This document shows positions 1 to 64,000 of a DNA stretch of 64,000 nucleotides, one piece after another; positions within the stretch are counted from its first letter, which is position 1; the number at the start of each line of letters is the position of its first letter. The position numbers and the translations under genes are program-made. The notes beneath the pieces were generated by a model. The model was not told the origin of the DNA. It made no database searches and was given only the letters and a program-made list of their open reading frames with translations. The DNA is from an uncultured Gemmatimonadaceae bacterium. GTDB lineage: Bacteria; Gemmatimonadota; Gemmatimonadetes; Gemmatimonadales; Gemmatimonadaceae. Location: contig CAVUDW010000003.1 in the NCBI GenBank assembly GCA_963740355.1, forward strand, positions 2,336,001 through 2,400,000, read 5' to 3'.

Positions 1-87
1 CGCCACGATCAGACTTTCGGCCTCAAGACCTGCGAACCAGTCCATGGCGCCGTCGTTCGCGAATGCATCGATGCCCCAAGTACCCAT
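1..87 (-). CDS. Cassette gene, DUF4259-like protein (5' part only; runs off the window)
   Basis: ATG at 87 after GGAG translates as MGTWGIDAFANDGAMDWF, matching the MGxWGxxxFxNDxAxDW N-terminus of DUF4259 proteins. Not in the ORF track. Confidence 0.7.
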   Translation of the reverse strand, partial: MGTWGIDAFANDGAMDWFAGLEAESLIVA

Positions 88-110
88 AACACTCCGGAAG
101 GTTGATTGCG

Positions 111-206
111 CCCTAACGAAACTGGGTTCTGCTGCAAAGTGGCCATTAGAACCTTATCCTGCCCACAGGCCTTCGGCCACTTTGGCAGCAGCAACCGGCG
201 ATAGAC
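111..206 (-). repeat. attC site 1 (R'' degenerate: GTCTATC instead of GTCTAAC)
   Basis: ccctaac-gaaactgggttctgctgc...gcagcagcaaccggc-gatagac; same arms as the other copies. Confidence 0.8.
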
Positions 207-216
207 CACAGCCGCA

Positions 217-672
217 CTATGAGGCCCAATCCGGCAACGGCGTGTCAGCGAGCACTGGCTGCAACTCCCGAAACGCATTGGATACTTCCGTGTCCCACGG
301 CCAAAGACCGTCGCGGTTCGGATAGATGAGCTGCAGGGCGCGGAACGCCCGCTCCCCATAGTACCGAAGGGCTGTGCCAAGATACGCGGCGTGCTGGTAC
401 TCCGGGACGCTGCGAAAGGTGACCGAGTAGCCCTTGAGAATCTCTGAGTAGGCCTCAGCCGCGCCATACGTTGCTCCGCCACGAATGTTGGCGACGACGT
501 TGTTGAGCACGACCTGCGCCGTCTCCATGCGTAGGCCGACGAGAATCACTTCCGGATGGGCGAACGAGTCTTCGAGTCCGATCGTGTAGGCGAACCCTGG
601 ACCTTGGTCGTCTGCGTCGATGCGCATCACGATCCATCCATGTGCCGCAATCGTCGCGCGAATATCGTCCAT
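217..672 (-). CDS. Cassette gene, DUF4262-like protein
   Basis: Motifs HGW, FAYTIGL, HPEVILVGL, LQLIYP..GLWPWD; bounded by attC1 and attC2. Confidence 0.8.
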   Translation of the reverse strand: MDDIRATIAAHGWIVMRIDADDQGPGFAYTIGLEDSFAHPEVILVGLRMETAQVVLNNVVANIRGGATYGAAEAYSEILKGYSVTFRSVPEYQHAAYLGTALRYYGERAFRALQLIYPNRDGLWPWDTEVSNAFRELQPVLADTPLPDWAS

Positions 673-697
673 CGGTGATCCAGAGGTTTGTGCTGTG

Positions 698-792
698 GTC
701 TAACGAGACGGGTTCTGCTGCGCGGCGACCGCACAAAAGGCCTCACGAGCACCGTAGCCCGGTCGCCGCGTCAGTAGCAACCCGGGTTCGCC
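698..792 (-). repeat. attC site 2
   Basis: gtctaac-gagacgggttctgctgcgcggcgacc...ggtcgccgcgtcagtagcaacccgg-gttcgcc. Confidence 0.9.
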
Positions 793-811
793 GGCAACCC
801 GCCCTCGCACG

Positions 812-2026
812 TCAGTGTCGACACCGCGGAATTTCGGCGGCGGTGCGCTGCAGCAGCCAGCGTCCGATCTGCTCTGTCGCGATCCCCGCCATGTCACCGC
901 CGAGATTCTGCAACACGATCACACCGATCTTCTCCTCAGGCCGCAGAAACACGGCGGACGCGTGACCGTCCACGTTGCCGTAGTGCCAGAGCAGCGGCGT
1001 CGCCACCCGCGAATCGAGGGCCACCTCTCGAAACCAGCCGAGGGCCATATCGACGCGATGGGTGCGGTTTGTGGAATCCAGCTGCACTTGCGGTTCGGTC
1101 ATGCGGCGCGCGACCGCCGGGGCGACCACTGCGCGCCCCGCCGCAGTCGTGCCGAGGTGTGCGATCAGAAATGGCGCAAGATCGCGGACTGTGGACGTTA
1201 GGCCGATGAAGCCCGCGACGGCACCATAGCGTGCATGCACTGCTTGCTCGACCCGCGCGTCATCCTGATCCCAGTAGAAGGCCGCTAGCCTCGACGACTG
1301 CGCGGCGGTGAGCGTGATGCCGGAGGCCGTCATGCCAAGAGGCGCGAGCAGTCGGGCACGCACGAGCGGCTCATAGGGCACGCCGGCCACGCGTTCGACG
1401 ACGTGCCCGAGGAGCGCATAGCCATAGTTGGAGTAGTCCATCACGCTGCCCGGACGCGCGCGCAGCGGTGTGGTCGCGAGCGCCTGGTAGAGATCCGCCA
1501 CCTCGTACGCGTCCCAGACGCCCGGATCGATCGTCCCGGTGACGCTTTGATTGCGGCGATTCGGAGGCTGCTTCGGCAGGCCGGCGGTGTGCGTGAGCAA
1601 GTGGCGCGCGGTGATCGCCGTCCCCGACGCGTCGGTGGGGACGTGCACCGTGTCGGGCAGATACCGCGCCACCGGGGCATCCAACTCGAGCCGTCCGTCG
1701 GCGGCCAGTTGCAGTGCAAGCGTCGCGGTGAAGAGCTTGGTCACCGACGCGACGTTGTACGGCGTGTCAGCGGTCGCCAACGTGCGGAGCCGCTTATTGG
1801 CGAACCCGACGCCGTCCGCGAACACAAGCGCGTCGTGTACGACCACGCCGACACTGACACCAGGAATCCCAGCGATCGTCGCATACCCGGCAATTGCAGC
1901 ACGAACGTCCGCCTGAAATTCGCGCGCGAAGCAGCGCGCCGTGGCGGGCGGCGGCACGACTTGACTGAACGCGGGCGTCGCGCACATCGCCGCGACGAGC
2001 AGCCCTCGTCTGACGCGTGGCCACAT
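812..2026 (-). CDS. Cassette gene, exported serine hydrolase of the beta-lactamase/PBP fold
   Basis: SxxK (ASVTK), LLTHTAGL, YSN and HYG motifs; signal-peptide-like N-terminus. Start placed at MWPRV because the longer ORF begins inside attC3. Confidence 0.85.
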   Translation of the reverse strand: MWPRVRRGLLVAAMCATPAFSQVVPPPATARCFAREFQADVRAAIAGYATIAGIPGVSVGVVVHDALVFADGVGFANKRLRTLATADTPYNVASVTKLFTATLALQLAADGRLELDAPVARYLPDTVHVPTDASGTAITARHLLTHTAGLPKQPPNRRNQSVTGTIDPGVWDAYEVADLYQALATTPLRARPGSVMDYSNYGYALLGHVVERVAGVPYEPLVRARLLAPLGMTASGITLTAAQSSRLAAFYWDQDDARVEQAVHARYGAVAGFIGLTSTVRDLAPFLIAHLGTTAAGRAVVAPAVARRMTEPQVQLDSTNRTHRVDMALGWFREVALDSRVATPLLWHYGNVDGHASAVFLRPEEKIGVIVLQNLGGDMAGIATEQIGRWLLQRTAAEIPRCRH

Positions 2027-2107
2027 GGGTCGGTGCTCCGTTGCGCGGGAAGGGGAGAGGCGGCGCGGCGCGTGGCGAGAACTCCCAAACACACTTGATG
2101 CTTTGCT

Positions 2108-2204
2108 GGCTAACGGAACGGGGCTCTGCTGCGCGGCGACCGCACAAAAGGTCCGCCTGATCACAATATTCCGATCGCCGTGTCAGCAGCAACCCGGGTT
2201 AGCC
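2108..2204 (-). repeat. attC site 3
   Basis: ggctaac-ggaacggggctctgctgcgcggcgacc...gatcgccgtgtcagcagcaacccgg-gttagcc. Confidence 0.9.
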
Positions 2205-2390
2205 CGCCGCCTCCGTCGGGGCACGACGGAAGAGCCACCACGACCACGCCGTCATCAGCAGCGCCGCGACGGTGGTAATCGCGAACATCGGACTGCGGGC
2301 GACCGACGTCCCTTCTTCTACGACTCGCGCCACGTGAGCGAGCACCAGCAGGAAGTACAACACACCGGATAGCACAAGATACGAGCGCAT
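2199..2390 (-). CDS. Cassette gene, small 2-TM membrane protein (second gene of a two-gene cassette)
   Basis: GAGG RBS, MRSYLVLSGVLYFLLVLAHVARV..., two hydrophobic segments; TAA stop inside R'' of attC3. Confidence 0.7.
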   Translation of the reverse strand: MRSYLVLSGVLYFLLVLAHVARVVEEGTSVARSPMFAITTVAALLMTAWSWWLFRRAPTEAAG

Positions 2391-2397
2391 GCTCACC

Positions 2398-2793
2398 TCA
2401 GGCGATGTGATCGAGTGGCCGGCCAATCTCCCAGTGATGGCCGAATGGATCGACGATTCGCCCCAGCAACCAGCCGTTGCGCTCGTCCACGCTGAAGACG
2501 CTCTCCGCGCCAGCCTGCAGCGCACGTGCGACGACATCGTGCGGAGCTGACACAACAAGAACCAGGCGGACCGTGGAGCCCCGCAGCGTTTCGGGACTGA
2601 AATTCTGGTGCTGCGGTGATTCATCCGTCACCCAGAACTCGGCCCCGTGCGCGGAGAGATGGGCCACTACGGCGCCATCGTCCGCGTCGATGCGAAAGAG
2701 CGTCTCCGCACCGAAGGCCTGCGTATAGTATTCGACGGCGGCGGCACCGCGACGCACCGAGAGCATCGGAGCCAGCTGCATGCGATCTACCAC
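2398..2793 (-). CDS. Cassette gene, VOC/glyoxalase (PhnB-like) protein
   Basis: AVEYYTQAFGA, ARALQAGA, GRIVDPFGHHWEI motifs; GGAGG RBS before GTG at 2793 (start uncertain). Confidence 0.85.
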   Translation of the reverse strand: MVDRMQLAPMLSVRRGAAAVEYYTQAFGAETLFRIDADDGAVVAHLSAHGAEFWVTDESPQHQNFSPETLRGSTVRLVLVVSAPHDVVARALQAGAESVFSVDERNGWLLGRIVDPFGHHWEIGRPLDHIA

Positions 2794-2843
2794 GGACGCC
2801 TCCGGTGATTGAAAACTTGCGCGCACCCTGGCCGAGCGAGGCG

Positions 2844-2935
2844 GGCTAACGAAAATGGGTTCTGCTGCGTAGCGACCGCACGATACCCACTCCTGCTCAC
2901 CGACCGCCGGTCACAATGTCAGCAGCAGGTTAGGC
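2844..2935 (-). repeat. attC site 4 (about 6 bp missing from the L''/spacer region)
   Basis: ggctaac-gaaaatgggttctgctgc...gtcagcagcag-gttaggc; lacks the aacccg present in the other copies. Confidence 0.8.
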
Positions 2936-3452
2936 GGCGTCGCGCGCGCTCGCAGCATCGAGCAGCTTCGCGAAGATTACCTTCCCGTCACCAACCGCGT
3001 AGAAGTCCGGAATCTGGCCGCACTCGTGGTACCCACGTTGCCGGTAAAAATGACGCGCTCGATCGAGCGGCGGCAGGGCACTCGTTTCGATAATGAGTAG
3101 CCGGCCACCATTTGATGTGACCTGTGCCTCAACGTAGTCGAGTAGCGCGCGCCCGACGCCTTGTCCATGCGATGCCGGGATGACACCGATCCACCACAAG
3201 TTCCACACCTGTTCCGCGTACGCGTCTGGCGCGAAGTACACCCAGCCTTCTGGTGTGCGATCCGCGCCAGCCGCCCAGACAACCACCGCATGACTGGCGC
3301 AAGTGTCCAGCATGGAGATCGGTGAGCACGGTCCCGAGCAGCGCCGCAGCGCTCATAGGCTCAAACAGGCCGGTCGCGACCGCGACGTCGAGTAGCGCAT
3401 CGGTGTCGGATGGAACAGCGCAGCGGAGCATTTGGTGTGTTGGGCTGAACAT
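2930..3452 (-). pseudogene. Cassette gene, GNAT acetyltransferase split by a frameshift near 3300
   Basis: N-half (MLRCAVPSDTDALLDVAVATGLF...DLHAGHL) and C-half (WNLWWIGV..HGQGVGRALL..ARHFYRQRGY..IPDFY) lie in different frames; stop inside attC4. Confidence 0.75.
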
Positions 3453-3573
3453 GAAATGAGCGACACGACGCTCGCCGTGTACACGCGCATATCCGCACAC
3501 AGCGCTGCCGGTTCCCGTTCCTTGCACGACCACCGCATATGCGCGGCAAGACTACGACCAGCACCCCCAAGCC

Positions 3574-3648
3574 GCCTAACGAGACAGGGTTCTGCTGCAC
3601 GGCGACCACACCCACCCCCCTCCTGCTCACTGACCGCCGGTCGCCGTG
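3574..3648 (-). repeat. attC site 5, truncated (R''/L'' arm missing)
   Basis: gcctaac-gagacagggttctgctgcacggcgacc...ggtcgccgtg, then no tcagcagcaacc..gttag. Confidence 0.75.
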
Positions 3649-3752
3649 ACAACCGCACTGACGATGGAGACGGCGAGGCAGAAGACCCCGACGAGAATTC
3701 CCGACGCGAGTGACGTGACTGCCACATGGAATTGCGACGAGCGTGGAGGCAT
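3627..3752 (-). pseudogene. Remnant cassette ORF (41 aa, hydrophobic) running into the broken attC5
   Basis: MPPRSSQFHVAVTSLASGILVGVFCLAVSIVSAVVTATGGQ; only ~125 bp separate attC5 and attC6. Confidence 0.5.
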
Positions 3753-3773
3753 TGGACGAATGTCCGGTAAGCC

Positions 3774-3867
3774 TGCTAACGAGCAGGGTTCTCTGCGGTG
3801 CGGCCGACGAATGGTCCGCCTACTCACAATACCCCGGCCGCAGCGTCAGCAGCAACCCGTGTTAGCC
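3774..3867 (-). repeat. attC site 6
   Basis: tgctaac-gagcagggttctctgcggtgcggccg...cggccgcagcgtcagcagcaacccgt-gttagcc. Confidence 0.85.
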
Positions 3868-4381
3868 AGCTGCCCACTTCGCGCGCAGACGTTCGGTGGT
3901 AGCGGTGAGCGGGAAGAGTGTTTCACGGGACGAGACCGATGTAAAAAAGCGGCGTCTCAGCGAGATGGTCCTCGAGACCGCGTAACTCCATGTCGTCCCA
4001 ATCCCGATCTGGGCGAAGAAAGCCCACAGTCGCGGCGAAGTCCCGAATAACACCGAGGATCGAGCGGCTCGCAGTCTTGGCGACGACCACCGTGGACATC
4101 GACGCGACTTCTGCGTTGATCCAAGCGTACTCCATGCGAAGCCGCTGCAACCGGAGCCGCACCAACTGCGGCAAGCGCTCTGGCAAGCGGCGCACGTCCC
4201 TGGCGGGCATCACAATTGGCAGGAGGGTCACAGAGCTCACGAGTAGCAGCAGCGGCTGGCGCTGCACGACGATTCGATTCACATACCAATCGCCGAGCGC
4301 CGTGTCGGACGAATCCGGCGCATGCTCGCTAAGCGGCAGGGCTATTGCAAGCTTCTCGGTACGCCGTAGCACAACACTCAC
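3862..4381 (-). CDS. Cassette gene, DUF6933-like protein, probably frameshifted near its 3' end
   Basis: MSVVLRRTEKL..ALGDWYVN..LLLLVS..TLLPIV. The ORF stops at 3923, but removing one base from the A6 run at 3943-3948 extends it to a TAA in attC6 R''. Confidence 0.7.
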
Positions 4382-4394
4382 ATCGTCACTGGCT

Positions 4395-4491
4395 GGCTAA
4401 CGAGACAGGGTTCTGCTGCACGGCGACCGCACAAAATGATCTCCTGCTCACAATAGCTTTGTCGCCGTGGCTGCAGCAACCCGTGTTAGAC
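4395..4491 (-). repeat. attC site 7
   Basis: ggctaac-gagacagggttctgctgcacggcgac...gtcgccgtggctgcagcaacccgt-gttagac. Confidence 0.9.
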
Positions 4492-4558
4492 GCCCGCGCG
4501 CCGACCGTCGGATGCACGCGGCCTGCACCTCGACAGAAGTCCCCCCTTTATCCCCGCC

Positions 4559-4957
4559 TCATCGTGATTCGGCGCCGGTCACCGTCATGCGAGCTGACCT
4601 GCGCCAAGACTCTACTGCCACCACAAGCGTGACGACACTGACCGCGCCGACGACCACCGCGAGCGTGTTTCTCGTGTGGCCGCAATCACCGCTAGTCGAG
4701 AACCACCACGCCGGGTGCAGCGATACCGCGCCAATGAGCAGGCGCGAGACGCGCGTGGACCGCGCTTGACGCTTGGGCAATAGATGCCAGACGAGTGCGC
4801 ACAACGCCGACAGCGCCCACGACAAATGTGCGGGGCGATTCATATCCGCAACGAACTGCTGAACGTCGACGCCCTTCGCGAGCGTGCAAGCCGCGGCGAC
4901 ATCAGGCACGGCGACAAGTAGTGCCACGCCGCTCGCTATGATATCGCGTGCGCGCAC
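4559..4957 (-). CDS. Cassette gene, hypothetical membrane protein
   Basis: GGAGGAG RBS and GTG just inside the cassette; signal-like N-terminus and three hydrophobic segments. Confidence 0.6.
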   Translation of the reverse strand: MRARDIIASGVALLVAVPDVAAACTLAKGVDVQQFVADMNRPAHLSWALSALCALVWHLLPKRQARSTRVSRLLIGAVSLHPAWWFSTSGDCGHTRNTLAVVVGAVSVVTLVVAVESWRRSARMTVTGAESR

Positions 4958-4969
4958 AACTCCTCCGGC

Positions 4970-5066
4970 GCCTAACGAGACAGGGTTCTGCTGCAAAGCG
5001 ACCGCACAAAAGATCGTCCTGATCACAATACCCCGGTCGCCGCGTCAGCAGCAACCCGGGTTAGGC
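4970..5066 (-). repeat. attC site 8
   Basis: gcctaac-gagacagggttctgctgcaaagcgacc...ggtcgccgcgtcagcagcaacccgg-gttaggc. Confidence 0.9.
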
Positions 5067-5153
5067 CGCTGCGAAATCACAATGCTGACCGCGTCACCGA
5101 GTTCAAGCGCTGTTCTGCTCAGCATCGGACGCGACCTGTCACACGGGGTCCGT

Positions 5154-5629
5154 TCAGCTCCGCCAAATCGTCTTGCGTCGCTTGAATAGGAGGACCACTC
5201 TTTGAGGGCGAACATTTGGTTGAATTCCTGTGACGTAATCGGAATTGCCGAAATTTGGATATGCCGTCTCAGTCTCAAGGTACGATGTTGCCAACTCCCA
5301 ACCGTCCGATCCCAGCTTTGAAATTACCTGTGAATCTGGAGATACGGACGCTGGCCTGAGGGCAGCAGACCCCGTACGATCATGCCCTTCTGCGAGCACC
5401 GAAACAACTTTGTATTCCCAATGCGTTGCCGGGGCGAGCACGGTGGTACCGCCGCCAAGCAGCAGGCCGAGGAGCACTAAAGCGATCAGAACGTGCCCCT
5501 GAAGGCGAGAGATGGCAGCGGAGGCGTGTGTGACTGATGAAGAGGCTCGAGGCGCCGTGGATGCAGTCCCCGCTTCGGATGGGGGTACGCTGCCTGACGA
5601 GGGGCAGAATACACCGACGAGTTTTCCAT
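5154..5629 (-). CDS. Cassette gene, membrane-anchored DUF4177-like protein (start uncertain; possible frameshift at G5 run 5581-5585)
   Basis: TM segment followed by WEYKVV...KLGSDGWEL...LLFKR, a DUF4177-like pattern. The nearest ATG (5629) is out of frame by one base. Confidence 0.6.
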
Positions 5630-5686
5630 TTAGTTCACGTGATCCTATTTGTACGTGCCAGAGCTGTGCACGCCGACTGGGGTGCG

Positions 5687-5783
5687 GCCTAACGAGACAG
5701 GGTTCTGCTGCGCGGCGACCGCACAAACGGCCCTCCTGATCACAATACGCAGGTCGCCGCGTCAGCAGCAACCCGGGTTAGGC
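5687..5783 (-). repeat. attC site 9
   Basis: gcctaac-gagacagggttctgctgcgcggcgacc...ggtcgccgcgtcagcagcaacccgg-gttaggc. Confidence 0.92.
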
Positions 5784-6555
5784 ACTGCGCCCGGACGATC
5801 CTGTACGGACGAGTCGTGCCATCGCCGACGGCATACAGATCGGGCCGGCTGCGCCATTCGTGAGCTATTCCGCGCATCAGCAATGCATTGTCGAGCTCGA
5901 CTGATCCTCGCGGAAAGCGCGTGACATCGGAAAAATAGCGCGAGTAGTGCTCCTGAACGTCGAGTGCCGTCACTGCCCAGTCCAGCGAGTGAAGCTCCAT
6001 CCCGTGGAAGTGATCCGGGTGGTGCGTCGCCGAGTATCCAGTCGCGCCGAGGGAGAAGAAGCCCGCTGCGGCGGTGAGGTTGGAAAAGACACTCGAGGCG
6101 GGGAGCTGATGCGCCACACTTCCGCGAAACGTTACTTCAGGTTCGCCATCGGCGCGCACAATGCGAAGGCCCACGGCATCCAGACTGTCGGTGGACTCGA
6201 AGCGTGCACCCGAGAAGATCCCTGGGAACACACGACCGCCAAGTAGGCGATTAAAGGCAGAGTTGGTGTTTCGCTGCGGGATATAGACGCCCTCGTGGGA
6301 CACGCCGTCGGCGATCCACTCCACCGCTATCCGGTGTGCCGCGTTCTCGGAGCCGAGCCCGAGCCACGCAGGAACGTGACGGGGACGGAGCGCGGCGAAC
6401 CGGATCATGCAGACACCGGCGATACCGGCACCACCGTACAGCTTCGGCCGGAATGGCTTCGGCAAAACGCGCTGCAGAACGTCCGGCGCCACCCGGTAAT
6501 TCAGGAGGATACGCCGGTCGATCGTACCGTGGATCGTATCGAGGAACAGCGACAT
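5740..6555 (-). CDS. Cassette gene, DUF2071-like protein
   Basis: GTIDRRILLNYRV.P..L..VLPKPFRP, GVCMIRF, ENAAHRIAVEW, GVYIP; reads into attC9. Confidence 0.75.
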   Translation of the reverse strand: MSLFLDTIHGTIDRRILLNYRVAPDVLQRVLPKPFRPKLYGGAGIAGVCMIRFAALRPRHVPAWLGLGSENAAHRIAVEWIADGVSHEGVYIPQRNTNSAFNRLLGGRVFPGIFSGARFESTDSLDAVGLRIVRADGEPEVTFRGSVAHQLPASSVFSNLTAAAGFFSLGATGYSATHHPDHFHGMELHSLDWAVTALDVQEHYSRYFSDVTRFPRGSVELDNALLMRGIAHEWRSRPDLYAVGDGTTRPYRIVRAQCLTRVAADAATCVL

Positions 6556-6582
6556 CCGGCATTCGTCGAGCAGAATACGCAC
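6556..6582 (-). pseudogene. First ~8 codons of a DUF5615/VapC45-type PIN toxin, fused in frame to the DUF2071 gene
   Basis: GTG directly after the DUF433 stop encodes MRILLDEC, the typical N-terminus of DUF5615 PIN toxins that partner DUF433 antitoxins. Confidence 0.65.
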
Positions 6583-6807
6583 TCAGCCCTGGGCAGCTTG
6601 GGCGACGAGGAGCGCCGTCCCGGCATCGAGCGTGGCCACGGCCTGCTCGCGCGTCACCGACGGGAAGTCCGCGAGAAACGCGTCCAACGTCTCGCCGCTC
6701 TCGAGATAGTCGAGGAGCGTCTGCGCCGGAACGCGTGTGCCGGCGAACACGGCGGTGCCGCCCATCACATCCGGGCTGCGTTCAATTGGGAGGTGCGTGA
6801 CACTCAT
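6583..6807 (-). CDS. Cassette gene, DUF433 (VapB45-like) antitoxin
   Basis: IERSPDVMGGTAVFAGTRVP..LLDYLESG..FLADFPSVTREQ; GGAGG RBS. Confidence 0.9.
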   Translation of the reverse strand: MSVTHLPIERSPDVMGGTAVFAGTRVPAQTLLDYLESGETLDAFLADFPSVTREQAVATLDAGTALLVAQAAQG

Positions 6808-6859
6808 CGGATCCTCCATCGGCGTCTGGTTGAGAAACCTACACCGGAGCCTGTCGGGT

Positions 6860-6892
6860 GTCTAACGAGAATTATACGGAACTGCGACTAAC
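6860..6892 (-). other. Putative attI site
   Basis: Minus strand reads GTTAGTC-gcagttc-CGTATAATTCTC-GTTAGAC. It has a core GTTRRRY at the head of the first cassette, lacks attC arms, and has a second GTTAGTC box upstream. Confidence 0.7.
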
Positions 6893-7143
6893 TGAAACGT
6901 GCACCCAGGAACCGGTTCTCCACCACCCCCCGCACGCGCGAGAACGAAGCGGGCCGTGGCTCCGGTCGACCAGCTAAGTCGCTGCGGTTCCAGCATTTGA
7001 CGCACGCGGGTGGGCGTGCCTCCGAGGTTGGTTCTGCCGCGGAGAATGCGCGAGAAGCCGGTCTGTGGCACTATGTCGCGCATTCTGTACCGATGACGCG
7101 CTGCCTCGACAGAATTCTGCCGTTGCTCCGGGCGCTCGCACGA

Positions 7144-8193
7144 TCAGAGATGGGGCCGCGGTGCCCGGCCGGGAGGCGCCGGCGCGCCTGCGATTACGGG
7201 AGCGCCGGGAGTCGCCAGCGGCGCGGCCATGTCGACATCCAACGGGCTGCGCACACCCAGGCCGCCTCGGTTCAGGACATGCGTGTACAACATCGTCGTC
7301 GACACGTCGCGATGGCCAAGCAGTTCCTGCACGGTACGAATGTCGTAGCCCGACTCGAGCAGGTGCGTGGCGAAGGAATGCCTGAGCGTGTGACAACCGA
7401 CACGCTGGGCGATGCCAGCCGACCGCGCGGCGTCCGACACGGATTTTTGGAGGAACGTGTGGTGCACATGATGCGTCCGGAGTTGCGCCGTCGGCCCGTG
7501 CCAGTACTCCTGTCGCGACGGAAACAGCCAGCACCACTGCCACGCGCGCATGGCGCGGGACGATTTCCGATCGTACGCCCCCGGGAGCTCGAGATAGCCA
7601 CCACCCCGCGCCGCACGCATCCGAATCAGCCGGCGCGACGCCTCGACCTGCGCCGCCACGCGGTCACGCACCGAGGCAGGCAGCATCGTCACACGGTCGC
7701 GCCCACCTTTCGCGTTCCGGACCAGGATTTCACCGCGATTGAGATCGACATCCTTCAACCGCAGCGAACAACACTCCGCCAACCGCAAACCCGAGCCGTA
7801 GAGCAACATGGCCATCAACTGGGCGGTGCCATGCATCGCGCGCAACACGCGGTCGACATCCGCCCGCGATAGCACATTGGGCAGCCGCTGCGGCTTCTTC
7901 GCCGCAACGACACCGTTGGCCGAGGGCAACGGCAGCTCCAGCACATCGCGATAGAGGAACTGCAGCGCCGCCAAGGCCTGATTCTGCGTGGAGGCCGCCA
8001 CCTTTCGGTCACGGGCCAGATGCGTCAGGAATGCACGCACATGCTCTGGCCCCAACTGCCGAGGGTGACGGCGCTCATGGTACGCCACATAGGCGCGCAC
8101 CCAGCGGGTGTAGGCCTGCACCGTGCGCGGACTGTAGCGCCGCACCAGCGCACGATCCCGCAGCACCTGAAAGAGAGTCGGTGACCCTGACAT
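7144..8193 (-). CDS. intI: Integron integrase
   Basis: LLYGSGLR, KGGRDR, HTLRHSFATHLL, LLGH.DVSTT..YTHV, VRSPLD and the IntI-specific insertion (LPGAYDRK....WQWCWLFPS). Confidence 0.97.
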   Translation of the reverse strand: MSGSPTLFQVLRDRALVRRYSPRTVQAYTRWVRAYVAYHERRHPRQLGPEHVRAFLTHLARDRKVAASTQNQALAALQFLYRDVLELPLPSANGVVAAKKPQRLPNVLSRADVDRVLRAMHGTAQLMAMLLYGSGLRLAECCSLRLKDVDLNRGEILVRNAKGGRDRVTMLPASVRDRVAAQVEASRRLIRMRAARGGGYLELPGAYDRKSSRAMRAWQWCWLFPSRQEYWHGPTAQLRTHHVHHTFLQKSVSDAARSAGIAQRVGCHTLRHSFATHLLESGYDIRTVQELLGHRDVSTTMLYTHVLNRGGLGVRSPLDVDMAAPLATPGAPVIAGAPAPPGRAPRPHL

Positions 8194-8302
8194 GCGACCA
8201 CGTTGACCCGACGCCCTGAAAAACCGATCACCAGTTCGGCGCAACGCACAGCATTCCGATGCACGCCCTCACGTGACAGAGCTGGCTCCCCGCCCAGCCG
8301 CC

Positions 8303-9280
8303 TCAGCTACAACAGTCCGGCCCGCAGCAGCTCGGCTCCGCCGAACCCAGCCCGGCAGAGGCGGTCACGCCCAGCGGCTTCAAGACCCGCTTCGGCGACG
8401 AACCAGGCTTGGTGGCCCGGATGAACGCCCCCATGAACCGGCCGTCCACCGCCTGCGAGAACTGCTCGACATCCAGCCCTGTCCCGGCCAGGAATGCCGC
8501 GGCGTCCTCAGCCTTGTAGATCCGCGTGGGCTCGATGCTCGGGTTCTCGAAGCCGACTTCGCGCAGCAGGTCCAGAAACTCCTGCTCCTCGAGCGCGCCT
8601 GCCACGCAGCCGACCCAGAGCTCCATGCTCCGACGCATATCGGCGGGCACCCCCCCACGCACCACGACGTCGCTCACCGCGAACCGACCACCCGGCTTCA
8701 GCACGCGGAACGACTCGGCCAGCACTGCCCGCTTGTCGCCGGAGAGATTCACCACGCAGTTCGAGATGATCACGTCCACCGTATTCGACGGCAGCGGAAT
8801 CTGCTCGATGTGACCACGCAGGAATTCGACGTTGGTCGCCCCGGCGCGCTCCTTGTTCGCATTCGCCAGCGCCAGCATCTCGTCCGTCATGTCGAGTCCG
8901 TATGCCTTGCCCGTCGGGCCGACTCGTTTCGCCGACAGCAGCACGTCGATCCCACCGCCGCTGCCGAGGTCGAGCACGACCTCCCCCGCCGTCAGGTCGG
9001 CCAGTGCCGTCGGGTTGCCACAACCGAGCGACGCCAGCAACGCCTCGGCCGGCACACCGGCGGCCTGTCCTTCGTCGTACAAGTTCGCCGTGATCGGATC
9101 CCAACTCTCCGTGCTCGAGCCGCAACAGCCGCTCGAACCGTCCGCCGGCCCGCAACACGACGCGCCCGCACTCGCGGATGCATCGGTCACGCGCTGCGCC
9201 ACCGCGCCATACCGCTCTCGCACCGTCGTGCGCAACGCGCCGAGGTCTGTCTTCGTCTGGCCCTGCGTGTCATCGGACAT
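8303..9280 (-). CDS. arsM: Arsenite S-adenosylmethionine methyltransferase
   Basis: [38 protein letters not shown]; Cys pairs at both termini; adjacent arsR. Confidence 0.93.
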
Positions 9281-9306
9281 GGGACACTCCGTGTAAGGTG
9301 TTCTTG

Positions 9307-9323
9307 AATCAGAAAATCTTGAT
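9307..9323 (-). promoter_or_regulatory. Putative ArsR/SmtB-type operator upstream of arsM
   Basis: Minus strand ATCAAGATTTTCTGAT (ATCAA-N6-(T/C)TGAT-like) in an AT-rich patch; similar to ATCAAAAAATACTGGT in the arsR promoter. Confidence 0.5.
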
Positions 9324-9413
9324 GAATCAGCCAAAAAAAACACGCGATCCGCCGCCAAACAAAAGACTCTCGCATCCTGTCATAGTGCCGATCGTGTCAG
9401 TACTGAATGCGCG

Positions 9414-9737
9414 CTATCCGCAGCAGTTTGAAGAACTTGCGCGTTTGGCTCGTGGACGCAGGCTGGCCAGCATAGCTTCCGCTTCCACGATCGCATCACG
9501 TTCCAGCGTATAGTACGACCAGCGCCCCTCGCGCCGATCCGTCACCAGACCAGCGTCCTTCAGGACCTTGAGATGGTACGACAGGCGCGACTGCGCCGCA
9601 CCAACCACGTCCATGAGGTCGCACACGCACTGCTCACCACCCATCAGCACCGAAACGATCTCGACCCGCGCCTCGTCTGAGAGCGCGTGAAAGAGCTCGG
9701 CCGCGCGAGCAAAATCAGTGGCAGTTCCGGTGGGCAT
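9414..9737 (-). CDS. arsR: ArsR/SmtB family repressor
   Basis: FHALSDEAR, EQCVCDL, QSRLSYHLKVLKDAGLV...REGRW; C-terminal CC. Confidence 0.9.
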   Translation of the reverse strand: MPTGTATDFARAAELFHALSDEARVEIVSVLMGGEQCVCDLMDVVGAAQSRLSYHLKVLKDAGLVTDRREGRWSYYTLERDAIVEAEAMLASLRPRAKRASSSNCCG

Positions 9738-9744
9738 GAAGATA

Positions 9745-9772
9745 ATCGTACCAGTATTTTTTGATATGTCAA
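9745..9772 (-). promoter_or_regulatory. Sigma70-type promoter of arsR (probably leaderless)
   Basis: TTGACA (9772-9767), 16 bp, TACGAT (9750-9745), 7 bp, then ATG 9737. Confidence 0.65.
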
Positions 9773-10800
9773 TCCCCACGCCGTCCACACACTCGCACGC
9801 CGGTCACGACCACAGTGGGCACGATCACAGTGGTCATGATCATGCAGGCCATAGCCACGCAGGCCACAGCCACGCAGGCCACAGCCACGCGGGCCACGGG
9901 CACGCCGGTCACTCGCATGCGCCGGCCTCCTTCGGTCGCGCCTTTGCCATCGGCACCGCGCTCAACGTGGGCTTCGTCCTCGTCGAGACGTTCTTCGGAC
10001 TGCGCTCGAACTCCGTCTCGCTGCTGGCGGACGCCGGACACAATGTCAGTGATGTCGCCGGACTGCTGATTGCATGGGGCGCGAGTGTCCTCGCCACCAG
10101 CGGACCCACGGCGCGCCGTACCTACGGACTCCGCAGCACCTCAATCCTCGCCGCCCTCGTCAACGCCACGGTCCTGCTGCTCGCGATCGGCGCCATCGCC
10201 TGGGAAGCACTGACAAGGGTGCGCACGCCGGAAGTGGTGGACGCGACCACGATCTCGTGGGTCGCAGGCATCGGCATCCTCATCAACGGCGCCACCGCCT
10301 TGATGTTCATGTCTGGGCGCAAGAATGACCTCAACATCCGCGGTGCGTATCTGCACATGCTCGCCGATGCCGGTGTCTCGGCCGGCGTGCTGATTGGCGG
10401 CCTCGCCATCGCCGCCACCGGATGGCTCTGGCTCGATACGGCGATCAGCATCACCATCGCCGCCTTCATCGCCTTCAGCACCTGGGGCCTGCTGCGCGAA
10501 TCTGTCAACCTCGCGCTCAACGCGGTGCCTGCCCATCTCGACCCGGCCGAAGTCGAAGTCTACCTGCGCACGCTACCGGGGGTGACGGGTGTGCACGACC
10601 TGCACATCTGGGGCATGAGCACCACCGACGTCGCGCTCACCGCGCACATCATCCGACCCGAAGTCTGTGACGACGATCAACTCCTGATCGACGCCGCCCA
10701 CACACTGCAGACGCGGTTCGGCATCTCGCACCCCACCCTGCAGATCGAACGCGGGCACGGCCCCCACGACTGCCTGCTCGCCCCGGCCGACGTCATCTGA
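9766..10800 (+). CDS. Cation diffusion facilitator (CzcD/ZitB-like) with His-rich N-terminus
   Basis: LLADAGHN.SD, AYLHMLADA, HDLHIW motifs; six TM segments. Confidence 0.92.
   Translation: MSIPTPSTHSHAGHDHSGHDHSGHDHAGHSHAGHSHAGHSHAGHGHAGHSHAPASFGRAFAIGTALNVGFVLVETFFGLRSNSVSLLADAGHNVSDVAGLLIAWGASVLATSGPTARRTYGLRSTSILAALVNATVLLLAIGAIAWEALTRVRTPEVVDATTISWVAGIGILINGATALMFMSGRKNDLNIRGAYLHMLADAGVSAGVLIGGLAIAATGWLWLDTAISITIAAFIAFSTWGLLRESVNLALNAVPAHLDPAEVEVYLRTLPGVTGVHDLHIWGMSTTDVALTAHIIRPEVCDDDQLLIDAAHTLQTRFGISHPTLQIERGHGPHDCLLAPADVI
9790..9920 (+). repeat. 15-bp coding tandem repeat (H[AS]GH[DSG] x about 8)
   Basis: HAGHD HSGHD HSGHD HAGHS HAGHS HAGHS HAGHG HAGHS; cacgcaggccacagc units. Confidence 0.85.
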
Positions 10801-10821
10801 CGCCGGCCCAGCGGACCGAAG

Positions 10822-11682
10822 TCAAACGTTGCAGAGGTTGTACGCTTCCTTCAGCGAAACCATCGGTGCCCGCACCGGAATGAATTCCTGGGCCACATAG
10901 CCAGTGAAGCCCAACTCCGCGATCGCCTTCATGATCGTCGGGTAGTTCAGCTCCTGCGCATCGTCGATCTCGTGACGACCGGGCACACCACCGGTGTGAT
11001 AGTGACCGATGTACGCGAAGTTTTCGCGGATGGTGCGAATCACATCCCCTTCCATGATCTGCATGTGGTACACGTCGTAGAGCAGCTTGAAGCGCGGTGA
11101 CCCTACGCGCTTCACCAGCTCGGCGCCCCAGGCCGTGTGATCACACATGTAATCCTTGTGATCGACCTTGGAGTTCAGCAGTTCCATGATCACCGTCACA
11201 CCGTGCTTTTCGGCGGCGGGCATGATGCGCTTCAAGCCGACGGCACAATTCGCGAGGCCTTCCGCATCCGACATCCCGGCGCGATTGCCGGAGAAGACGA
11301 TCATCTGCGGAATGCCAGCCGCCGCCACCAACGGCAGCAGCCGCTCCGACTCCGCCACCAATCGATCATGCTGGTCGAGGCGGTTGAAGCCGATCGGGAT
11401 CGTACTCGGCCCGTTCGCCACGGCGCACTTGATCCCGTGCGGTTTCAGCGCATCCCACTCATTCTCGCTCAGCAGGTCGATCGCCTTGAAGCCCATCGCG
11501 GCGACGTCGCGAGCCAGAGTGTCGAGCGGGATCGACTGATAACACCAGCGACAGACGCTCTGGTTGATCCGCCCCGCAGCAGCCACCGGCGCGATCGACT
11601 CAGCCATCATCGGGGTCACCCCTCCCAGAACCTGCGCCGCTGACGCCGCACCCAGCACGGCCAGCATTTCTCGTCGCTCCAT
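10822..11682 (-). CDS. Hydroxypyruvate isomerase-like TIM-barrel protein with Tat-like leader
   Basis: MERREML.. leader; MELLNSKVDH.DY, LLYDVYHMQIMEGD, HYHTGGVPGRHE. Confidence 0.85.
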   Translation of the reverse strand: MERREMLAVLGAASAAQVLGGVTPMMAESIAPVAAAGRINQSVCRWCYQSIPLDTLARDVAAMGFKAIDLLSENEWDALKPHGIKCAVANGPSTIPIGFNRLDQHDRLVAESERLLPLVAAAGIPQMIVFSGNRAGMSDAEGLANCAVGLKRIMPAAEKHGVTVIMELLNSKVDHKDYMCDHTAWGAELVKRVGSPRFKLLYDVYHMQIMEGDVIRTIRENFAYIGHYHTGGVPGRHEIDDAQELNYPTIMKAIAELGFTGYVAQEFIPVRAPMVSLKEAYNLCNV

Positions 11683-11767
11683 CACCCCTCCACGAATGAC
11701 CGGTCTGCCACCTTCCCGTACGCTACGCACCTGCACATCTGGCGGCCAGCACCCAGGCGCGTGCCGA

Positions 11768-12826
11768 TCAGCGTTCCCACCACGGGCCCGTCAGCAGCAC
11801 CTCGCAGAGCTCTGACGGTTGGGTGTGATCATCCACATCCACCACCACCAGCGCCCGCATCGGGTCGCCCGGATGCAACACCAGCCCCTCCACCTTCCCC
11901 ACGAACAGCGCATCGTGCTCGTCCCGGATGGCGGTCCAGCGCGCTGGCTTGCTGCGGTCATTCGGGATCACCCCCAGCGCAGAACCGCCTACCTCGCCAT
12001 CACGTGTCGCATCGGGGGATGCCTCTGCGGCCGCCGAGTACATCACCGTCGTACGCTGCACCGGAATCGCATCCGTGAAGCCAAGGGCCACTCCATCGAT
12101 CTCACCCAGTTCGTACTGCGTGACACGTGTCAGTGTTGGCAACGGCTGCCTGTCCGGCTGCTCGATATGGGCGCGCAGTACGTGCCAGTCGAGATCACAG
12201 GTCGCGTCCACAGGATGCAGGTCATCCTTTGCCTCGCCGTTGCCGCGTCCGAAGAGTCGAATCCTTCCATCGAGATAGAGCGCGCCTTCGATGTTCATGT
12301 CGCTGCCGGCGAACAGCGTCTCGTTGCGCAACGCGGCATAGAGCGCGGGTAGGGCGACGAGTGCCGGCTCCGTCGGCACCGGACGCATCGAGCGACCGGG
12401 AAAGTGCACCGTCATCACGTTCTCGCGCCGCTTCTTGGAGCCTGATCCGAACGCCACCAGCAACGTGCCGCCGGTCACCGGCACACGCGCCATCGCCTCG
12501 AGATCGAGCTTGAACTTCTTGTTTCCGCGCCCATCGTCGAACTGCCGCAGGTCGTCCTTCCCTGCCGGCAGCGTAATGGCTTCCGCCAATCCTGACATCG
12601 GGTCGACCAACGCCACGAAATTCACGTCGTCCTGCACCAGCGCCAGCCGATTGCCGATCCACGCCATTGACGACGCCGCGCGCACATAGGCGGGCCGGTC
12701 GATGCTGTCGTCCGCACCAGCCGCATAGTGCATCGGCACCCTCCGCACGATCCGCGCTCCCAGGGCCCGGTCAACCGTGCTGCGAATGCGCTGGGACGTG
12801 GATCTGTCTGCGATGCGGTTGGCCAT
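11768..12826 (-). CDS. Conserved hypothetical protein (DUF6929-like)
   Basis: KLDLEA, AFGSGS..RRE, NIEG, LGFTDA, KVEG motifs. Confidence 0.65.
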   Translation of the reverse strand: MANRIADRSTSQRIRSTVDRALGARIVRRVPMHYAAGADDSIDRPAYVRAASSMAWIGNRLALVQDDVNFVALVDPMSGLAEAITLPAGKDDLRQFDDGRGNKKFKLDLEAMARVPVTGGTLLVAFGSGSKKRRENVMTVHFPGRSMRPVPTEPALVALPALYAALRNETLFAGSDMNIEGALYLDGRIRLFGRGNGEAKDDLHPVDATCDLDWHVLRAHIEQPDRQPLPTLTRVTQYELGEIDGVALGFTDAIPVQRTTVMYSAAAEASPDATRDGEVGGSALGVIPNDRSKPARWTAIRDEHDALFVGKVEGLVLHPGDPMRALVVVDVDDHTQPSELCEVLLTGPWWER

Positions 12827-12900
12827 GGACTCGTGTCGTAACTTCAGCAGGAGGGTGCGGTACAAGATACCTCACCGCAATACACCCATCGTCTCCACGA

Positions 12901-13545
12901 ATGATGAAGATCGAGATCTGGTCCGACATCGCCTGCCCCTGGTGCTTCGTCGGCAAGCGCCGATTCGAGCAGGCACTGGCCGACTTCCCGCAGCGTGACG
13001 AGCTCGAGATCGTCTGGCGCAGCTTCGAGCTCGATCCCAATGCCCCGTTGCGGCAGGAAAAGCCGCACGCGGAACTGCTGGCGTCGAAGTACGGGTTGTC
13101 AGCGACGAAGGCGCAGGGAATGCTCGACACCATGACGGCGACCGGCGCCGTCGAGGGGATCGCATTCCGGTTCGATCGCGCGATCAGCGGCAACACCTTC
13201 GACGCCCATCGCCTGATCCACTTCGCCGCTTCGCACGACAAGCGCGCCGCGATGGTCGAGCGCCTCTTCACGGGCTATTTCACCGAAGGCCTGGCAATGA
13301 GTGATCACGACACCCTCATTCGCCTCGCGACCGACGTCGGACTCGACACCGACGCGACCCACACCATGCTCGCCACCGAGGCCTTCGCCGCCGATGTTCG
13401 CAGCGACGAGCAACGCGCACAGCAATTCGGCATCTCCGGCGTCCCCTTCTTCGCCATCGACGAAAAATACGGCATCTCCGGCGCCCAGCCCCCCGCCGCC
13501 ATCACCGCCGCACTCACCGAAGCCTGGTCCGAACGCACCGCCTGA
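12901..13545 (+). CDS. DsbA/FrnE family oxidoreductase
   Basis: IEIWSDIACPWCFVGKRR, NTFDAHRL, GISGVPFF, SGAQP. Confidence 0.92.
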   Translation: MMKIEIWSDIACPWCFVGKRRFEQALADFPQRDELEIVWRSFELDPNAPLRQEKPHAELLASKYGLSATKAQGMLDTMTATGAVEGIAFRFDRAISGNTFDAHRLIHFAASHDKRAAMVERLFTGYFTEGLAMSDHDTLIRLATDVGLDTDATHTMLATEAFAADVRSDEQRAQQFGISGVPFFAIDEKYGISGAQPPAAITAALTEAWSERTA

Positions 13546-13594
13546 ACAGCGAATCGTAGGCTTGCTGAACTGCGCCTCTGCGATTCGCTGTTCA
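13543..13594. repeat. Intergenic hairpin, ACAGCGAATCGCAGAGG family (copy 1); possible bidirectional terminator
   Basis: tgaacagcgaatcgtagg...cctctgcgattcgctgttca between convergent genes; related sequences at ~21803 and ~43240. Confidence 0.65.
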
Positions 13595-14443
13595 CCGACC
13601 AGAAAGTGCCGAGATGTCAGTCGGCGGACGCTGCGCGATGATGTCGGAATGTCGCAACTGTACCAGTGGCGTCATCTCGCTGTGCGGCAGGATGTAGAAC
13701 CGCCCATCGTCGATCGCCGCGAACGTGATCGCGGCGATGTCGGGCGCCGTCAGCCGACCGGATTCCACTGATTTCGACGCTGCATCCTGCGCTGCCCGCT
13801 GCGATTGTGTCGGCTCGGTGGCGTTCTTCAGCGCTGCCGGACGATTGCGATCGGAATGTGCGATGCCCGTCGGCACGAAGCCCGGGCACAACACCGACAC
13901 ACCGATCTTCGAGTGAATGATGCGCAAGTCGTTGTACAACGTCTCGCTCAACGCCACCACCGCGTGCTTCGAGACATTGTACACGCCCATGTTCGGCGGG
14001 CTCAACATCCCGGCAATCGATGAGGTGTTCACGATGTGACCCGGTTCGCCATGCGCGAGCATCAGCGGCGTGAAGATCCGGATACCGTGAATCACGCTCA
14101 TCAGGTTCACGCCCAGCACCCACTCCCAATCCGCCGGCGTCGACTCCCAGACGAATCCACCAACCGCGACGCCCGCATTGTTGAACAACAGGTGTACCGC
14201 ACCAAACGCGGCCATCGTGGCGTCGGCCAGCGCCTGCAACTGATCACCGCTCGACACATCCGTCGGCACACCCAGCACCTCGGCGCCGGACGCCCGCAAT
14301 TCGCGCACGATGGCTTCGAGGCCAGCGGCATCGATGTCGGCCAGGGCAACCTTCATCCCGCGCGACACCGCCAGTCGTGCGAACTCGCGCCCGAAGCCGC
14401 TCGCGGCTCCGGTGATCACGGCAACGCGACCAGTCAGTTCCAT
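13592..14443 (-). CDS. Short-chain dehydrogenase/reductase
   Basis: TGAASGFG, NNAG, YNVSK motifs. Confidence 0.93.
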   Translation of the reverse strand: MELTGRVAVITGAASGFGREFARLAVSRGMKVALADIDAAGLEAIVRELRASGAEVLGVPTDVSSGDQLQALADATMAAFGAVHLLFNNAGVAVGGFVWESTPADWEWVLGVNLMSVIHGIRIFTPLMLAHGEPGHIVNTSSIAGMLSPPNMGVYNVSKHAVVALSETLYNDLRIIHSKIGVSVLCPGFVPTGIAHSDRNRPAALKNATEPTQSQRAAQDAASKSVESGRLTAPDIAAITFAAIDDGRFYILPHSEMTPLVQLRHSDIIAQRPPTDISALSGR

Positions 14444-14497
14444 GTCAGTTCCATGTCAGCCCCAATGTCGATCCGCCCCGACGCGTGGTGGTCATCG

Positions 14498-15676
14498 TCA
14501 CGCAAGCTCGAACAGTCCGGCGGCACCCATGCCACCACCGATGCACATGGTCACGACCGCGTACTTCACACCGCGCCGCTTCCCCTCGATCAACGCATGA
14601 CCCGTCAGTCGCTGGCCACTCACACCGTACGGGTGGCCCACTGCAATCGCGCCACCATTCACGTTCAGGATTGCCGGATCGATGCCAAGGGTGTCGCGGC
14701 AATACAGCACCTGCACCGCGAACGCCTCGTTCAGTTCCCAAAGGCCGATGTCGTTCACCGACAAGCCAGCCCGCTGCAACAGTTTCGGTACGGCGTACAC
14801 CGGCCCAATGCCCATCTCGTCCGGTTCGCAGCCTGCAACGGCGAATCCACGGAATACACCGAGAATCGGCGCGCCTCGCTTCTCGGCCGCAGCACGCTCC
14901 ATCAGCACACAGGCACCTGCGCCATCCGAAAACTGGCTCGCGTTCCCCGCAGCGATGGTCCCACCTTCCACCGCCGGCTTGATCTTCGAAATCCCCTCGA
15001 CGGTCGTGTCGCCGCGAATCCCTTCATCGGCGGTAATCGTCACGTCCTTCGTGCTGATCTCGTTCGTCACCTTGTCCTGCACACCCATCGTCGTCGTCAC
15101 CGACACCAGCTCGGCGTCGAACAGGCCTGCATCACGGGCAGCCGCCGCCTTCTGCTGTGACAGCGCGCCGTATTCATCCATGCGATCGCGCGTGATCCCA
15201 TATCGCGCCGCCACCACTTCGGCCGTCTGCAACATCGGCATGTAGATCGCCGGCTTGTTCTTCTTCAGCCACGACTCGTGCAGCATCTTCGTGTTCATGT
15301 CGTTCTGCACGCAGCTGATCGACTCCACGCCGCCCGCGACGAAGATGTCGGCCTCTCCGCTGATGATGCGCTGCGCGGCCATCGCGATCGTCTGCAATCC
15401 TGAACTGCAGAAGCGGTTCACCGTCACCCCGGATACCGTCACCGGCATGCCGGCGCGGATGGCGATCTGGCGCGCGATGTTCATGCCCGTGGCGCCTTCC
15501 GGATTCGCACACCCCATCAACACGTCCTCGACCTCGCCACCCTCGACGCCGGCGCGCACCAGCGCCGCACTCACTGCCGCGGCGCCAAGTGTCGCACCGT
15601 GCGTCATGTTGAAGGCGCCGCGCCATGACTTGGCGAGGGGGGTTCGTGCAGTCGAGACGATGACGGCTTCGCGCAT
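14498..15676 (-). CDS. Acetyl-CoA C-acyltransferase (thiolase)
   Basis: NRFCSSG, NEAF, GHPYG, CIGGGMG motifs. Confidence 0.95.
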
Positions 15677-15773
15677 CTGGAAAACTCCGGTATGTGTCCG
15701 GCGCGAAGCATACCCGCCGCGTCGGGGCCGCAATAGGTCAGGCCCGTGCCCGGTGCCCGAATGCGCCCCCTGA

Positions 15774-17492
<1,719 letters not shown>

Positions 17493-17507
17493 CGCCTTCG
17501 GTGCGGG

Positions 17508-18429
17508 TCACCGCACCGACGCGTGCAGCAACGGGTGCTCCATTTTCTTCGGCGTGGGGCGCCCGATCACGACGGTGATGTTGTCGGAACCACCCCCATC
17601 CAGCGCGTCCTGGACCAGTGCCTCACACGCCTGCTTGGCTGACGTCATCGTCCGCAAGCGCTCGGCGATCTGCTCATCGCTCACGTGTTTCGTAAGGCCA
17701 TCGCTGCACAGCAGTCCGACGATGTCCCATGACTGTTCCATCCGCGTCACCACCGGCATCGCTTCCTCACCACCAATCGCGCTCGACAGGACGTTGTTGA
17801 GCGGTGAACGCATCGCCTGTGTTCGCGTCAGACACTCCCGCGTCCACGAGATCCTGCACGATGGTCTGGTCGCGCGAGATTTGCGTCAGCGTGTCGTTGC
17901 GGAAGACATAGCAACGGCTGTCACCAACCTGCAGCAGGTACGCGTACGGCCACACCCCGAGCCACAACGTGAGCGTCGTCGCCATGCCGCGCGCTTCCGG
18001 TGGCCCGTCGGCACGCTCCTTCGCGATGTCGCCGTGTACGCGCATGGCGGCGTCTGCGAGCGCGTTGTGCAACTCCGTATCATCGCCCTCTTCCAACCGG
18101 TAGAAGCACTTCGCGCACGCCGAGACGTAGTTGAGGATGCCCTCCACTGCCTGTCGGCTCGCTTCACCGCCCATCAGGCTGCTGCCGACGCCGTCCGCGA
18201 CCACGGCCAGCAGTGCCAGTCGCTCAGTCGTCGACTGGCTTTCAGCCGGCGGAAGACTCGTCTGGTGCACCACCACGTCCCGTCGCAGAGACGAGATCAT
18301 GAAGTGATCCTGATTCTCCGTGCGGACAAGCCCAGTGTGGGTCATCCCGTACACGTCGAGTTCGGAGTCGAGCGGCTTGCGCGCGGCGAGGGTCGTGGTG
18401 CCACTGGTGGCGGCGGTCTCAGCATTCAT
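17508..18429 (-). pseudogene. PP2C/PrpC-type Ser/Thr phosphatase split by a +1 frameshift near 17832
   Basis: G.VR.ENQD, VADGVG, QVGDSRCY and DQT lie in one frame; LCSDGL and GG.DNITV lie in another. Removing one base restores AGVLTRTQAMRSPLNNVL. Confidence 0.85.
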
Positions 18430-18514
18430 CGAACGGCGGGGCTCAGGAGAGAATGATTCTCCTGATCATACACTCGCATCACGTTTCCGATGAGTGGACG
18501 AGCGCTCCAGCCGC

Positions 18515-19033
18515 TCAGAAACTGAGCGTGACCACGGCCGTCGGCCCGGCACGCGTGCGGATCACCGCCGCGCGCACTGGCACCTCGAGTCGCTCCCAGC
18601 TTTCGGATTGCACGAGGGCGCCGATGACGACCCCGCTGATGACACCGCCAAGGACCCCTGCCGCAAAGACTTCACCTCGCGAGGCCGAAGTCCCGGAATC
18701 CGAGAACAGGCCCGACAACAGACCGACGCCACCGCCCCACAATGCTCCTTTCATCGCCCCGCGTGAACGGCTCTTGCCTCGACTGATCTCGACCGCCGTC
18801 AGCCGAGAGAGCGGCAGCTGCAACGGCACGCCGTTCTCCGTTGCAATCGACAGCGAATCGGCTGTCCGGCTCATCACCGTACCAGTGAGACGACCGTTGA
18901 TGGATCCCGGCGCACGAATTCGTGCCCGCACGCCAGGAATCAGGTTGGCCAGCTGCGCTTCCGCACGGCTGACCGGGAGCGATAAGGAGGACAAAAGTGC
19001 CAACGCTGCCACCGATACCGATCGTGCGAACAT
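18515..19033 (-). CDS. Hypothetical exported/membrane protein
   Basis: Signal peptide (AEA-Q), beta-rich domain, two Gly-rich hydrophobic segments; GGAGG RBS. Confidence 0.65.
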   Translation of the reverse strand: MFARSVSVAALALLSSLSLPVSRAEAQLANLIPGVRARIRAPGSINGRLTGTVMSRTADSLSIATENGVPLQLPLSRLTAVEISRGKSRSRGAMKGALWGGGVGLLSGLFSDSGTSASRGEVFAAGVLGGVISGVVIGALVQSESWERLEVPVRAAVIRTRAGPTAVVTLSF

Positions 19034-19189
19034 CCGCGCCTCCCTCGTATGTGTGATCCATACATGCAGTGGATCATCTCATCGGGGTGTCGGGTGATGC
19101 CGCACACGCTGGTCCGCCATGTTCCGTCAGTGCGTGACCAGCGCGTACTCGCTCCAACGGGGCCAACGCGATCGCGCCGGCCGGCGGCG

Positions 19190-20575
19190 CTACCGCGGTA
19201 CCGGCCCCGCTGCGGCCAGCCACCGCTGCACCTCGGCCCTGTCGGCTGCCGACATCGCGGGCATGGCATTCATCAGCGACTTCCGCAAAGCCGGATCACC
19301 CAGCACGCGCGCGCGAATCACTGGATCGCGAAGCAGTTGCACCGAAAGCGTTTGAGCGACTGGCGCTGGCGCCATGTCGTGCCCTTCGTGCCCCGTCATG
19401 GGCTTGGCCGCGGTGTCGGGCGCGGCACCATGATCCATCCCCTCGTGCGACATGCCGAGCATCTGGCCCACCTTCATGCCCGTCATCTTCCCCGTCCGAC
19501 GATCGTGCAGCATGACCGCGCCCGCCGTGACCGTTGGTGTCGGAAGCGCCGCCGTGAACCCGACGGATGGCCCGCCCATGTTCTCGACACCCATCGCCGC
19601 CGACATCGTCAGCCAGGCCTCGCGCGTCATGACGTACGATGTGTCATCGCGAAAGCGCTGCCCGGCCAGCACGATCTCGGCGCGCTTCCTGTTCCGCGGC
19701 ACCGATGGATTGGTGAGAATGTCGCTCACCACGTCGTGCATCGAGTGCAGGTTGTCGAAGATGATTGCGGCTTCAGGAAACCGGCGCGCAAACTCCGGCG
19801 AGACCGCGGCAGTCATCGGCATCTGGTACGGGAGCGTCTTCGTCGGGTCCTGCAGCATCTGCCAGAACCGCGCGACGGTCGCGCGCACTCCGGCCTGGCG
19901 ATCGACGCTCGTCTTGCCGACGATCAATGGCTCATACAGCCCAACCTGAAACCAGTGGTATCCCCAGATCAGGCCATTGAACTTCGGGTACTTCTGTCGG
20001 AACGCGAGTGAGTAGGGCTGCTCCTGCATCAGCTCCATGCTCTTCGGCTTGCTGCTGAATGCCAGATCCGGTCGCGTCTTGTAGTACGCGATCAGCCGCA
20101 GCACTTCACGATCGCGTGTCGCGTCATCCAGTCGCTCGTCGGCCAGCACGTCATAGATCTGGCGGTGCAGGATGTGCGACCAGTCGAACATCGCCTTCGC
20201 TTCCGGCGCCAGCTGCGCATACATCGGCTCGATAGCCGTTTCCTCGAGCGGTACCCGCGGTGGCCGCACAAGCACCTGCTTGGTCAGCTGATCGTAGATC
20301 CGCTCTTCCAGCACTGATGCCGCGGCGTTCGGCTTGGTCCATAGCGTTTCGTACAGAATCGCATGCCCGAAGTCGAAGGCGTTGAACAGGCGATCGGCGT
20401 GCTGGTAGTTGGTGCGGAATTGCCAGTTGTGCGGCGCCTGCAGATAAAACGTCTCGAAGGTCGTGACCCATTGCGCTCGCACCGGTGTCGTCAGGCCGAG
20501 GAGAGCGACGGCGGTTGCTAGCACGCGAGTGGTGCGCATACTGCTTTTCAGTGAGCTATTCCTTGTGCTTTTCAT
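19190..20575 (-). CDS. Uncharacterised exported His/Met-containing protein in the copper operon
   Basis: ATG overlaps the upstream TGA (ATGA at 20572-20575); signal peptide (VRA-Q); His motifs GHAILYE, SHILHRQIYD, YHWFQ, NLHSMHD; MSHEGMDH and GHEGHDM tail. Confidence 0.75.
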   Translation of the reverse strand: MKSTRNSSLKSSMRTTRVLATAVALLGLTTPVRAQWVTTFETFYLQAPHNWQFRTNYQHADRLFNAFDFGHAILYETLWTKPNAAASVLEERIYDQLTKQVLVRPPRVPLEETAIEPMYAQLAPEAKAMFDWSHILHRQIYDVLADERLDDATRDREVLRLIAYYKTRPDLAFSSKPKSMELMQEQPYSLAFRQKYPKFNGLIWGYHWFQVGLYEPLIVGKTSVDRQAGVRATVARFWQMLQDPTKTLPYQMPMTAAVSPEFARRFPEAAIIFDNLHSMHDVVSDILTNPSVPRNRKRAEIVLAGQRFRDDTSYVMTREAWLTMSAAMGVENMGGPSVGFTAALPTPTVTAGAVMLHDRRTGKMTGMKVGQMLGMSHEGMDHGAAPDTAAKPMTGHEGHDMAPAPVAQTLSVQLLRDPVIRARVLGDPALRKSLMNAMPAMSAADRAEVQRWLAAAGPVPR

Positions 20576-21388
20576 CGTGCACTCCAAGGCAGGCCGAACG
20601 CGTACGCGCCACCCGCAGTTACATACCACGCCTGCGCCGGGCCAGTCAGGTTGCGGCCCACACCCGCATCCATCGCCCACCGCGGCGCCAGTTGATAACG
20701 CACGCCGACTCCCGAATTCCACTCGACATCCTCGGTCACGTCGAGTGGCTTGCGTGCGTAAAGTTCGGCGGTCATGAGGATCGAGCGCAAGGCGATCGCG
20801 CGATCCACGGCCCCACCGGCCACCCACCGCGAAAGTTCGATGCTCTGGGCGGCTGCGCCGATCGGTGCCGACGCACTCGAACGTCACACTTTCGCCGAAC
20901 GTGTACTGCGCATTGAGGTGAAATCGCGCCGCTGGGAACGTGCGCGTCATGATGCCTTTCAGGCTCGGATACGCCCGTGTTGGCCCGAAGCGCCCGACAG
21001 GCAGAAGCACTTCACCCGCCAAGGCAAACGCCGGAATGCGCGTCTCGGTGTTGAGGTTGTAGAGCACCGAGAGATCGACGCCGGACACCCCGGTCGCGCC
21101 GCGGCGCCCACCACGCTCGACATAGGCAACGGGCACGCCGATTTCGATCTGCGCGCGCGGTGCAAAGCCGTATGCAAGCTCTGGCTCGACGCCCCAGGTG
21201 TATGCTCCGCCGCGCGCACGCGAGAGCCGCACCGGCGCGACCTGCAGCTCGAGGCCGCGGCGCTCCAGCGCATACGCATCTTCCATCAGCACCGGTCTTC
21301 CGGCGTCGGTGTTGTAGTAGTCCGTCTGCGCATGCACTGGGACGGCCAGCAACGCGGACGCCATCACTGGCAGGAGTCGTGTTTTCAT
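20572..21388 (-). CDS. Putative outer-membrane beta-barrel protein (frameshift near 20881)
   Basis: Signal peptide and amphipathic beta-strands. The C-terminal strands (GVGVRYQL..DAGVGR..GGAYAF) continue in the 20572-20823 frame. Confidence 0.65.
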
Positions 21389-21759
21389 CGAGTGTGTTTG
21401 TACATGAGGTCGACCAGTTCGTCATACATCGCATCGGCCGACGCACCTTCGGCCTTGATCGCCGCCGTCGCACAATGCTTCAGGTGATTGCGCATCAACT
21501 CTCGCGCCACCGCCCGCAACGCCTCGTGCACCGAGGAGATCTGCATCAGCACGTCGGCGCAGTAGCGATCCTCCTCCACCATCTTCTGGATGCCACGCAC
21601 CTGCCCTTCGATCCGGCGCAGGCGCTTCAGGTTTTTCTCCTTCCCCTCTGCGTCGACGCCAACCGCCTTTCGGCCGCAGTGTGCGTCGACTGGCACGTCG
21701 ACCGCCACCTCTGATTCCATCGCCTCCATCCGTTCCTCCAGGTGTGCATTCAAGGCCAT
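21385..21759 (-). CDS. csoR: CsoR/RcnR family copper-sensing repressor
   Basis: RLRRIEGQVRGIQKMVEEDRYC.DVL.QI, NHLKHC (C-H-C Cu ligands). Confidence 0.9.
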   Translation of the reverse strand: MALNAHLEERMEAMESEVAVDVPVDAHCGRKAVGVDAEGKEKNLKRLRRIEGQVRGIQKMVEEDRYCADVLMQISSVHEALRAVARELMRNHLKHCATAAIKAEGASADAMYDELVDLMYKHTR

Positions 21760-21837
21760 GCGATCATGACTGTTGCGCCGCTCAAAGTCGCTGCGCCTTT
21801 TCGTCTCTGCGATTTGCTGTCGCTCTTCCAGCCGTGA

Positions 21838-24300
21838 CTACGCGTTCCGCAACCGAAGTGAGTTCGTGACCACCGAGACGGAACTGAACGCCATCGCCGC
21901 ACTCGCCAGGATTGGGCTCAGCAACACACCGAACATCGGATAGAGCACGCCCGCTGCGACTGGAATGCCGATCACGTTGTACACGAAGGCCCAGAACAGA
22001 TTCTGCTTCATCGTGCGCATCGTGCGCCGCGAGAGCGTGATCGCGCGGACCACGCCGGCGAGATCACCGCGCATCAGCGCAATGTCTGCCGCCTCGATGG
22101 CGACATCCGTGCCGGTGCCGATCGCGATGCCGACGTCGGCCTGCACCAGTGCCGGCGCGTCGTTCACCCCATCGCCGACCATCGCCACCACCGCGCCCTG
22201 CTTCTGCTGGGCCGCCACCGCGTCCACTTTCCCGGCTGGCAGCACTTCCGCGATCACTTCCGTGATCCCCACGGCGCGCGCCACGGCCTGCGCGGTCTGT
22301 GCATTGTCACCAGTCAGCATCACGACCTTGAGGCCGAGCTTCTGCAGCGAGGCAATCGCCGCCGCTGACTCCACCCGCACTGGGTCAGCCACCGCGATAG
22401 CGCCCACCAGTGTGCCATCGACCGCGACGAACACCACGGTCTTGGCATCGGCCACGAGCATCGCGACGCGTGCATCCAGCGCCCCGTCGTCGGTGCCGAA
22501 TTCCTCCATCAGCAGCGACGTACCAATCGCCACGAACTGCGAGCCCACCATCGCCGTCACGCCGCGCCCGGCGTAGGACTCGAATGCGGTCGGCTGCACC
22601 AGCGATAGCCCGCGTTCCTTTGCGCGGCGCACGATGGCACCGGCAACCGGGTGCTCACTCAACTGCTCCACCGACGCGACGATTCCCAGCAGCGAGTCAT
22701 CGCTCAACGGTGAGCCAGGGGCATGTACCACATCGGTCGCAGTCGGACGCCCTTCCGTGATGGTCCCCGTCTTGTCGAGCACGATCGTCGTGATCGAGCC
22801 CGCACGCTGCAGTGCCTCGCCACCCTTGATCAGGACGCCCCCTTCCGCACCACGACCCGTCGCGACCATCACCGCCGTCGGGACTGCCAGCCCCATCGCA
22901 CACGGGCAGGCGATGATCAAGACCGCCACAGCCGCCGCGAACGCACGCACCGAAGCCGCGCCACCCCCAGCGCCAGCGTTCCACAACACGCCGAACCAGA
23001 TCGCGAAGGTGAGCAGCGACAACACGATCACCGTCGGGACGAAGATCGCGCTGATGCGATCGGCCAAGCCCTGGATCGGCGCGCGCGACGCCTGCGCATC
23101 GCGCATCAGCATCATGATCTGCGCCAGCACGCTGCGGCTGCCGAGTGTGGTCGCGCGATAGCGAAATGAGCCGGAGGCGTTGATCGTCCCACCGATCACA
23201 CGATCGCCAGTCGACTTTGCCACCGGCATCGACTCACCCGTCAACATGCTTTCGTCCACGGCACTCGACCCGCTCTCGATCACGCCATCGACCGGCAGCC
23301 GTTCGCCGGGGCGAATCACCACCACGTCGTTCGCGCGCACATCGCGCAGCGGCAGTTCGATCTCTGTCTCGCCGCCTTCGGGCGTCGGGCGCATCACCCG
23401 CGCGGTCGTCGGGCGAAGCGAGGCCAGCGCCCGCAGCGCTGCCGCCGTGCTGCGTGTCGCGCGTGACTCGAACATCCGGCCAGTGAGAATCAACGCGATG
23501 ATGAAGATCACCGCCTCGAAGTACACGTCCGGCGCCACGCCATGCGCGGTGAAGAACGACGGCGTCACCGTGGCCAGCAGCGAATACACGAAGGCCGCGC
23601 CGGTACCGACAGCCACCAGTGTGTTCATGTCCGCTGCACCATGGCGGGCGGACTGCCAGGCGCTGACATAGAACTGCCGTCCCGCCCAGACCATCACGCC
23701 GACTGTCATCACCAGCAACGACCAGGTGATCGTCGCGGTCGGAATCGCATACAGCCAGGGCATCACGGATTGCAGCGTCGGTGACAAGGTGCGCATCACC
23801 CAGCGCATGAACGGATCCGCCACCACGCCCATCCCCGCGTGATCGTTCGATGCCATCAAGGGCATCGACACCACCATCGCGATCGCTCCCGCCACACCAC
23901 TCACGATCGCGCGCAGGCGCAGCGACTCGTATTCGTGTGATGTCGTCGCATCCCGCGCCGCCAGTTGCTCGACGACATCGTCGTCCTTCGCCGGCAGTTC
24001 AGCGCCGTACCCCGTGTCGAGCACGACCTTCACCAGCGCCGCTGGACTCGAGACCGCTGGATCGAACGTGACCGTCGCACTGCCCATCAGCAGGTTCACC
24101 GATGCATCCGTCACACCGGGCGCACGGTTCAGCTGCCGCTGTACGCGACTCTGGCAGGCAGCACACGTCATCCCCGTCACGGGGAGCGTCACGGTCTGTA
24201 CGCCCAAAGGCGCGACAGTCCCCTGCGCTGTCATTCCAGCCGCCGGCTCACTCGGCGACACCGCCGCCGCGTCCATTACATCAGGCATCGGACTTTGCAT
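21838..24300 (-). CDS. copA: P1B-1 copper-translocating ATPase
   Basis: [29 protein letters not shown] and MAFSS motifs. Confidence 0.95.
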
Positions 24301-24535
24301 CAGCCTTCTCGGCGGACGCGATGTTCAGCACGCGACCCTTCACCACGTCGTAGCCTGCGGCGTCGATCGCCGCCTCGACGGCCGACAGTGAGCCCGTCGC
24401 CGGATCGATCGACACCGTGGCCGACCCGATCTGCACCTCCTTCACCGTCACACCCGGCACCGCCACCAACGCCTTCTGCACCGCCGCCACGCAATGCGCG
24501 CAGCTCATGCCGTTGATCTTGATCGTTGTGTCCAC
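24281..24535 (-). CDS. copZ: Heavy-metal-associated copper chaperone
   Basis: GMSCAHC HMA motif, AGY; GGGGAG RBS. Confidence 0.88.
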
Positions 24536-24558
24536 GACTCCCCCTGTGACTGAATAAA

Positions 24559-24605
24559 ATACCCCCTACTGGTATAAAGCATAATAGGGGTAGGGGGTAT
24601 GTCAA
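24559..24605 (-). promoter_or_regulatory. cop operon promoter with CsoR-type operator
   Basis: TTGACA-16-TATGCT on the minus strand; perfect 11-bp inverted repeat ATACCCCCTAC (24559-24569) / GTAGGGGGTAT (24590-24600) with G/C tracts typical of CsoR operators. Confidence 0.85.
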
Positions 24606-24623
24606 CTGGCCGACCTTCCCGCT

Positions 24624-24652
24624 TTGACTCATTTTGCTGAGTCTTTTATACT
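24624..24652 (+). promoter_or_regulatory. vapBC promoter with palindromic operator (leaderless)
   Basis: TTGACT-17-TATACT, ATG 6 nt later; GACTCA-N6-TGAGTC palindrome at 24626-24643 overlapping the -35 and spacer. Confidence 0.8.
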
Positions 24653-24658
24653 CATCAC

Positions 24659-24925
24659 ATGACTCAGCGCCTCCAAGTCCTGTTCGATGATGAGGAACTC
24701 GACGAAATCCGGCGCTTCGCCGCGCGTCAGCGAATGACCGTGGCCGAGTGGGTACGGCAGGCGCTGCGCGCCGCACGCGAAGGCGTCGCCGTGACTGAAC
24801 CATCGCGCAAGCTCCTCGCCGTGCGCGAGGCGGCCGCGCGCTACTCGTTCCCCGTCAGCGACATCGAGACCATCAACGCCGAAATTGCACGCGGATACGG
24901 CACCATGTCTGCCGACGAGTCGTGA
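24659..24925 (+). CDS. vapB: Ribbon-helix-helix (CopG-like) antitoxin
   Basis: RLQVLFDDEEL.EI...A....TVAEWVRQAL; GTGA overlap with the PIN gene. Confidence 0.8.
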   Translation: MTQRLQVLFDDEELDEIRRFAARQRMTVAEWVRQALRAAREGVAVTEPSRKLLAVREAAARYSFPVSDIETINAEIARGYGTMSADES

Positions 24926-25323
24926 TCTTCATCGACTCGAACGTGCCGATGTATCTCGTCGGCGCGCCGCATCGAAACAAGGATGCGACACTTGCATGGT
25001 TGGAGCGCGCCATTCGGGACGGTGAACGCCTCGTCACCGATGCCGAAGTGTTGCAGGAGATCCTGCATCGGTATGTGGTAATCCGACGACTCGATGCCAT
25101 CGCTCCAGCGACTGATGCGCTCCTGCAGCTCGTGAGTGACGTATTGCCCGTCACCCGTCAGAATGTCCTCGCGGCACGCGACCTGATTCTCGACGGTCGT
25201 GGTCGACATTCAGCGCGCGATGCAATTCACATTGCCGTCATGCGCGCACACGCGATCCGCCGAATTTTCAGTTTCGACAGCGACTTCGACGGCGTGCCCG
25301 ACATCACTCGGGAGCCGGTGTAG
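24922..25323 (+). CDS. vapC: PIN-domain toxin
   Basis: IFIDSNVPMY, EVLQE, SARDAIH, SFDSDFD. Confidence 0.9.
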   Translation: MIFIDSNVPMYLVGAPHRNKDATLAWLERAIRDGERLVTDAEVLQEILHRYVVIRRLDAIAPATDALLQLVSDVLPVTRQNVLAARDLILDGRGRHSARDAIHIAVMRAHAIRRIFSFDSDFDGVPDITREPV

Positions 25324-25343
25324 CGCGATCTGGCCGCCTGTCG

Positions 25344-27503
25344 CTACGCCTGCCCGCTCCGCAGCCGCCACCCCGGGTTCCCGTAGTGCTGGTACGTCGC
25401 CCACAACGACCCGAACCGCCCTCGCTCCCCGTACAGCGACTGCCGCGCGGCCAGCAGTGCCGCCCCGATCGGCTCGGCTTCCTGCGCTGACGGCACCACC
25501 CGGCGATAGAACACTTCTGCGAATCGTACCGCGCCTTCATCGCTTATCGCGCGCGCCGTCCCGACGAAATTCCGCGCACCGCACTGCAACAGCGCATCGG
25601 CCAGTCCTGGCACGAGCCCAAGTTCACTCCACGATTCGCCCGAGGTCACACCACCCAGCTGCTCCTTCGCCGCCAGCCGAGCAGTGACACAGGCGTTGGC
25701 GACGATCAGTGACGGGGCGCCACTCTCGAGCGCGAGCCGCAATTCATTCGGTCCCAACACACCATCGGCGAACACCCACCCACTCTCGCCAAGGTTCGAC
25801 GGGTCGAACACGCCATGCCCGCAGTAGTGCAGCAGGTCGAACGGTGCCGCGCGGCGCGACAGCAGGTCGATCACGCTCGATCGCGACGCTTCATCCTGAC
25901 CGTCACTGTGGCCAGGTGCCCCCAGCAACAGCTTCACCTGCACGCCAAGTGACTCCAGCAGTGCCTGAACCGCCAACGCTTCGGTGCGCGCACCGGGCAG
26001 CGATTCACCTCGCGCCGGATCACCGGGATCACCGATGACCAGTGCCCGCAATCGCCCACGCATTTGCGGCTCCATGCCGCTGGCGGGGCTGAGCGCCGTG
26101 CGCAGCTGCCGCGAAATCGGGCGCGCGAGGCCAAGATGCGCCACGGGGGCTTCGGCTTGCGTGATGCCGGCCATCAAGTCGTCGCCGTCGACGTGCATCA
26201 CTTCCCATGGCACGGCGGCCATGTCGCGATCCACGTCCATCACCAGTTCACTCGCGCCGGTCAGCAGTGCGCGCAAGTCGGCTGGGACGAGCAGCCGCCG
26301 GAGCAGACGTGCGGCTTGCGTCACCTGATCTTCACTGGCTTCAGGCGCATCGCGTTGCATCATTTCCACCTGCTCACGAATCAGCGCGAAGTCCACTGGA
26401 ATCACGCGCTGCGCCACGGTCGCGAGATCGGTGATGGCGGCCACCCGCACGCCGTCCGGCGCGCGCACGTACGACAACCGTACGGCGGTATCGGCATCGG
26501 TGCCGTCGAATCCCTCGATGCGCACCCGCAGCAGGTCGACCGGTCGCGCTGGTCGCGCCAGCGGCCGACTCGGCACCGTCAGCCCACGCTTCGTGCGCTC
26601 GTCGCTGGCGAGGGTGTCGGCACGCCGTGCATCCAGTTCCTGGAATTGGCGCGCCAGGGTGGCATTCGCGAGGTGCAGCGCGGCAGCCAACTGTGGCACC
26701 GTCACACTCGCGTGTGCATCACTCGCCGCATCGACACTGGCCAGCAATGCTCCGGCAGCTTGGGATCCGTGCTCACTCGAGGCAGTCGCCATCAGCAGCG
26801 CATAGAGACTCGCCTGTGACAGCTGGCCATACGCGTTGTCGGGGTCTGGCACGGCAACGATCTCTGGTGTCACCGTCACGTGCACCCCCTCGGCCTCCAG
26901 CACCGGCGCGTACCACGCCGCACGCGCCACCAGTTCGGCGTGAATCGCGCGCGCCTTTCCCAACTCTCGCTCCACGATGCGCAGCACACGCAACCGCGAC
27001 GGCACCTTGTCATCCAGCGCCGGTGCAAAACTCACCATTGCCGCCAGCAAGCCATCCAGCGCTTCCCACACCCGCATGGTGCCTTCACCGCTGCCGATCA
27101 AGACCATGTTGATGATCGCGACGTCCGGCAGCGACGTGACCTTCACCGCCATCCGCGACATCAGGTCGCGATGTCGCGCGCGGGTGTATGTCCCGGGAAA
27201 TCCCATGCCGACCAGCGTGACCGTCACCGGCGTGCCCATGTCGCCCTGCTGCCGCCCCGGATAGAACTCGACATCGCCGAACGCCGGCGCCAGTTCGCCG
27301 AGGTGCGAGAGCCGCGTCAGCGTCAGCCGCTCCGACCCCCGTCCTTCCTCCGGCAGCCGCGACACCAGCGCCCGATCCAGCGCCAATTCCGCGCCTTGCG
27401 GCTCCACGCCGGTATAGTGCCCCACCACATACATGTCTCCGGGAACGCGTGTGATGTCCCCCCACACGACTTCCAGCGTCAACGGCAGCGGTGTCGGCGT
27501 CAT
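25344..27503 (-). CDS. CHAT-domain (caspase-like) protease with macro-like N-terminal domain
   Basis: VPWE, LVIGDP, LPGA..E, LHYCGHG and ANAC catalytic motifs, HYGNP; N-terminus LEVVWGDIT.V.GD..VVGHY. Confidence 0.85.
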   Translation of the reverse strand: MTPTPLPLTLEVVWGDITRVPGDMYVVGHYTGVEPQGAELALDRALVSRLPEEGRGSERLTLTRLSHLGELAPAFGDVEFYPGRQQGDMGTPVTVTLVGMGFPGTYTRARHRDLMSRMAVKVTSLPDVAIINMVLIGSGEGTMRVWEALDGLLAAMVSFAPALDDKVPSRLRVLRIVERELGKARAIHAELVARAAWYAPVLEAEGVHVTVTPEIVAVPDPDNAYGQLSQASLYALLMATASSEHGSQAAGALLASVDAASDAHASVTVPQLAAALHLANATLARQFQELDARRADTLASDERTKRGLTVPSRPLARPARPVDLLRVRIEGFDGTDADTAVRLSYVRAPDGVRVAAITDLATVAQRVIPVDFALIREQVEMMQRDAPEASEDQVTQAARLLRRLLVPADLRALLTGASELVMDVDRDMAAVPWEVMHVDGDDLMAGITQAEAPVAHLGLARPISRQLRTALSPASGMEPQMRGRLRALVIGDPGDPARGESLPGARTEALAVQALLESLGVQVKLLLGAPGHSDGQDEASRSSVIDLLSRRAAPFDLLHYCGHGVFDPSNLGESGWVFADGVLGPNELRLALESGAPSLIVANACVTARLAAKEQLGGVTSGESWSELGLVPGLADALLQCGARNFVGTARAISDEGAVRFAEVFYRRVVPSAQEAEPIGAALLAARQSLYGERGRFGSLWATYQHYGNPGWRLRSGQA

Positions 27504-27682
27504 ATGGGTTGAACCTGCCACGACGTCACGCCATCGCGCGAGCCCCCAATGGCCGTCCTGAAGCGTTGACCCCGATGCTCCGTCCGTTGCGCGTGCCGCG
27601 CGCTGACGCGGCTCCCAGGTACGCCGTTCCGGAAGTTGCGAGAGGCGTTACCGTTCCCGCTCACTTCGACCGCATGCACGCC

Positions 27683-29026
27683 ATGGCCGCACTACCGAAT
27701 TTTCTGCATCGCGATCACACCATCGCGCCTCCTGGCTTCAATCGGTGGCGCGTGCCGCCCGCGGCACTCGCGATTCATCTGTGCATCGGCCAGGCCTACG
27801 CCTTCAGCGTCTTCTCGCTGCCCCTCTCGAAGGCCATCGGCCTCAGTGTGGCCGCACCGGATGATTGGAAGGTCAGCACCATCGGTTGGGTCTTCAGCAC
27901 CGCCATCGTCTTTCTCGGACTCTCGGCGGCGCTGTTCGGCAGCTGGCTCGAACGAGTCGGTCCGCGTGCGGCGATGTTCGTCTCGGCGCTCTGTTTCAGC
28001 AGCGGTCTCGCGATCGGGGCGGCCGGGATTGCATCACACCAGTTCTGGCTCCTCCTCTTCGGCTATGGCGTGATCGGTGGTGTGGGACTCGGCATCGGCT
28101 ACATCTCGCCAGTCTCGACACTCATCAAGTGGTTTCCCGATCGCCCTGGCATGGCCACGGGCCTTGCGATCATGGGCTTTGGCGGCGGCGCCATCGTCGC
28201 CTCGCCGCTCTCTGTCTGGATGATGGCGCACTTTCGCACGCCCACCAGCAACGGCATCGCGCCGACATTCCTCGCACTCTCGCTGCTCTATCTCGTCGTC
28301 ATGATGTTCGGCGTCCTCACGGTGCGTGTCCCGGCCGATGACTGGACACCATCGGCGAGTATCACGCGTCGCACCGAGAAGGCGACTGCAGCGGCCGCGG
28401 GAAAGACGGTCGGCGAGGCAGTTCGCACCTCACAGTTCTGGCTCCTCTGGACGATGTTGTGCCTCAATGTCACGGCCGGCATCGGTGTGCTTGGTCAGGC
28501 GTCCGCGATGATCCAGGAGATGTTTCCCGGCACGATCACCGTGAAGGACGCCGCCAGTTTCGTGGTGCTGCTCAGTCTCGCCAACCTGGTGGGCCGATTC
28601 GCCTGGTCATCACTCAGTGATCACATCGGCCGGCGCTGGACCTACGCCACCTTCTTCGCACTCGGTGCCGCACTCTACGCCAGCGTGCCGACGATCGGGC
28701 GCAGTGGCAACGTCATCGCCTTCGTGGCCGCCTACGCCATCATCCTCTCGATGTATGGTGGCGGCTTTGCCACGATTCCCGCGTACCTCCGCGACAAGTT
28801 CGGCACGCTGCAAGTCGGCGCCATCCACGGTCGCCTGCTCACGGCCTGGTCCACCGCCGGTGTCCTCGGCCCGGTCCTCGTGAACTACATCCGCGAATAC
28901 CAGATCAATCGCGGCGTCCCGAAAGCCGAAGCCTACAGCGTCACGATGTACCTCATGGCCGCCCTCCTCCTCATCGGCTTCGCCGCCAACCTCGCCCTCA
29001 AGCCCGTCGCCACGCCATCGAGCTGA
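27683..29026 (+). CDS. MFS transporter, oxalate/formate antiporter (OFA) family
   Basis: IHLCIGQAYAFSVF, KWFPDRPGMATG, GAIHGRLLTAWS; about 12 TM segments. Confidence 0.9.
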   Translation: MAALPNFLHRDHTIAPPGFNRWRVPPAALAIHLCIGQAYAFSVFSLPLSKAIGLSVAAPDDWKVSTIGWVFSTAIVFLGLSAALFGSWLERVGPRAAMFVSALCFSSGLAIGAAGIASHQFWLLLFGYGVIGGVGLGIGYISPVSTLIKWFPDRPGMATGLAIMGFGGGAIVASPLSVWMMAHFRTPTSNGIAPTFLALSLLYLVVMMFGVLTVRVPADDWTPSASITRRTEKATAAAAGKTVGEAVRTSQFWLLWTMLCLNVTAGIGVLGQASAMIQEMFPGTITVKDAASFVVLLSLANLVGRFAWSSLSDHIGRRWTYATFFALGAALYASVPTIGRSGNVIAFVAAYAIILSMYGGGFATIPAYLRDKFGTLQVGAIHGRLLTAWSTAGVLGPVLVNYIREYQINRGVPKAEAYSVTMYLMAALLLIGFAANLALKPVATPSS

Positions 29027-29068
29027 ACTTCCACCGCCGTGCCGGCGAGTCTGGTCCACACTCCAAAA

Positions 29069-29338
29069 CACGCGGAGTCGCGGGGAACGCGGAGCCGCGG
29101 GGGAACAGCGACTGCGCAGACTGTGAAGAGCAACTGTCATTGCCGTACGAAGTGCGAGCGCGGAACGCGTCTTCAGATGTGCGTGTCTAGCAGTAGTTCG
29201 AAAACGTCCGTTGCATGCGTTGCTCGCGTGACGCACACGCAATTCCCAAAGCCCCACTCAAACGCTGTACACACCTCCCGCGCGAAACGCGCGCGACCGC
29301 AGTTCTCCGCGGCTCCGCGTCCCCCGCGGCTCCGCGTG
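29069..29338. repeat. REPIN/MITE-like element with ~40-bp terminal inverted repeats
   Basis: cacgcggagtcgcggggaacgcggagccgcgggggaacagcg (29069-29110) versus cgcagttctccgcggctccgcgtcccccgcggctccgcgtg (29298-29338). Confidence 0.7.
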
Positions 29339-29425
29339 AGGAAGTGTTGACCGCCAGCGCGGCACGCGCCCGCAACGTAGGAGCACCGCCATGGTTGCCT
29401 GAGAGAGGCGGCGACCTAACTTCCG

Positions 29426-30544
29426 GTGACCACGAATCAGCCCTCGCTGCCGCTCTCAGGCCCGGGTGCGCTGGTCCCCGAGCAGGTGCTCTGCATGACG
29501 ATTGGCAACCGACCGACCCCATCCGCCGCACCGGGTAGCGCCGCGCCGAGGCCGACCCTCGTCCGGCACCACGAATCCGCGCCGATCGGCGACCATGTGG
29601 AGCGCAATCCGGGCACGCCACTCGATCTCGACGTCGTGCGCGCCATTCGCGTCAATCGCAGTGCCGTCGAGCGCCGCGCCGCGACCATTCCGACTCGACG
29701 CACCGTCAAGAAGGAGTGGCAGGCCGCGTGGTTGCTGCGCGCCATCACCTGCATGGATCTCACCACGCTCTCCGGTGACGATACGCCAGGCAATGTGCGC
29801 CGCCTGTGCGCCAAGGCCCGCCATCCGCTGCGCGATGACATCAAGGCGGCGCTTGGCGTCAGTCACCTCCGCGTCACCACCGGTGCCGTGTGTGTGTATC
29901 ACTCGTTGGTGGCGACAGCGGTCGAGGCATTGGCGGGGAGCGGAATTCCCGTTGCAGCGGTGTCGACCGGCTTCCCGGCAGGCTTGAGCCCCATCGAAAC
30001 ACGCCTCGCCGAGATCAAGGCCAGCGTGGCTGCAGGTGCACAGGAAATCGACATCGTCGTCACGCGTGCCCACGTGCTTACTGGCAACTGGCACGCACTG
30101 TATGACGAAGTGAAGCGCTTCCGTGAGGCGTGTGGCGATGCGCACATGAAGACCATTCTCGCCACCGGCGAACTCGCCACCATGACGAATGTCGCGCGCG
30201 CCAGCATGGTCGCCATGCAGGCTGGCAGTGACTTCATCAAGACCAGCACCGGCAAGGAACCCGAGAACGCCACCTTGCCCGTCGGGCTCGTGATGGTGCG
30301 CATGATCCGCGCCTACCGCGAACAGACCGGACACGTCGTCGGCTTCAAGCCCGCCGGCGGCATTCGTGCGGCCAAGGGTGCGCTCGACTGGCTTGCGCTG
30401 ATGAAGGAAGAACTCGGCGATCGCTGGCTGCGCCCCGACCTCTTCCGCTTCGGCGCCAGTGGCCTGCTCACCGATATCGAACGACAGCTCGAGCATTTCG
30501 TCACTGGTCGCTACGCCGCTGCGTATCGCCAGCCGATGCCGTGA
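29426..30544 (+). CDS. deoC: Deoxyribose-phosphate aldolase (start uncertain)
   Basis: DLTTLSGDDT, AVCVY, EIDIV, FIKTSTGK, GFKPAGGI, RFGAS. Confidence 0.92.
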   Translation: MTTNQPSLPLSGPGALVPEQVLCMTIGNRPTPSAAPGSAAPRPTLVRHHESAPIGDHVERNPGTPLDLDVVRAIRVNRSAVERRAATIPTRRTVKKEWQAAWLLRAITCMDLTTLSGDDTPGNVRRLCAKARHPLRDDIKAALGVSHLRVTTGAVCVYHSLVATAVEALAGSGIPVAAVSTGFPAGLSPIETRLAEIKASVAAGAQEIDIVVTRAHVLTGNWHALYDEVKRFREACGDAHMKTILATGELATMTNVARASMVAMQAGSDFIKTSTGKEPENATLPVGLVMVRMIRAYREQTGHVVGFKPAGGIRAAKGALDWLALMKEELGDRWLRPDLFRFGASGLLTDIERQLEHFVTGRYAAAYRQPMP

Positions 30545-30560
30545 CCTTCTGCCAACACAC

Positions 30561-32936
30561 ATGACATCCGTCGCTGACATCTTCGAGACCATGGCCTACG
30601 GCCCCGCCCCAGAAGGCGATGCGCCCGTGCGCGAGTGGATCGAACGTCACCAGCTCGGCACCTTCGGTCATTTCATCGATGGCGCGTTCACGAAGCACGG
30701 CAACACCTTCGCGGTCAACAACCCCGCCACCGGTGGTGTGCTGGCGAAGGTGACGCAGGGCACCGAAGCCGATGTCGATGCCGCAGTGAAGGCTGCACGC
30801 GGAGCGCTTCCCCATTGGCAGGCGCTCGGTGGGCATGGGCGTGCACGACACCTCTACGCCCTCGCACGTGCCGTGCAAAAACATGCGCGACTGCTCGCCG
30901 TGCTGGAAACGATGGACAACGGCAAGCCGATTCGCGAGACGCGTGACCTCGACATCCCGCTCGTCGCCCGGCACTTCTACCATCACGCCGGCTGGGCGCA
31001 GCTGCTCGACACCGAGTTCGCGGGCTACAGTGGCGCCGGCGTCTGCGGGCAGATCATTCCCTGGAATTTTCCGCTGTTGATGCTGGCGTGGAAGGTCGCG
31101 CCTGCGCTGGCGGCTGGCTGCACCGTGGTCCTCAAGCCTGCCGAGTTCACGCCGCTGACCGCACTCTGTTTCGCGGAGATTGCGCGTGATGCCGGATTGC
31201 CCGCTGGTGTGCTGAATGTCGTCACCGGTGATGGCGAGACCGGCAAGGCGCTGGTCGCCCACAAGGACCTCGACAAGCTCGCATTCACCGGATCCACGGA
31301 AGTCGGCAAGATCATCCGTCGCGCCACCGCCGGCAGTGGCGTGAAGCTCTCGCTCGAACTGGGCGGCAAGAGTCCCTTCATCGTCTTCGATGACGCCGAT
31401 CTCGATAGCGTCGTCGAAGGTGTCGTGGACGCGATCTGGTTCAACCAGGGCCAGGTCTGCTGTGCCGGCTCGCGCCTGTTGGTGCAGGAGGGCGTTGCGT
31501 CGCAGCTGGAAGAGAAGATCCGCGCGCGCATGGAAACCCTGCGCATCGGGTCGCCCCTCGACAAGTCGATCGACATGGGTGCGATCGTCGATCCGATCCA
31601 GCTCGAACGCATCCGCACTCTGGTCGATGCAGGTGTCGCAGAAGGGTCGCAGATGTGGCAGCCGTCGTGGGCCGTGCCGACCACGGGGTGCTTCTACCCG
31701 CCAACGTTGTTCACAGGCGTGTCACCCGCCGCCAGCATCGTGCAGGAAGAGATCTTCGGTCCAGTGCTGGTGTCGATGACGTTCCGCACACCGTCAGAGG
31801 CCGTCGAGCTGGCGAACAACACGCCCTACGGCCTGGCCAGCAGCATCTGGACCGAGAACATCAATCTCGCGCTCGACATCGCGCCGAAGATCAAGTCGGG
31901 CATCGTCTGGGTGAACTCCACCAATCTCTTCGACGCCGCGGCTGGTTTCGGTGGCTACAAGGAGAGTGGCTTCGGTCGCGAGGGCGGCCGCGAGGGGATG
32001 TACGAGTACCTGTCACCGACCTGGAAGAAGAACGCCGCCACCATCACCGAGCCGGCGCCGTTCGCTCCTGCGGCAGCCGCCGGCAATACCTTCGACCTGC
32101 CGGACATCGATCGCACGCCGAAATTTTTCATCGGTGGCAAGCAGGCGCGCCCGGACGGTGGCTACACGATCGCCGTGCGCGGCCCGAATGGGCACACCGT
32201 CGGTGAAGTGGGCGACGGCAACCGCAAGGATCTCCGGAATGCCGTCAGCGCCGCACTGGCCGCCAAGGGGTGGGCCCGAGCGTCAGGACACAATCGTGCG
32301 CAGATCCTCTACTATCTGGCGGAGAATCTCTCTGCCCGAAGTGCGGAGTTCGCCCGTCGCATCGATGGCATGATCGGCAGTGGCGGTGCCCTCGAAGTCG
32401 ACCGCTCGATCGCACGCCTCTTCACCTACGCCGCCTGGGCGGACAAGTACGATGGAGCCGTGCATAGCGTGCCGATGCGCGGCGTGACCCTGGCCATGAA
32501 CGAACCGATCGGCTGCATGGGACTCGTCTGCCCCGCTGAGCACCCGCTGCTCGGATTCGTCAGCCTCGTGGCACCTGCCATCGCGATGGGCAACACGACA
32601 GTCGTCGTGCCCAGCGAGCTCTCTCCGCTGGCCGCCACCGACTTCTATCAGGTGCTGGAGACGTCGGATGTCCCTGCCGGCGTCGTCAACATCATCACGG
32701 GATCACGCACCGCCCTCGCCAAGACACTCGCCGAACACGACGAAGTCGATGGGCTCTGGTACTTCGGCCCGCGCGAAGGTGCGACCGCCGTCGAGCGCTA
32801 CTCGGCCGACAACATGAAGCGGACCTGGACCGAGTGGACGCGTCGGGACTGGACCACCACGGCCGAAGGCGAAGGGCGCGACTTCCTGCGCCACGCGACG
32901 CAGATCAAGAACATCTGGATCCCGTACGGCGAGTAG
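30561..32936 (+). CDS. Aldehyde dehydrogenase with extra C-terminal ALDH-like domain (ALDH16-like)
   Basis: PWNFP, FTGSTEVG, LELGGK, NQGQVCCAG, EEIFGPV, plus a second partial ALDH domain. Confidence 0.9.
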   Translation: MTSVADIFETMAYGPAPEGDAPVREWIERHQLGTFGHFIDGAFTKHGNTFAVNNPATGGVLAKVTQGTEADVDAAVKAARGALPHWQALGGHGRARHLYALARAVQKHARLLAVLETMDNGKPIRETRDLDIPLVARHFYHHAGWAQLLDTEFAGYSGAGVCGQIIPWNFPLLMLAWKVAPALAAGCTVVLKPAEFTPLTALCFAEIARDAGLPAGVLNVVTGDGETGKALVAHKDLDKLAFTGSTEVGKIIRRATAGSGVKLSLELGGKSPFIVFDDADLDSVVEGVVDAIWFNQGQVCCAGSRLLVQEGVASQLEEKIRARMETLRIGSPLDKSIDMGAIVDPIQLERIRTLVDAGVAEGSQMWQPSWAVPTTGCFYPPTLFTGVSPAASIVQEEIFGPVLVSMTFRTPSEAVELANNTPYGLASSIWTENINLALDIAPKIKSGIVWVNSTNLFDAAAGFGGYKESGFGREGGREGMYEYLSPTWKKNAATITEPAPFAPAAAAGNTFDLPDIDRTPKFFIGGKQARPDGGYTIAVRGPNGHTVGEVGDGNRKDLRNAVSAALAAKGWARASGHNRAQILYYLAENLSARSAEFARRIDGMIGSGGALEVDRSIARLFTYAAWADKYDGAVHSVPMRGVTLAMNEPIGCMGLVCPAEHPLLGFVSLVAPAIAMGNTTVVVPSELSPLAATDFYQVLETSDVPAGVVNIITGSRTALAKTLAEHDEVDGLWYFGPREGATAVERYSADNMKRTWTEWTRRDWTTTAEGEGRDFLRHATQIKNIWIPYGE

Positions 32937-32975
32937 CCCCGGCGAATCTGATCACGGCACTGACACCAGAAAATG

Positions 32976-33011
32976 ACGACGCCCGCGATCTGTGCAGATC
33001 GCGGGCGTCGT
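32976..33011. terminator. Hairpin between convergent genes (probable bidirectional terminator)
   Basis: ACGACGCCCGCGATCTG-tg-CAGATCGCGGGCGTCGT perfect 17-bp inverted repeat. Confidence 0.7.
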
Positions 33012-33021
33012 GCTTCGGCAC

Positions 33022-33618
33022 TCAGGCCAACGGTGCCAACCCGCTTTCCACGCGACGGCGTTCCGCGACTTCAACGTGATGCTGGTTGTGGAGCAGCGTG
33101 AAAAGCATCATCTCGCGTACAGTCAGCTTGCCGAGCAGCGGATGTGGCAAGCGGTGGGTATCGAGCTGCGATTCGGTCCACTTCTCCATCGCCTGCGTCA
33201 GCCCACGCAGGGTCTCCGAGTGCGCATCCATGATCGCATCGCGACGCGCGGTGTCCCCGTTCGAACGCTCTGGTGACGGCGCGTAGCGGCCGGCGGTCCC
33301 ACCCGCCGCCAGGGCCTGCGCATACATCGACTCGATCTGCTCGTACGACCGCGAGGGCTCCTCGGCACTGCCGAACATCACCCGCAGCGCCAAACGCGGT
33401 ACACGCAGCACGGGCAGCAACGGCGTCATGGAGCGCGTCAGGTGGCGCACATGCTCTGCCGGAGACCAGTGGCTGCCGATCGGTGCGAAGAACTCTCTGG
33501 TGCTGACGCGTGACCAGTAGTCGACTGCCGACTCATGCGCCGACTCCAGTGCCTCGATGATCTCGCGACGATTCGTCAGCGCGCTGTGCACGCTCGGGGC
33601 ATTCAATACGGTGCTCAT
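33022..33618 (-). CDS. DinB/YfiT-like protein
   Basis: WSPAEHVRHL, HPLLGKLTVREM..F...H..HH. Confidence 0.85.
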   Translation of the reverse strand: MSTVLNAPSVHSALTNRREIIEALESAHESAVDYWSRVSTREFFAPIGSHWSPAEHVRHLTRSMTPLLPVLRVPRLALRVMFGSAEEPSRSYEQIESMYAQALAAGGTAGRYAPSPERSNGDTARRDAIMDAHSETLRGLTQAMEKWTESQLDTHRLPHPLLGKLTVREMMLFTLLHNQHHVEVAERRRVESGLAPLA

Positions 33619-33824
33619 GACCATCCGGGGGTGACGCGACAATCGCGGACTGCACGGGAAAGGTAGCCCCGAAGTGGCTCCCGCACGTCAGCGTTCCGCC
33701 GACATCTCGTGATCGCACTGACCGCCGCACGCGTTTGCGGTGACCGTCGGACCGACGAGATTGCTGCCGTTGGAAGCCCCGTGATTTCTCTCAGACCACC
33801 GCCTGTTTTCCGCAGCCCGCTTCC

Positions 33825-34772
33825 GTGTCCGACTCACCAGCCATCGAGCGTTTCCGCGCCTTCCGCAAATCGCTCGGCAGGACACCGCGCCTTCATAAAG
33901 CCATCATCAGCGCACGAGGCCTACAGTTTGCGGTCTTTTCGACTGAAGATCCGCAAATTGGTACGCTGCCGCTGATCTGCGTCAATGGCGGGCTGATTTT
34001 CGACCACAAGCTCCTCTGGCCGGCACTCTCGCCCCTCGCACGCCAACGGCAACTCATCTTCTATGACCAGCGCGGTCGAGGGGCGACGTCCATCCCGCCT
34101 GCCGCCCGGACGTCACGCGTCGAATTCGACGCCGGTGATCTGGCCGCACTTCCGGACGCGATCGGCGTCAGCCGCTACCACCTGCTGGGCCATTCCTGGG
34201 GCGGCGGTATTTCGATGTTGTCGACGCGGTATAAAAGCGCGGGCGTCGCATCGCTCACCCTCATCAACCCCGTCGGCCTGACGTCCAGCTGGCTGCCCGA
34301 GCTCACACCGACCGCCATCACGCGCCTGTCCGGCAACGCGCTCACTCGCCTGATCGCCGCCGACTCGGCAATCCAGCCGGGCATGCCGACTGCCGACGAC
34401 CCTGATGCGCTCAGCGAGTACGCCGCCGCGATCTATCCCGCCTGGTTCCACGAGCCGGACCTCGCCACGCTCCTCGCCCCACCTCGATCCAGCAGCGTCG
34501 CCGGCGCCGCCGTCTCGGCTCGACTCCGGAGGGAAGGCTACGACTGGCGAGATCTCGTCGGCCCCATCCCCATGCCCACGCTGCTGATTCACGGCCAGTC
34601 GGACCTGCTCCCCATCGCCCTCGCGCGCAGCACCACCGCCGCCCTTGGGGCCCTCGCTACCCTCCTCCCGGTTCCAGACGCGGGACACAATCCGTTCTGG
34701 GAACAGCCTTCGATCGTCTTCCCCGCAATCGAAGGGTTCCTCGCGGCTTCCGACCGCTCGACGCAGGCCTGA
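33825..34772 (+). CDS. Alpha/beta hydrolase (proline iminopeptidase-like)
   Basis: YDQRGRG, GHSWGG, G..D, AGHNPFWEQP. Confidence 0.88.
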   Translation: MSDSPAIERFRAFRKSLGRTPRLHKAIISARGLQFAVFSTEDPQIGTLPLICVNGGLIFDHKLLWPALSPLARQRQLIFYDQRGRGATSIPPAARTSRVEFDAGDLAALPDAIGVSRYHLLGHSWGGGISMLSTRYKSAGVASLTLINPVGLTSSWLPELTPTAITRLSGNALTRLIAADSAIQPGMPTADDPDALSEYAAAIYPAWFHEPDLATLLAPPRSSSVAGAAVSARLRREGYDWRDLVGPIPMPTLLIHGQSDLLPIALARSTTAALGALATLLPVPDAGHNPFWEQPSIVFPAIEGFLAASDRSTQA

Positions 34773-34800
34773 TCCGCACCGCTTCCGCCCTGACACACTG

Positions 34801-35649
34801 ATGCGCCCACCCTCGCTGCCACGCATCCTCGGGCTGGTCCTCGCCGGCCTCGCCGCGCTGGTCCTGCTCGAGACGGCCAGCGTCCGACGCCACGGCTACG
34901 ACCTCGCCGGCAGCCGCGCCGGCGCCGACAGCGTGCAGCAAAGCGCCGACGCCGCCCCCGCACTGGCCAGCGCTGCACGCACCGCCGCGCGCCTCAACAC
35001 CGAGGCCAGCGACTCGATCCGTCGCGCCGACGCGCGCGCGTTGATCGCATCGCGCAGCACGGGCACCTTCGTCCCCGACATCCTCCTGCTCTCCGACAGC
35101 ACGCTGCAACGCTGGCCGGATCGCCGCGCCACACCACTGCGCGTCTATATCAGTGAAGACGGCCCGAATGCCTCCGGCCACGTACGCGATGACTACCTGC
35201 AGGCCGTCCGCGAAGCGTTCACCATCTGGGAAGGCGTCGAGCTCCCGCTCCGCTTCGCCTTCGTGACCGATTCGGCGCTGGCCGACATCACCGTCTCATG
35301 GGTCACCGACTTCCGCGGCGATCCCGTGCTCGGACGCACCAAGGTGGTGCGCGACAGCCGGTATTGGATCATCCGCTCGGATGTGCAGTTGGCCACCATG
35401 CGGCGCGACGCTGCCGGACCACTGGAGCCCACTGTCGTGCGCGCACTCGCCATTCACGAGATCGGACATGGCATCGGCCTCGATCATGCGCGAGATACCA
35501 CGGTGATCATGGCGCCGAAAATTCGCGCCCGCGCCATCACCCTCGCCGACAAGGCCACTGCGCAGCTGCTCTACAGCGTCCCGCCTGGATCAGTCGTGAC
35601 GCAGAAGCGTGCGTCGCGGCCGCTGCCTCCGGCCATGCCGTCGCCGTGA
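34801..35649 (+). CDS. Matrixin (M10-like) zinc metalloprotease, membrane-anchored
   Basis: HEIGHGIGLDH plus Met-turn (IMAP); N-terminal TM segment. Confidence 0.85.
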   Translation: MRPPSLPRILGLVLAGLAALVLLETASVRRHGYDLAGSRAGADSVQQSADAAPALASAARTAARLNTEASDSIRRADARALIASRSTGTFVPDILLLSDSTLQRWPDRRATPLRVYISEDGPNASGHVRDDYLQAVREAFTIWEGVELPLRFAFVTDSALADITVSWVTDFRGDPVLGRTKVVRDSRYWIIRSDVQLATMRRDAAGPLEPTVVRALAIHEIGHGIGLDHARDTTVIMAPKIRARAITLADKATAQLLYSVPPGSVVTQKRASRPLPPAMPSP

Positions 35650-35723
35650 GCTGACGGCGCCTCGCACCTGTCACCGACCGCGAGCGTCCCCATTGCGCAG
35701 CGTTGCAACAGCGCGCGGTCACG

Positions 35724-36929
35724 CTACCACTGCAGCGTGATCGCGCGCTCCTTCTTCTGGCGGTTCACCACCAGCGCCACACGCTTCATCCCGCGCGACA
35801 TCGCCTGCTGCACTGCGCGCTGCAGGTCACGCACCCCTTCGCAGTCTTCGTCGTTGACGCGGGTGATCACATCACCACCGCGTAGCCCTGAGGTTGCCGC
35901 CGGAGTTCCGGGTGCCACGCGCAACACCAGGATCCCTTCATCCACACCGGTCAGGTCTTCCAGGTCATCGGTGATCGTCGTCATCACGGCGCCAGCGATC
36001 GAGTAGTCAGTCGATGACCAGGACGACGTGCGACCGAAGACACCAGCCGGCGGTGTGATTGCGGCCGGTGCCGGCGGCATCGAAGCCTGGCCCGGTACGG
36101 CTGGTTGTGCGACTGGTGCACGCGCGCCGCGCGGCAGGGTGATGGCGAGGGTGCACTCCTCGCCCGGGCAGGCGAGTTTGCCCGACATCCCTTCCACATC
36201 GAAGCTGCGCACCTCGAACTGCCGCTCACCAACCACCACCGTCTGCGTGCGCTCGCGACCGTCGCGGCGGATGCGCATCGCGAGGCGTTCACCGGGCGTC
36301 ATGATCTCGCCCAGTGGCACTGCGCCTGGCAGCGACACCTTCCCGAACGCGAGGATCGTGTCGCCGGCCTGCAGCCCGCCCTGCGCGGCGGGACTTCCTG
36401 CCTCCACCGAGGCGATCACCGCCGGCGATGTGAACAGCGTGAACACCTTGCCGTCGCGCAGTTCTGTATTCTGCTCCCCCGACAGCGAGACACCGAGATA
36501 GCCGCGCGGAAACGAGCGGGTGCTGAACGTCAGGCGACGCTGCTGATCCGCCAACGCCCGCGCCACGTCGGCCATCGCCCGGGCGCTCGCGATCTGCACG
36601 CGAAGCTGCGCGCGCGAGGCTTCCGCCACGTTGCGCGCCTGCGCGCGGTCGGCCTCCGCCTGCACCCGCGCAATCTCGCGTGCCAGCTCGGCAATCTCCC
36701 GCGACGTCACCCGCACGATCGAGTCACGCACCTTCGAGTCCGATCGCGACGCGCGCTCCAGGTCTCGCTGCATCCGCGACAACGCGCGCGACTGCTGCTC
36801 GAGCGACTGCCGCATCCGTTCCGCCAGTTCGCGCGAACGTGCCTCGACATCGGTGCCCTCCTGGGCCCGCACCGCCCCAGCACTCACCAGCACAGCCATC
36901 GCCAGTGTGACAACACGTCCCATTCGCAT
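35724..36929 (-). CDS. Exported coiled-coil protein with two PDZ domains
   Basis: Signal peptide; GYLGV..V.AGSPAA.GGLQAGD.I and V.PGTPAA.SGLRGGDVI. Confidence 0.85.
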   Translation of the reverse strand: MRMGRVVTLAMAVLVSAGAVRAQEGTDVEARSRELAERMRQSLEQQSRALSRMQRDLERASRSDSKVRDSIVRVTSREIAELAREIARVQAEADRAQARNVAEASRAQLRVQIASARAMADVARALADQQRRLTFSTRSFPRGYLGVSLSGEQNTELRDGKVFTLFTSPAVIASVEAGSPAAQGGLQAGDTILAFGKVSLPGAVPLGEIMTPGERLAMRIRRDGRERTQTVVVGERQFEVRSFDVEGMSGKLACPGEECTLAITLPRGARAPVAQPAVPGQASMPPAPAAITPPAGVFGRTSSWSSTDYSIAGAVMTTITDDLEDLTGVDEGILVLRVAPGTPAATSGLRGGDVITRVNDEDCEGVRDLQRAVQQAMSRGMKRVALVVNRQKKERAITLQW

Positions 36930-37771
36930 CAATACTCCAGCACCTGTTGCGACGCCGGCAGCACCGTGGTCAAGCGACGCAACGTCACTTCACGGGCGCC
37001 CAGCGTGGCGAGATAGTAGCGATTCATGACCGGATCATTCGGCGCTTCATACAGCGCGCGACGCGCCGTGGCCATGGCGGCGTCCAGCACTTCCAGCCGC
37101 TGCCGGTAATTCGTGGCCGCCGCCGCCGAGCCGCGGCCGAGTGGTGGGGCCAGGGCGCTGTCGTGCGCCGCAAGCCAGAGCAGCGCACCGCTGTACACCT
37201 CTTCGGCGGAATGCAGCGTCGCTCGCGCATCGTCCGGCGTGCGGAACTGCACCACCGGAATCATCTGCGCGTTCGGGGCCGCTGACTGCACCGCAGCCAC
37301 CGAGGGCGTCGGCTCCGGCAACAGCGCCGGGCCACGCGCCGTCATGCGCCCCCCCGCGACACCAACCGTCACCAGCACGGCGGCCGCCGCAGCCATGCCA
37401 GCCACCCGCTGCCAACCGCCGCGCCGGGCGCGGATATCCGTCACATCGCGCACGTCCACGTCACGCTGGTCACGCATCGTCGCGGCGACGCTGGGCGCAG
37501 ACTGAATCGGGCGAATCTCCGTCGGCGTCGCGACCATCGCACGCGGCGCATCCCTCAGCACCCCTTCCGCGCGCAGCGCGGCGGAGAGCTGCTGCCACGG
37601 CACCAGGGGCGTGATCGGCCGATCGCGTTCCGACGCTGCAGCGGCCACGATTCGGCGGACGGCGATGAAGTCTGCGCGGCAGCGCTGGCACCGTTCGAGG
37701 TGCTCACGCTCATCCTGCGTCGCTGGTTCATCGACCAGCGCGGCAATCCGTTCAGGCGACAGGTGCTGCAT
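36929..37771 (-). CDS. Zinc-finger (ZAS) anti-sigma factor
   Basis: H...EHLERCQRC motif, central TM segment; follows the ECF sigma gene. Confidence 0.75.
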   Translation of the reverse strand: MQHLSPERIAALVDEPATQDEREHLERCQRCRADFIAVRRIVAAAASERDRPITPLVPWQQLSAALRAEGVLRDAPRAMVATPTEIRPIQSAPSVAATMRDQRDVDVRDVTDIRARRGGWQRVAGMAAAAAVLVTVGVAGGRMTARGPALLPEPTPSVAAVQSAAPNAQMIPVVQFRTPDDARATLHSAEEVYSGALLWLAAHDSALAPPLGRGSAAAATNYRQRLEVLDAAMATARRALYEAPNDPVMNRYYLATLGAREVTLRRLTTVLPASQQVLEY

Positions 37772-38330
37772 AGCCAGCTTCCATGGTCGGTGTAGACAGA
37801 TGATCCATCAACGGCGCCAGCAGGCGGCGCAATCGTGCGCGCGCCTTGAACAGCTGTGATTTCGAACCGCCGGTGGTGATGCCCAGCTGTTCCGCGATCT
37901 CCTCGTGCGTGAAACCTTCCACATCGTGAAGCACGAAGACCGTCCGAGCTCCGCGCGGCAACTTCTCCACCGCCTGCGTGATCGACTCGCGTACGAACGG
38001 TTGCTCCACATCGTCCTCCACCATCGCCGTCTCCTCCGTCAGTTCCTCGTGCACACCCATCAGTCGTCGCGCCCGGCGCAATGCATTCAGCGTCCGGTTG
38101 ACCGCGATGCGATGCGCCCAGGTCGAGAACTGCGCGTCGCCCCGGAACGTCGGCAAGGCCCGGAAGATCTGGATCCAGACTTCCTGTGCGATGTCCGCCG
38201 CCTCATCCAGGTCGTGCACCAGTCTCCGCACCACGGCATCGACCCGTGGCGCGTGCTCGGCCCAGAGCGCTCGCATCGCCAGTTCGTCCCCGGCGACTGC
38301 TCGCGCGATCAACTCCTCATCGGTAGTCAA
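37752..38330 (-). CDS. ECF RNA polymerase sigma factor
   Basis: ADIAQEVW, FSTWAHRIAVN, EGFTHEEIAE.LGI..GGSKSQLFKAR. Confidence 0.93.
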   Translation of the reverse strand: MTTDEELIARAVAGDELAMRALWAEHAPRVDAVVRRLVHDLDEAADIAQEVWIQIFRALPTFRGDAQFSTWAHRIAVNRTLNALRRARRLMGVHEELTEETAMVEDDVEQPFVRESITQAVEKLPRGARTVFVLHDVEGFTHEEIAEQLGITTGGSKSQLFKARARLRRLLAPLMDHLSTPTMEAGYAAPVA

Positions 38331-38607
38331 CGGCGTAGTACGGACGAACGGTGGGGCGGGCGACCGGCGCCGAGACGGGCGCGATGCTGTATTCGGTCAT
38401 GCGACACGGGGGTGGCGGTAATGGTTTACCGGCGGGGGCAGTCCGGCCGCCCCCGCATCCATGCGCCACACAACGGGGCCGGTCGCGCGCAGGATTCGGT
38501 GGCCTGGCGCTCGGAGCGCCGTTCGGCCGAATTGCGTGTACAGGGGTGCTGCCCCGTGTACGCGAAATTCATGGCGTTAAACCGTTGCCACATCTGGAGT
38601 TCGCCCC

Positions 38608-38719
38608 CGATCAAGGGGTCAGAGATCTTGATCGGCCATTTCGAGGCCTAACTCGTTGTCCAAAATACGTTTGGCGAAGATCAAGATCTCCGACCCCTTG
38701 ATCGTGACCCCCTTGATCG
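38608..38719. repeat. 26-bp inverted repeat element plus partial third copy
   Basis: cgatcaaggggtcagagatcttgatc (38608-38633) / gatcaagatctccgaccccttgatcg (38679-38704) with one mismatch; extra gacccccttgatcg at 38706-38719. Confidence 0.8.
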
Positions 38720-39012
38720 TTCGCCGAGCAAGTTCTCTGCCCCTCGCTGTCCCCATTGAGCTGGCATCCTACCTCACGTGAGAGCACACAAACCTTTATG
38801 CTGGTTACACTTGGCCCTCACTTGACTCAGCTATTGGCCCGTCGTACCATGCGTTCACGGATCGCGGCGGAACGTTCCGCCCCCTGCGTCGTCTCATAAG
38901 TGACTGACAGGTCGAACGGTCAGGCTCGTGCTTGAACGTGTCGATGCTCTTTGCTTGAAGCCCTTCGCTTGAAGCCCTCGCAAGTCCTGCCGCAGCGCAT
39001 TCCGGAGTCGCC

Positions 39013-40575
39013 GTGATCGTCAAGCTCGTCACCGCTCTTACGCTCAGCATCGCCGCCCTGCCAACGAATCCGGTTCGGATCGATGGTGAAGGGCTGCCGA
39101 AAGCGCGCCCGGAAGAGGTGGAGATGAGTGCGCTGCGTCTCGATGCCATCACGCGCGTCGTGCGTCGTGGCATTTCCGAGGGTGGCTTTCCTGGCGCCGC
39201 CGTGGTCGTCGGTCGTCGTGGGTCTGCGGTCTATTCGCAGGGTTTTGGCCGCCTGTCGTGGGGCCCGGATGCACCAAGCGTCTCCCCCGATCGTTCCGTG
39301 TACGACCTCGCCAGCCTCACCAAGGTCATCGGCACCACGACCGCGATCATGCTCCTCTACGATGAGGGCAAGATCAAGCTCGACGACAAGGTCATCACGT
39401 TCTTCCCCGAATTCGGTGGTGGCGAGAAGGACAACGTCACCATCCAGGATCTGCTGACGCACCGGAGTGGTTTGCCGGCGGGTCGCGATCTGTGGCGTCT
39501 CGCCTGGTCGCCTGCCGATGCGCAGCGCCTCGTGCTCGGCACGCCGCTCGAATACTCCCCCGGCACGCGCTACGTCTACTCCGATCTCGGCGCAGACATC
39601 CTCGGCTTCATCGCCGAGCGCGCCAGCGGACGCAAGCTCGACGAATTGCTGCAGGACAAGGTGTTCACGCCACTCGGCATGACCGAGACCTGGTATCGCG
39701 TGCCGGCCAACGTGCGCGAGCGCACGGCGCCGACCGCCACCATGTCGGTGCGTGGCTATTCGCTGCAGGGTGATGTGCACGACGAAAATGCCCATGCACT
39801 GGGCGGCGTTGCCGGACACGCAGGGTTGTTCAGCACGGCCGGCGATCTCTCGGTGTTCGCCACCATGATGCTCAACAAGGGTGTCTACCTCGGCAAGCGG
39901 ATCATCAGTGATTCGACGGTCGAGCGATTCACCGCGCACGCCCCAGGGTCGTCGCGCGCACTGGGCTGGGACACCTGCGCCGGTCACAATGGCGTCGGCT
40001 GCGGTCGCTACATGTCGGCCACGGCCTACGGACACACCGGCTTCACGGGCACCTCGATCTGGATCGACCCCGAGCGCGACATGTTCGTCGTCCTGCTCAC
40101 CAATCGTGTGTTTGAGTCGCGCGCGCGTCGCCCCGAACGTGTGATTTCCGATGTGCGCGCCGATCTCGCCGACGCCTCGGCGTGGGCCGTCACCGCGCCA
40201 GGGCAGGCCGTTGAAGTCGACGGCGATCCCGAATTCCGCGCTGACTACGCCACGGGCTGGAATCCGGCGCCGGAAGTGCGGTATCGCGCCGCCGCTGGCT
40301 GCGGCGTGAGCCGCGGCCGCGCCCTGGCCCGCAAGTCGGCCGGTCGCAGCAGCGCCAAGTCTCGTCGCGCCGCCTGCAGCTCGTCCCGGTCGAAGTCCGC
40401 CGGCCGTTCCGTGTCGGCCAAGCGCTCGTCCCGTTCCTCGGCCTCGGCGCGCACGAGCAGCCGTTCCCGTGCCTCGGCGCGTGCGTCGTCGGCTCGCAAG
40501 CGCACCGCCAGCGCTCGTGCCGGCCGAGCCACGGCAGCCAAGGCCAAGCCCGTCGCCAAGAAGAAGCGTCGCTGA
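39013..40575 (+). CDS. Exported serine hydrolase (beta-lactamase fold) with long basic C-terminal tail
   Basis: ASLTK, LLTHRSGL, YSD, GHTGFTG; last ~80 aa rich in R/K/S/A. Confidence 0.88.
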   Translation: MIVKLVTALTLSIAALPTNPVRIDGEGLPKARPEEVEMSALRLDAITRVVRRGISEGGFPGAAVVVGRRGSAVYSQGFGRLSWGPDAPSVSPDRSVYDLASLTKVIGTTTAIMLLYDEGKIKLDDKVITFFPEFGGGEKDNVTIQDLLTHRSGLPAGRDLWRLAWSPADAQRLVLGTPLEYSPGTRYVYSDLGADILGFIAERASGRKLDELLQDKVFTPLGMTETWYRVPANVRERTAPTATMSVRGYSLQGDVHDENAHALGGVAGHAGLFSTAGDLSVFATMMLNKGVYLGKRIISDSTVERFTAHAPGSSRALGWDTCAGHNGVGCGRYMSATAYGHTGFTGTSIWIDPERDMFVVLLTNRVFESRARRPERVISDVRADLADASAWAVTAPGQAVEVDGDPEFRADYATGWNPAPEVRYRAAAGCGVSRGRALARKSAGRSSAKSRRAACSSSRSKSAGRSVSAKRSSRSSASARTSSRSRASARASSARKRTASARAGRATAAKAKPVAKKKRR

Positions 40576-40627
40576 CGGGTTCGCCGCGCGGCCCGCGGGG
40601 CTCCACGGCCTGAGTAGCTTTCGCATC

Positions 40628-41008
40628 ATGCAGATGTCATCCGAAGAACCCATCGACAGCCCCGACGCCACCGGTGCGTCTGACGTCGCCGATGAAGAGA
40701 CCACCGCCGGCGGTGTCACGCTCGATCAGGCACGCCTCGTCCTGCGGCGCGTCAAGGATCCGGAGCTCAACTTGAACATCGTCGATCTCGGACTGATCTA
40801 CGACATTCAGGTCGAAGGCGCCGACATCAACGTCGACATGTCGCTCACCTCACCCGGCTGTCCATCCGGCCCGGAAATCATGGGTGAAGCGGAGAAGCAA
40901 TTGCGCACGGTGCCGGGCGTTGGCGAAGTGAAGATCAACCTCATCTGGTCGCCACCATGGACGCCGGACCGCATCGAGCCGCGCGTCCGCACGTACCTCG
41001 GCTTCTGA
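40628..41008 (+). CDS. DUF59/SufT-type metal-sulfur cluster assembly factor
   Basis: VKDPEL..NIVDLGLIY, LTSPGCP, WSPPW. Confidence 0.9.
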   Translation: MQMSSEEPIDSPDATGASDVADEETTAGGVTLDQARLVLRRVKDPELNLNIVDLGLIYDIQVEGADINVDMSLTSPGCPSGPEIMGEAEKQLRTVPGVGEVKINLIWSPPWTPDRIEPRVRTYLGF

Positions 41009-41529
41009 ACGCGTCGCGCAGTGCACGCGCCTGCCTCGCACTGAGCGCAGTTGTTGCGGCCTGCGGCCCCGCTGAGCCGAAACCCGCACCACCGCCGGTC
41101 AGCGTGACACCGGCGGGCACACATTCCGGCCCTGCGCCGCTCCCAACCTGCCCGGGTACCGGGCACTGGGAGCCGTGCACCGTCTTCGATCGCCTCGAGC
41201 GCGCAGGCCTCGCACCACAACGCGGCGATACGGTGCGTTTCCCGTTTCTGCGCGTTGCCGGACAGACATGGCGGCTTGGCTCTGCCACCATTCATGTCTT
41301 CCGCTATCGCGACAGCACATCGCGACACGCGGATTTTGCGGCGCTCGACAGCCTCAACGCACGCCCCCGTGGTGACACGCTGACGCGCTGGCCGGGTACA
41401 CCCACCGTGCTCGTGAACGACAACCTGCTCGCGATCCTGCTCAGCGAAAATGGCGAGCAGGTCGAACGAGTGAGTCTTGCCCTGACCGCAGGTCCGCCGC
41501 CGAAGGCGGTACCTGCCGCACCGAAATGA
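41005..41529 (+). CDS. Hypothetical lipoprotein (start uncertain)
   Basis: Lipobox VAAC-G, Pro-rich linker; stop overlaps the next ATG. Confidence 0.55.
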   Translation: MNASRSARACLALSAVVAACGPAEPKPAPPPVSVTPAGTHSGPAPLPTCPGTGHWEPCTVFDRLERAGLAPQRGDTVRFPFLRVAGQTWRLGSATIHVFRYRDSTSRHADFAALDSLNARPRGDTLTRWPGTPTVLVNDNLLAILLSENGEQVERVSLALTAGPPPKAVPAAPK

Positions 41530-43229
41530 TCATGCGCGCATCGTTCCGCTTTCTGCTCCTCGGCCTCGTCGCCGCCGGCTGCACCCGTCCCACGCCAGCG
41601 CCGGTTCCGATTCCGGCAGTGCCGGCACCGCAGACGCCAGCGCCGCAGCCCGCAAAGCCTGGCGAGGTGATGGTCGATCCACGACGGGTCGACGCACCGA
41701 GTGAAACGCGCCCGGCCCTGCGAGGCGCCGTCTCGCTGCCGACGCCGCCGCTGGCCGCGCGTGAATTCCGCGCAGTCTGGGTCGCGACGGTCGACAACAT
41801 CGATTGGCCGTCACGTCGCGATCTCAGCACGGCCGACCAACAGCGCGAACTGATCGCGATTCTCGATCGCGTGAAAGAGCTGCACATGAACGCCGTGGTC
41901 TTCCAGGTGCGGCCGGCTGGCGATGCGATGTATCCCTCGGCGCTCGAGCCATGGTCCGTGTATCTCACCGGCGCGCAGGGCCTGGCTCCATCACCGTCGT
42001 GGGATCCGCTCGCTTTCGCCGTGCGCGAGGCACACGCCCGCGGGCTCGAGTTGCACGCCTGGTTCAACCCATATCGCGCACGCCATCCCAGCGACAAGTC
42101 GCCGCTGGTGGCGTCACACATGGCTGTCGCGCAGCCTGCGCTGGTGAAGCGGTACGGCTCGCACCTCTGGATGGACCCGGGTGAGCCGGCGGTGATCGCG
42201 AAGTCGATCGCGGTGGTGCTGGATGTCGTGAAGCGATACGACGTCGATGGTGTGCACATCGATGATTATTTCTACCCGTACAAGGAACGCGACAGCCGCG
42301 GGAACGTGATCCCGTTCCCTGACGAGCGCAGTTACGCTGCCTACACGTCGAAGGGTGGCACACTCGCGCTCGACGACTGGCGCCGCTTCAATGTCGACAC
42401 GTTCGTGCAACAGATGTACACGCGTGTGAAGGCCACCAAGCCATGGGTCAAGGTCGGCATCAGCCCATTCGGGATCTGGCGTCCAGGATTCCCCGCCGAC
42501 GTGCGCGGCTTCGACAGCTATGCCGAATTGTACGGCGATTCGCGCCGCTGGCTGCGTGAAGGCTGGCTCGACTACGCGACACCGCAATTGTACTGGCCGA
42601 TCGCGAAGGATGGACAGCCATATCCATCACTGCTGCGCTGGTGGGCCGCCGAAAATGTGAAGGGCCGGCACATGTGGCCGGGCAACTACACCAGCCGTGT
42701 CGGCACCGCCGCCACCTGGACTGCAGATGAACTCGTGAACCAGATCGCCGTCACGCGTCGCCAGGGCAATGCCACCGGCAATGTGCACTTCAGCATGGCG
42801 GCATTCATGCCACGCGGTTCGGCGGCGACGCGCGCCGAGCGTGACACGCTGGCATCGCGCCTGATCCGGGAGACGTATGCGATTCCGGCACTGGTGCCCG
42901 CATCGCCATGGCTCGAAGCTGCCGGCACGGTGCTCTCGGCGCCGATCGTGCGCGAGGATCGCGACGCGCGTACTGGTGCGACCTTCCTGCTTGCGACGCT
43001 TCCCGCCGGTCAGGTCGCACGCACGTGGGTCATCTCACGCTGGGATGGTACGATGTGGACGACCGATCTCCGACCCGCTGACGCGGCCCCGCTCACTGTT
43101 GCCATCGCCGCCAACGCCGCAGAAGGTGTCGGCTACTGGATCAGCTGGATCGATCGCGCCGGCGTCGAATCCCCGCGCACCGGCTGGCTCCGCACCAGCG
43201 ACGGCATCGCGCGCCTGATCGCGCAATAG
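41526..43229 (+). CDS. GHL10/DUF187 (YddW/DigH-like) glycoside hydrolase lipoprotein
   Basis: AAGC lipobox; REFRAVWVATV.NIDWPS, HAWFNPYRA, DGVHIDDYFYPY, PQLYW. Confidence 0.9.
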   Translation: MIMRASFRFLLLGLVAAGCTRPTPAPVPIPAVPAPQTPAPQPAKPGEVMVDPRRVDAPSETRPALRGAVSLPTPPLAAREFRAVWVATVDNIDWPSRRDLSTADQQRELIAILDRVKELHMNAVVFQVRPAGDAMYPSALEPWSVYLTGAQGLAPSPSWDPLAFAVREAHARGLELHAWFNPYRARHPSDKSPLVASHMAVAQPALVKRYGSHLWMDPGEPAVIAKSIAVVLDVVKRYDVDGVHIDDYFYPYKERDSRGNVIPFPDERSYAAYTSKGGTLALDDWRRFNVDTFVQQMYTRVKATKPWVKVGISPFGIWRPGFPADVRGFDSYAELYGDSRRWLREGWLDYATPQLYWPIAKDGQPYPSLLRWWAAENVKGRHMWPGNYTSRVGTAATWTADELVNQIAVTRRQGNATGNVHFSMAAFMPRGSAATRAERDTLASRLIRETYAIPALVPASPWLEAAGTVLSAPIVREDRDARTGATFLLATLPAGQVARTWVISRWDGTMWTTDLRPADAAPLTVAIAANAAEGVGYWISWIDRAGVESPRTGWLRTSDGIARLIAQ

Positions 43230-43232
43230 TCC

Positions 43233-43348
43233 TCGAGAGCACAGCGAATCGCGGAGGCGCAGAGAACTGCAACTGCTGAACGCCTTTGACACAAAACTTG
43301 AATCGGACCAAAGCAACAGCCGCAAAACTGCGATTCGCTGTGGCTCGA
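43233..43348. repeat. Intergenic inverted repeat, ACAGCGAATCGC family (copy 3)
   Basis: cacagcgaatcgcggaggcgcag ... ctgcgattcgctgtg between convergent genes. Confidence 0.65.
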
Positions 43349-43354
43349 AAGCTC

Positions 43355-44563
43355 TCAGTCCCGATACGGCGAATCGCTCTCGGATGATGCAGGCGCTGAT
43401 GCCGCGACCGGCTGTGTCGCAACCTTGAGCGTGGTCGGTGCCCCAGTCACTTGCAGCGCGCGCAGGATCCCAGGGCCGAGCAGGTCGGCCTGCCAGCGGC
43501 GCAGATCGGGCGTCTCGTAGAGCTCCTCGATCGTCGTCGGCATCCGACGCGCGATCGTCTCGAGCTTCTCGCGCGAGCAGAGCACGCCAGGGTCCAGTTC
43601 GAGATTCGTCGCGACTTCGTCACGCACAGCACGCAGCCGTGCCGCGCGATCATCGAACTCGGGATCCTTCTCCCACCGCGGCGCCTTCGGGAACTTCGGC
43701 AGTGCCGCTTCGTCCAGCGCCATTGCGCGTGCGACGCAGGCCAGCACCACATCGCCGCGCTGGTCCAGCACACCGCGTGGCATGCCCTTGATCACGCCGA
43801 GCGCCTGACGCGTCGTCGGCTGGACGCGACAGATCTCGAGCAGCACGTCGTTGCTCACGACACGAAACGTCGAGCGATCCAGCTCCTTCGCCACACCATC
43901 GCGCCATGGCACGAGTTCGCGGAGCACCGCCAGTTCGCGGCGCTTCAGGTCGCGCGCACCCTTCACCTTCAGGAACAGCTGTGTTGGATCCTCGGCCGAC
44001 CACTGCGTCTGCTCGAGGCGTGCGAACTCTTCTGCCGCCCAGCCCAACCGTCCTTTCGCGTCCAGCTCGGCGTGCAGGATGTCGCGCAGCGCCAGCAGGT
44101 ACATCGTGTCCTGCGATGCGTACTGCAACATCCCTTCACTCAGCGGCCGCAGGCTCCAGTCGGCGCGCTGGAATTTCTTGTCGAGCGAAATCCCGAAGTG
44201 CAGTTCCAGCAACGCCGCGAGGCCAAACGCCTTGTAGCCAAGCAGTTGCGCCGCGATGCGGGTGTCGAAGATGTGCCGAGTGGCCCAGCCGTAGTCCTGA
44301 CGCAGCAGGCGCAGGTCGTAGTCGGCGTCGTGGAATACGATCTCGATATCGCGACTCTCGACCAGCGGCCGCAGCGACGCCAGGTCGCCCGACGCCAGTG
44401 GATCGACGATGGCCGTCGCTGTCCGCGTCGAGAGCTGCATCAGGTAGACGCGATCGACGAACCGGTGGAAGCTGGCCCCTTCCGTATCGAGCGCGATGCT
44501 CGGCGCGTTTGCGATCTCTTCGGCGAAGGCGGCCACCGCCGCAGCGGTATCGAGGTACTGCAT
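43355..44563 (-). CDS. rnd: Ribonuclease D
   Basis: ALDTE, FHDADYD, FDTRIAA, DWSLRPL..YA.QD exonuclease motifs plus HRDC domain. Confidence 0.9.
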   Translation of the reverse strand: MQYLDTAAAVAAFAEEIANAPSIALDTEGASFHRFVDRVYLMQLSTRTATAIVDPLASGDLASLRPLVESRDIEIVFHDADYDLRLLRQDYGWATRHIFDTRIAAQLLGYKAFGLAALLELHFGISLDKKFQRADWSLRPLSEGMLQYASQDTMYLLALRDILHAELDAKGRLGWAAEEFARLEQTQWSAEDPTQLFLKVKGARDLKRRELAVLRELVPWRDGVAKELDRSTFRVVSNDVLLEICRVQPTTRQALGVIKGMPRGVLDQRGDVVLACVARAMALDEAALPKFPKAPRWEKDPEFDDRAARLRAVRDEVATNLELDPGVLCSREKLETIARRMPTTIEELYETPDLRRWQADLLGPGILRALQVTGAPTTLKVATQPVAASAPASSESDSPYRD

Positions 44564-44645
44564 CACATGGCTGGGCGGGCGTGGCGGCATGAGGGAAGCA
44601 TAACCGCCCCGAGGCTCCCGGGCTGACGCCGTGCCAGATTGAGGC

Positions 44646-45470
44646 ATGGAACAGACTCTCGCGCTCCCCCACGGCACGCTCGCCTGGGACGACGTCGGCC
44701 CGCGGCACGCCGCGATCACCGTCGTGCTCATCCACGGATTTCCACACGATCGGTGGCTCTGGTCGGCCCAGACCGCGGCGCACGCGACCGCATTCCCTGA
44801 TGTCCGCCTGTTGGTGCCCGACCTGCCGGGGTTCGGGCGATCGACCCCACTGCCCGAACCGGGCATGGACGCCTATGCGGACGCGATCGCGTCCATGCTC
44901 GATGCCGCGGGGGTGGAGCAGGCGGTGATCGGCGGGCTCTCGATGGGTGGGTACGTGGCGTTCGCGCTCTGGCGGCGCCACGCGGCCCGAGTCCGCGCAC
45001 TGCTGTTGCTCGACACCAAGGCCGCCGCCGACACCGAGCCGGCGCGGCTGAAGCGTCGTGAGTTGATGGCGTCGGTGGGCCAGGAAGGCGTCGGACCGGC
45101 GGTGCCGACGTTCCTCCAGCAGCAACTGGGCGTCACGACGCGCGCGACACAGCCGCAGCTCGTCGAGCAGGTCGAGGTGATGCTGCGCCGAGCACCGGCC
45201 AGTGGCGTCATTGGCGCCGCGCAGGCCATGCTGACGCGCATCGACTCCACATCGACGCTCGAGACCATCACCGTGCCCACGCTCGTCGTCGTCGGGGACG
45301 AGGATACCGTGACGCCGATGGCCGACAGCCTTGTCTTGTCATCCAGCGTGGCCGGCTCGCGCCTGGTCACCATTCCCGATGCCGGCCATCTCGCCCCGCT
45401 CGAACAACCCAGCGTCGTGAACGCCGCCATCGCCGAATTCCTCGACGTGGCGGTGCGGGGCGCAGTGTGA
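44646..45470 (+). CDS. Alpha/beta hydrolase
   Basis: HGFP, PDLPGFG, GLSMGG, GDED, AGHL..LEQP. Confidence 0.88.
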   Translation: MEQTLALPHGTLAWDDVGPRHAAITVVLIHGFPHDRWLWSAQTAAHATAFPDVRLLVPDLPGFGRSTPLPEPGMDAYADAIASMLDAAGVEQAVIGGLSMGGYVAFALWRRHAARVRALLLLDTKAAADTEPARLKRRELMASVGQEGVGPAVPTFLQQQLGVTTRATQPQLVEQVEVMLRRAPASGVIGAAQAMLTRIDSTSTLETITVPTLVVVGDEDTVTPMADSLVLSSSVAGSRLVTIPDAGHLAPLEQPSVVNAAIAEFLDVAVRGAV

Positions 45471-45480
45471 TCAGCGCGCC

Positions 45481-45744
45481 TTAGCGCGTCGGACGGCCAG
45501 GCGGGTTCGGGCCCTTGAACACGTCGCGATTGATCTGCACGTACTTCTGCATCGCCGCCGGCACGTCTTCCTCGGGGAAGATCGCCGTCACGGGGCACTC
45601 GGGCTCACACGCGCCGCAATCGATGCATTCGTCGGGCTGGATGTACAGCTGATCCGGTCCCTCGTAGATGCAGTCCACGGGGCAGACGTCAACGCACGCC
45701 TTGTCCTTGGTATTGATGCAGGCTTCGGTGATCACGTACGGCAT
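45481..45744 (-). CDS. Ferredoxin (7Fe/FdxA-like)
   Basis: MPYVITEAC...KDKACVDVCPVDCI...ECIDCGACEPECPV. Confidence 0.93.
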   Translation of the reverse strand: MPYVITEACINTKDKACVDVCPVDCIYEGPDQLYIQPDECIDCGACEPECPVTAIFPEEDVPAAMQKYVQINRDVFKGPNPPGRPTR

Positions 45745-45911
45745 GTGTGCGATCCGACGATTGAAGGGCTTTGGACGGGAGCGCGCAGGTCGACCCCGCG
45801 CGCGTTGCCGGCGTGAGCCGGACAGAAGGGGATTTACGACTTTTTTTCGCTGACGCAACCGGGGATTCACCTGCCTGTCTCACCGAGGAGCCAGCGATCA
45901 AACCAGCGCGA

Positions 45912-46220
45912 TCAGCTCCGCCACGGCGGAACACCACTCTTGCGCTTCAAGTCGGGATTCCAGCGATAGAGCGTGCAGGTGCGACCGATGACCTGCACCA
46001 CCTCGGCACTGGTCGCCTCAGCCAGCCGATTGGCGGCCACCTTGGGCGTCTCGTCCGTGGTCTTGGCCAACTGAATCTTCACCAACTCCCGCGTGCGCAA
46101 CGCGTCGTCCACCGTTTCGATCACGGTCTCGGTCAACCCCTGGTGGCCGATGTGTACGGCGGCCACCAGATGGTGTGCTTCACCACGCAACGCTGCGCGG
46201 TCCTTGCTGGTCATGGTCAT
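45912..46220 (-). CDS. yhbY: YhbY/CRM RNA-binding protein
   Basis: RA.LR..AH.L...V.IG..GL, ELVKI, VQVIG....LYR. Confidence 0.9.
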   Translation of the reverse strand: MTMTSKDRAALRGEAHHLVAAVHIGHQGLTETVIETVDDALRTRELVKIQLAKTTDETPKVAANRLAEATSAEVVQVIGRTCTLYRWNPDLKRKSGVPPWRS

Positions 46221-46870
46221 CGCAACGCTCCCGGCAGCTGGAGAAACGGCTTCGGATCGATCGGGATTCCATCCCAGAGACGATCACGATCGAGCAACCG
46301 CATGATCTGGAAATGCAGGTGTGGAGCATTCACCGGTGCATTCCCCGTCGTCCCAACGTAACCGAGCACGTCCCCCCGCTGCACACGCTGGTCGACATGC
46401 AGATCAGGCGCGTAGCCATCGAGATGCGCGTAGTAGTACACAAACCGCTCATCCGGATCGGTGGCGTAGATGGTGATGCCACCTAGCGTATTGCGTGACA
46501 GTCGCCGGATGACCCCCTCATCGGCGCTGATCACGAGGGTCCCGCGGGGCGCCATGATGTCGGCCGCATTGTGCCGGCGCCCGCCACTCCGACCGTCGTT
46601 GAAGGTCTTCAGCACATCGTCGGGATACTTGCCGAGCACGGGGACGGCGAGAATCCGACCGCGCAAACGATCGAGATCGTCGACGGTGACCGTGCCCTTC
46701 GCGGCATCGAAGTAGATCCCGTCAGCCGCCGGACCAGACTGCGACGGCGCCGGCCGACGCGCGACGGGCCGCGGCGATGGGTCGATCGACGAGTTGGCCG
46801 AGCCACTCCGACATGCTGAAGCCATCATGGCGACAGCAATACAACAATAGAACGGTCTGCTACGCGACAA
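46217..46870 (-). CDS. M23 family peptidase lipoprotein
   Basis: ASAC lipobox; HNAADI, YYYAHL, PHLHF. Confidence 0.88.
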   Translation of the reverse strand: MSRSRPFYCCIAVAMMASACRSGSANSSIDPSPRPVARRPAPSQSGPAADGIYFDAAKGTVTVDDLDRLRGRILAVPVLGKYPDDVLKTFNDGRSGGRRHNAADIMAPRGTLVISADEGVIRRLSRNTLGGITIYATDPDERFVYYYAHLDGYAPDLHVDQRVQRGDVLGYVGTTGNAPVNAPHLHFQIMRLLDRDRLWDGIPIDPKPFLQLPGALR

Positions 46871-47192
46871 CGTCTGCGCGCTTGGCGCTCGCTTCGGCCG
46901 AAAATCCGTCCGGATAACGCTTCCGCAGCTTGTCCACGTTGCGCTGGGCCACGTCGTCCAGCGACACTCCGATCGCCGTCGCCATCCCGGCCACGTACCA
47001 CATCACATCGCCGAGTTCCTTCACCACCTCGTCCGGGTCGAGTGGCTTCCCGTGGAAGAGGTGCTTCTTCAACATGTCCGCGGTTTCGCCCGCTTCGCCC
47101 GCGAGGCCGAGCGCCATGTTCGACAGCTGGTCGGCGTGGGTGCGGGTGCCGATCGTGCGGGCGGCGAGCTGCTGATACTCGTCGAGGGTCAT
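46860..47192 (-). CDS. MazG-like nucleotide pyrophosphohydrolase
   Basis: LGLAGEAGE, ELGDVMWY, N..KL..RYP.GF. Confidence 0.88.
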   Translation of the reverse strand: MTLDEYQQLAARTIGTRTHADQLSNMALGLAGEAGETADMLKKHLFHGKPLDPDEVVKELGDVMWYVAGMATAIGVSLDDVAQRNVDKLRKRYPDGFSAEASAKRADVVA

Positions 47193-47313
47193 GGGCGACG
47201 CGGGGCGGAGGGTGACGGTCAGGACGTGGCGAAAGCTACTGGTTCGTCAATTCCGCACGAGCCAGCGCGCCCCACCACTCCCTGCCCACACATCCGTCCC
47301 GCTCCCGCACGAT

Positions 47314-47787
47314 TCACGGCATCGCCGGTCGCGACGGCCGCCCGATCGCGACCGGTTCGGCCGGTGCGCGCTGCGGCACCTTGCCGATGGGCGAGGCGTC
47401 GATCGTTCGCCAGATCGTCCAGGCGAACACATACGCTCCGGACGCCGACAGCACACCACCGATCGCCAACAACCACACCGCGCCGGACAGGCCACTGCCT
47501 CGCGCGATGAACCCACCTGCCATCACCGCCAACCCCACGTTCGACAGCCACCAGTGCACGACCGGCAGGCGTTGGCTGGGCAGTGGCGCACCGCTGAAGC
47601 GCGGCACGACGTGGTAGGCCACACCGAAGATCATCATCGTCACGAAGCCAAGCACCACCGAGTGCGCATGCGCTGGCCGGTACACGGTCCACGCAGGATA
47701 GAGCGCCATCAGGATGCCACCGGTGGTGCCGATGACCAGCCAGGCGAGGCTCGATTTCAGGAACGCCTTGACGAAACCATCCATCAT
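47314..47787 (-). CDS. Small 4-TM membrane protein with HAH motif (heme-copper oxidase fragment-like)
   Basis: AHAH..VLGFV.MMIFGVAYH..PRF; start overlaps the DUF542 gene stop. Confidence 0.65.
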   Translation of the reverse strand: MMDGFVKAFLKSSLAWLVIGTTGGILMALYPAWTVYRPAHAHSVVLGFVTMMIFGVAYHVVPRFSGAPLPSQRLPVVHWWLSNVGLAVMAGGFIARGSGLSGAVWLLAIGGVLSASGAYVFAWTIWRTIDASPIGKVPQRAPAEPVAIGRPSRPAMP

Positions 47788-48113
47788 CCCGGCCGCGTGG
47801 CGCCGTGCGATCCAAATTGCGCGTCGAGGGAAATCAGGACCGATTCCAGGTCGGCACCCGCCGATTTCGCCGCATCGCGGAGCGAAGCGCCCGCACCACA
47901 ACACGTATCGATGCCAAACGTGTGAAAGATCGAGACGGCGGCTGGATGCGCGCTGACCACCGCACGCACCGAGACGAGCGGATCGATCACTCCAGACCAG
48001 GTGGCATCACGTGTGTCGCTGGCGATGACATCGGTTCCGTCTGAACAGCTGCCGCCGCAACAAGTCGAGTCGGCGGTCGAGACAGCCTGTGGTTCTGTGA
48101 TCAACGAGCCCAT
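47784..48113 (-). CDS. Stand-alone DUF542 (ScdA/Ric N-terminal) domain protein
   Basis: HP....IF..FGIDTCCG...SL..AA; extra CCGGSC near the N-terminus. Confidence 0.75.
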   Translation of the reverse strand: MGSLITEPQAVSTADSTCCGGSCSDGTDVIASDTRDATWSGVIDPLVSVRAVVSAHPAAVSIFHTFGIDTCCGAGASLRDAAKSAGADLESVLISLDAQFGSHGATRPG

Positions 48114-48341
48114 GACCGTATACCTCGAGTGCAGGGACGCGGGTCGAGACCGGAGCAGGTGCGCTGCGGCTCATCTCCCATCGTGGTATGTGAGTTTGCG
48201 GCCCAACCGCGGCGAAGGCTGTCGGCATTCGCCGTAGCTTTGCTTCATCTTTCCCCGACGATCACGGCTTCGTCGCTGCGCACTCGCCGCACAGGCCCAG
48301 TTCGCACCGGTTCGCGCTCACCTCGACTTCCCGAAAACCGC

Positions 48342-48728
48342 ATGCCAATCGTCACCATCGTCGTCGGCACCCTGCTCTCCCTGATCGGCATCCTCGGCTA
48401 CGTCTTCAGCGACACCCACAGCCTCACCGCACTCATTCCGTTGGCCTTCGGCTCGTTGCTCGAGGCGTGTGGCGCGCTGGCATTGAACCCGAAGATGAAG
48501 AAGCACGCCATGCACGGCGCGTCGGTGCTGGCGCTGCTTGGCATCCTCGGCTCGGCACCGGGCGCGGTGAAGTTTCTGCAGCTGATCACCGGCGGCGACG
48601 TCGCGCGACCGCTGGCAGCGAAGACACAGGCCGCGATGTTCGTGATCTGCCTCGTGTTTCTCGGCCTCTGCATTCAGAGCTTCCGCAATGCGCGGGCGGA
48701 GCGCATGGCCACGGGCAGCGCTGCCTGA
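48342..48728 (+). CDS. Small 4-TM membrane protein
   Basis: S.TALIP..FG, KHAMH, CIQSF..AR; four hydrophobic segments. Confidence 0.7.
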   Translation: MPIVTIVVGTLLSLIGILGYVFSDTHSLTALIPLAFGSLLEACGALALNPKMKKHAMHGASVLALLGILGSAPGAVKFLQLITGGDVARPLAAKTQAAMFVICLVFLGLCIQSFRNARAERMATGSAA

Positions 48729-48759
48729 GCCGCGGATCATTCCGCTCACTGGAGCACCC

Positions 48760-49329
48760 GTGAGGCGGGGCGTGCTTGCCGCACTGCTGCTGGCCGTGGT
48801 CGCCTGCGCGCGTCAGGATGGAGCGGCGACACCAAAGGCGGCCGACACGGTGGCTGCTGCTGCAATCGTCGAGCCTTCGCCAACCGACACAGCGGCGACG
48901 ATTCAGGCGTTCGAGGCCCGTGTCGCGCAGATCGAGCGAGACACCGCGGTGATGGATCAGGTCCAGAAGCCCATTTCGCTCGGCGCCGGCACTGATGCAC
49001 TGCTCTCGGCCTGGCGCGCCGGCCCGGTGTGGAAGCGGCTCCGCGTCGAAGCGAGCGGCACCGGCTTCCACAGCGTCGACGATTACTGGCTCAGCGATGG
49101 CGTCTTTCTTGGCGCACGCCTCGAAATGATTCGCGACGGCCGGAAGCCCTCGGTGGAACAGGTCTGGTTCCGGGATCAACGCCTGTATCGCTGGACCGAT
49201 GCGGCCGGCCGACACCCCAACCCTGCCGCACGCTCGACGCAATACGAAGTGACGATGCTGCGAGCACGGCTCGACACACTCCTGCGCCGACTCGACGCCG
49301 ATGACGCGGTGCGTCGCCCCCCGCGCTGA
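48760..49329 (+). CDS. Hypothetical lipoprotein
   Basis: GGAG RBS, GTG start, VVAC lipobox. Confidence 0.65.
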   Translation: MRRGVLAALLLAVVACARQDGAATPKAADTVAAAAIVEPSPTDTAATIQAFEARVAQIERDTAVMDQVQKPISLGAGTDALLSAWRAGPVWKRLRVEASGTGFHSVDDYWLSDGVFLGARLEMIRDGRKPSVEQVWFRDQRLYRWTDAAGRHPNPAARSTQYEVTMLRARLDTLLRRLDADDAVRRPPR

Positions 49330-49357
49330 CGCCACGCAGCAGGGCGACATAATGCAG

Positions 49358-51640
49358 TCAGCGCAGGATTGCGCCCCACAACAGTGGCTGGGTGTTCATG
49401 CTCTGCCCCCGATATTGCGGACGGAAGCCGAACAGGATCGCGTGACCGCGGCCGACCGTGACATCGACCATCGCCGCCTTGCCATTCAACTTCGAGCCGC
49501 CAAGCAACCAGCCGGAGAGGAGTGGGTCGCCAGTCGCTGGATACGACGCGACCGCCACCGCGCGTGTCGCGTCGGTGATCTCGAAGGTCGGGCTGTCCTC
49601 GAACCAGGCCGCTGGTACCGGTGCCGTCATGCGTGACACGATCGGGCTGGCACTGTTGAGCGTGATGGAGAGCAGTGAGCCCGGTGCGTAGAAGTCCGTG
49701 TTCTTCACACCAGTGAGCACGTTCTTCACCGGCAACTCGAGCGTCTCGATCGCATAGTCGCTGGCATCGTTGAACGTGATCAACGTGCCACCATCGTTCA
49801 CGAACGCCTTCAGGCTGGCAGCACCCGCATCACCGAGTCCACCGCGCAGCGAGTCAGGGTAGGGTGCACCAAGGCCACGCCGCAGCTGGTTGGCATTCTG
49901 GTCGGGCAGGATGATCACATCGAATCGCGCCTTCAGGTTGCCCGCCCGCATCTCGGCGTCGAGTACCGTGCGATACGGAATCTTGTTGACGTCGAACATC
50001 CAGCGCGTCCATCCCTCATCCATCGAGGCGTTGTAGCTGCGATAGATCGCGATCCGCTTCGGCGACTTCCCGCTCAAACCCTTCACGCTGAACGTGGGCT
50101 CCGGCATCGCCGCACTCAGTGCACCCATCGCCGGCGCCGCGCCGGTGACGGCATTCACCTGCACGCCGAACAACAGCGGCAGCGTGTGCGCCGTCACGTC
50201 GTACGGTCGCTTCGGCGGACCACCCGGATACTCGCTCAGGTTTGGATACTGCTGGCGCTCCAGCAGCGCCTTCGCATACGATCCGAACGGCTGCATCGTG
50301 GGCACGATGTAACTGCCAGCCGGCACCGACTCGTACACTTCGACCTGCCCGTGCTGCAGCGTCCAGATCAGGCGCTGCAATGCCTGAGGATCTTTCTGGT
50401 CGCGCGGAATCACGAACGCCGACGGCACCTCGGTGGTCGTCCACGGATGATCCGCAGCCATCGCACGATCCGCGATCGAGAGATAACTCTCCAGCCACTG
50501 CCGACGATCGCGCGCCACCGACGCCAGCATCGCCCATGTCGCGCTGGCCTGATAGGCCACGATGTCACCGTACGTCCAGCGACCGCCGGGCCAGCGCGCC
50601 GGATAGTTCCACGATGTCACTCGCGCGTCGTACCCACGCGCGGTGCCGAGTTGCGTGAACGGCATGTCGATCGGCGACGCGAGCCGCGCACTCGCGGTCT
50701 CGGTGAGGATGCGCACGCCGTGATGGTTGAGCGAATACTGCCGCGCCGGCGACCACTGATCGTACGACGCATTCGTCGCCACACCCGTCTTCCCTTCGGC
50801 AATCATGCGCCATCCCATGCTCATGCCCAGCGCATTGGTGCTGGCGGTCAGCACGGGATCGATGTTCGGCTCCACCGGATCCATGTACGGCGGAATGAAG
50901 ATGCGACCACCGTTCGCGCCCTGCTGGTGAATGTCGTTCACGATCGCAGGAGTCCACGGCGAGTACAGCGAGTCGAGCACCATCCGCTGCTCCACCTGCG
51001 TGAACGCATACCAGTCGCGGTTGTTGTCGTGCCCCGTGTAGTGATGGTAGATCTCCGGCGGTTGCGTCCCTTCCGCCGGTGTGCCGAGCGTGCTGCGATA
51101 CCAATCTCCAACGATGTCCACACCGTCAGGGTTCTGGCTCGGCACCAGCATGATGATCGTTTCCTTCAGGATCTCGCGGGATTCGGGCGTGTCACTGCGG
51201 ATCAATCGATCGGCGATCACCAGGGGTGATGAGAATCCGCCGACTTCCGTCGAGTGAATGCTCGATGTGATGAGGACGATGTTGCGCCCCTCGTTCAGCA
51301 GCTGCTCGCGATTGGCGCTGCCACGCTTTCGCGGATCGAGCAACTGCTGCTGCACCTGACGGAAGTGCTCGAGGTTGGCCAGGTTCGTCGAGTCACTGAT
51401 GAACGCCACTATGAACGGCCGGCCCAGCGTCGTCTTGCCAAGGGTGCGAACCTGCACATTGGGACTCGCCGCATCGAGTGCCGTGAAATAGTCGGTGACC
51501 TGCTTCCACGACGGGAGTTTCCGGTCGGTGCCGGGCTCGAAGCCAAGGATGCTGGCAGGGGTGGGCACGGCGGGGCGCTGTGCATGCACTGCGGCAGCAG
51601 CGGACAACGCCACCGCCACGGTGAAGAGACGACGCATCAC
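49358..51640 (-). CDS. M14 zinc carboxypeptidase family protein, exported
   Basis: IHSTE, NPDG, DNNRDW, DIHQ; C-terminal GAT-like domain (DEGWTRW, FGFRPQYR). Confidence 0.88.
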   Translation of the reverse strand: MMRRLFTVAVALSAAAAVHAQRPAVPTPASILGFEPGTDRKLPSWKQVTDYFTALDAASPNVQVRTLGKTTLGRPFIVAFISDSTNLANLEHFRQVQQQLLDPRKRGSANREQLLNEGRNIVLITSSIHSTEVGGFSSPLVIADRLIRSDTPESREILKETIIMLVPSQNPDGVDIVGDWYRSTLGTPAEGTQPPEIYHHYTGHDNNRDWYAFTQVEQRMVLDSLYSPWTPAIVNDIHQQGANGGRIFIPPYMDPVEPNIDPVLTASTNALGMSMGWRMIAEGKTGVATNASYDQWSPARQYSLNHHGVRILTETASARLASPIDMPFTQLGTARGYDARVTSWNYPARWPGGRWTYGDIVAYQASATWAMLASVARDRRQWLESYLSIADRAMAADHPWTTTEVPSAFVIPRDQKDPQALQRLIWTLQHGQVEVYESVPAGSYIVPTMQPFGSYAKALLERQQYPNLSEYPGGPPKRPYDVTAHTLPLLFGVQVNAVTGAAPAMGALSAAMPEPTFSVKGLSGKSPKRIAIYRSYNASMDEGWTRWMFDVNKIPYRTVLDAEMRAGNLKARFDVIILPDQNANQLRRGLGAPYPDSLRGGLGDAGAASLKAFVNDGGTLITFNDASDYAIETLELPVKNVLTGVKNTDFYAPGSLLSITLNSASPIVSRMTAPVPAAWFEDSPTFEITDATRAVAVASYPATGDPLLSGWLLGGSKLNGKAAMVDVTVGRGHAILFGFRPQYRGQSMNTQPLLWGAILR

Positions 51641-51728
51641 GGCAGACTCCGGATTGTGGGGGCGTAGTACATGTAGTTCGGCACGCGTGGCTGGCGCCGC
51701 TACGCGCCACGACCTGCCAGTGCTGGAG

Positions 51729-52712
51729 TCAGCGCGATTCGACCGTGAAGCCGCTCGCGAAGCGCGTGAAGCTGACCGAGTCCGTCATGCGGAGCGCAGC
51801 CCAGGTCTGCATCGACATCCGGAAACTGTGCACGACGATCTCATTTGTCCCGTCACCGTCGACGTCCAGCACCGAGACCAGTTCGTGCAGCGGGTATGAG
51901 AGATCGCGCAGCTTGCCGCTGCGGGTCTTTCCGTTGGCTCGCACCAGCACCACGCGCTCGATCGTCTCCGGCGTGATCTCCAGCGGGCGAATCGTGATCA
52001 TCGCCCGGAAGTCGCCAAAACAGCCGCGCAGGACACTCACCGCTTCCTTGGGCGCCGGCACGAAGCCAGCGATCGCAGCGGCAATCGCCGGCTCGTCCGC
52101 GGGGGGACAGGGTGTGGCCGATCCGGTACGCGGCGGAACGGGTGGTGCGCCACGCCATTCAGCCGGGATGGCGCGCTCGGTGCTATCGAGGGCAGCCAGG
52201 TCCAGGCGCGCGATGATGCGCCGCCCGCTCAGTCGAAGCGCGGTCACGCGCGCTTGGGCGGCGCCGGCGCGCGGGTGCACCGTGATTAGCATCCCTGGCT
52301 GAATCGGACTCCGCGCGGCCAGCATGCGGTCGAACGCGGCGCGGGCTGCATCGGTGGTGCCGACCCCGCCGTCGATGCGACCGATGTCGACCGACGGTGC
52401 GCTGTCGATCATGCGCACCATGAACCAGCGCTGTGTGCGGGGCGCAAATACCGCGCGTTCAGCGAGGCTCGCCGCGTCGGCATCGAGCGCCGTATTGGGC
52501 GCGGCCGGGAGCAAGGCGAGCATCATCGTCATGCTGTCCGGAGGCGTGGAACGGATCGAATCCGGCCGTTCATCCCCCGTGGTGTCGGGAGGGGTGGCGC
52601 TGTCTGCGGCCACAGCCACGGTGCGCGGCGGCTCAGCGTCGCGGGGCTTGCACCCCCCTGCCACGCCAAACGCCAATACCGCACCGACCCCGAGCAGCCG
52701 TCCCTGACGCAT
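51729..52712 (-). CDS. Hypothetical lipoprotein
   Basis: AGGC lipobox; DVDGDGTNEI Ca-binding-like loop. Confidence 0.65.
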   Translation of the reverse strand: MRQGRLLGVGAVLAFGVAGGCKPRDAEPPRTVAVAADSATPPDTTGDERPDSIRSTPPDSMTMMLALLPAAPNTALDADAASLAERAVFAPRTQRWFMVRMIDSAPSVDIGRIDGGVGTTDAARAAFDRMLAARSPIQPGMLITVHPRAGAAQARVTALRLSGRRIIARLDLAALDSTERAIPAEWRGAPPVPPRTGSATPCPPADEPAIAAAIAGFVPAPKEAVSVLRGCFGDFRAMITIRPLEITPETIERVVLVRANGKTRSGKLRDLSYPLHELVSVLDVDGDGTNEIVVHSFRMSMQTWAALRMTDSVSFTRFASGFTVESR

Positions 52713-53534
52713 TCAGTCGAGGAACTTCAGGACCGACGCCACCAGCCCGTACCGCCAGGCCAGCACACCGGCCAGCACGAGCAGGATCAGCAGCGCGAGC
52801 CCCGTGATCGCCTTCTGCCAGAGCTTCCGCTGGCGGACCTCACGCTCCTCGCGACGCTCCACCACACCGAGCTTGCCGGTTGGGACGCGTCGAGTGTAGT
52901 GGTCGGTCCGCATCGCATGCGCCGTCTCGAGCGCCCGCCGCACCGGCGGATCCACCGTGAACCAGAGCACTGTGCGGCCAATGCCAATCGCATCGCCATC
53001 GCTCAGCCGCGTCGGCTTCTCGACCTTGGCGCCATTTAAAAGCATCAGGGCGCCGATTTCGGGCAGCAGGCGGAGGCTGTCGCCATCCCGCTCCAACCGC
53101 GCGTGCACCCGCGAAACTTCCGGTTCCTGAAGAAGCACGGTACAGCCCGCTTCGCGGCCGATCGTGGTCGCGTCCTGACCGAGGGCGTACACCCGATCCC
53201 GCCGCGCGTCACGGAGCCAACCAGAGCCCGTTCCGGTCACCGATGGCGGGGCCTCCGACTCGAACCGGAACTCGTGGGCACCCATGACGATCACGTCGCC
53301 GGGCTGGAGGCGATGAGGCTCCCCGGTCAGTAATTCGCCATTGACCAGAATCTCCGCCTCGGCACTGGCTCGACTGATCGTCGGTACGCCGTAGCTGCCG
53401 TCACTCATGACGAGCGCATGCAGCCGCAGCAGGTCGGGTTCGCGGATCCGCCACGTGGCTTCGACGCCGCTTCCGATGGACAGGACGCCCAAACCGAGCG
53501 GTCGAGTCTGGTCGCCGAAGATGAGATGGGCCAT
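52713..53534 (-). CDS. Membrane-anchored protein with two FHA domains
   Basis: TIGRE..C...L.EP.VSRVHA...NG..V....L.DGD.I.IG (canonical FHA) plus a degenerate N-terminal FHA; C-terminal TM segment. Confidence 0.85.
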   Translation of the reverse strand: MAHLIFGDQTRPLGLGVLSIGSGVEATWRIREPDLLRLHALVMSDGSYGVPTISRASAEAEILVNGELLTGEPHRLQPGDVIVMGAHEFRFESEAPPSVTGTGSGWLRDARRDRVYALGQDATTIGREAGCTVLLQEPEVSRVHARLERDGDSLRLLPEIGALMLLNGAKVEKPTRLSDGDAIGIGRTVLWFTVDPPVRRALETAHAMRTDHYTRRVPTGKLGVVERREEREVRQRKLWQKAITGLALLILLVLAGVLAWRYGLVASVLKFLD

Positions 53535-53655
53535 CTGAACGCTGAGAGGACTCCGAGGGTAGCTTGATCACCCGCACCCGTCGAATACGATTCTGGAGCG
53601 GAAAAGATAACCGGAGTGCGCGAGTAGCGCGGGTTCACCGTTCTTCGATACCCTG

Positions 53656-54963
53656 ATGAGTGACGAGACCCTGAGCTCAGCTGCCATGCCCTCGACGAGC
53701 CCGACGGAGGCCTACGCCTCCGACCTGGGCCGTTTGCAGCGCACCGCACCGCTTGGCCCAGCGGATGATGCGTGGCTCGTCCTTGCCCATTCCCTGACCC
53801 GCTTCGGCGCCCTCAGCGCGGCGGATTTGAATGAGATCGCGCCGGCATCAGCGGACCTCCTCGCAGTAAGCGCGATGGCGGCTGGGCTGGCTGCCCAGTC
53901 GAGCGTGCTGCGGGCGGCACGGGCCCTTCGAGCCCTGCCAGACGGGTACACCGAGCTGCCCAGTGGCTACGACGCCGTGACGGAGTTGGTGATTGCGACG
54001 CAGGCCGTGGCCGAAGAGCAGGAACTGGCTGGTGGATTCGGGCTGGCGTACGCAACCTTGCGCGCGTTGCGCCAGGCGTTTTCCTCGCGCGTCTCACCGC
54101 GCATCGACGGCAATGTCGTGGCGCAGATCGGCCGTGCCGCGCGCCAGCTGGGTGCCGTCGATGTCGCGCGCGAGATGTACGAGGACGCGATGCTCATCGG
54201 CTATGAATGCGAGGCGCTCGATGTGGTCGCCCGTGCATTGCTCGGCCTCGGTGTCATTGCACTCACACGCGGCAACTATCCCGCGGCGCGCGAACAGTTC
54301 GAGCGCGCGCTGCTGAACGCCGATCGAGCCAACGATCCCGAACTGATCCGCTCCGCGCATCACGGCCTGCTCAACTGTGGCTTTGCCTCGGGCGACCTCG
54401 ACTCGGCGATGGTGCACGGGTGGAATGTGCTGCGGCTCTGCATCGCCCCGGATTCGCGAGCGGAAGCGCTCATGAACATGGGCGAAATCTGCCGACTCAC
54501 CGGTGAGCATGACGCCGCCATGCGCGTCTACGCGGTCGCCATGGAATGGACCTCGCAGCGCCGTGTTCGCCTGCATGCGCTGAGTGCCGCGCTACAGTCC
54601 GCCGTCACGATCAATCGTCTGTCGGATGCGCGCCGGTATCTGGCCGAGCTCACCGAGCTCATGCCCACCGTGCCCGATCCCTATACGCAAGCGAACATCG
54701 GAGTCGAAGTCGCAGATTCGCTCCACCGCCTTGGCGAGTCGACTGCTGCCGCGGCGATGCTCGATTCAGCTCTCTCACTGGCAAGGGAACACGCGTTCCA
54801 CGAACTGGTTCATCGCGCGGAGCAAGCTGCAAGTGTGTGGCACGTCGCACCTGTGCCGGACCCACTCGAGCAGAAGCATTCGCGCCGGAAGCGCCCGTAC
54901 AGGTCCGAGCACTTCCGGATGGTCCTGCGGTCACTGAATGGCCTGACCGCTGCGTCGCTCTGA
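53656..54963 (+). CDS. Cytoplasmic TPR-repeat protein (candidate peptide receptor)
   Basis: TPR-like helices QIGRAARQLGAVDVAREMYEDA, LGLGVIALTRGNYPAAREQFERAL, MNMGEICRLTGEHDAAMRVYAVA; no signal peptide or TM segment. Confidence 0.8.
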   Translation: MSDETLSSAAMPSTSPTEAYASDLGRLQRTAPLGPADDAWLVLAHSLTRFGALSAADLNEIAPASADLLAVSAMAAGLAAQSSVLRAARALRALPDGYTELPSGYDAVTELVIATQAVAEEQELAGGFGLAYATLRALRQAFSSRVSPRIDGNVVAQIGRAARQLGAVDVAREMYEDAMLIGYECEALDVVARALLGLGVIALTRGNYPAAREQFERALLNADRANDPELIRSAHHGLLNCGFASGDLDSAMVHGWNVLRLCIAPDSRAEALMNMGEICRLTGEHDAAMRVYAVAMEWTSQRRVRLHALSAALQSAVTINRLSDARRYLAELTELMPTVPDPYTQANIGVEVADSLHRLGESTAAAAMLDSALSLAREHAFHELVHRAEQAASVWHVAPVPDPLEQKHSRRKRPYRSEHFRMVLRSLNGLTAASL

Positions 54964-54969
54964 CGCGGA

Positions 54970-55176
54970 CTAGTGCCAGGGGATCGTCGGCACTGCGCCG
55001 TTCTGCACGTCGAACCAGGGGATGGTCGGGACGCGCTTGGTCGTGTCGACATCGGCGCTCACCTGCTTCTCCGAATTCTCGACCAGCGGTGATGTCGGAT
55101 CAGCTGCGCAGGCCGAGAGGCCGGCGGCGAGGATCAGCAGAGCGGCGAGTGCGGTGCGGTGGCGGAGCGTCGTCAT
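54970..55176 (-). CDS. 68-aa lipoprotein-type precursor with duplicated C-terminal VPTIPW[F/H] motif
   Basis: AGGA RBS 8 nt before ATG 55176; MTTLRHRTALAALLILAAGLSA-C lipobox; ...DTTKR-VPTIPWF-DVQNGA-VPTIPWH*. Confidence 0.8.
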   Translation of the reverse strand: MTTLRHRTALAALLILAAGLSACAADPTSPLVENSEKQVSADVDTTKRVPTIPWFDVQNGAVPTIPWH

Positions 55177-55213
55177 GGCAGTGTCCTGAGTTGGGTGTAC
55201 ATCAAACCTGCCG

Positions 55214-56215
55214 ATGCCGGCTCTGATCTCCGCACACGGTGCGGGCACCACCCTCACCGGATGGGAAACCGTGGGATTTCCGTTGGTCGACGACAGCAGG
55301 AACAACCAGAGCCGCCCTCTGCAACGGGTGGTCGCAGCCCTGGTACGCGATCGTCGCGACCTGGCGCGACTGCAGGAGGCACTGCGCCCGTCCGCAGGTG
55401 CGCCACCTGCCGGCGTGCTGCATGCATTCGAGCGCGTCGATCGACTCGATGCAGCGCTGCAGCGCACACACTTCGATGTGTTGGTCATCGAACCGACCGA
55501 TGCCGATGGTCATTCGACCGAGGAGATGATCCGGAGCATTCGCGCCCGTTTTCCGCGTCTCTCGGTGCTTGGCCACGTCGTGATGCGCCCCGGGATCTCG
55601 TCCTCGGTGCTTTCTTTCGCGCGCGCCGGTGTACACGAACTGATCGTCTCAGGTATCGACGACACTGCGATGGTGCTTCGCGTCGCGCTGCAACGCGCCT
55701 CGCAGCGCTGCCTGGCGGAGGAGGTGTACGCGGAGGTGAGCTCATCACTGCCGCGTGAAGCCGCCCGACTCGTGCGTTATTGCCTCGAGCATGCGAGCGA
55801 GTCGCCAACGATCGATGACATATCACGCGCACTAGGTGTGCATCGACGCACGCTCGTCAATCGCATGCAGAATGCGATGCTCCCACCACCGAGCGAACTC
55901 TGGGCCTGGTCTCGCGTGCTGCTGGCAGCGCGGTACCTCGAAATGCCAGGACGCTCGGTGGAGTGGGTGGCTCACACAGTCGGATACCCATCGGCGAACG
56001 CGCTGCGCAACGCACTCAAGCGCTACACTGGACTGGTGCCGAGTGAGTTGCGAGAGGACGACGGTTTCGCCCGTGCGACGCTCGCCTTCCGCGGTGCACT
56101 GCTGGCCACGTCGCGTCACGTGGGACCACTGATGATGCCGGTCGGTCAGCGAACGCGCCTGCAACGAAGTGGTGCTGCATCCGACCCGCTCGCGGGCGTC
56201 AGACAGGCGGTGTAG
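55214..56215 (+). CDS. AraC-type HTH regulator with atypical (pseudo-)receiver domain; start may be GTG 55271
   Basis: Receiver-like FDVLVIE...IRARFP.L.VL...ARAGV; AraC HTH TIDDISRALGVHRRTL and SVEWVAHTVGYPS.NALRN.LKRYTGLVP. Confidence 0.85.
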   Translation: MPALISAHGAGTTLTGWETVGFPLVDDSRNNQSRPLQRVVAALVRDRRDLARLQEALRPSAGAPPAGVLHAFERVDRLDAALQRTHFDVLVIEPTDADGHSTEEMIRSIRARFPRLSVLGHVVMRPGISSSVLSFARAGVHELIVSGIDDTAMVLRVALQRASQRCLAEEVYAEVSSSLPREAARLVRYCLEHASESPTIDDISRALGVHRRTLVNRMQNAMLPPPSELWAWSRVLLAARYLEMPGRSVEWVAHTVGYPSANALRNALKRYTGLVPSELREDDGFARATLAFRGALLATSRHVGPLMMPVGQRTRLQRSGAASDPLAGVRQAV

Positions 56216-56265
56216 CGTCGTCGGTGATCGACCGCCGGTAGTGGACGGCTGCTGTCGCTACCGGT

Positions 56266-56721
56266 TCAAGCGGTGGGCAGTGGCTGCAGGTCGGGCGGTA
56301 CATGCGATGCGCGGGCCTGCCGCGAGAACAGCAGCGTGTTCGAATAGTGCTGCATCGGCAGGTCGCGTCGTCCCCACTGCTCGAAGAAGCTGTTCGAGTC
56401 GTCGCGGAGCGACGGCGGTGCAGGATTGCGCGCCACATGGAGCGCCACAACCTGCATGTAGAAGGCGGTGATGGTTTCGTGGTAGCCGCTGTCGGGTGTG
56501 CTCTCGATGCCCGCCTTTGCATTGAAGCCAAGGATCGTGGCACGGGCGGTGTCGAGGGCCTCGCTCGCCGGCACCGCCCGCCCGATGGAGAGCGCGACCG
56601 TCAGATGTGCTCGATGATTCCAGGCCGATCGGGGCAAGGTGCCGTCGGCGACCGCGTCGAGGACCGCGCGCACATCAGCGTCGGTGGCGAACGGGGCCTC
56701 GGTGAGGGCGTGGTAGTCCAT
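56266..56721 (-). CDS. Conserved hypothetical protein
   Basis: WNHRAHL, GYHETIT, HYS...L.S..AR...V.PDL motifs. Confidence 0.7.
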   Translation of the reverse strand: MDYHALTEAPFATDADVRAVLDAVADGTLPRSAWNHRAHLTVALSIGRAVPASEALDTARATILGFNAKAGIESTPDSGYHETITAFYMQVVALHVARNPAPPSLRDDSNSFFEQWGRRDLPMQHYSNTLLFSRQARASHVPPDLQPLPTA

Positions 56722-56767
56722 CCCCCAAAGCTGGGTGGGTCACGGCACTACCGCAGGGGGGTGCCGG

Positions 56768-57220
56768 TCAGGGGATCGGTCGCACACTGTCGACCGTGAT
56801 ATACCCACCGCCATCGTTCTCAGGAGTGCCGTACGTCAGTGTTCTCGGATAGCCGAGCTTGTCGTCATAAGTCACTTGAAGCCGTTCAGGCCGCTGGCGA
56901 ATCTCTTCCGCGACCTGCTTGAAGATGCTGTCCACCGGCTGACGCCACGTCAGCGGCTCGGATGCACCAGTGCCGACATCCACGATCGCCGTGACCTGTC
57001 CATTCCGGACGGTGACGCGCTTCGTTCCTGTGAATTCAGGCAAACAGAAGCACAAAACGGTGCTATTAAAGCTATAATTGACCAGCCTGGCGTCAGACCA
57101 CTTCTTCTGCGCGCTCTGCAGGTCGAGCCGCTGACCGAACGGAGACGTCGGATCGGAGGTGCAGGCCGCGGCAACGGCGACCGCCACCAGTCCAAGACTC
57201 GCCAGTCGATGTCTGCCCAT
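56768..57220 (-). CDS. DUF6174-like lipoprotein
   Basis: AAAC lipobox; W......Y.F....CFC, V.V.NG.V, V.YD..LGYP. Confidence 0.75.
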   Translation of the reverse strand: MGRHRLASLGLVAVAVAAACTSDPTSPFGQRLDLQSAQKKWSDARLVNYSFNSTVLCFCLPEFTGTKRVTVRNGQVTAIVDVGTGASEPLTWRQPVDSIFKQVAEEIRQRPERLQVTYDDKLGYPRTLTYGTPENDGGGYITVDSVRPIP

Positions 57221-57331
57221 CTCACGCTCGCATCAGGGTTCAGGGTGGCGTACCGCCGGCCGCCGAGACCGGTCACGCGCTGCCGATGCGGTTCCCTTTC
57301 GATCGCTCGGTGCCGCGTAACCGCCATGCCC

Positions 57332-57376
57332 ATTCGTCAACAGTTTTGTTGACGAATCCGCATACCCGACTAGTTT
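57332..57376 (+). promoter_or_regulatory. suf operon promoter with SufR-type operator
   Basis: Perfect inverted repeat ATTCGTCAACA-GTTT-TGTTGACGAAT containing CAAC-N6-GTTG (the motif described for cyanobacterial SufR); TTGACG-16-TAGTTT; ATG 7 nt later. Confidence 0.8.
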
Positions 57377-57383
57377 GCTCGCC

Positions 57384-58094
57384 ATGGAAGAAATGGGGAC
57401 CGCGCTCGTCGGCTATCGTGGGATTCAGGCCGAACTGCTGCTGGCGCTGAAAAAGCACCAGCCGCTGACGGCGCGCGAACTGGCCGCCCGTTTCGACCTC
57501 ACCCCGAACGCCATGCGTCGCCATCTCGAGACCCTCGAGGCGGCCGGCATCATCCGTCACTCGCGCGAAGTGCGCGGTGTTGGTGGGCCGGTGCATGCGT
57601 TCTCCCTCACCGGCAGTGGTGAGGCGCTCTTCCCGCGTCAGTACGCCACGGTGCTGCTGGAGACGCTCGAGTCCATCGCCACCGAACATGGTCGCGGTGG
57701 CGTGAGCGACTTCTTCCGGCGGAAGTGGACAGCCCTCGCGGCCGAGGCCGCACCCGCGCTGCGACAGCTTCCGCTCACCGAGCGAGTGCAGTTGCTGGCT
57801 GAGTTGTGGACGTCGCTTGGCTACATGGCCGAGGCGGATGTCGATGACGTCACCGGCCTGCCCGTGCTGCGCAAGCACAACTGTGCGATCCGCGCCGTGG
57901 CGGAGCAGTACCCGGAAATCTGCGCGACCGAGGCGGCCTTCATCGAAGACGTGATCGGTGTGCCGACGGAACGCCGCCAGCACATCCTGGCGGGATGCAA
58001 CACCTGTGAATACGTGGTCGGCGGCGCACAGATCGCGCGTCGATCGACCGAGCTGGCAACAAGCAACGCCGGTGACCGGCGTGGAGAAGCGTGA
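57384..58094 (+). CDS. sufR: SufR-like Fe-S cluster regulator
   Basis: N-terminal wHTH (NAMRRHL..LE..G.I), FPRQY, HNCAI..VA..YP.IC..E, C..C; heads the suf operon. Confidence 0.85.
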
Positions 58095-58098
58095 CGCG

Positions 58099-59532
58099 AT
58101 GAGCAGCGAAATCGAGGCCCTCGTTGGGCGAGAGTATCAGTATGGATTCGTCACCGATATCGACGCCGACACCATCCCGCCGGGATTGAGTGAGGATGTC
58201 GTACGGCTGATCTCGGCCAAGAAGGCGGAACCCGAGTGGCTGCTCGAGTGGCGCCTCAAGGCCTACCGTCGCTGGCTCACGATGACCGAGCCGACGTGGC
58301 CCAACGTCCACTATCCGGCCATCGACTATCAGGCCGTCCGCTACTACTCCGCGCCCAAGACGGCCAAGCCCCTTGGTTCGCTCGACGAAGTCGACCCCAA
58401 GCTGCTCGATACCTACAAGAAGCTTGGCATTCCACTGCATGAGCAGAAGATGCTCGCCGGCGTCGCCGTCGATGCGGTGTTCGACAGCGTCTCGGTTGGC
58501 ACCACCTACAAGGCCGAGCTGGCGAAGCACGGCATCGTCTTCTGCAGCTTCAGCGAGGCGGTGCACGAGCATCCGGAGCTGATCAAGAAGTATCTCGGCA
58601 GCGTGGTGCCGTACAGCGACAACTTCTTCGCGGCGCTCAACTCCGCGGTCTTCAGCGATGGCAGCTTCTGCTACATTCCGAAGGGCGTGAAGTGTCCGAT
58701 GGAGCTCAGCACCTACTTCCGCATTAACGCCGCCGATACCGGCCAGTTCGAGCGCACACTGATCGTGGCCGAAGAAGGGGCCAGCGTGAGCTACCTCGAA
58801 GGGTGCACCGCGCCCAAGCGCAGCACCAACCAGCTGCACGCCGCCGTGGTCGAGCTGATCGCGCTCGACGATGCGACGATCAAGTACAGCACGGTGCAGA
58901 ACTGGTATGCCGGTGACGAGAACGGCGTCGGCGGCATCTACAACTTCGTCACCAAGCGCGGCAAGGCGATGAAGAACGCCAAGATCTCGTGGACGCAGGT
59001 CGAAACCGGCTCGGCGATCACATGGAAGTACCCCAGCGTGATCCTGCAGGGTGACAACTCCATCGGCGAGTTCTACTCGGTGGCCGTCGTCAACAACATG
59101 CAGCAGGCCGACACCGGCACGAAGATGATCCACATCGGCCGCAACACGAAGTCGAACATCGTCAGCAAGGGCATCAGCGCCGGCCGCGGGCAGAACAGCT
59201 ACCGCGGCATGGTGAAGGTGCTGCCGAAGGCCGAAGGGGCGCGCAACTACACGCAGTGTGACAGCATGCTCATTGGCAATGCCTGCGGCGCGCACACCTT
59301 CCCGTACATCGAGATCAACAACAACACGGCGACGCTGGAGCATGAAGCGTCGACGACGAAGATCGGGGAAGACCAGATCTTCTACCTGAAGCAGCGCGGC
59401 ATGAGCGCGGAAAACGCGGTCAGCATGATCGTCGCCGGCTTCTGCAAGGAAGTGTTCAAGGAACTGCCGATGGAGTTCGCCCTCGAGGCGCAACAGCTGC
59501 TGGGCATCACACTCGAAGGCTCCGTCGGCTGA
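58099..59532 (+). CDS. sufB: Fe-S cluster assembly protein SufB
   Basis: [39 protein letters not shown]. Confidence 0.97.
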
Positions 59533-59581
59533 GCCGAACTGCCTGGACCCGATTTTTCACACACGCTGCGACGAGAACCAA

Positions 59582-60340
59582 ATGAGCATGCTCGAGATTT
59601 CGAACCTGACGGCTACGGCCGGCGACAAGGACATCCTGAAGGGGATCAACCTCACCGTGAACGCGGGCGAAGTGCACGCGATCATGGGCCCGAACGGCAG
59701 CGGCAAGAGCACACTGGCGCAGGTGCTGGCGGGTCATCCGTCGTATGAAGTCACCGGCGGTTCCGTGCTGTTCGAGGGCGAGGACCTGCTCGAACTCGAT
59801 CCAGAGGTGCGCGCCCACAAGGGTGTCTTCCTCGCCTTCCAGTACCCGATCGAGATTCCGGGCGTGAGCAACGCCTACTTCCTGCGCAGCGCCTACAACG
59901 CGATGCGCGTGGCGCGCGGCGGCGAGGAGATCGACCCGATGGAATTTCTCGACGTGATGGAAGAGAAGCTCAAGATCGTCGAGATGGATGACGCCATGCT
60001 CTCGCGCAGCGTGAACATGGGCTTCTCCGGCGGCGAGAAGAAGCGCAACGAAATCCTGCAGATGGCGGTGCTCGAGCCGAAGCTGGCGATCCTCGACGAA
60101 ACCGATTCCGGCCTCGACATCGACGCACTGCGCGTGGTGGCGGAAGGTGTGAACAAGCTCCGTCGTCCGGACAACGCCGCCATCGTGGTGACGCACTACC
60201 AGCGCCTGCTGAACTACATCGTGCCCGACTTCGTGCATGTGCTGGCCGGCGGCCGGATCATCCGCAGCGGCACCAAGGAGCTGGCACTGGAGCTGGAAGA
60301 GAAGGGCTACGATTGGCTCCTGCAGGAGGCATTGGCGTGA
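59582..60340 (+). CDS. sufC: Fe-S cluster assembly ATPase SufC
   Basis: GPNGSGKST, FQYP.EIPGV, FSGGEKKRNE, LDETDSGLDIDA. Confidence 0.97.
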   Translation: MSMLEISNLTATAGDKDILKGINLTVNAGEVHAIMGPNGSGKSTLAQVLAGHPSYEVTGGSVLFEGEDLLELDPEVRAHKGVFLAFQYPIEIPGVSNAYFLRSAYNAMRVARGGEEIDPMEFLDVMEEKLKIVEMDDAMLSRSVNMGFSGGEKKRNEILQMAVLEPKLAILDETDSGLDIDALRVVAEGVNKLRRPDNAAIVVTHYQRLLNYIVPDFVHVLAGGRIIRSGTKELALELEEKGYDWLLQEALA

Positions 60341-61659
60341 GCGTGACGCACTGGCAGGCGGCCTTCGCCGCCCGCGTCGGCACCGATGAACCGCAGTGGC
60401 TGGCTCCGATGCGTCGCACCGCGATGGCATCGTTCAGCGCACTTGGGTTCCCCACGCCGGCGCTCGAGGACTGGCACTACACCTCGTTGTCGTCGATCGC
60501 CGAGGTGCCGTACACCGTGCATGTCGCGGCATCGTCCACCACGGTGGCCGACCTCACGCCGTACATGATCAACGCCGACTGGCCGACCGTGGTGCTGCTC
60601 AATGGCCGGTATTCGCCGGCGTTGTCGTCACTCGATTCACTACCCGCCGGGTTGCTGGTGATGGACCTTGCGCAGGCATGGCGCGAACAGGCTGACCTGG
60701 TGCAGAAGCATCTTGGCACAGTCGCGGTCAGCGAACATGCCATGACCGCGCTCAACACGGGCCTCATGCGCGACGGGGTACTGGTCTACGTGCCGAAGGA
60801 CGTGGCGTCCGACACCCCGATCCACATCCTCCACGTCACCGATGCCGCCGGCGCGTCGTCGGCCAAGTTCCCGCGGACCCTGATCGTGGCCGAACGCCAC
60901 GCGAAGGCCACCGTGCTGGAGAGCTTCGTCGGCCTGGCAGACGTGGCGTACTTCACGAACCATGTGGCGGAAGTGGTGGTCGGTGAGAACGCGACCATCA
61001 CCCACAGCAAGATCCAGCGCGAGTCGGACCTCGCCACACATGTCAGCACCACCGAAGTCCATCAGGCCCGCGACAGTCACTACGTGAACTTCTCGATGGC
61101 GATGGGCTCGAAGCTGAGCCGCACCAACGTCTACACGGTGCTGGACGGCGAGAACTGTGGCGCCACGCTCAATGGCCTCTACCTCGGCAAGGGCTCGCAG
61201 CACACCGATCACCAGACGCGCATCGAGCACGCGCAGCCGAACTGCTTCAGCCGCGAGTTGTACAAGGGCGTGCTGGACGGCTCGTCGCACGCGGTGTTCA
61301 ACGGCAAGGTCTACGTGCATCCCATCGCACAGAAGACCGATGGCAAGCAGAGCAACCATACGTTGCTGCTCTCGCCTGAAGCGAAGATCGACACCAAGCC
61401 ACAGCTGGAGATTTTCGCCGACGATGTGAAGTGCACGCATGGCGCCACGGTGGGTCGCATGGACGAGGCGGGCCTCTTCTACATGAAGAGCCGCGGCGTG
61501 CCAGCCGAGACCGCGCGTCGCCTGCTCACCTATGCGTTCGCGGCCGATGTGCTGGAAACGATCGAGAACGAGACGGTGAAGCACGCCCTCGAGCAGCTGA
61601 CGCTGGAGCGCTACGCTGGCGTCAGTGCCGCACGACACACCGCAGGCCAGCAGAGCTGA
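60337..61659 (+). CDS. sufD: Fe-S cluster assembly protein SufD
   Basis: E.W.YT, FNGKV.V...AQKTD, KPQLEIFADDVKCTHGATVG. Confidence 0.95.
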   Translation: MSVTHWQAAFAARVGTDEPQWLAPMRRTAMASFSALGFPTPALEDWHYTSLSSIAEVPYTVHVAASSTTVADLTPYMINADWPTVVLLNGRYSPALSSLDSLPAGLLVMDLAQAWREQADLVQKHLGTVAVSEHAMTALNTGLMRDGVLVYVPKDVASDTPIHILHVTDAAGASSAKFPRTLIVAERHAKATVLESFVGLADVAYFTNHVAEVVVGENATITHSKIQRESDLATHVSTTEVHQARDSHYVNFSMAMGSKLSRTNVYTVLDGENCGATLNGLYLGKGSQHTDHQTRIEHAQPNCFSRELYKGVLDGSSHAVFNGKVYVHPIAQKTDGKQSNHTLLLSPEAKIDTKPQLEIFADDVKCTHGATVGRMDEAGLFYMKSRGVPAETARRLLTYAFAADVLETIENETVKHALEQLTLERYAGVSAARHTAGQQS

Positions 61660-61661
61660 AC

Positions 61662-62105
61662 ATGTCGGACCTCGACGAGCTCTACCAGAGCATCATCCTC
61701 GATCACAATCGTCGGCCGCGCAACTACGGCGAGCCGGCGAGCTGCAGTCATCACGCGAGCGGGCGCAACCCGCTCTGCGGCGATGAAGTGACCGTCTGGT
61801 TGACCGTCGAGAACGATGTGATCACCGATGTGAAGTTCATTGGACAAGGCTGCGCCATTTCGAAGGCGTCCACGTCGCTCATGACCGACGCGGTCCGCGG
61901 CAAGACGACCGCCGACGCATTGGCGATGTTCGACAAGGTGCACGACCTGCTCACCGGCAAGTCGGACCCGATTGCGGAACGCAAGTCGCTGGGCCAGATC
62001 GCAGCCCTCGGTGGCGTGTCGCGGTTCCCGATTCGTGTGAAGTGTGCCTCGCTGGGCTGGCATGCGTTCCGCAATGCGTTGCTCAGTGTCGAAGCCGCAC
62101 CGTGA
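61662..62105 (+). CDS. sufU: SufU/NifU-like sulfur transfer protein (copy 1)
   Basis: LYQ.IILDH...PRN.G, NPLCGD, GCAIS.AS, RVKCA.L.W. Confidence 0.93.
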   Translation: MSDLDELYQSIILDHNRRPRNYGEPASCSHHASGRNPLCGDEVTVWLTVENDVITDVKFIGQGCAISKASTSLMTDAVRGKTTADALAMFDKVHDLLTGKSDPIAERKSLGQIAALGGVSRFPIRVKCASLGWHAFRNALLSVEAAP

Positions 62106-62137
62106 GCACTGACGTGAGCACTGAAGTGAGCACTGCC
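62102..62137 (+). repeat. 12-bp tandem repeat x3 (GTGAGCACTGxx)
   Basis: gtgagcactgac gtgagcactgaa gtgagcactgcc. Confidence 0.85.
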
Positions 62138-62166
62138 GCGCACGATTGCCCCGAGAGGAACTCCTG

Positions 62167-63393
62167 ATGACATCACTCGCGCCGCGCAGCGATTTTCCGC
62201 TCCTCGCTGACGCGCCAGCGCTGCACTACCTCGACTCTGCCGCCACGGCGCAGAAGCCGCAGGCGGTGCTCGACGCCGTGCAGCACTTCTACACCCACGA
62301 CAACGCCAATCCGCATCGCGGCGCCTACGCGCTCTCGGCACGCGCCACGGAGCGGTATCACGATGCGCGCACCACCATCGCCCGGTTCATCGGCGCCAGC
62401 GATGCGGACACGATGCTGTTCGTCCGCGGCACCACCGAGGCGATGAACCTCGTGGCCTACGGCTGGGGTGATCGGAATGTCGGGCCGGGCGACGCAGTGG
62501 TGGTCACGGCGATGGATCATCACGCCAGCTTCGTCACCTTTCAGCAGTTGGCCTTGCGGAGCGGCGCTGAATTCCGGATCGCCGAGCTGACGGCCGATGG
62601 CCAGATCGACCTCGCGCACCTCGCCACGCTACTCGATTCGCGCGTCAAGCTGGTTGCGTTCCCGCAGGTGTCGAATGCGCTCGGTACCATCAATCCCGTG
62701 GCGCAGATCGTTGCCATGGCCCACGCGGTCGGCGCCATCGTGGTCTGCGATGGTGCGCAGGCAGTGCCGCACCTGGGCGTGAACGTCGAACAACTGGGTG
62801 TCGACTTCTTTGCCTTCAGTGGGCACAAGCTCGGCGGACCGATGGGCATCGGCGTGTTGTGGGGCAAGCGCGCGCTGCTCGAAAGCATGTCGCCGTGGCA
62901 GTTTGGTGGTGACATGATCGAGGTGGTGGGTGATCAGCACACCACCTTCAACACCCTGCCCCATCGCTTCGAGGCCGGGACACCGAACGCCGCGGATGCG
63001 GTCGGACTGGCAGCGGCCTGCGACTATCTCACGTCACTTGGCATGGATGCCGTGCGGGCGCACGAAGTGTCGCTCACGACGCACCTGCTGGATGCGTTGC
63101 GTGGTCTCGATGGCATCCGTATTTTCGGCCCCGCCACGGCGGCTGAGCGAAGTGGCGTGGTGAGTTTTGCCTTCGATGATGTGCACGCCCATGACCTCGC
63201 CACCATTCTCGACGAACATGGTGTGTGCGTGCGTGCCGGACATCACTGCGCGCAGCCCCTGATGCGGCGCCTCGGCATCCCGGCCACTGCACGGGCGTCG
63301 GTGTGGGTGCACTCGACGCCTGACGATGTCACCGCCTTGGTCAGCGCGCTGCAGCACGCCAAGACGTTGTTCGCCGATGGCGCTCTCCGCTGA
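62167..63393 (+). CDS. sufS: Cysteine desulfurase SufS
   Basis: YLDSAATAQKP, DGAQ, SGHK, EAGTP, RAGHHCAQP. Confidence 0.95.
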   Translation: MTSLAPRSDFPLLADAPALHYLDSAATAQKPQAVLDAVQHFYTHDNANPHRGAYALSARATERYHDARTTIARFIGASDADTMLFVRGTTEAMNLVAYGWGDRNVGPGDAVVVTAMDHHASFVTFQQLALRSGAEFRIAELTADGQIDLAHLATLLDSRVKLVAFPQVSNALGTINPVAQIVAMAHAVGAIVVCDGAQAVPHLGVNVEQLGVDFFAFSGHKLGGPMGIGVLWGKRALLESMSPWQFGGDMIEVVGDQHTTFNTLPHRFEAGTPNAADAVGLAAACDYLTSLGMDAVRAHEVSLTTHLLDALRGLDGIRIFGPATAAERSGVVSFAFDDVHAHDLATILDEHGVCVRAGHHCAQPLMRRLGIPATARASVWVHSTPDDVTALVSALQHAKTLFADGALR

Positions 63394-63865
63394 TCCGCCG
63401 CCGGTCCCGGTGGTCGCTTCGGCGCCGCCCGACATCGGCGTGGCGTCGCTCTACCAGGAGATCATCCTCTCTCACTATCGCGCCCCGAAGCACAAGGGTG
63501 TGATCAGCGGGGCGACGGCCGCGGTCGAACATCGGAATCCGCTCTGCGGCGATGTCATGTCGGTCCAGCTCACCTTTGACGGCGACCGGATTACTGACGC
63601 CGCGTTTTCCGCCCGCGCCTGCTCCATCACACAGGCCACCGCGTCGATGCTGCTCGATCGCATCATCGGGGGAACTGTTGCACAGGCGCAGCAGGTCGTA
63701 TCGGACGTGGAGCAGCTCATCGAGACCGCGCAGCCACCGGTCGAGGCCCACGCGGCCGCACTCGGCGACCTTCGCGCTCTGGCGAGCGTCGGACGTTTCC
63801 CGGCACGAAAGGCCTGCGTCCGCCTCGTGACGGGTGCCGTGGCTGAGGCACTATCCTCGCAGTAG
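63377..63865 (+). CDS. sufU: SufU/NifU-like protein (copy 2, divergent)
   Basis: LYQEIILSHY..P, NPLCGD, ACSI, RKAC; start overlaps the end of sufS. Confidence 0.8.
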   Translation: MALSADPPPVPVVASAPPDIGVASLYQEIILSHYRAPKHKGVISGATAAVEHRNPLCGDVMSVQLTFDGDRITDAAFSARACSITQATASMLLDRIIGGTVAQAQQVVSDVEQLIETAQPPVEAHAAALGDLRALASVGRFPARKACVRLVTGAVAEALSSQ

Positions 63866-64000
63866 AGGGTTGTGTACACGTGGCGATTTTGTGACCGCTG
63901 TGATGGGTCACACGTGATACCAGACAAGCGCGAAGTCGGCGTGCTCCGAAACGTCAGTGTACCGGTGCGGCAAGACTTGCCTACCGATCAGTGACGTGTT

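Follow-up and report, generated by a model that had tools for sequence, protein, structure and literature searches.

The window, a stretch of 64,000 nucleotides from an uncultured Gemmatimonadaceae bacterium, raises the question of what a tiny lipoprotein gene ending in two copies of one short motif could be for. The initial annotation had placed two VPTIPW copies at the end of this gene and suggested selection on the peptide and a precursor of two related heptapeptides. Direct reading confirms the codons GTC CCG ACC ATC CCC TGG TTC at 55032-55012 for copy 1 and GTG CCG ACG ATC CCC TGG CAC at 54993-54973 for copy 2, the distance of 39 nt or 13 codons between the copies, the TAG that follows the CAC of copy 2, the KR ahead of copy 1, and the synonymous nature of both codon differences within VPTIPW. 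A polar linker separates the lipobox from the two copies. Within the 10.9 million six-frame residues of the 5.4-Mb genome VPTIPW occurs twice and PTIPW three times, so that the VPTIPW pair, the only two copies in the genome, exceeds chance expectation.

The gene is real, as had been proposed: orthologues are present in 17 of 19 genomes of the same genus, and the exact 68-aa sequence is a called, unnamed protein in a public collection, with no matching family in Pfam or NCBIfam. It is indeed concealed inside a listed 172-aa ORF (54970-55488), which we rejected as a gene; its upstream part overlaps a conserved intergenic block and the regulator gene described below. The ribosome-binding-like stretch at 55189-55180 is 95% conserved among 17 loci of the genus. 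Contigs of four sequencing runs over positions 54700-55500 were short, low-depth pieces only. The features of the locus are collected in the table.

Features of the locus (positions are those of the window).
Feature	Position	Strand	Basis and remarks
435-aa TPR protein, candidate receptor	53656..54963	+	Pfam TPR; convergent with the peptide gene, 6 nt between the two stops
68-aa lipobox propeptide gene (P0001)	55176-54970	-	ATG 55176, stop TAG 54970; sequence, orthologues, called protein
Core copy 2, PTIPW, residues 63-67	54976..54990	-	1 residue before the stop; dN/dS 0.13
Core copy 1, PTIPW, residues 50-54	55015..55029	-	P50/T51/P53/W54 invariant; dN/dS 0.10
Predicted Sec/SPII signal	55108..55176	-	Basic n-region, hydrophobic core, lipobox L-S-A-C23, +2 = Ala; pattern test
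AGGA, ribosome-binding-like	55184..55187	-	7 nt 5' of ATG 55176
40-nt conserved block, candidate promoter/operator	55230..55269		Between the divergent peptide and regulator genes
Pseudo-receiver + AraC HTH regulator	55283..56215	+	Divergent from the peptide gene; Pfam HTH_18, receiver/AraC matches

The peptide gene lies between a convergent gene for a TPR protein and a divergent gene for a pseudo-receiver/AraC regulator, two neighbours that the initial annotation did not mention and that carry most of the interpretation. In the genus, the TPR gene is present in 17 of 19 genomes, and at all 17 loci the peptide gene occupies the same place, always adjoining the TPR gene. The regulator is visible at 16 of the 17 loci, the remaining one (L016) stopping at a contig edge. 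A peptide profile search returned the same 17 of 19 genomes and zero extra loci.

The aligned peptides of the genus, 18 in number, contain 54 core copies, two to six in each, at a period of 10-15 residues with one of 23. By themselves, the two synonymous differences are weak evidence for selection (about 4.7 synonymous sites of 18, p ~0.07 by hand arithmetic). The question is settled by the orthologues: all 18 aligned peptides have the same P50, T51, P53 and W54, and the same C23. In pairwise Nei-Gojobori estimates, dN/dS is 0.10 in the first core and 0.13 in the second, whose alignment columns depend on the placement of repeats by MAFFT; the signal region (0.33) and the linker (0.38) have higher values, and the spacer between cores, with a pN/pS of 0.65, is saturated. 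Judged by these estimates, the PT[IL]PW core is under purifying selection while the spacers drift. The proposed selection on the motif is thereby borne out, as is its better conservation than that of the flanking linker; the accompanying claim of selection rather than duplication holds in its first half, and repeated tandem duplication is seen among the orthologues as well.

The conserved unit is narrower than a heptapeptide. The residue before the core is A in 19, V in 16, I in 5, E in 5 and another residue in 9 of the 54 copies, and the core is followed by A, N, T, Y, H, F or V. We therefore rejected V and H/F as core residues; on the alignment, the conserved unit is PT[IL]PW, five residues long. 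With two to six copies per precursor, V ahead of just 16 of 54 and a variable following residue, the idea of two related heptapeptides is not supported. The exact C-terminal position of copy 2 has a counterpart in 12 of 18 orthologues, where the last core ends one residue from the stop, while the other six carry a tail. A dibasic cut site had also been suggested. The KR pair stands right before the -1 residue of the first copy in only 6 of 18 orthologues, ten of the 18 have some basic pair at most four residues off and all 18 a single basic residue, and the internal copies mostly have neither ahead of them; KR was rejected as a conserved processing site.

The three-gene layout extends well beyond the genus. 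Relatives whose TPR proteins are 60-65% identical carry Gemmatimonadaceae titles, and the Atlas clusters are mostly from Gemmatimonadota. Among 201 genomes drawn from the phylum, the regulator has a match in 133 (E<=1e-8) and the TPR profile in 118 (E<=1e-10); both tallies include one unpublished genome (G183), which is absent from all other results. TPR matches stronger than 1e-30 are confined to the class of the window. For the locus set we combined the same-genus loci, the phylum matches and 80 further regions and dropped 16 duplicates; G183, several contig-edge matches and 49 unlisted weaker matches were left out.

A short lipobox ORF adjoins the TPR gene at 117 of the 126 non-redundant TPR loci (E<1e-30), and at 107 of the 126 both partners are present, that is, a convergent short lipobox ORF and a same-strand regulator within 700 nt. 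The lipobox ORF stands alone at ten loci, of which two are truncated by contig ends, two have their regulator elsewhere and one is doubtful. At three loci the TPR and regulator genes are 37-49 nt apart with the peptide absent between them, and at six neither partner is in the DNA fetched. Random stretches passed the lipobox test in 25 of 2000 cases at 480 nt and in 47 of 2000 at 790 nt, and none of 110 gaps did so when read on the wrong strand; none of five weaker TPR loci had a lipobox ORF. These counts show conservation and are not independent trials, because cassette TPR proteins served to train the profile and the loci share ancestry. Four loci (L079, L156, L159 and L167) have TPR and regulator genes 37-62 nt apart and no peptide between them, and L146 and L168 are rearranged, with the regulator upstream or on the other strand.

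The genome of the window has no second cassette and one strong TPR match. Its two full-length receiver-AraC paralogues (L176 and L177) have neither a TPR match nor a short lipobox ORF in their 1.5-kb flanks. Four other genomes (G134, G112, G069 and G065) have five to eight TPR-profile matches each, and the paralogous cassettes that we read there differ in their tails. A scan of viral contigs with the regulator gave one marginal 46-residue match and no cassette. In the cultured Gemmatirosa kalamazoonensis KBS708, a complete cassette is present on both megaplasmids (L184 and L185; NZ_CP007130.1 and NZ_CP007129.1), with PW-type tails ending in CCVQPWY and CDATQPWWLC. A literature search of listings and abstract openings gave no paper on this cassette, and the main text of PMC9862903 does not contain the terms AraC, TPR, quorum or lipoprotein.

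The 435-aa TPR protein has Pfam TPR_2/12/8/1/7 above the cut-off; in NCBIfam, the TPR family was tested with the protein of the window alone. Its model (pLDDT 95) is all-helical, with an N-terminal helical cap, about seven TPR-like hairpins and a conserved C-terminal helix. By hydropathy, 131 near-full-length relatives all lack an N-terminal hydrophobic stretch or export signal, which points to a cytoplasmic protein. The top fold matches are LGN (Z 23.8, rmsd 4.4, 309 aligned), Pins (23.6) and a type 9 secretion chain (20.9), followed by RapI (Z 20.8, rmsd 5.1, 310 aligned), MalT domain III (19.8), RappLS20 (19.7), RapH (19.6), Rap105 (19.4), NprR (17.6), AimR (15.7) and PlcR (15.4). Foldseek ranked LGN first and Rap at ranks 28-38, and RRNPP proteins were absent from the best 60 of 160 PDB sequence-profile matches. 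The modelled protein is thus Rap-like in size and plan, with a generic fold no closer to Rap than to LGN.

Residues 241-280 are 89-93% conserved in the genus, whose peptides share a constant core, and 38-42% conserved class-wide. TPR position 6 is nearly fixed (94-97%) inside each of three clades, against 52% across all of them. With positions classed by the general TPR pattern, groove positions are 81% conserved in the genus versus 68% for convex ones. This groove test does not discriminate, since clade-fixed differences are about as frequent on the convex side (three of five positions) as in the groove (seven of eleven), and the conservation pattern gives weak sequence support for a ligand pocket. 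A predicted complex between the TPR protein and peptide residues 37-68 gave no answer (score 0.01, mark 0.32) and counts neither for nor against binding. Among the best 150 of 3164 strong TPR-profile matches, single proteins have the module fused to an XRE HTH (P0118, with two TPR modules) or to an ECF sigma factor (P0120), which ties the TPR module to transcription control; P0115 and P0136 have a doubled module.

The regulator model (pLDDT 91) combines a (beta/alpha)5 receiver fold with an AraC HTH. Canonical receivers have an acidic pair, a phospho-accepting Asp and a Lys. In 110 regulator sequences, the conserved acidic pair after beta-1 and the beta-5 Lys are missing, and the phospho-site is Asp in 82 and Glu in 23, including the protein of the window. 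On these sequences the regulator is probably not phosphorylated, which argues for control via protein binding. Its start is uncertain (TTG 55283 or GTG 55328). The longest ORF begins at 55214, and we rejected this N-terminal extension, which is frameshifted in L003, L005 and L007.

The same frameshifts in three orthologues indicate that the 40-nt block between the divergent genes is not the coding N-terminus of the regulator. Columns of this block are 94-99% conserved at 17 loci of the genus versus 57-86% in most flanking stretches, and the block exceeds even its coding flanks. Outside the genus, a direct repeat at lag 21 (at least 8 of 10 matches) was found 67-159 nt 5' of the peptide start at 67 of 90 loci versus 1.7 in shuffles; a clean 21-bp repeat is present at 2 of the 17 loci of the genus of the window. 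A spacing of 21 nt is typical of AraC half-sites. A scan for sigma-70 promoters and terminators found no promoter and nothing informative.

Mature cassette peptides have 18-80 aa, and their tails are lineage-specific, with GQG[AS]NN, Cys-closed loops, GSGT, D[FY]VNP and PW types. Cores other than that of the genus are multiplied in other lineages (DFVNPHV, DYVNPLG, ESQGSNN, SGAQGSGT and HTIGSGN), with tandem copies at L063-L065, L112, L136, L145 and the Gemmatirosa locus L173, that is, at no fewer than four separate places on the FastTree TPR tree. L085 has a single, terminal TLPWN. Given this single copy and the tandem multiplication across lineages, the pair in the window represents one state of an array that can expand. 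The tails of PW type group in a single clade (support 1.00), which includes some non-PW tails as well. We rejected the agreement of peptide type with the TPR tree as proof of co-evolution; gene linkage alone predicts it. Paralogous cassettes of the same genome can have different tails, as in L104 versus L114 and L087 versus L091. In 101 of 107 cassette peptides the lipobox Cys is followed at +2 by A, T or S, and in two by Asp; under the sorting rule given in PMC13056109, so rarely acidic a residue points away from retention in the inner membrane.

From these observations, the 68-residue gene is likely the precursor of a peptide signal within a conserved three-gene cassette. A multi-copy signal precursor is thus the part of the earlier multi-core proposal that remains the best reading; its two heptapeptides are not supported, nor is its RiPP alternative, for which the neighbours and flanking ORFs scanned gave no enzyme. 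We favour, by a modest degree, a Rap-Phr-like circuit in which PT[IL]PW is the ligand of the cytoplasmic TPR protein, which in turn controls the AraC-type regulator. Beyond the lipobox we infer every step of this circuit, from processing and import to binding and the direction of control. The propeptide would be exported by Sec, lipidated and cleaved by SPII at Cys23, and the lipopeptide, which has no acidic +2 residue, could be sorted to the outer membrane by a Lol-type route. Proteolysis would then free core-bearing peptides of about 5-13 residues, several per precursor, to be taken up, probably by an oligopeptide ABC importer, and bound in the TPR groove. The peptide-bound TPR protein would let go of the regulator, acting as an anti-activator rather than a phosphatase, and the freed regulator would activate the promoter of the peptide gene in a positive feedback. 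The sign of regulation and the anti-activator role are drawn from the analogy with Rap-ComA (PMC11343458, in part) and with the TPR-regulator-peptide triad RappLS20-RcopLS20-Phr*pLS20 (PMC7641744, in part).

A wider reading, to which we give a little less than an even chance, is that Gemmatimonadota own an intracellular peptide quorum-sensing family, possibly of independent origin. In it, the lipid-anchored propeptide would be delivered to the outer membrane or to vesicles and cut, the lineage-specific cores would be imported across two membranes, and the TPR anti-activator would gate a non-phosphorylated receiver-AraC activator. A positive loop and tandem cores that tune signal gain would complete an RRNPP-like system native to a Gram-negative phylum.

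The genome has the general genes for such a route, with two Lgt, two LspA and four family-5 peptide-binding proteins, the last of which show solely that an importer could exist. Among the flanking ORFs scanned, no dedicated protease or importer travels with the cassette; their families vary by lineage and include FHA, HD, YceI, Rho, amidohydrolase, deaminase and histidine kinase, among others. An exported M14 carboxypeptidase (49358-51640, minus strand) is encoded 3.3 kb from the peptide gene, and an ERAP1_C gene of M1 aminopeptidase type lies near the cassettes L063 and L065; both are possible processing enzymes.

Against the Rap-Phr-like circuit stands its topology, as a lipid-anchored precursor has to be cut and the core has to cross back into the cytoplasm. 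In an unlikely alternative with the same ligand-receptor pair, the cell listens to itself: the core would be re-imported from the cell's own periplasm, or an unexported precursor would bind the TPR protein in the cytoplasm, and the cassette would report lipoprotein export, periplasmic proteolysis or outer-membrane leakiness instead of neighbours. The lipid anchor, kept at 117 of 126 loci, would tether the precursor to the envelope of its producer, the outer membrane would hamper sharing, and the many Cys-closed tails could report disulfide formation. A private sensor has little cause, however, to diversify or multiply its cores by lineage, and the different tails of paralogous cassettes within one genome, such as the two pairs named above, fit separate channels. 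With a similarly low probability, the mini-lipoprotein is an output that the regulator switches on and that acts intact in the envelope, where its Trp/Pro motifs could, for instance, attach it to a transporter, porin or surface with an avidity that rises with copy number, while the TPR protein senses something else. Strict retention of the lipobox and the missing conserved cleavage site between core copies agree with such an output, and the upstream direct repeat suggests solely that the regulator controls the peptide gene; yet the peptide gene keeps its place beside that of the TPR protein at the 10 of 126 loci whose fetched DNA shows no regulator (two of them contig-cut), and the replacement of cores by unrelated ones across lineages would be unexplained.

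Less probable than either is a multi-core RiPP or lipidated DAG-RiPP precursor whose modifying enzyme is encoded elsewhere. Trp is a common modification site, and a leader followed by repeated cores is what such a precursor would have. RiPPs made through the lipoprotein pathway exist (PMC13056109, in part). Against this, the 67 ORFs scanned out of 112 candidates in flanks of about 1.5 kb include no modifying enzyme, nor do the neighbours in the window (46-64 kb), an MNIO (PF05114) has no match in the genome, which is 94.5% complete, and the cores across the class share no modifiable residue. That the ORF or its repeat arose by chance or is neutral is so improbable that we set it aside: the two synonymous differences alone are weak and the ORF is known from sequence, while the orthologue data, with the gene in 17 of 19 genomes of the genus and always beside the TPR gene, the low dN/dS of the cores and the controls of the lipobox test, exclude it.

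Compared with known systems, the Rap-Phr-like circuit that we favour finds its closest parallel in Rap-Phr of Bacillus, plasmids and phages. In both, a small exported propeptide is encoded next to a cytoplasmic TPR protein of 250-500 aa without a DNA-binding domain, a separate transcription regulator is the likely target, and Rap structures are among the best fold matches of the TPR protein. The two to six core copies parallel the duplicated pheromones of Phr propeptides in Bacillus (PMC11343458, in part). In contrast to Rap-Phr, the cassette belongs to a Gram-negative phylum and has a lipobox (SPII) instead of an SPI precursor, its peptide gene converges with the TPR gene and diverges from that of the regulator, the target would be a pseudo-receiver/AraC protein encoded in the cassette itself, no sequence-level homology to Rap was detected, and LGN has the higher fold score.

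Five genomic criteria for RRNPP systems, among them a propeptide of 10-100 aa, are given in the part of PMC10075063 consulted, where the "relaxed" level of the secretion tag admits LIPO/SPII. The cassette conforms to all five with the tag at this LIPO level: the propeptide has 68 aa, the pattern test finds a Sec-type tag (n-region, hydrophobic core, lipobox and invariant Cys), the 435-aa receptor with TPRs lies within 250-500 aa, and the two genes adjoin, with stops 6 nt apart here and adjacency at 117 of 126 loci. It departs from the "strict" level of a soluble Sec/SPI propeptide, the lipobox Cys being present in 18 of 18 orthologues and the lipobox at 117 of 126 loci, which indicates SPII. 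Its relatives are Gemmatimonadaceae and other Gemmatimonadota instead of Gram-positive Bacillota or mobile elements, and the host phylum is Gram-negative according to a reference title in PMC8779627. The regulator, without the acidic pair and the beta-5 Lys, also lacks the canonical receiver chemistry of a Rap-phosphatase target. The cassette likely works like Rap-Phr, and we do not file it as a member, because it has neither an SPI precursor nor a Gram-positive host and its fold matches do not set Rap apart from LGN.

The one-component regulators NprR-NprX and PlcR-PapR join HTH and TPR in one protein; they are among the fold matches, and the XRE-HTH fusion P0118 resembles them. They differ from the cassette, where the TPR and DNA-binding proteins are separate genes and the DNA-binding domain is of AraC type. 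DAG-RiPPs such as DybA/DybH share a tiny lipobox precursor with a conserved C-terminal motif (PMC13056109, in part), and the lipobox or leader with conserved cores is found here as in multi-core RiPPs. Unlike DAG-RiPPs, the cassette has no modifying enzyme, MNIO or other, in the flanks scanned and no Cys motif in the core of the genus, and its neighbours are regulators and not enzymes.

Cytoplasmic TPR receptors for secreted and re-imported peptides are treated as a Gram-positive trait in the consulted parts of PMC10075063 and PMC11343458. If the Rap-Phr-like circuit is true, its class-wide version in Gemmatimonadota, an abundant and little-studied phylum of soil and freshwater, would extend peptide signalling across an outer membrane, with two features new to the design: a lipoprotein as precursor and a receiver-AraC output that needs no kinase. 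Even without experiments, the repeat singles out PT[IL]PW as the probable active core. Since cultured Gemmatirosa kalamazoonensis KBS708 carries two complete PW-type cassettes, binding and reporter tests are directly feasible.

Farther out, the cassette is flanked by genes for an FHA protein, lipoproteins, the M14 peptidase and the suf operon, none of which is a RiPP enzyme. The FHA-domain membrane protein (52713-53534, minus strand) is divergent from the TPR gene and is a neighbour in all eight same-genus loci scanned; the flank scan did not find it kept in other lineages. The suf genes (57375-63865, plus strand) form an ordinary sufR-sufB-sufC-sufD-sufU-sufS-sufU iron-sulfur operon with two SufU-like genes. 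Between the regulator and this operon, a DUF6174 lipoprotein (56768-57220, minus strand) starts with C-T-S-D-P-T-S-P, and the peptide starts with C-A-A-D-P-T-S-P. A start of the form Cx(2-6)[PAST][TSV][GASE]P, a pattern defined after the peptides had been seen, is present in 78 of 107 cassette peptides versus 21 of 219 long lipoprotein candidates of the genome of the window (shuffles: mean 7.3, maximum 17), and may be a sorting or tether motif.
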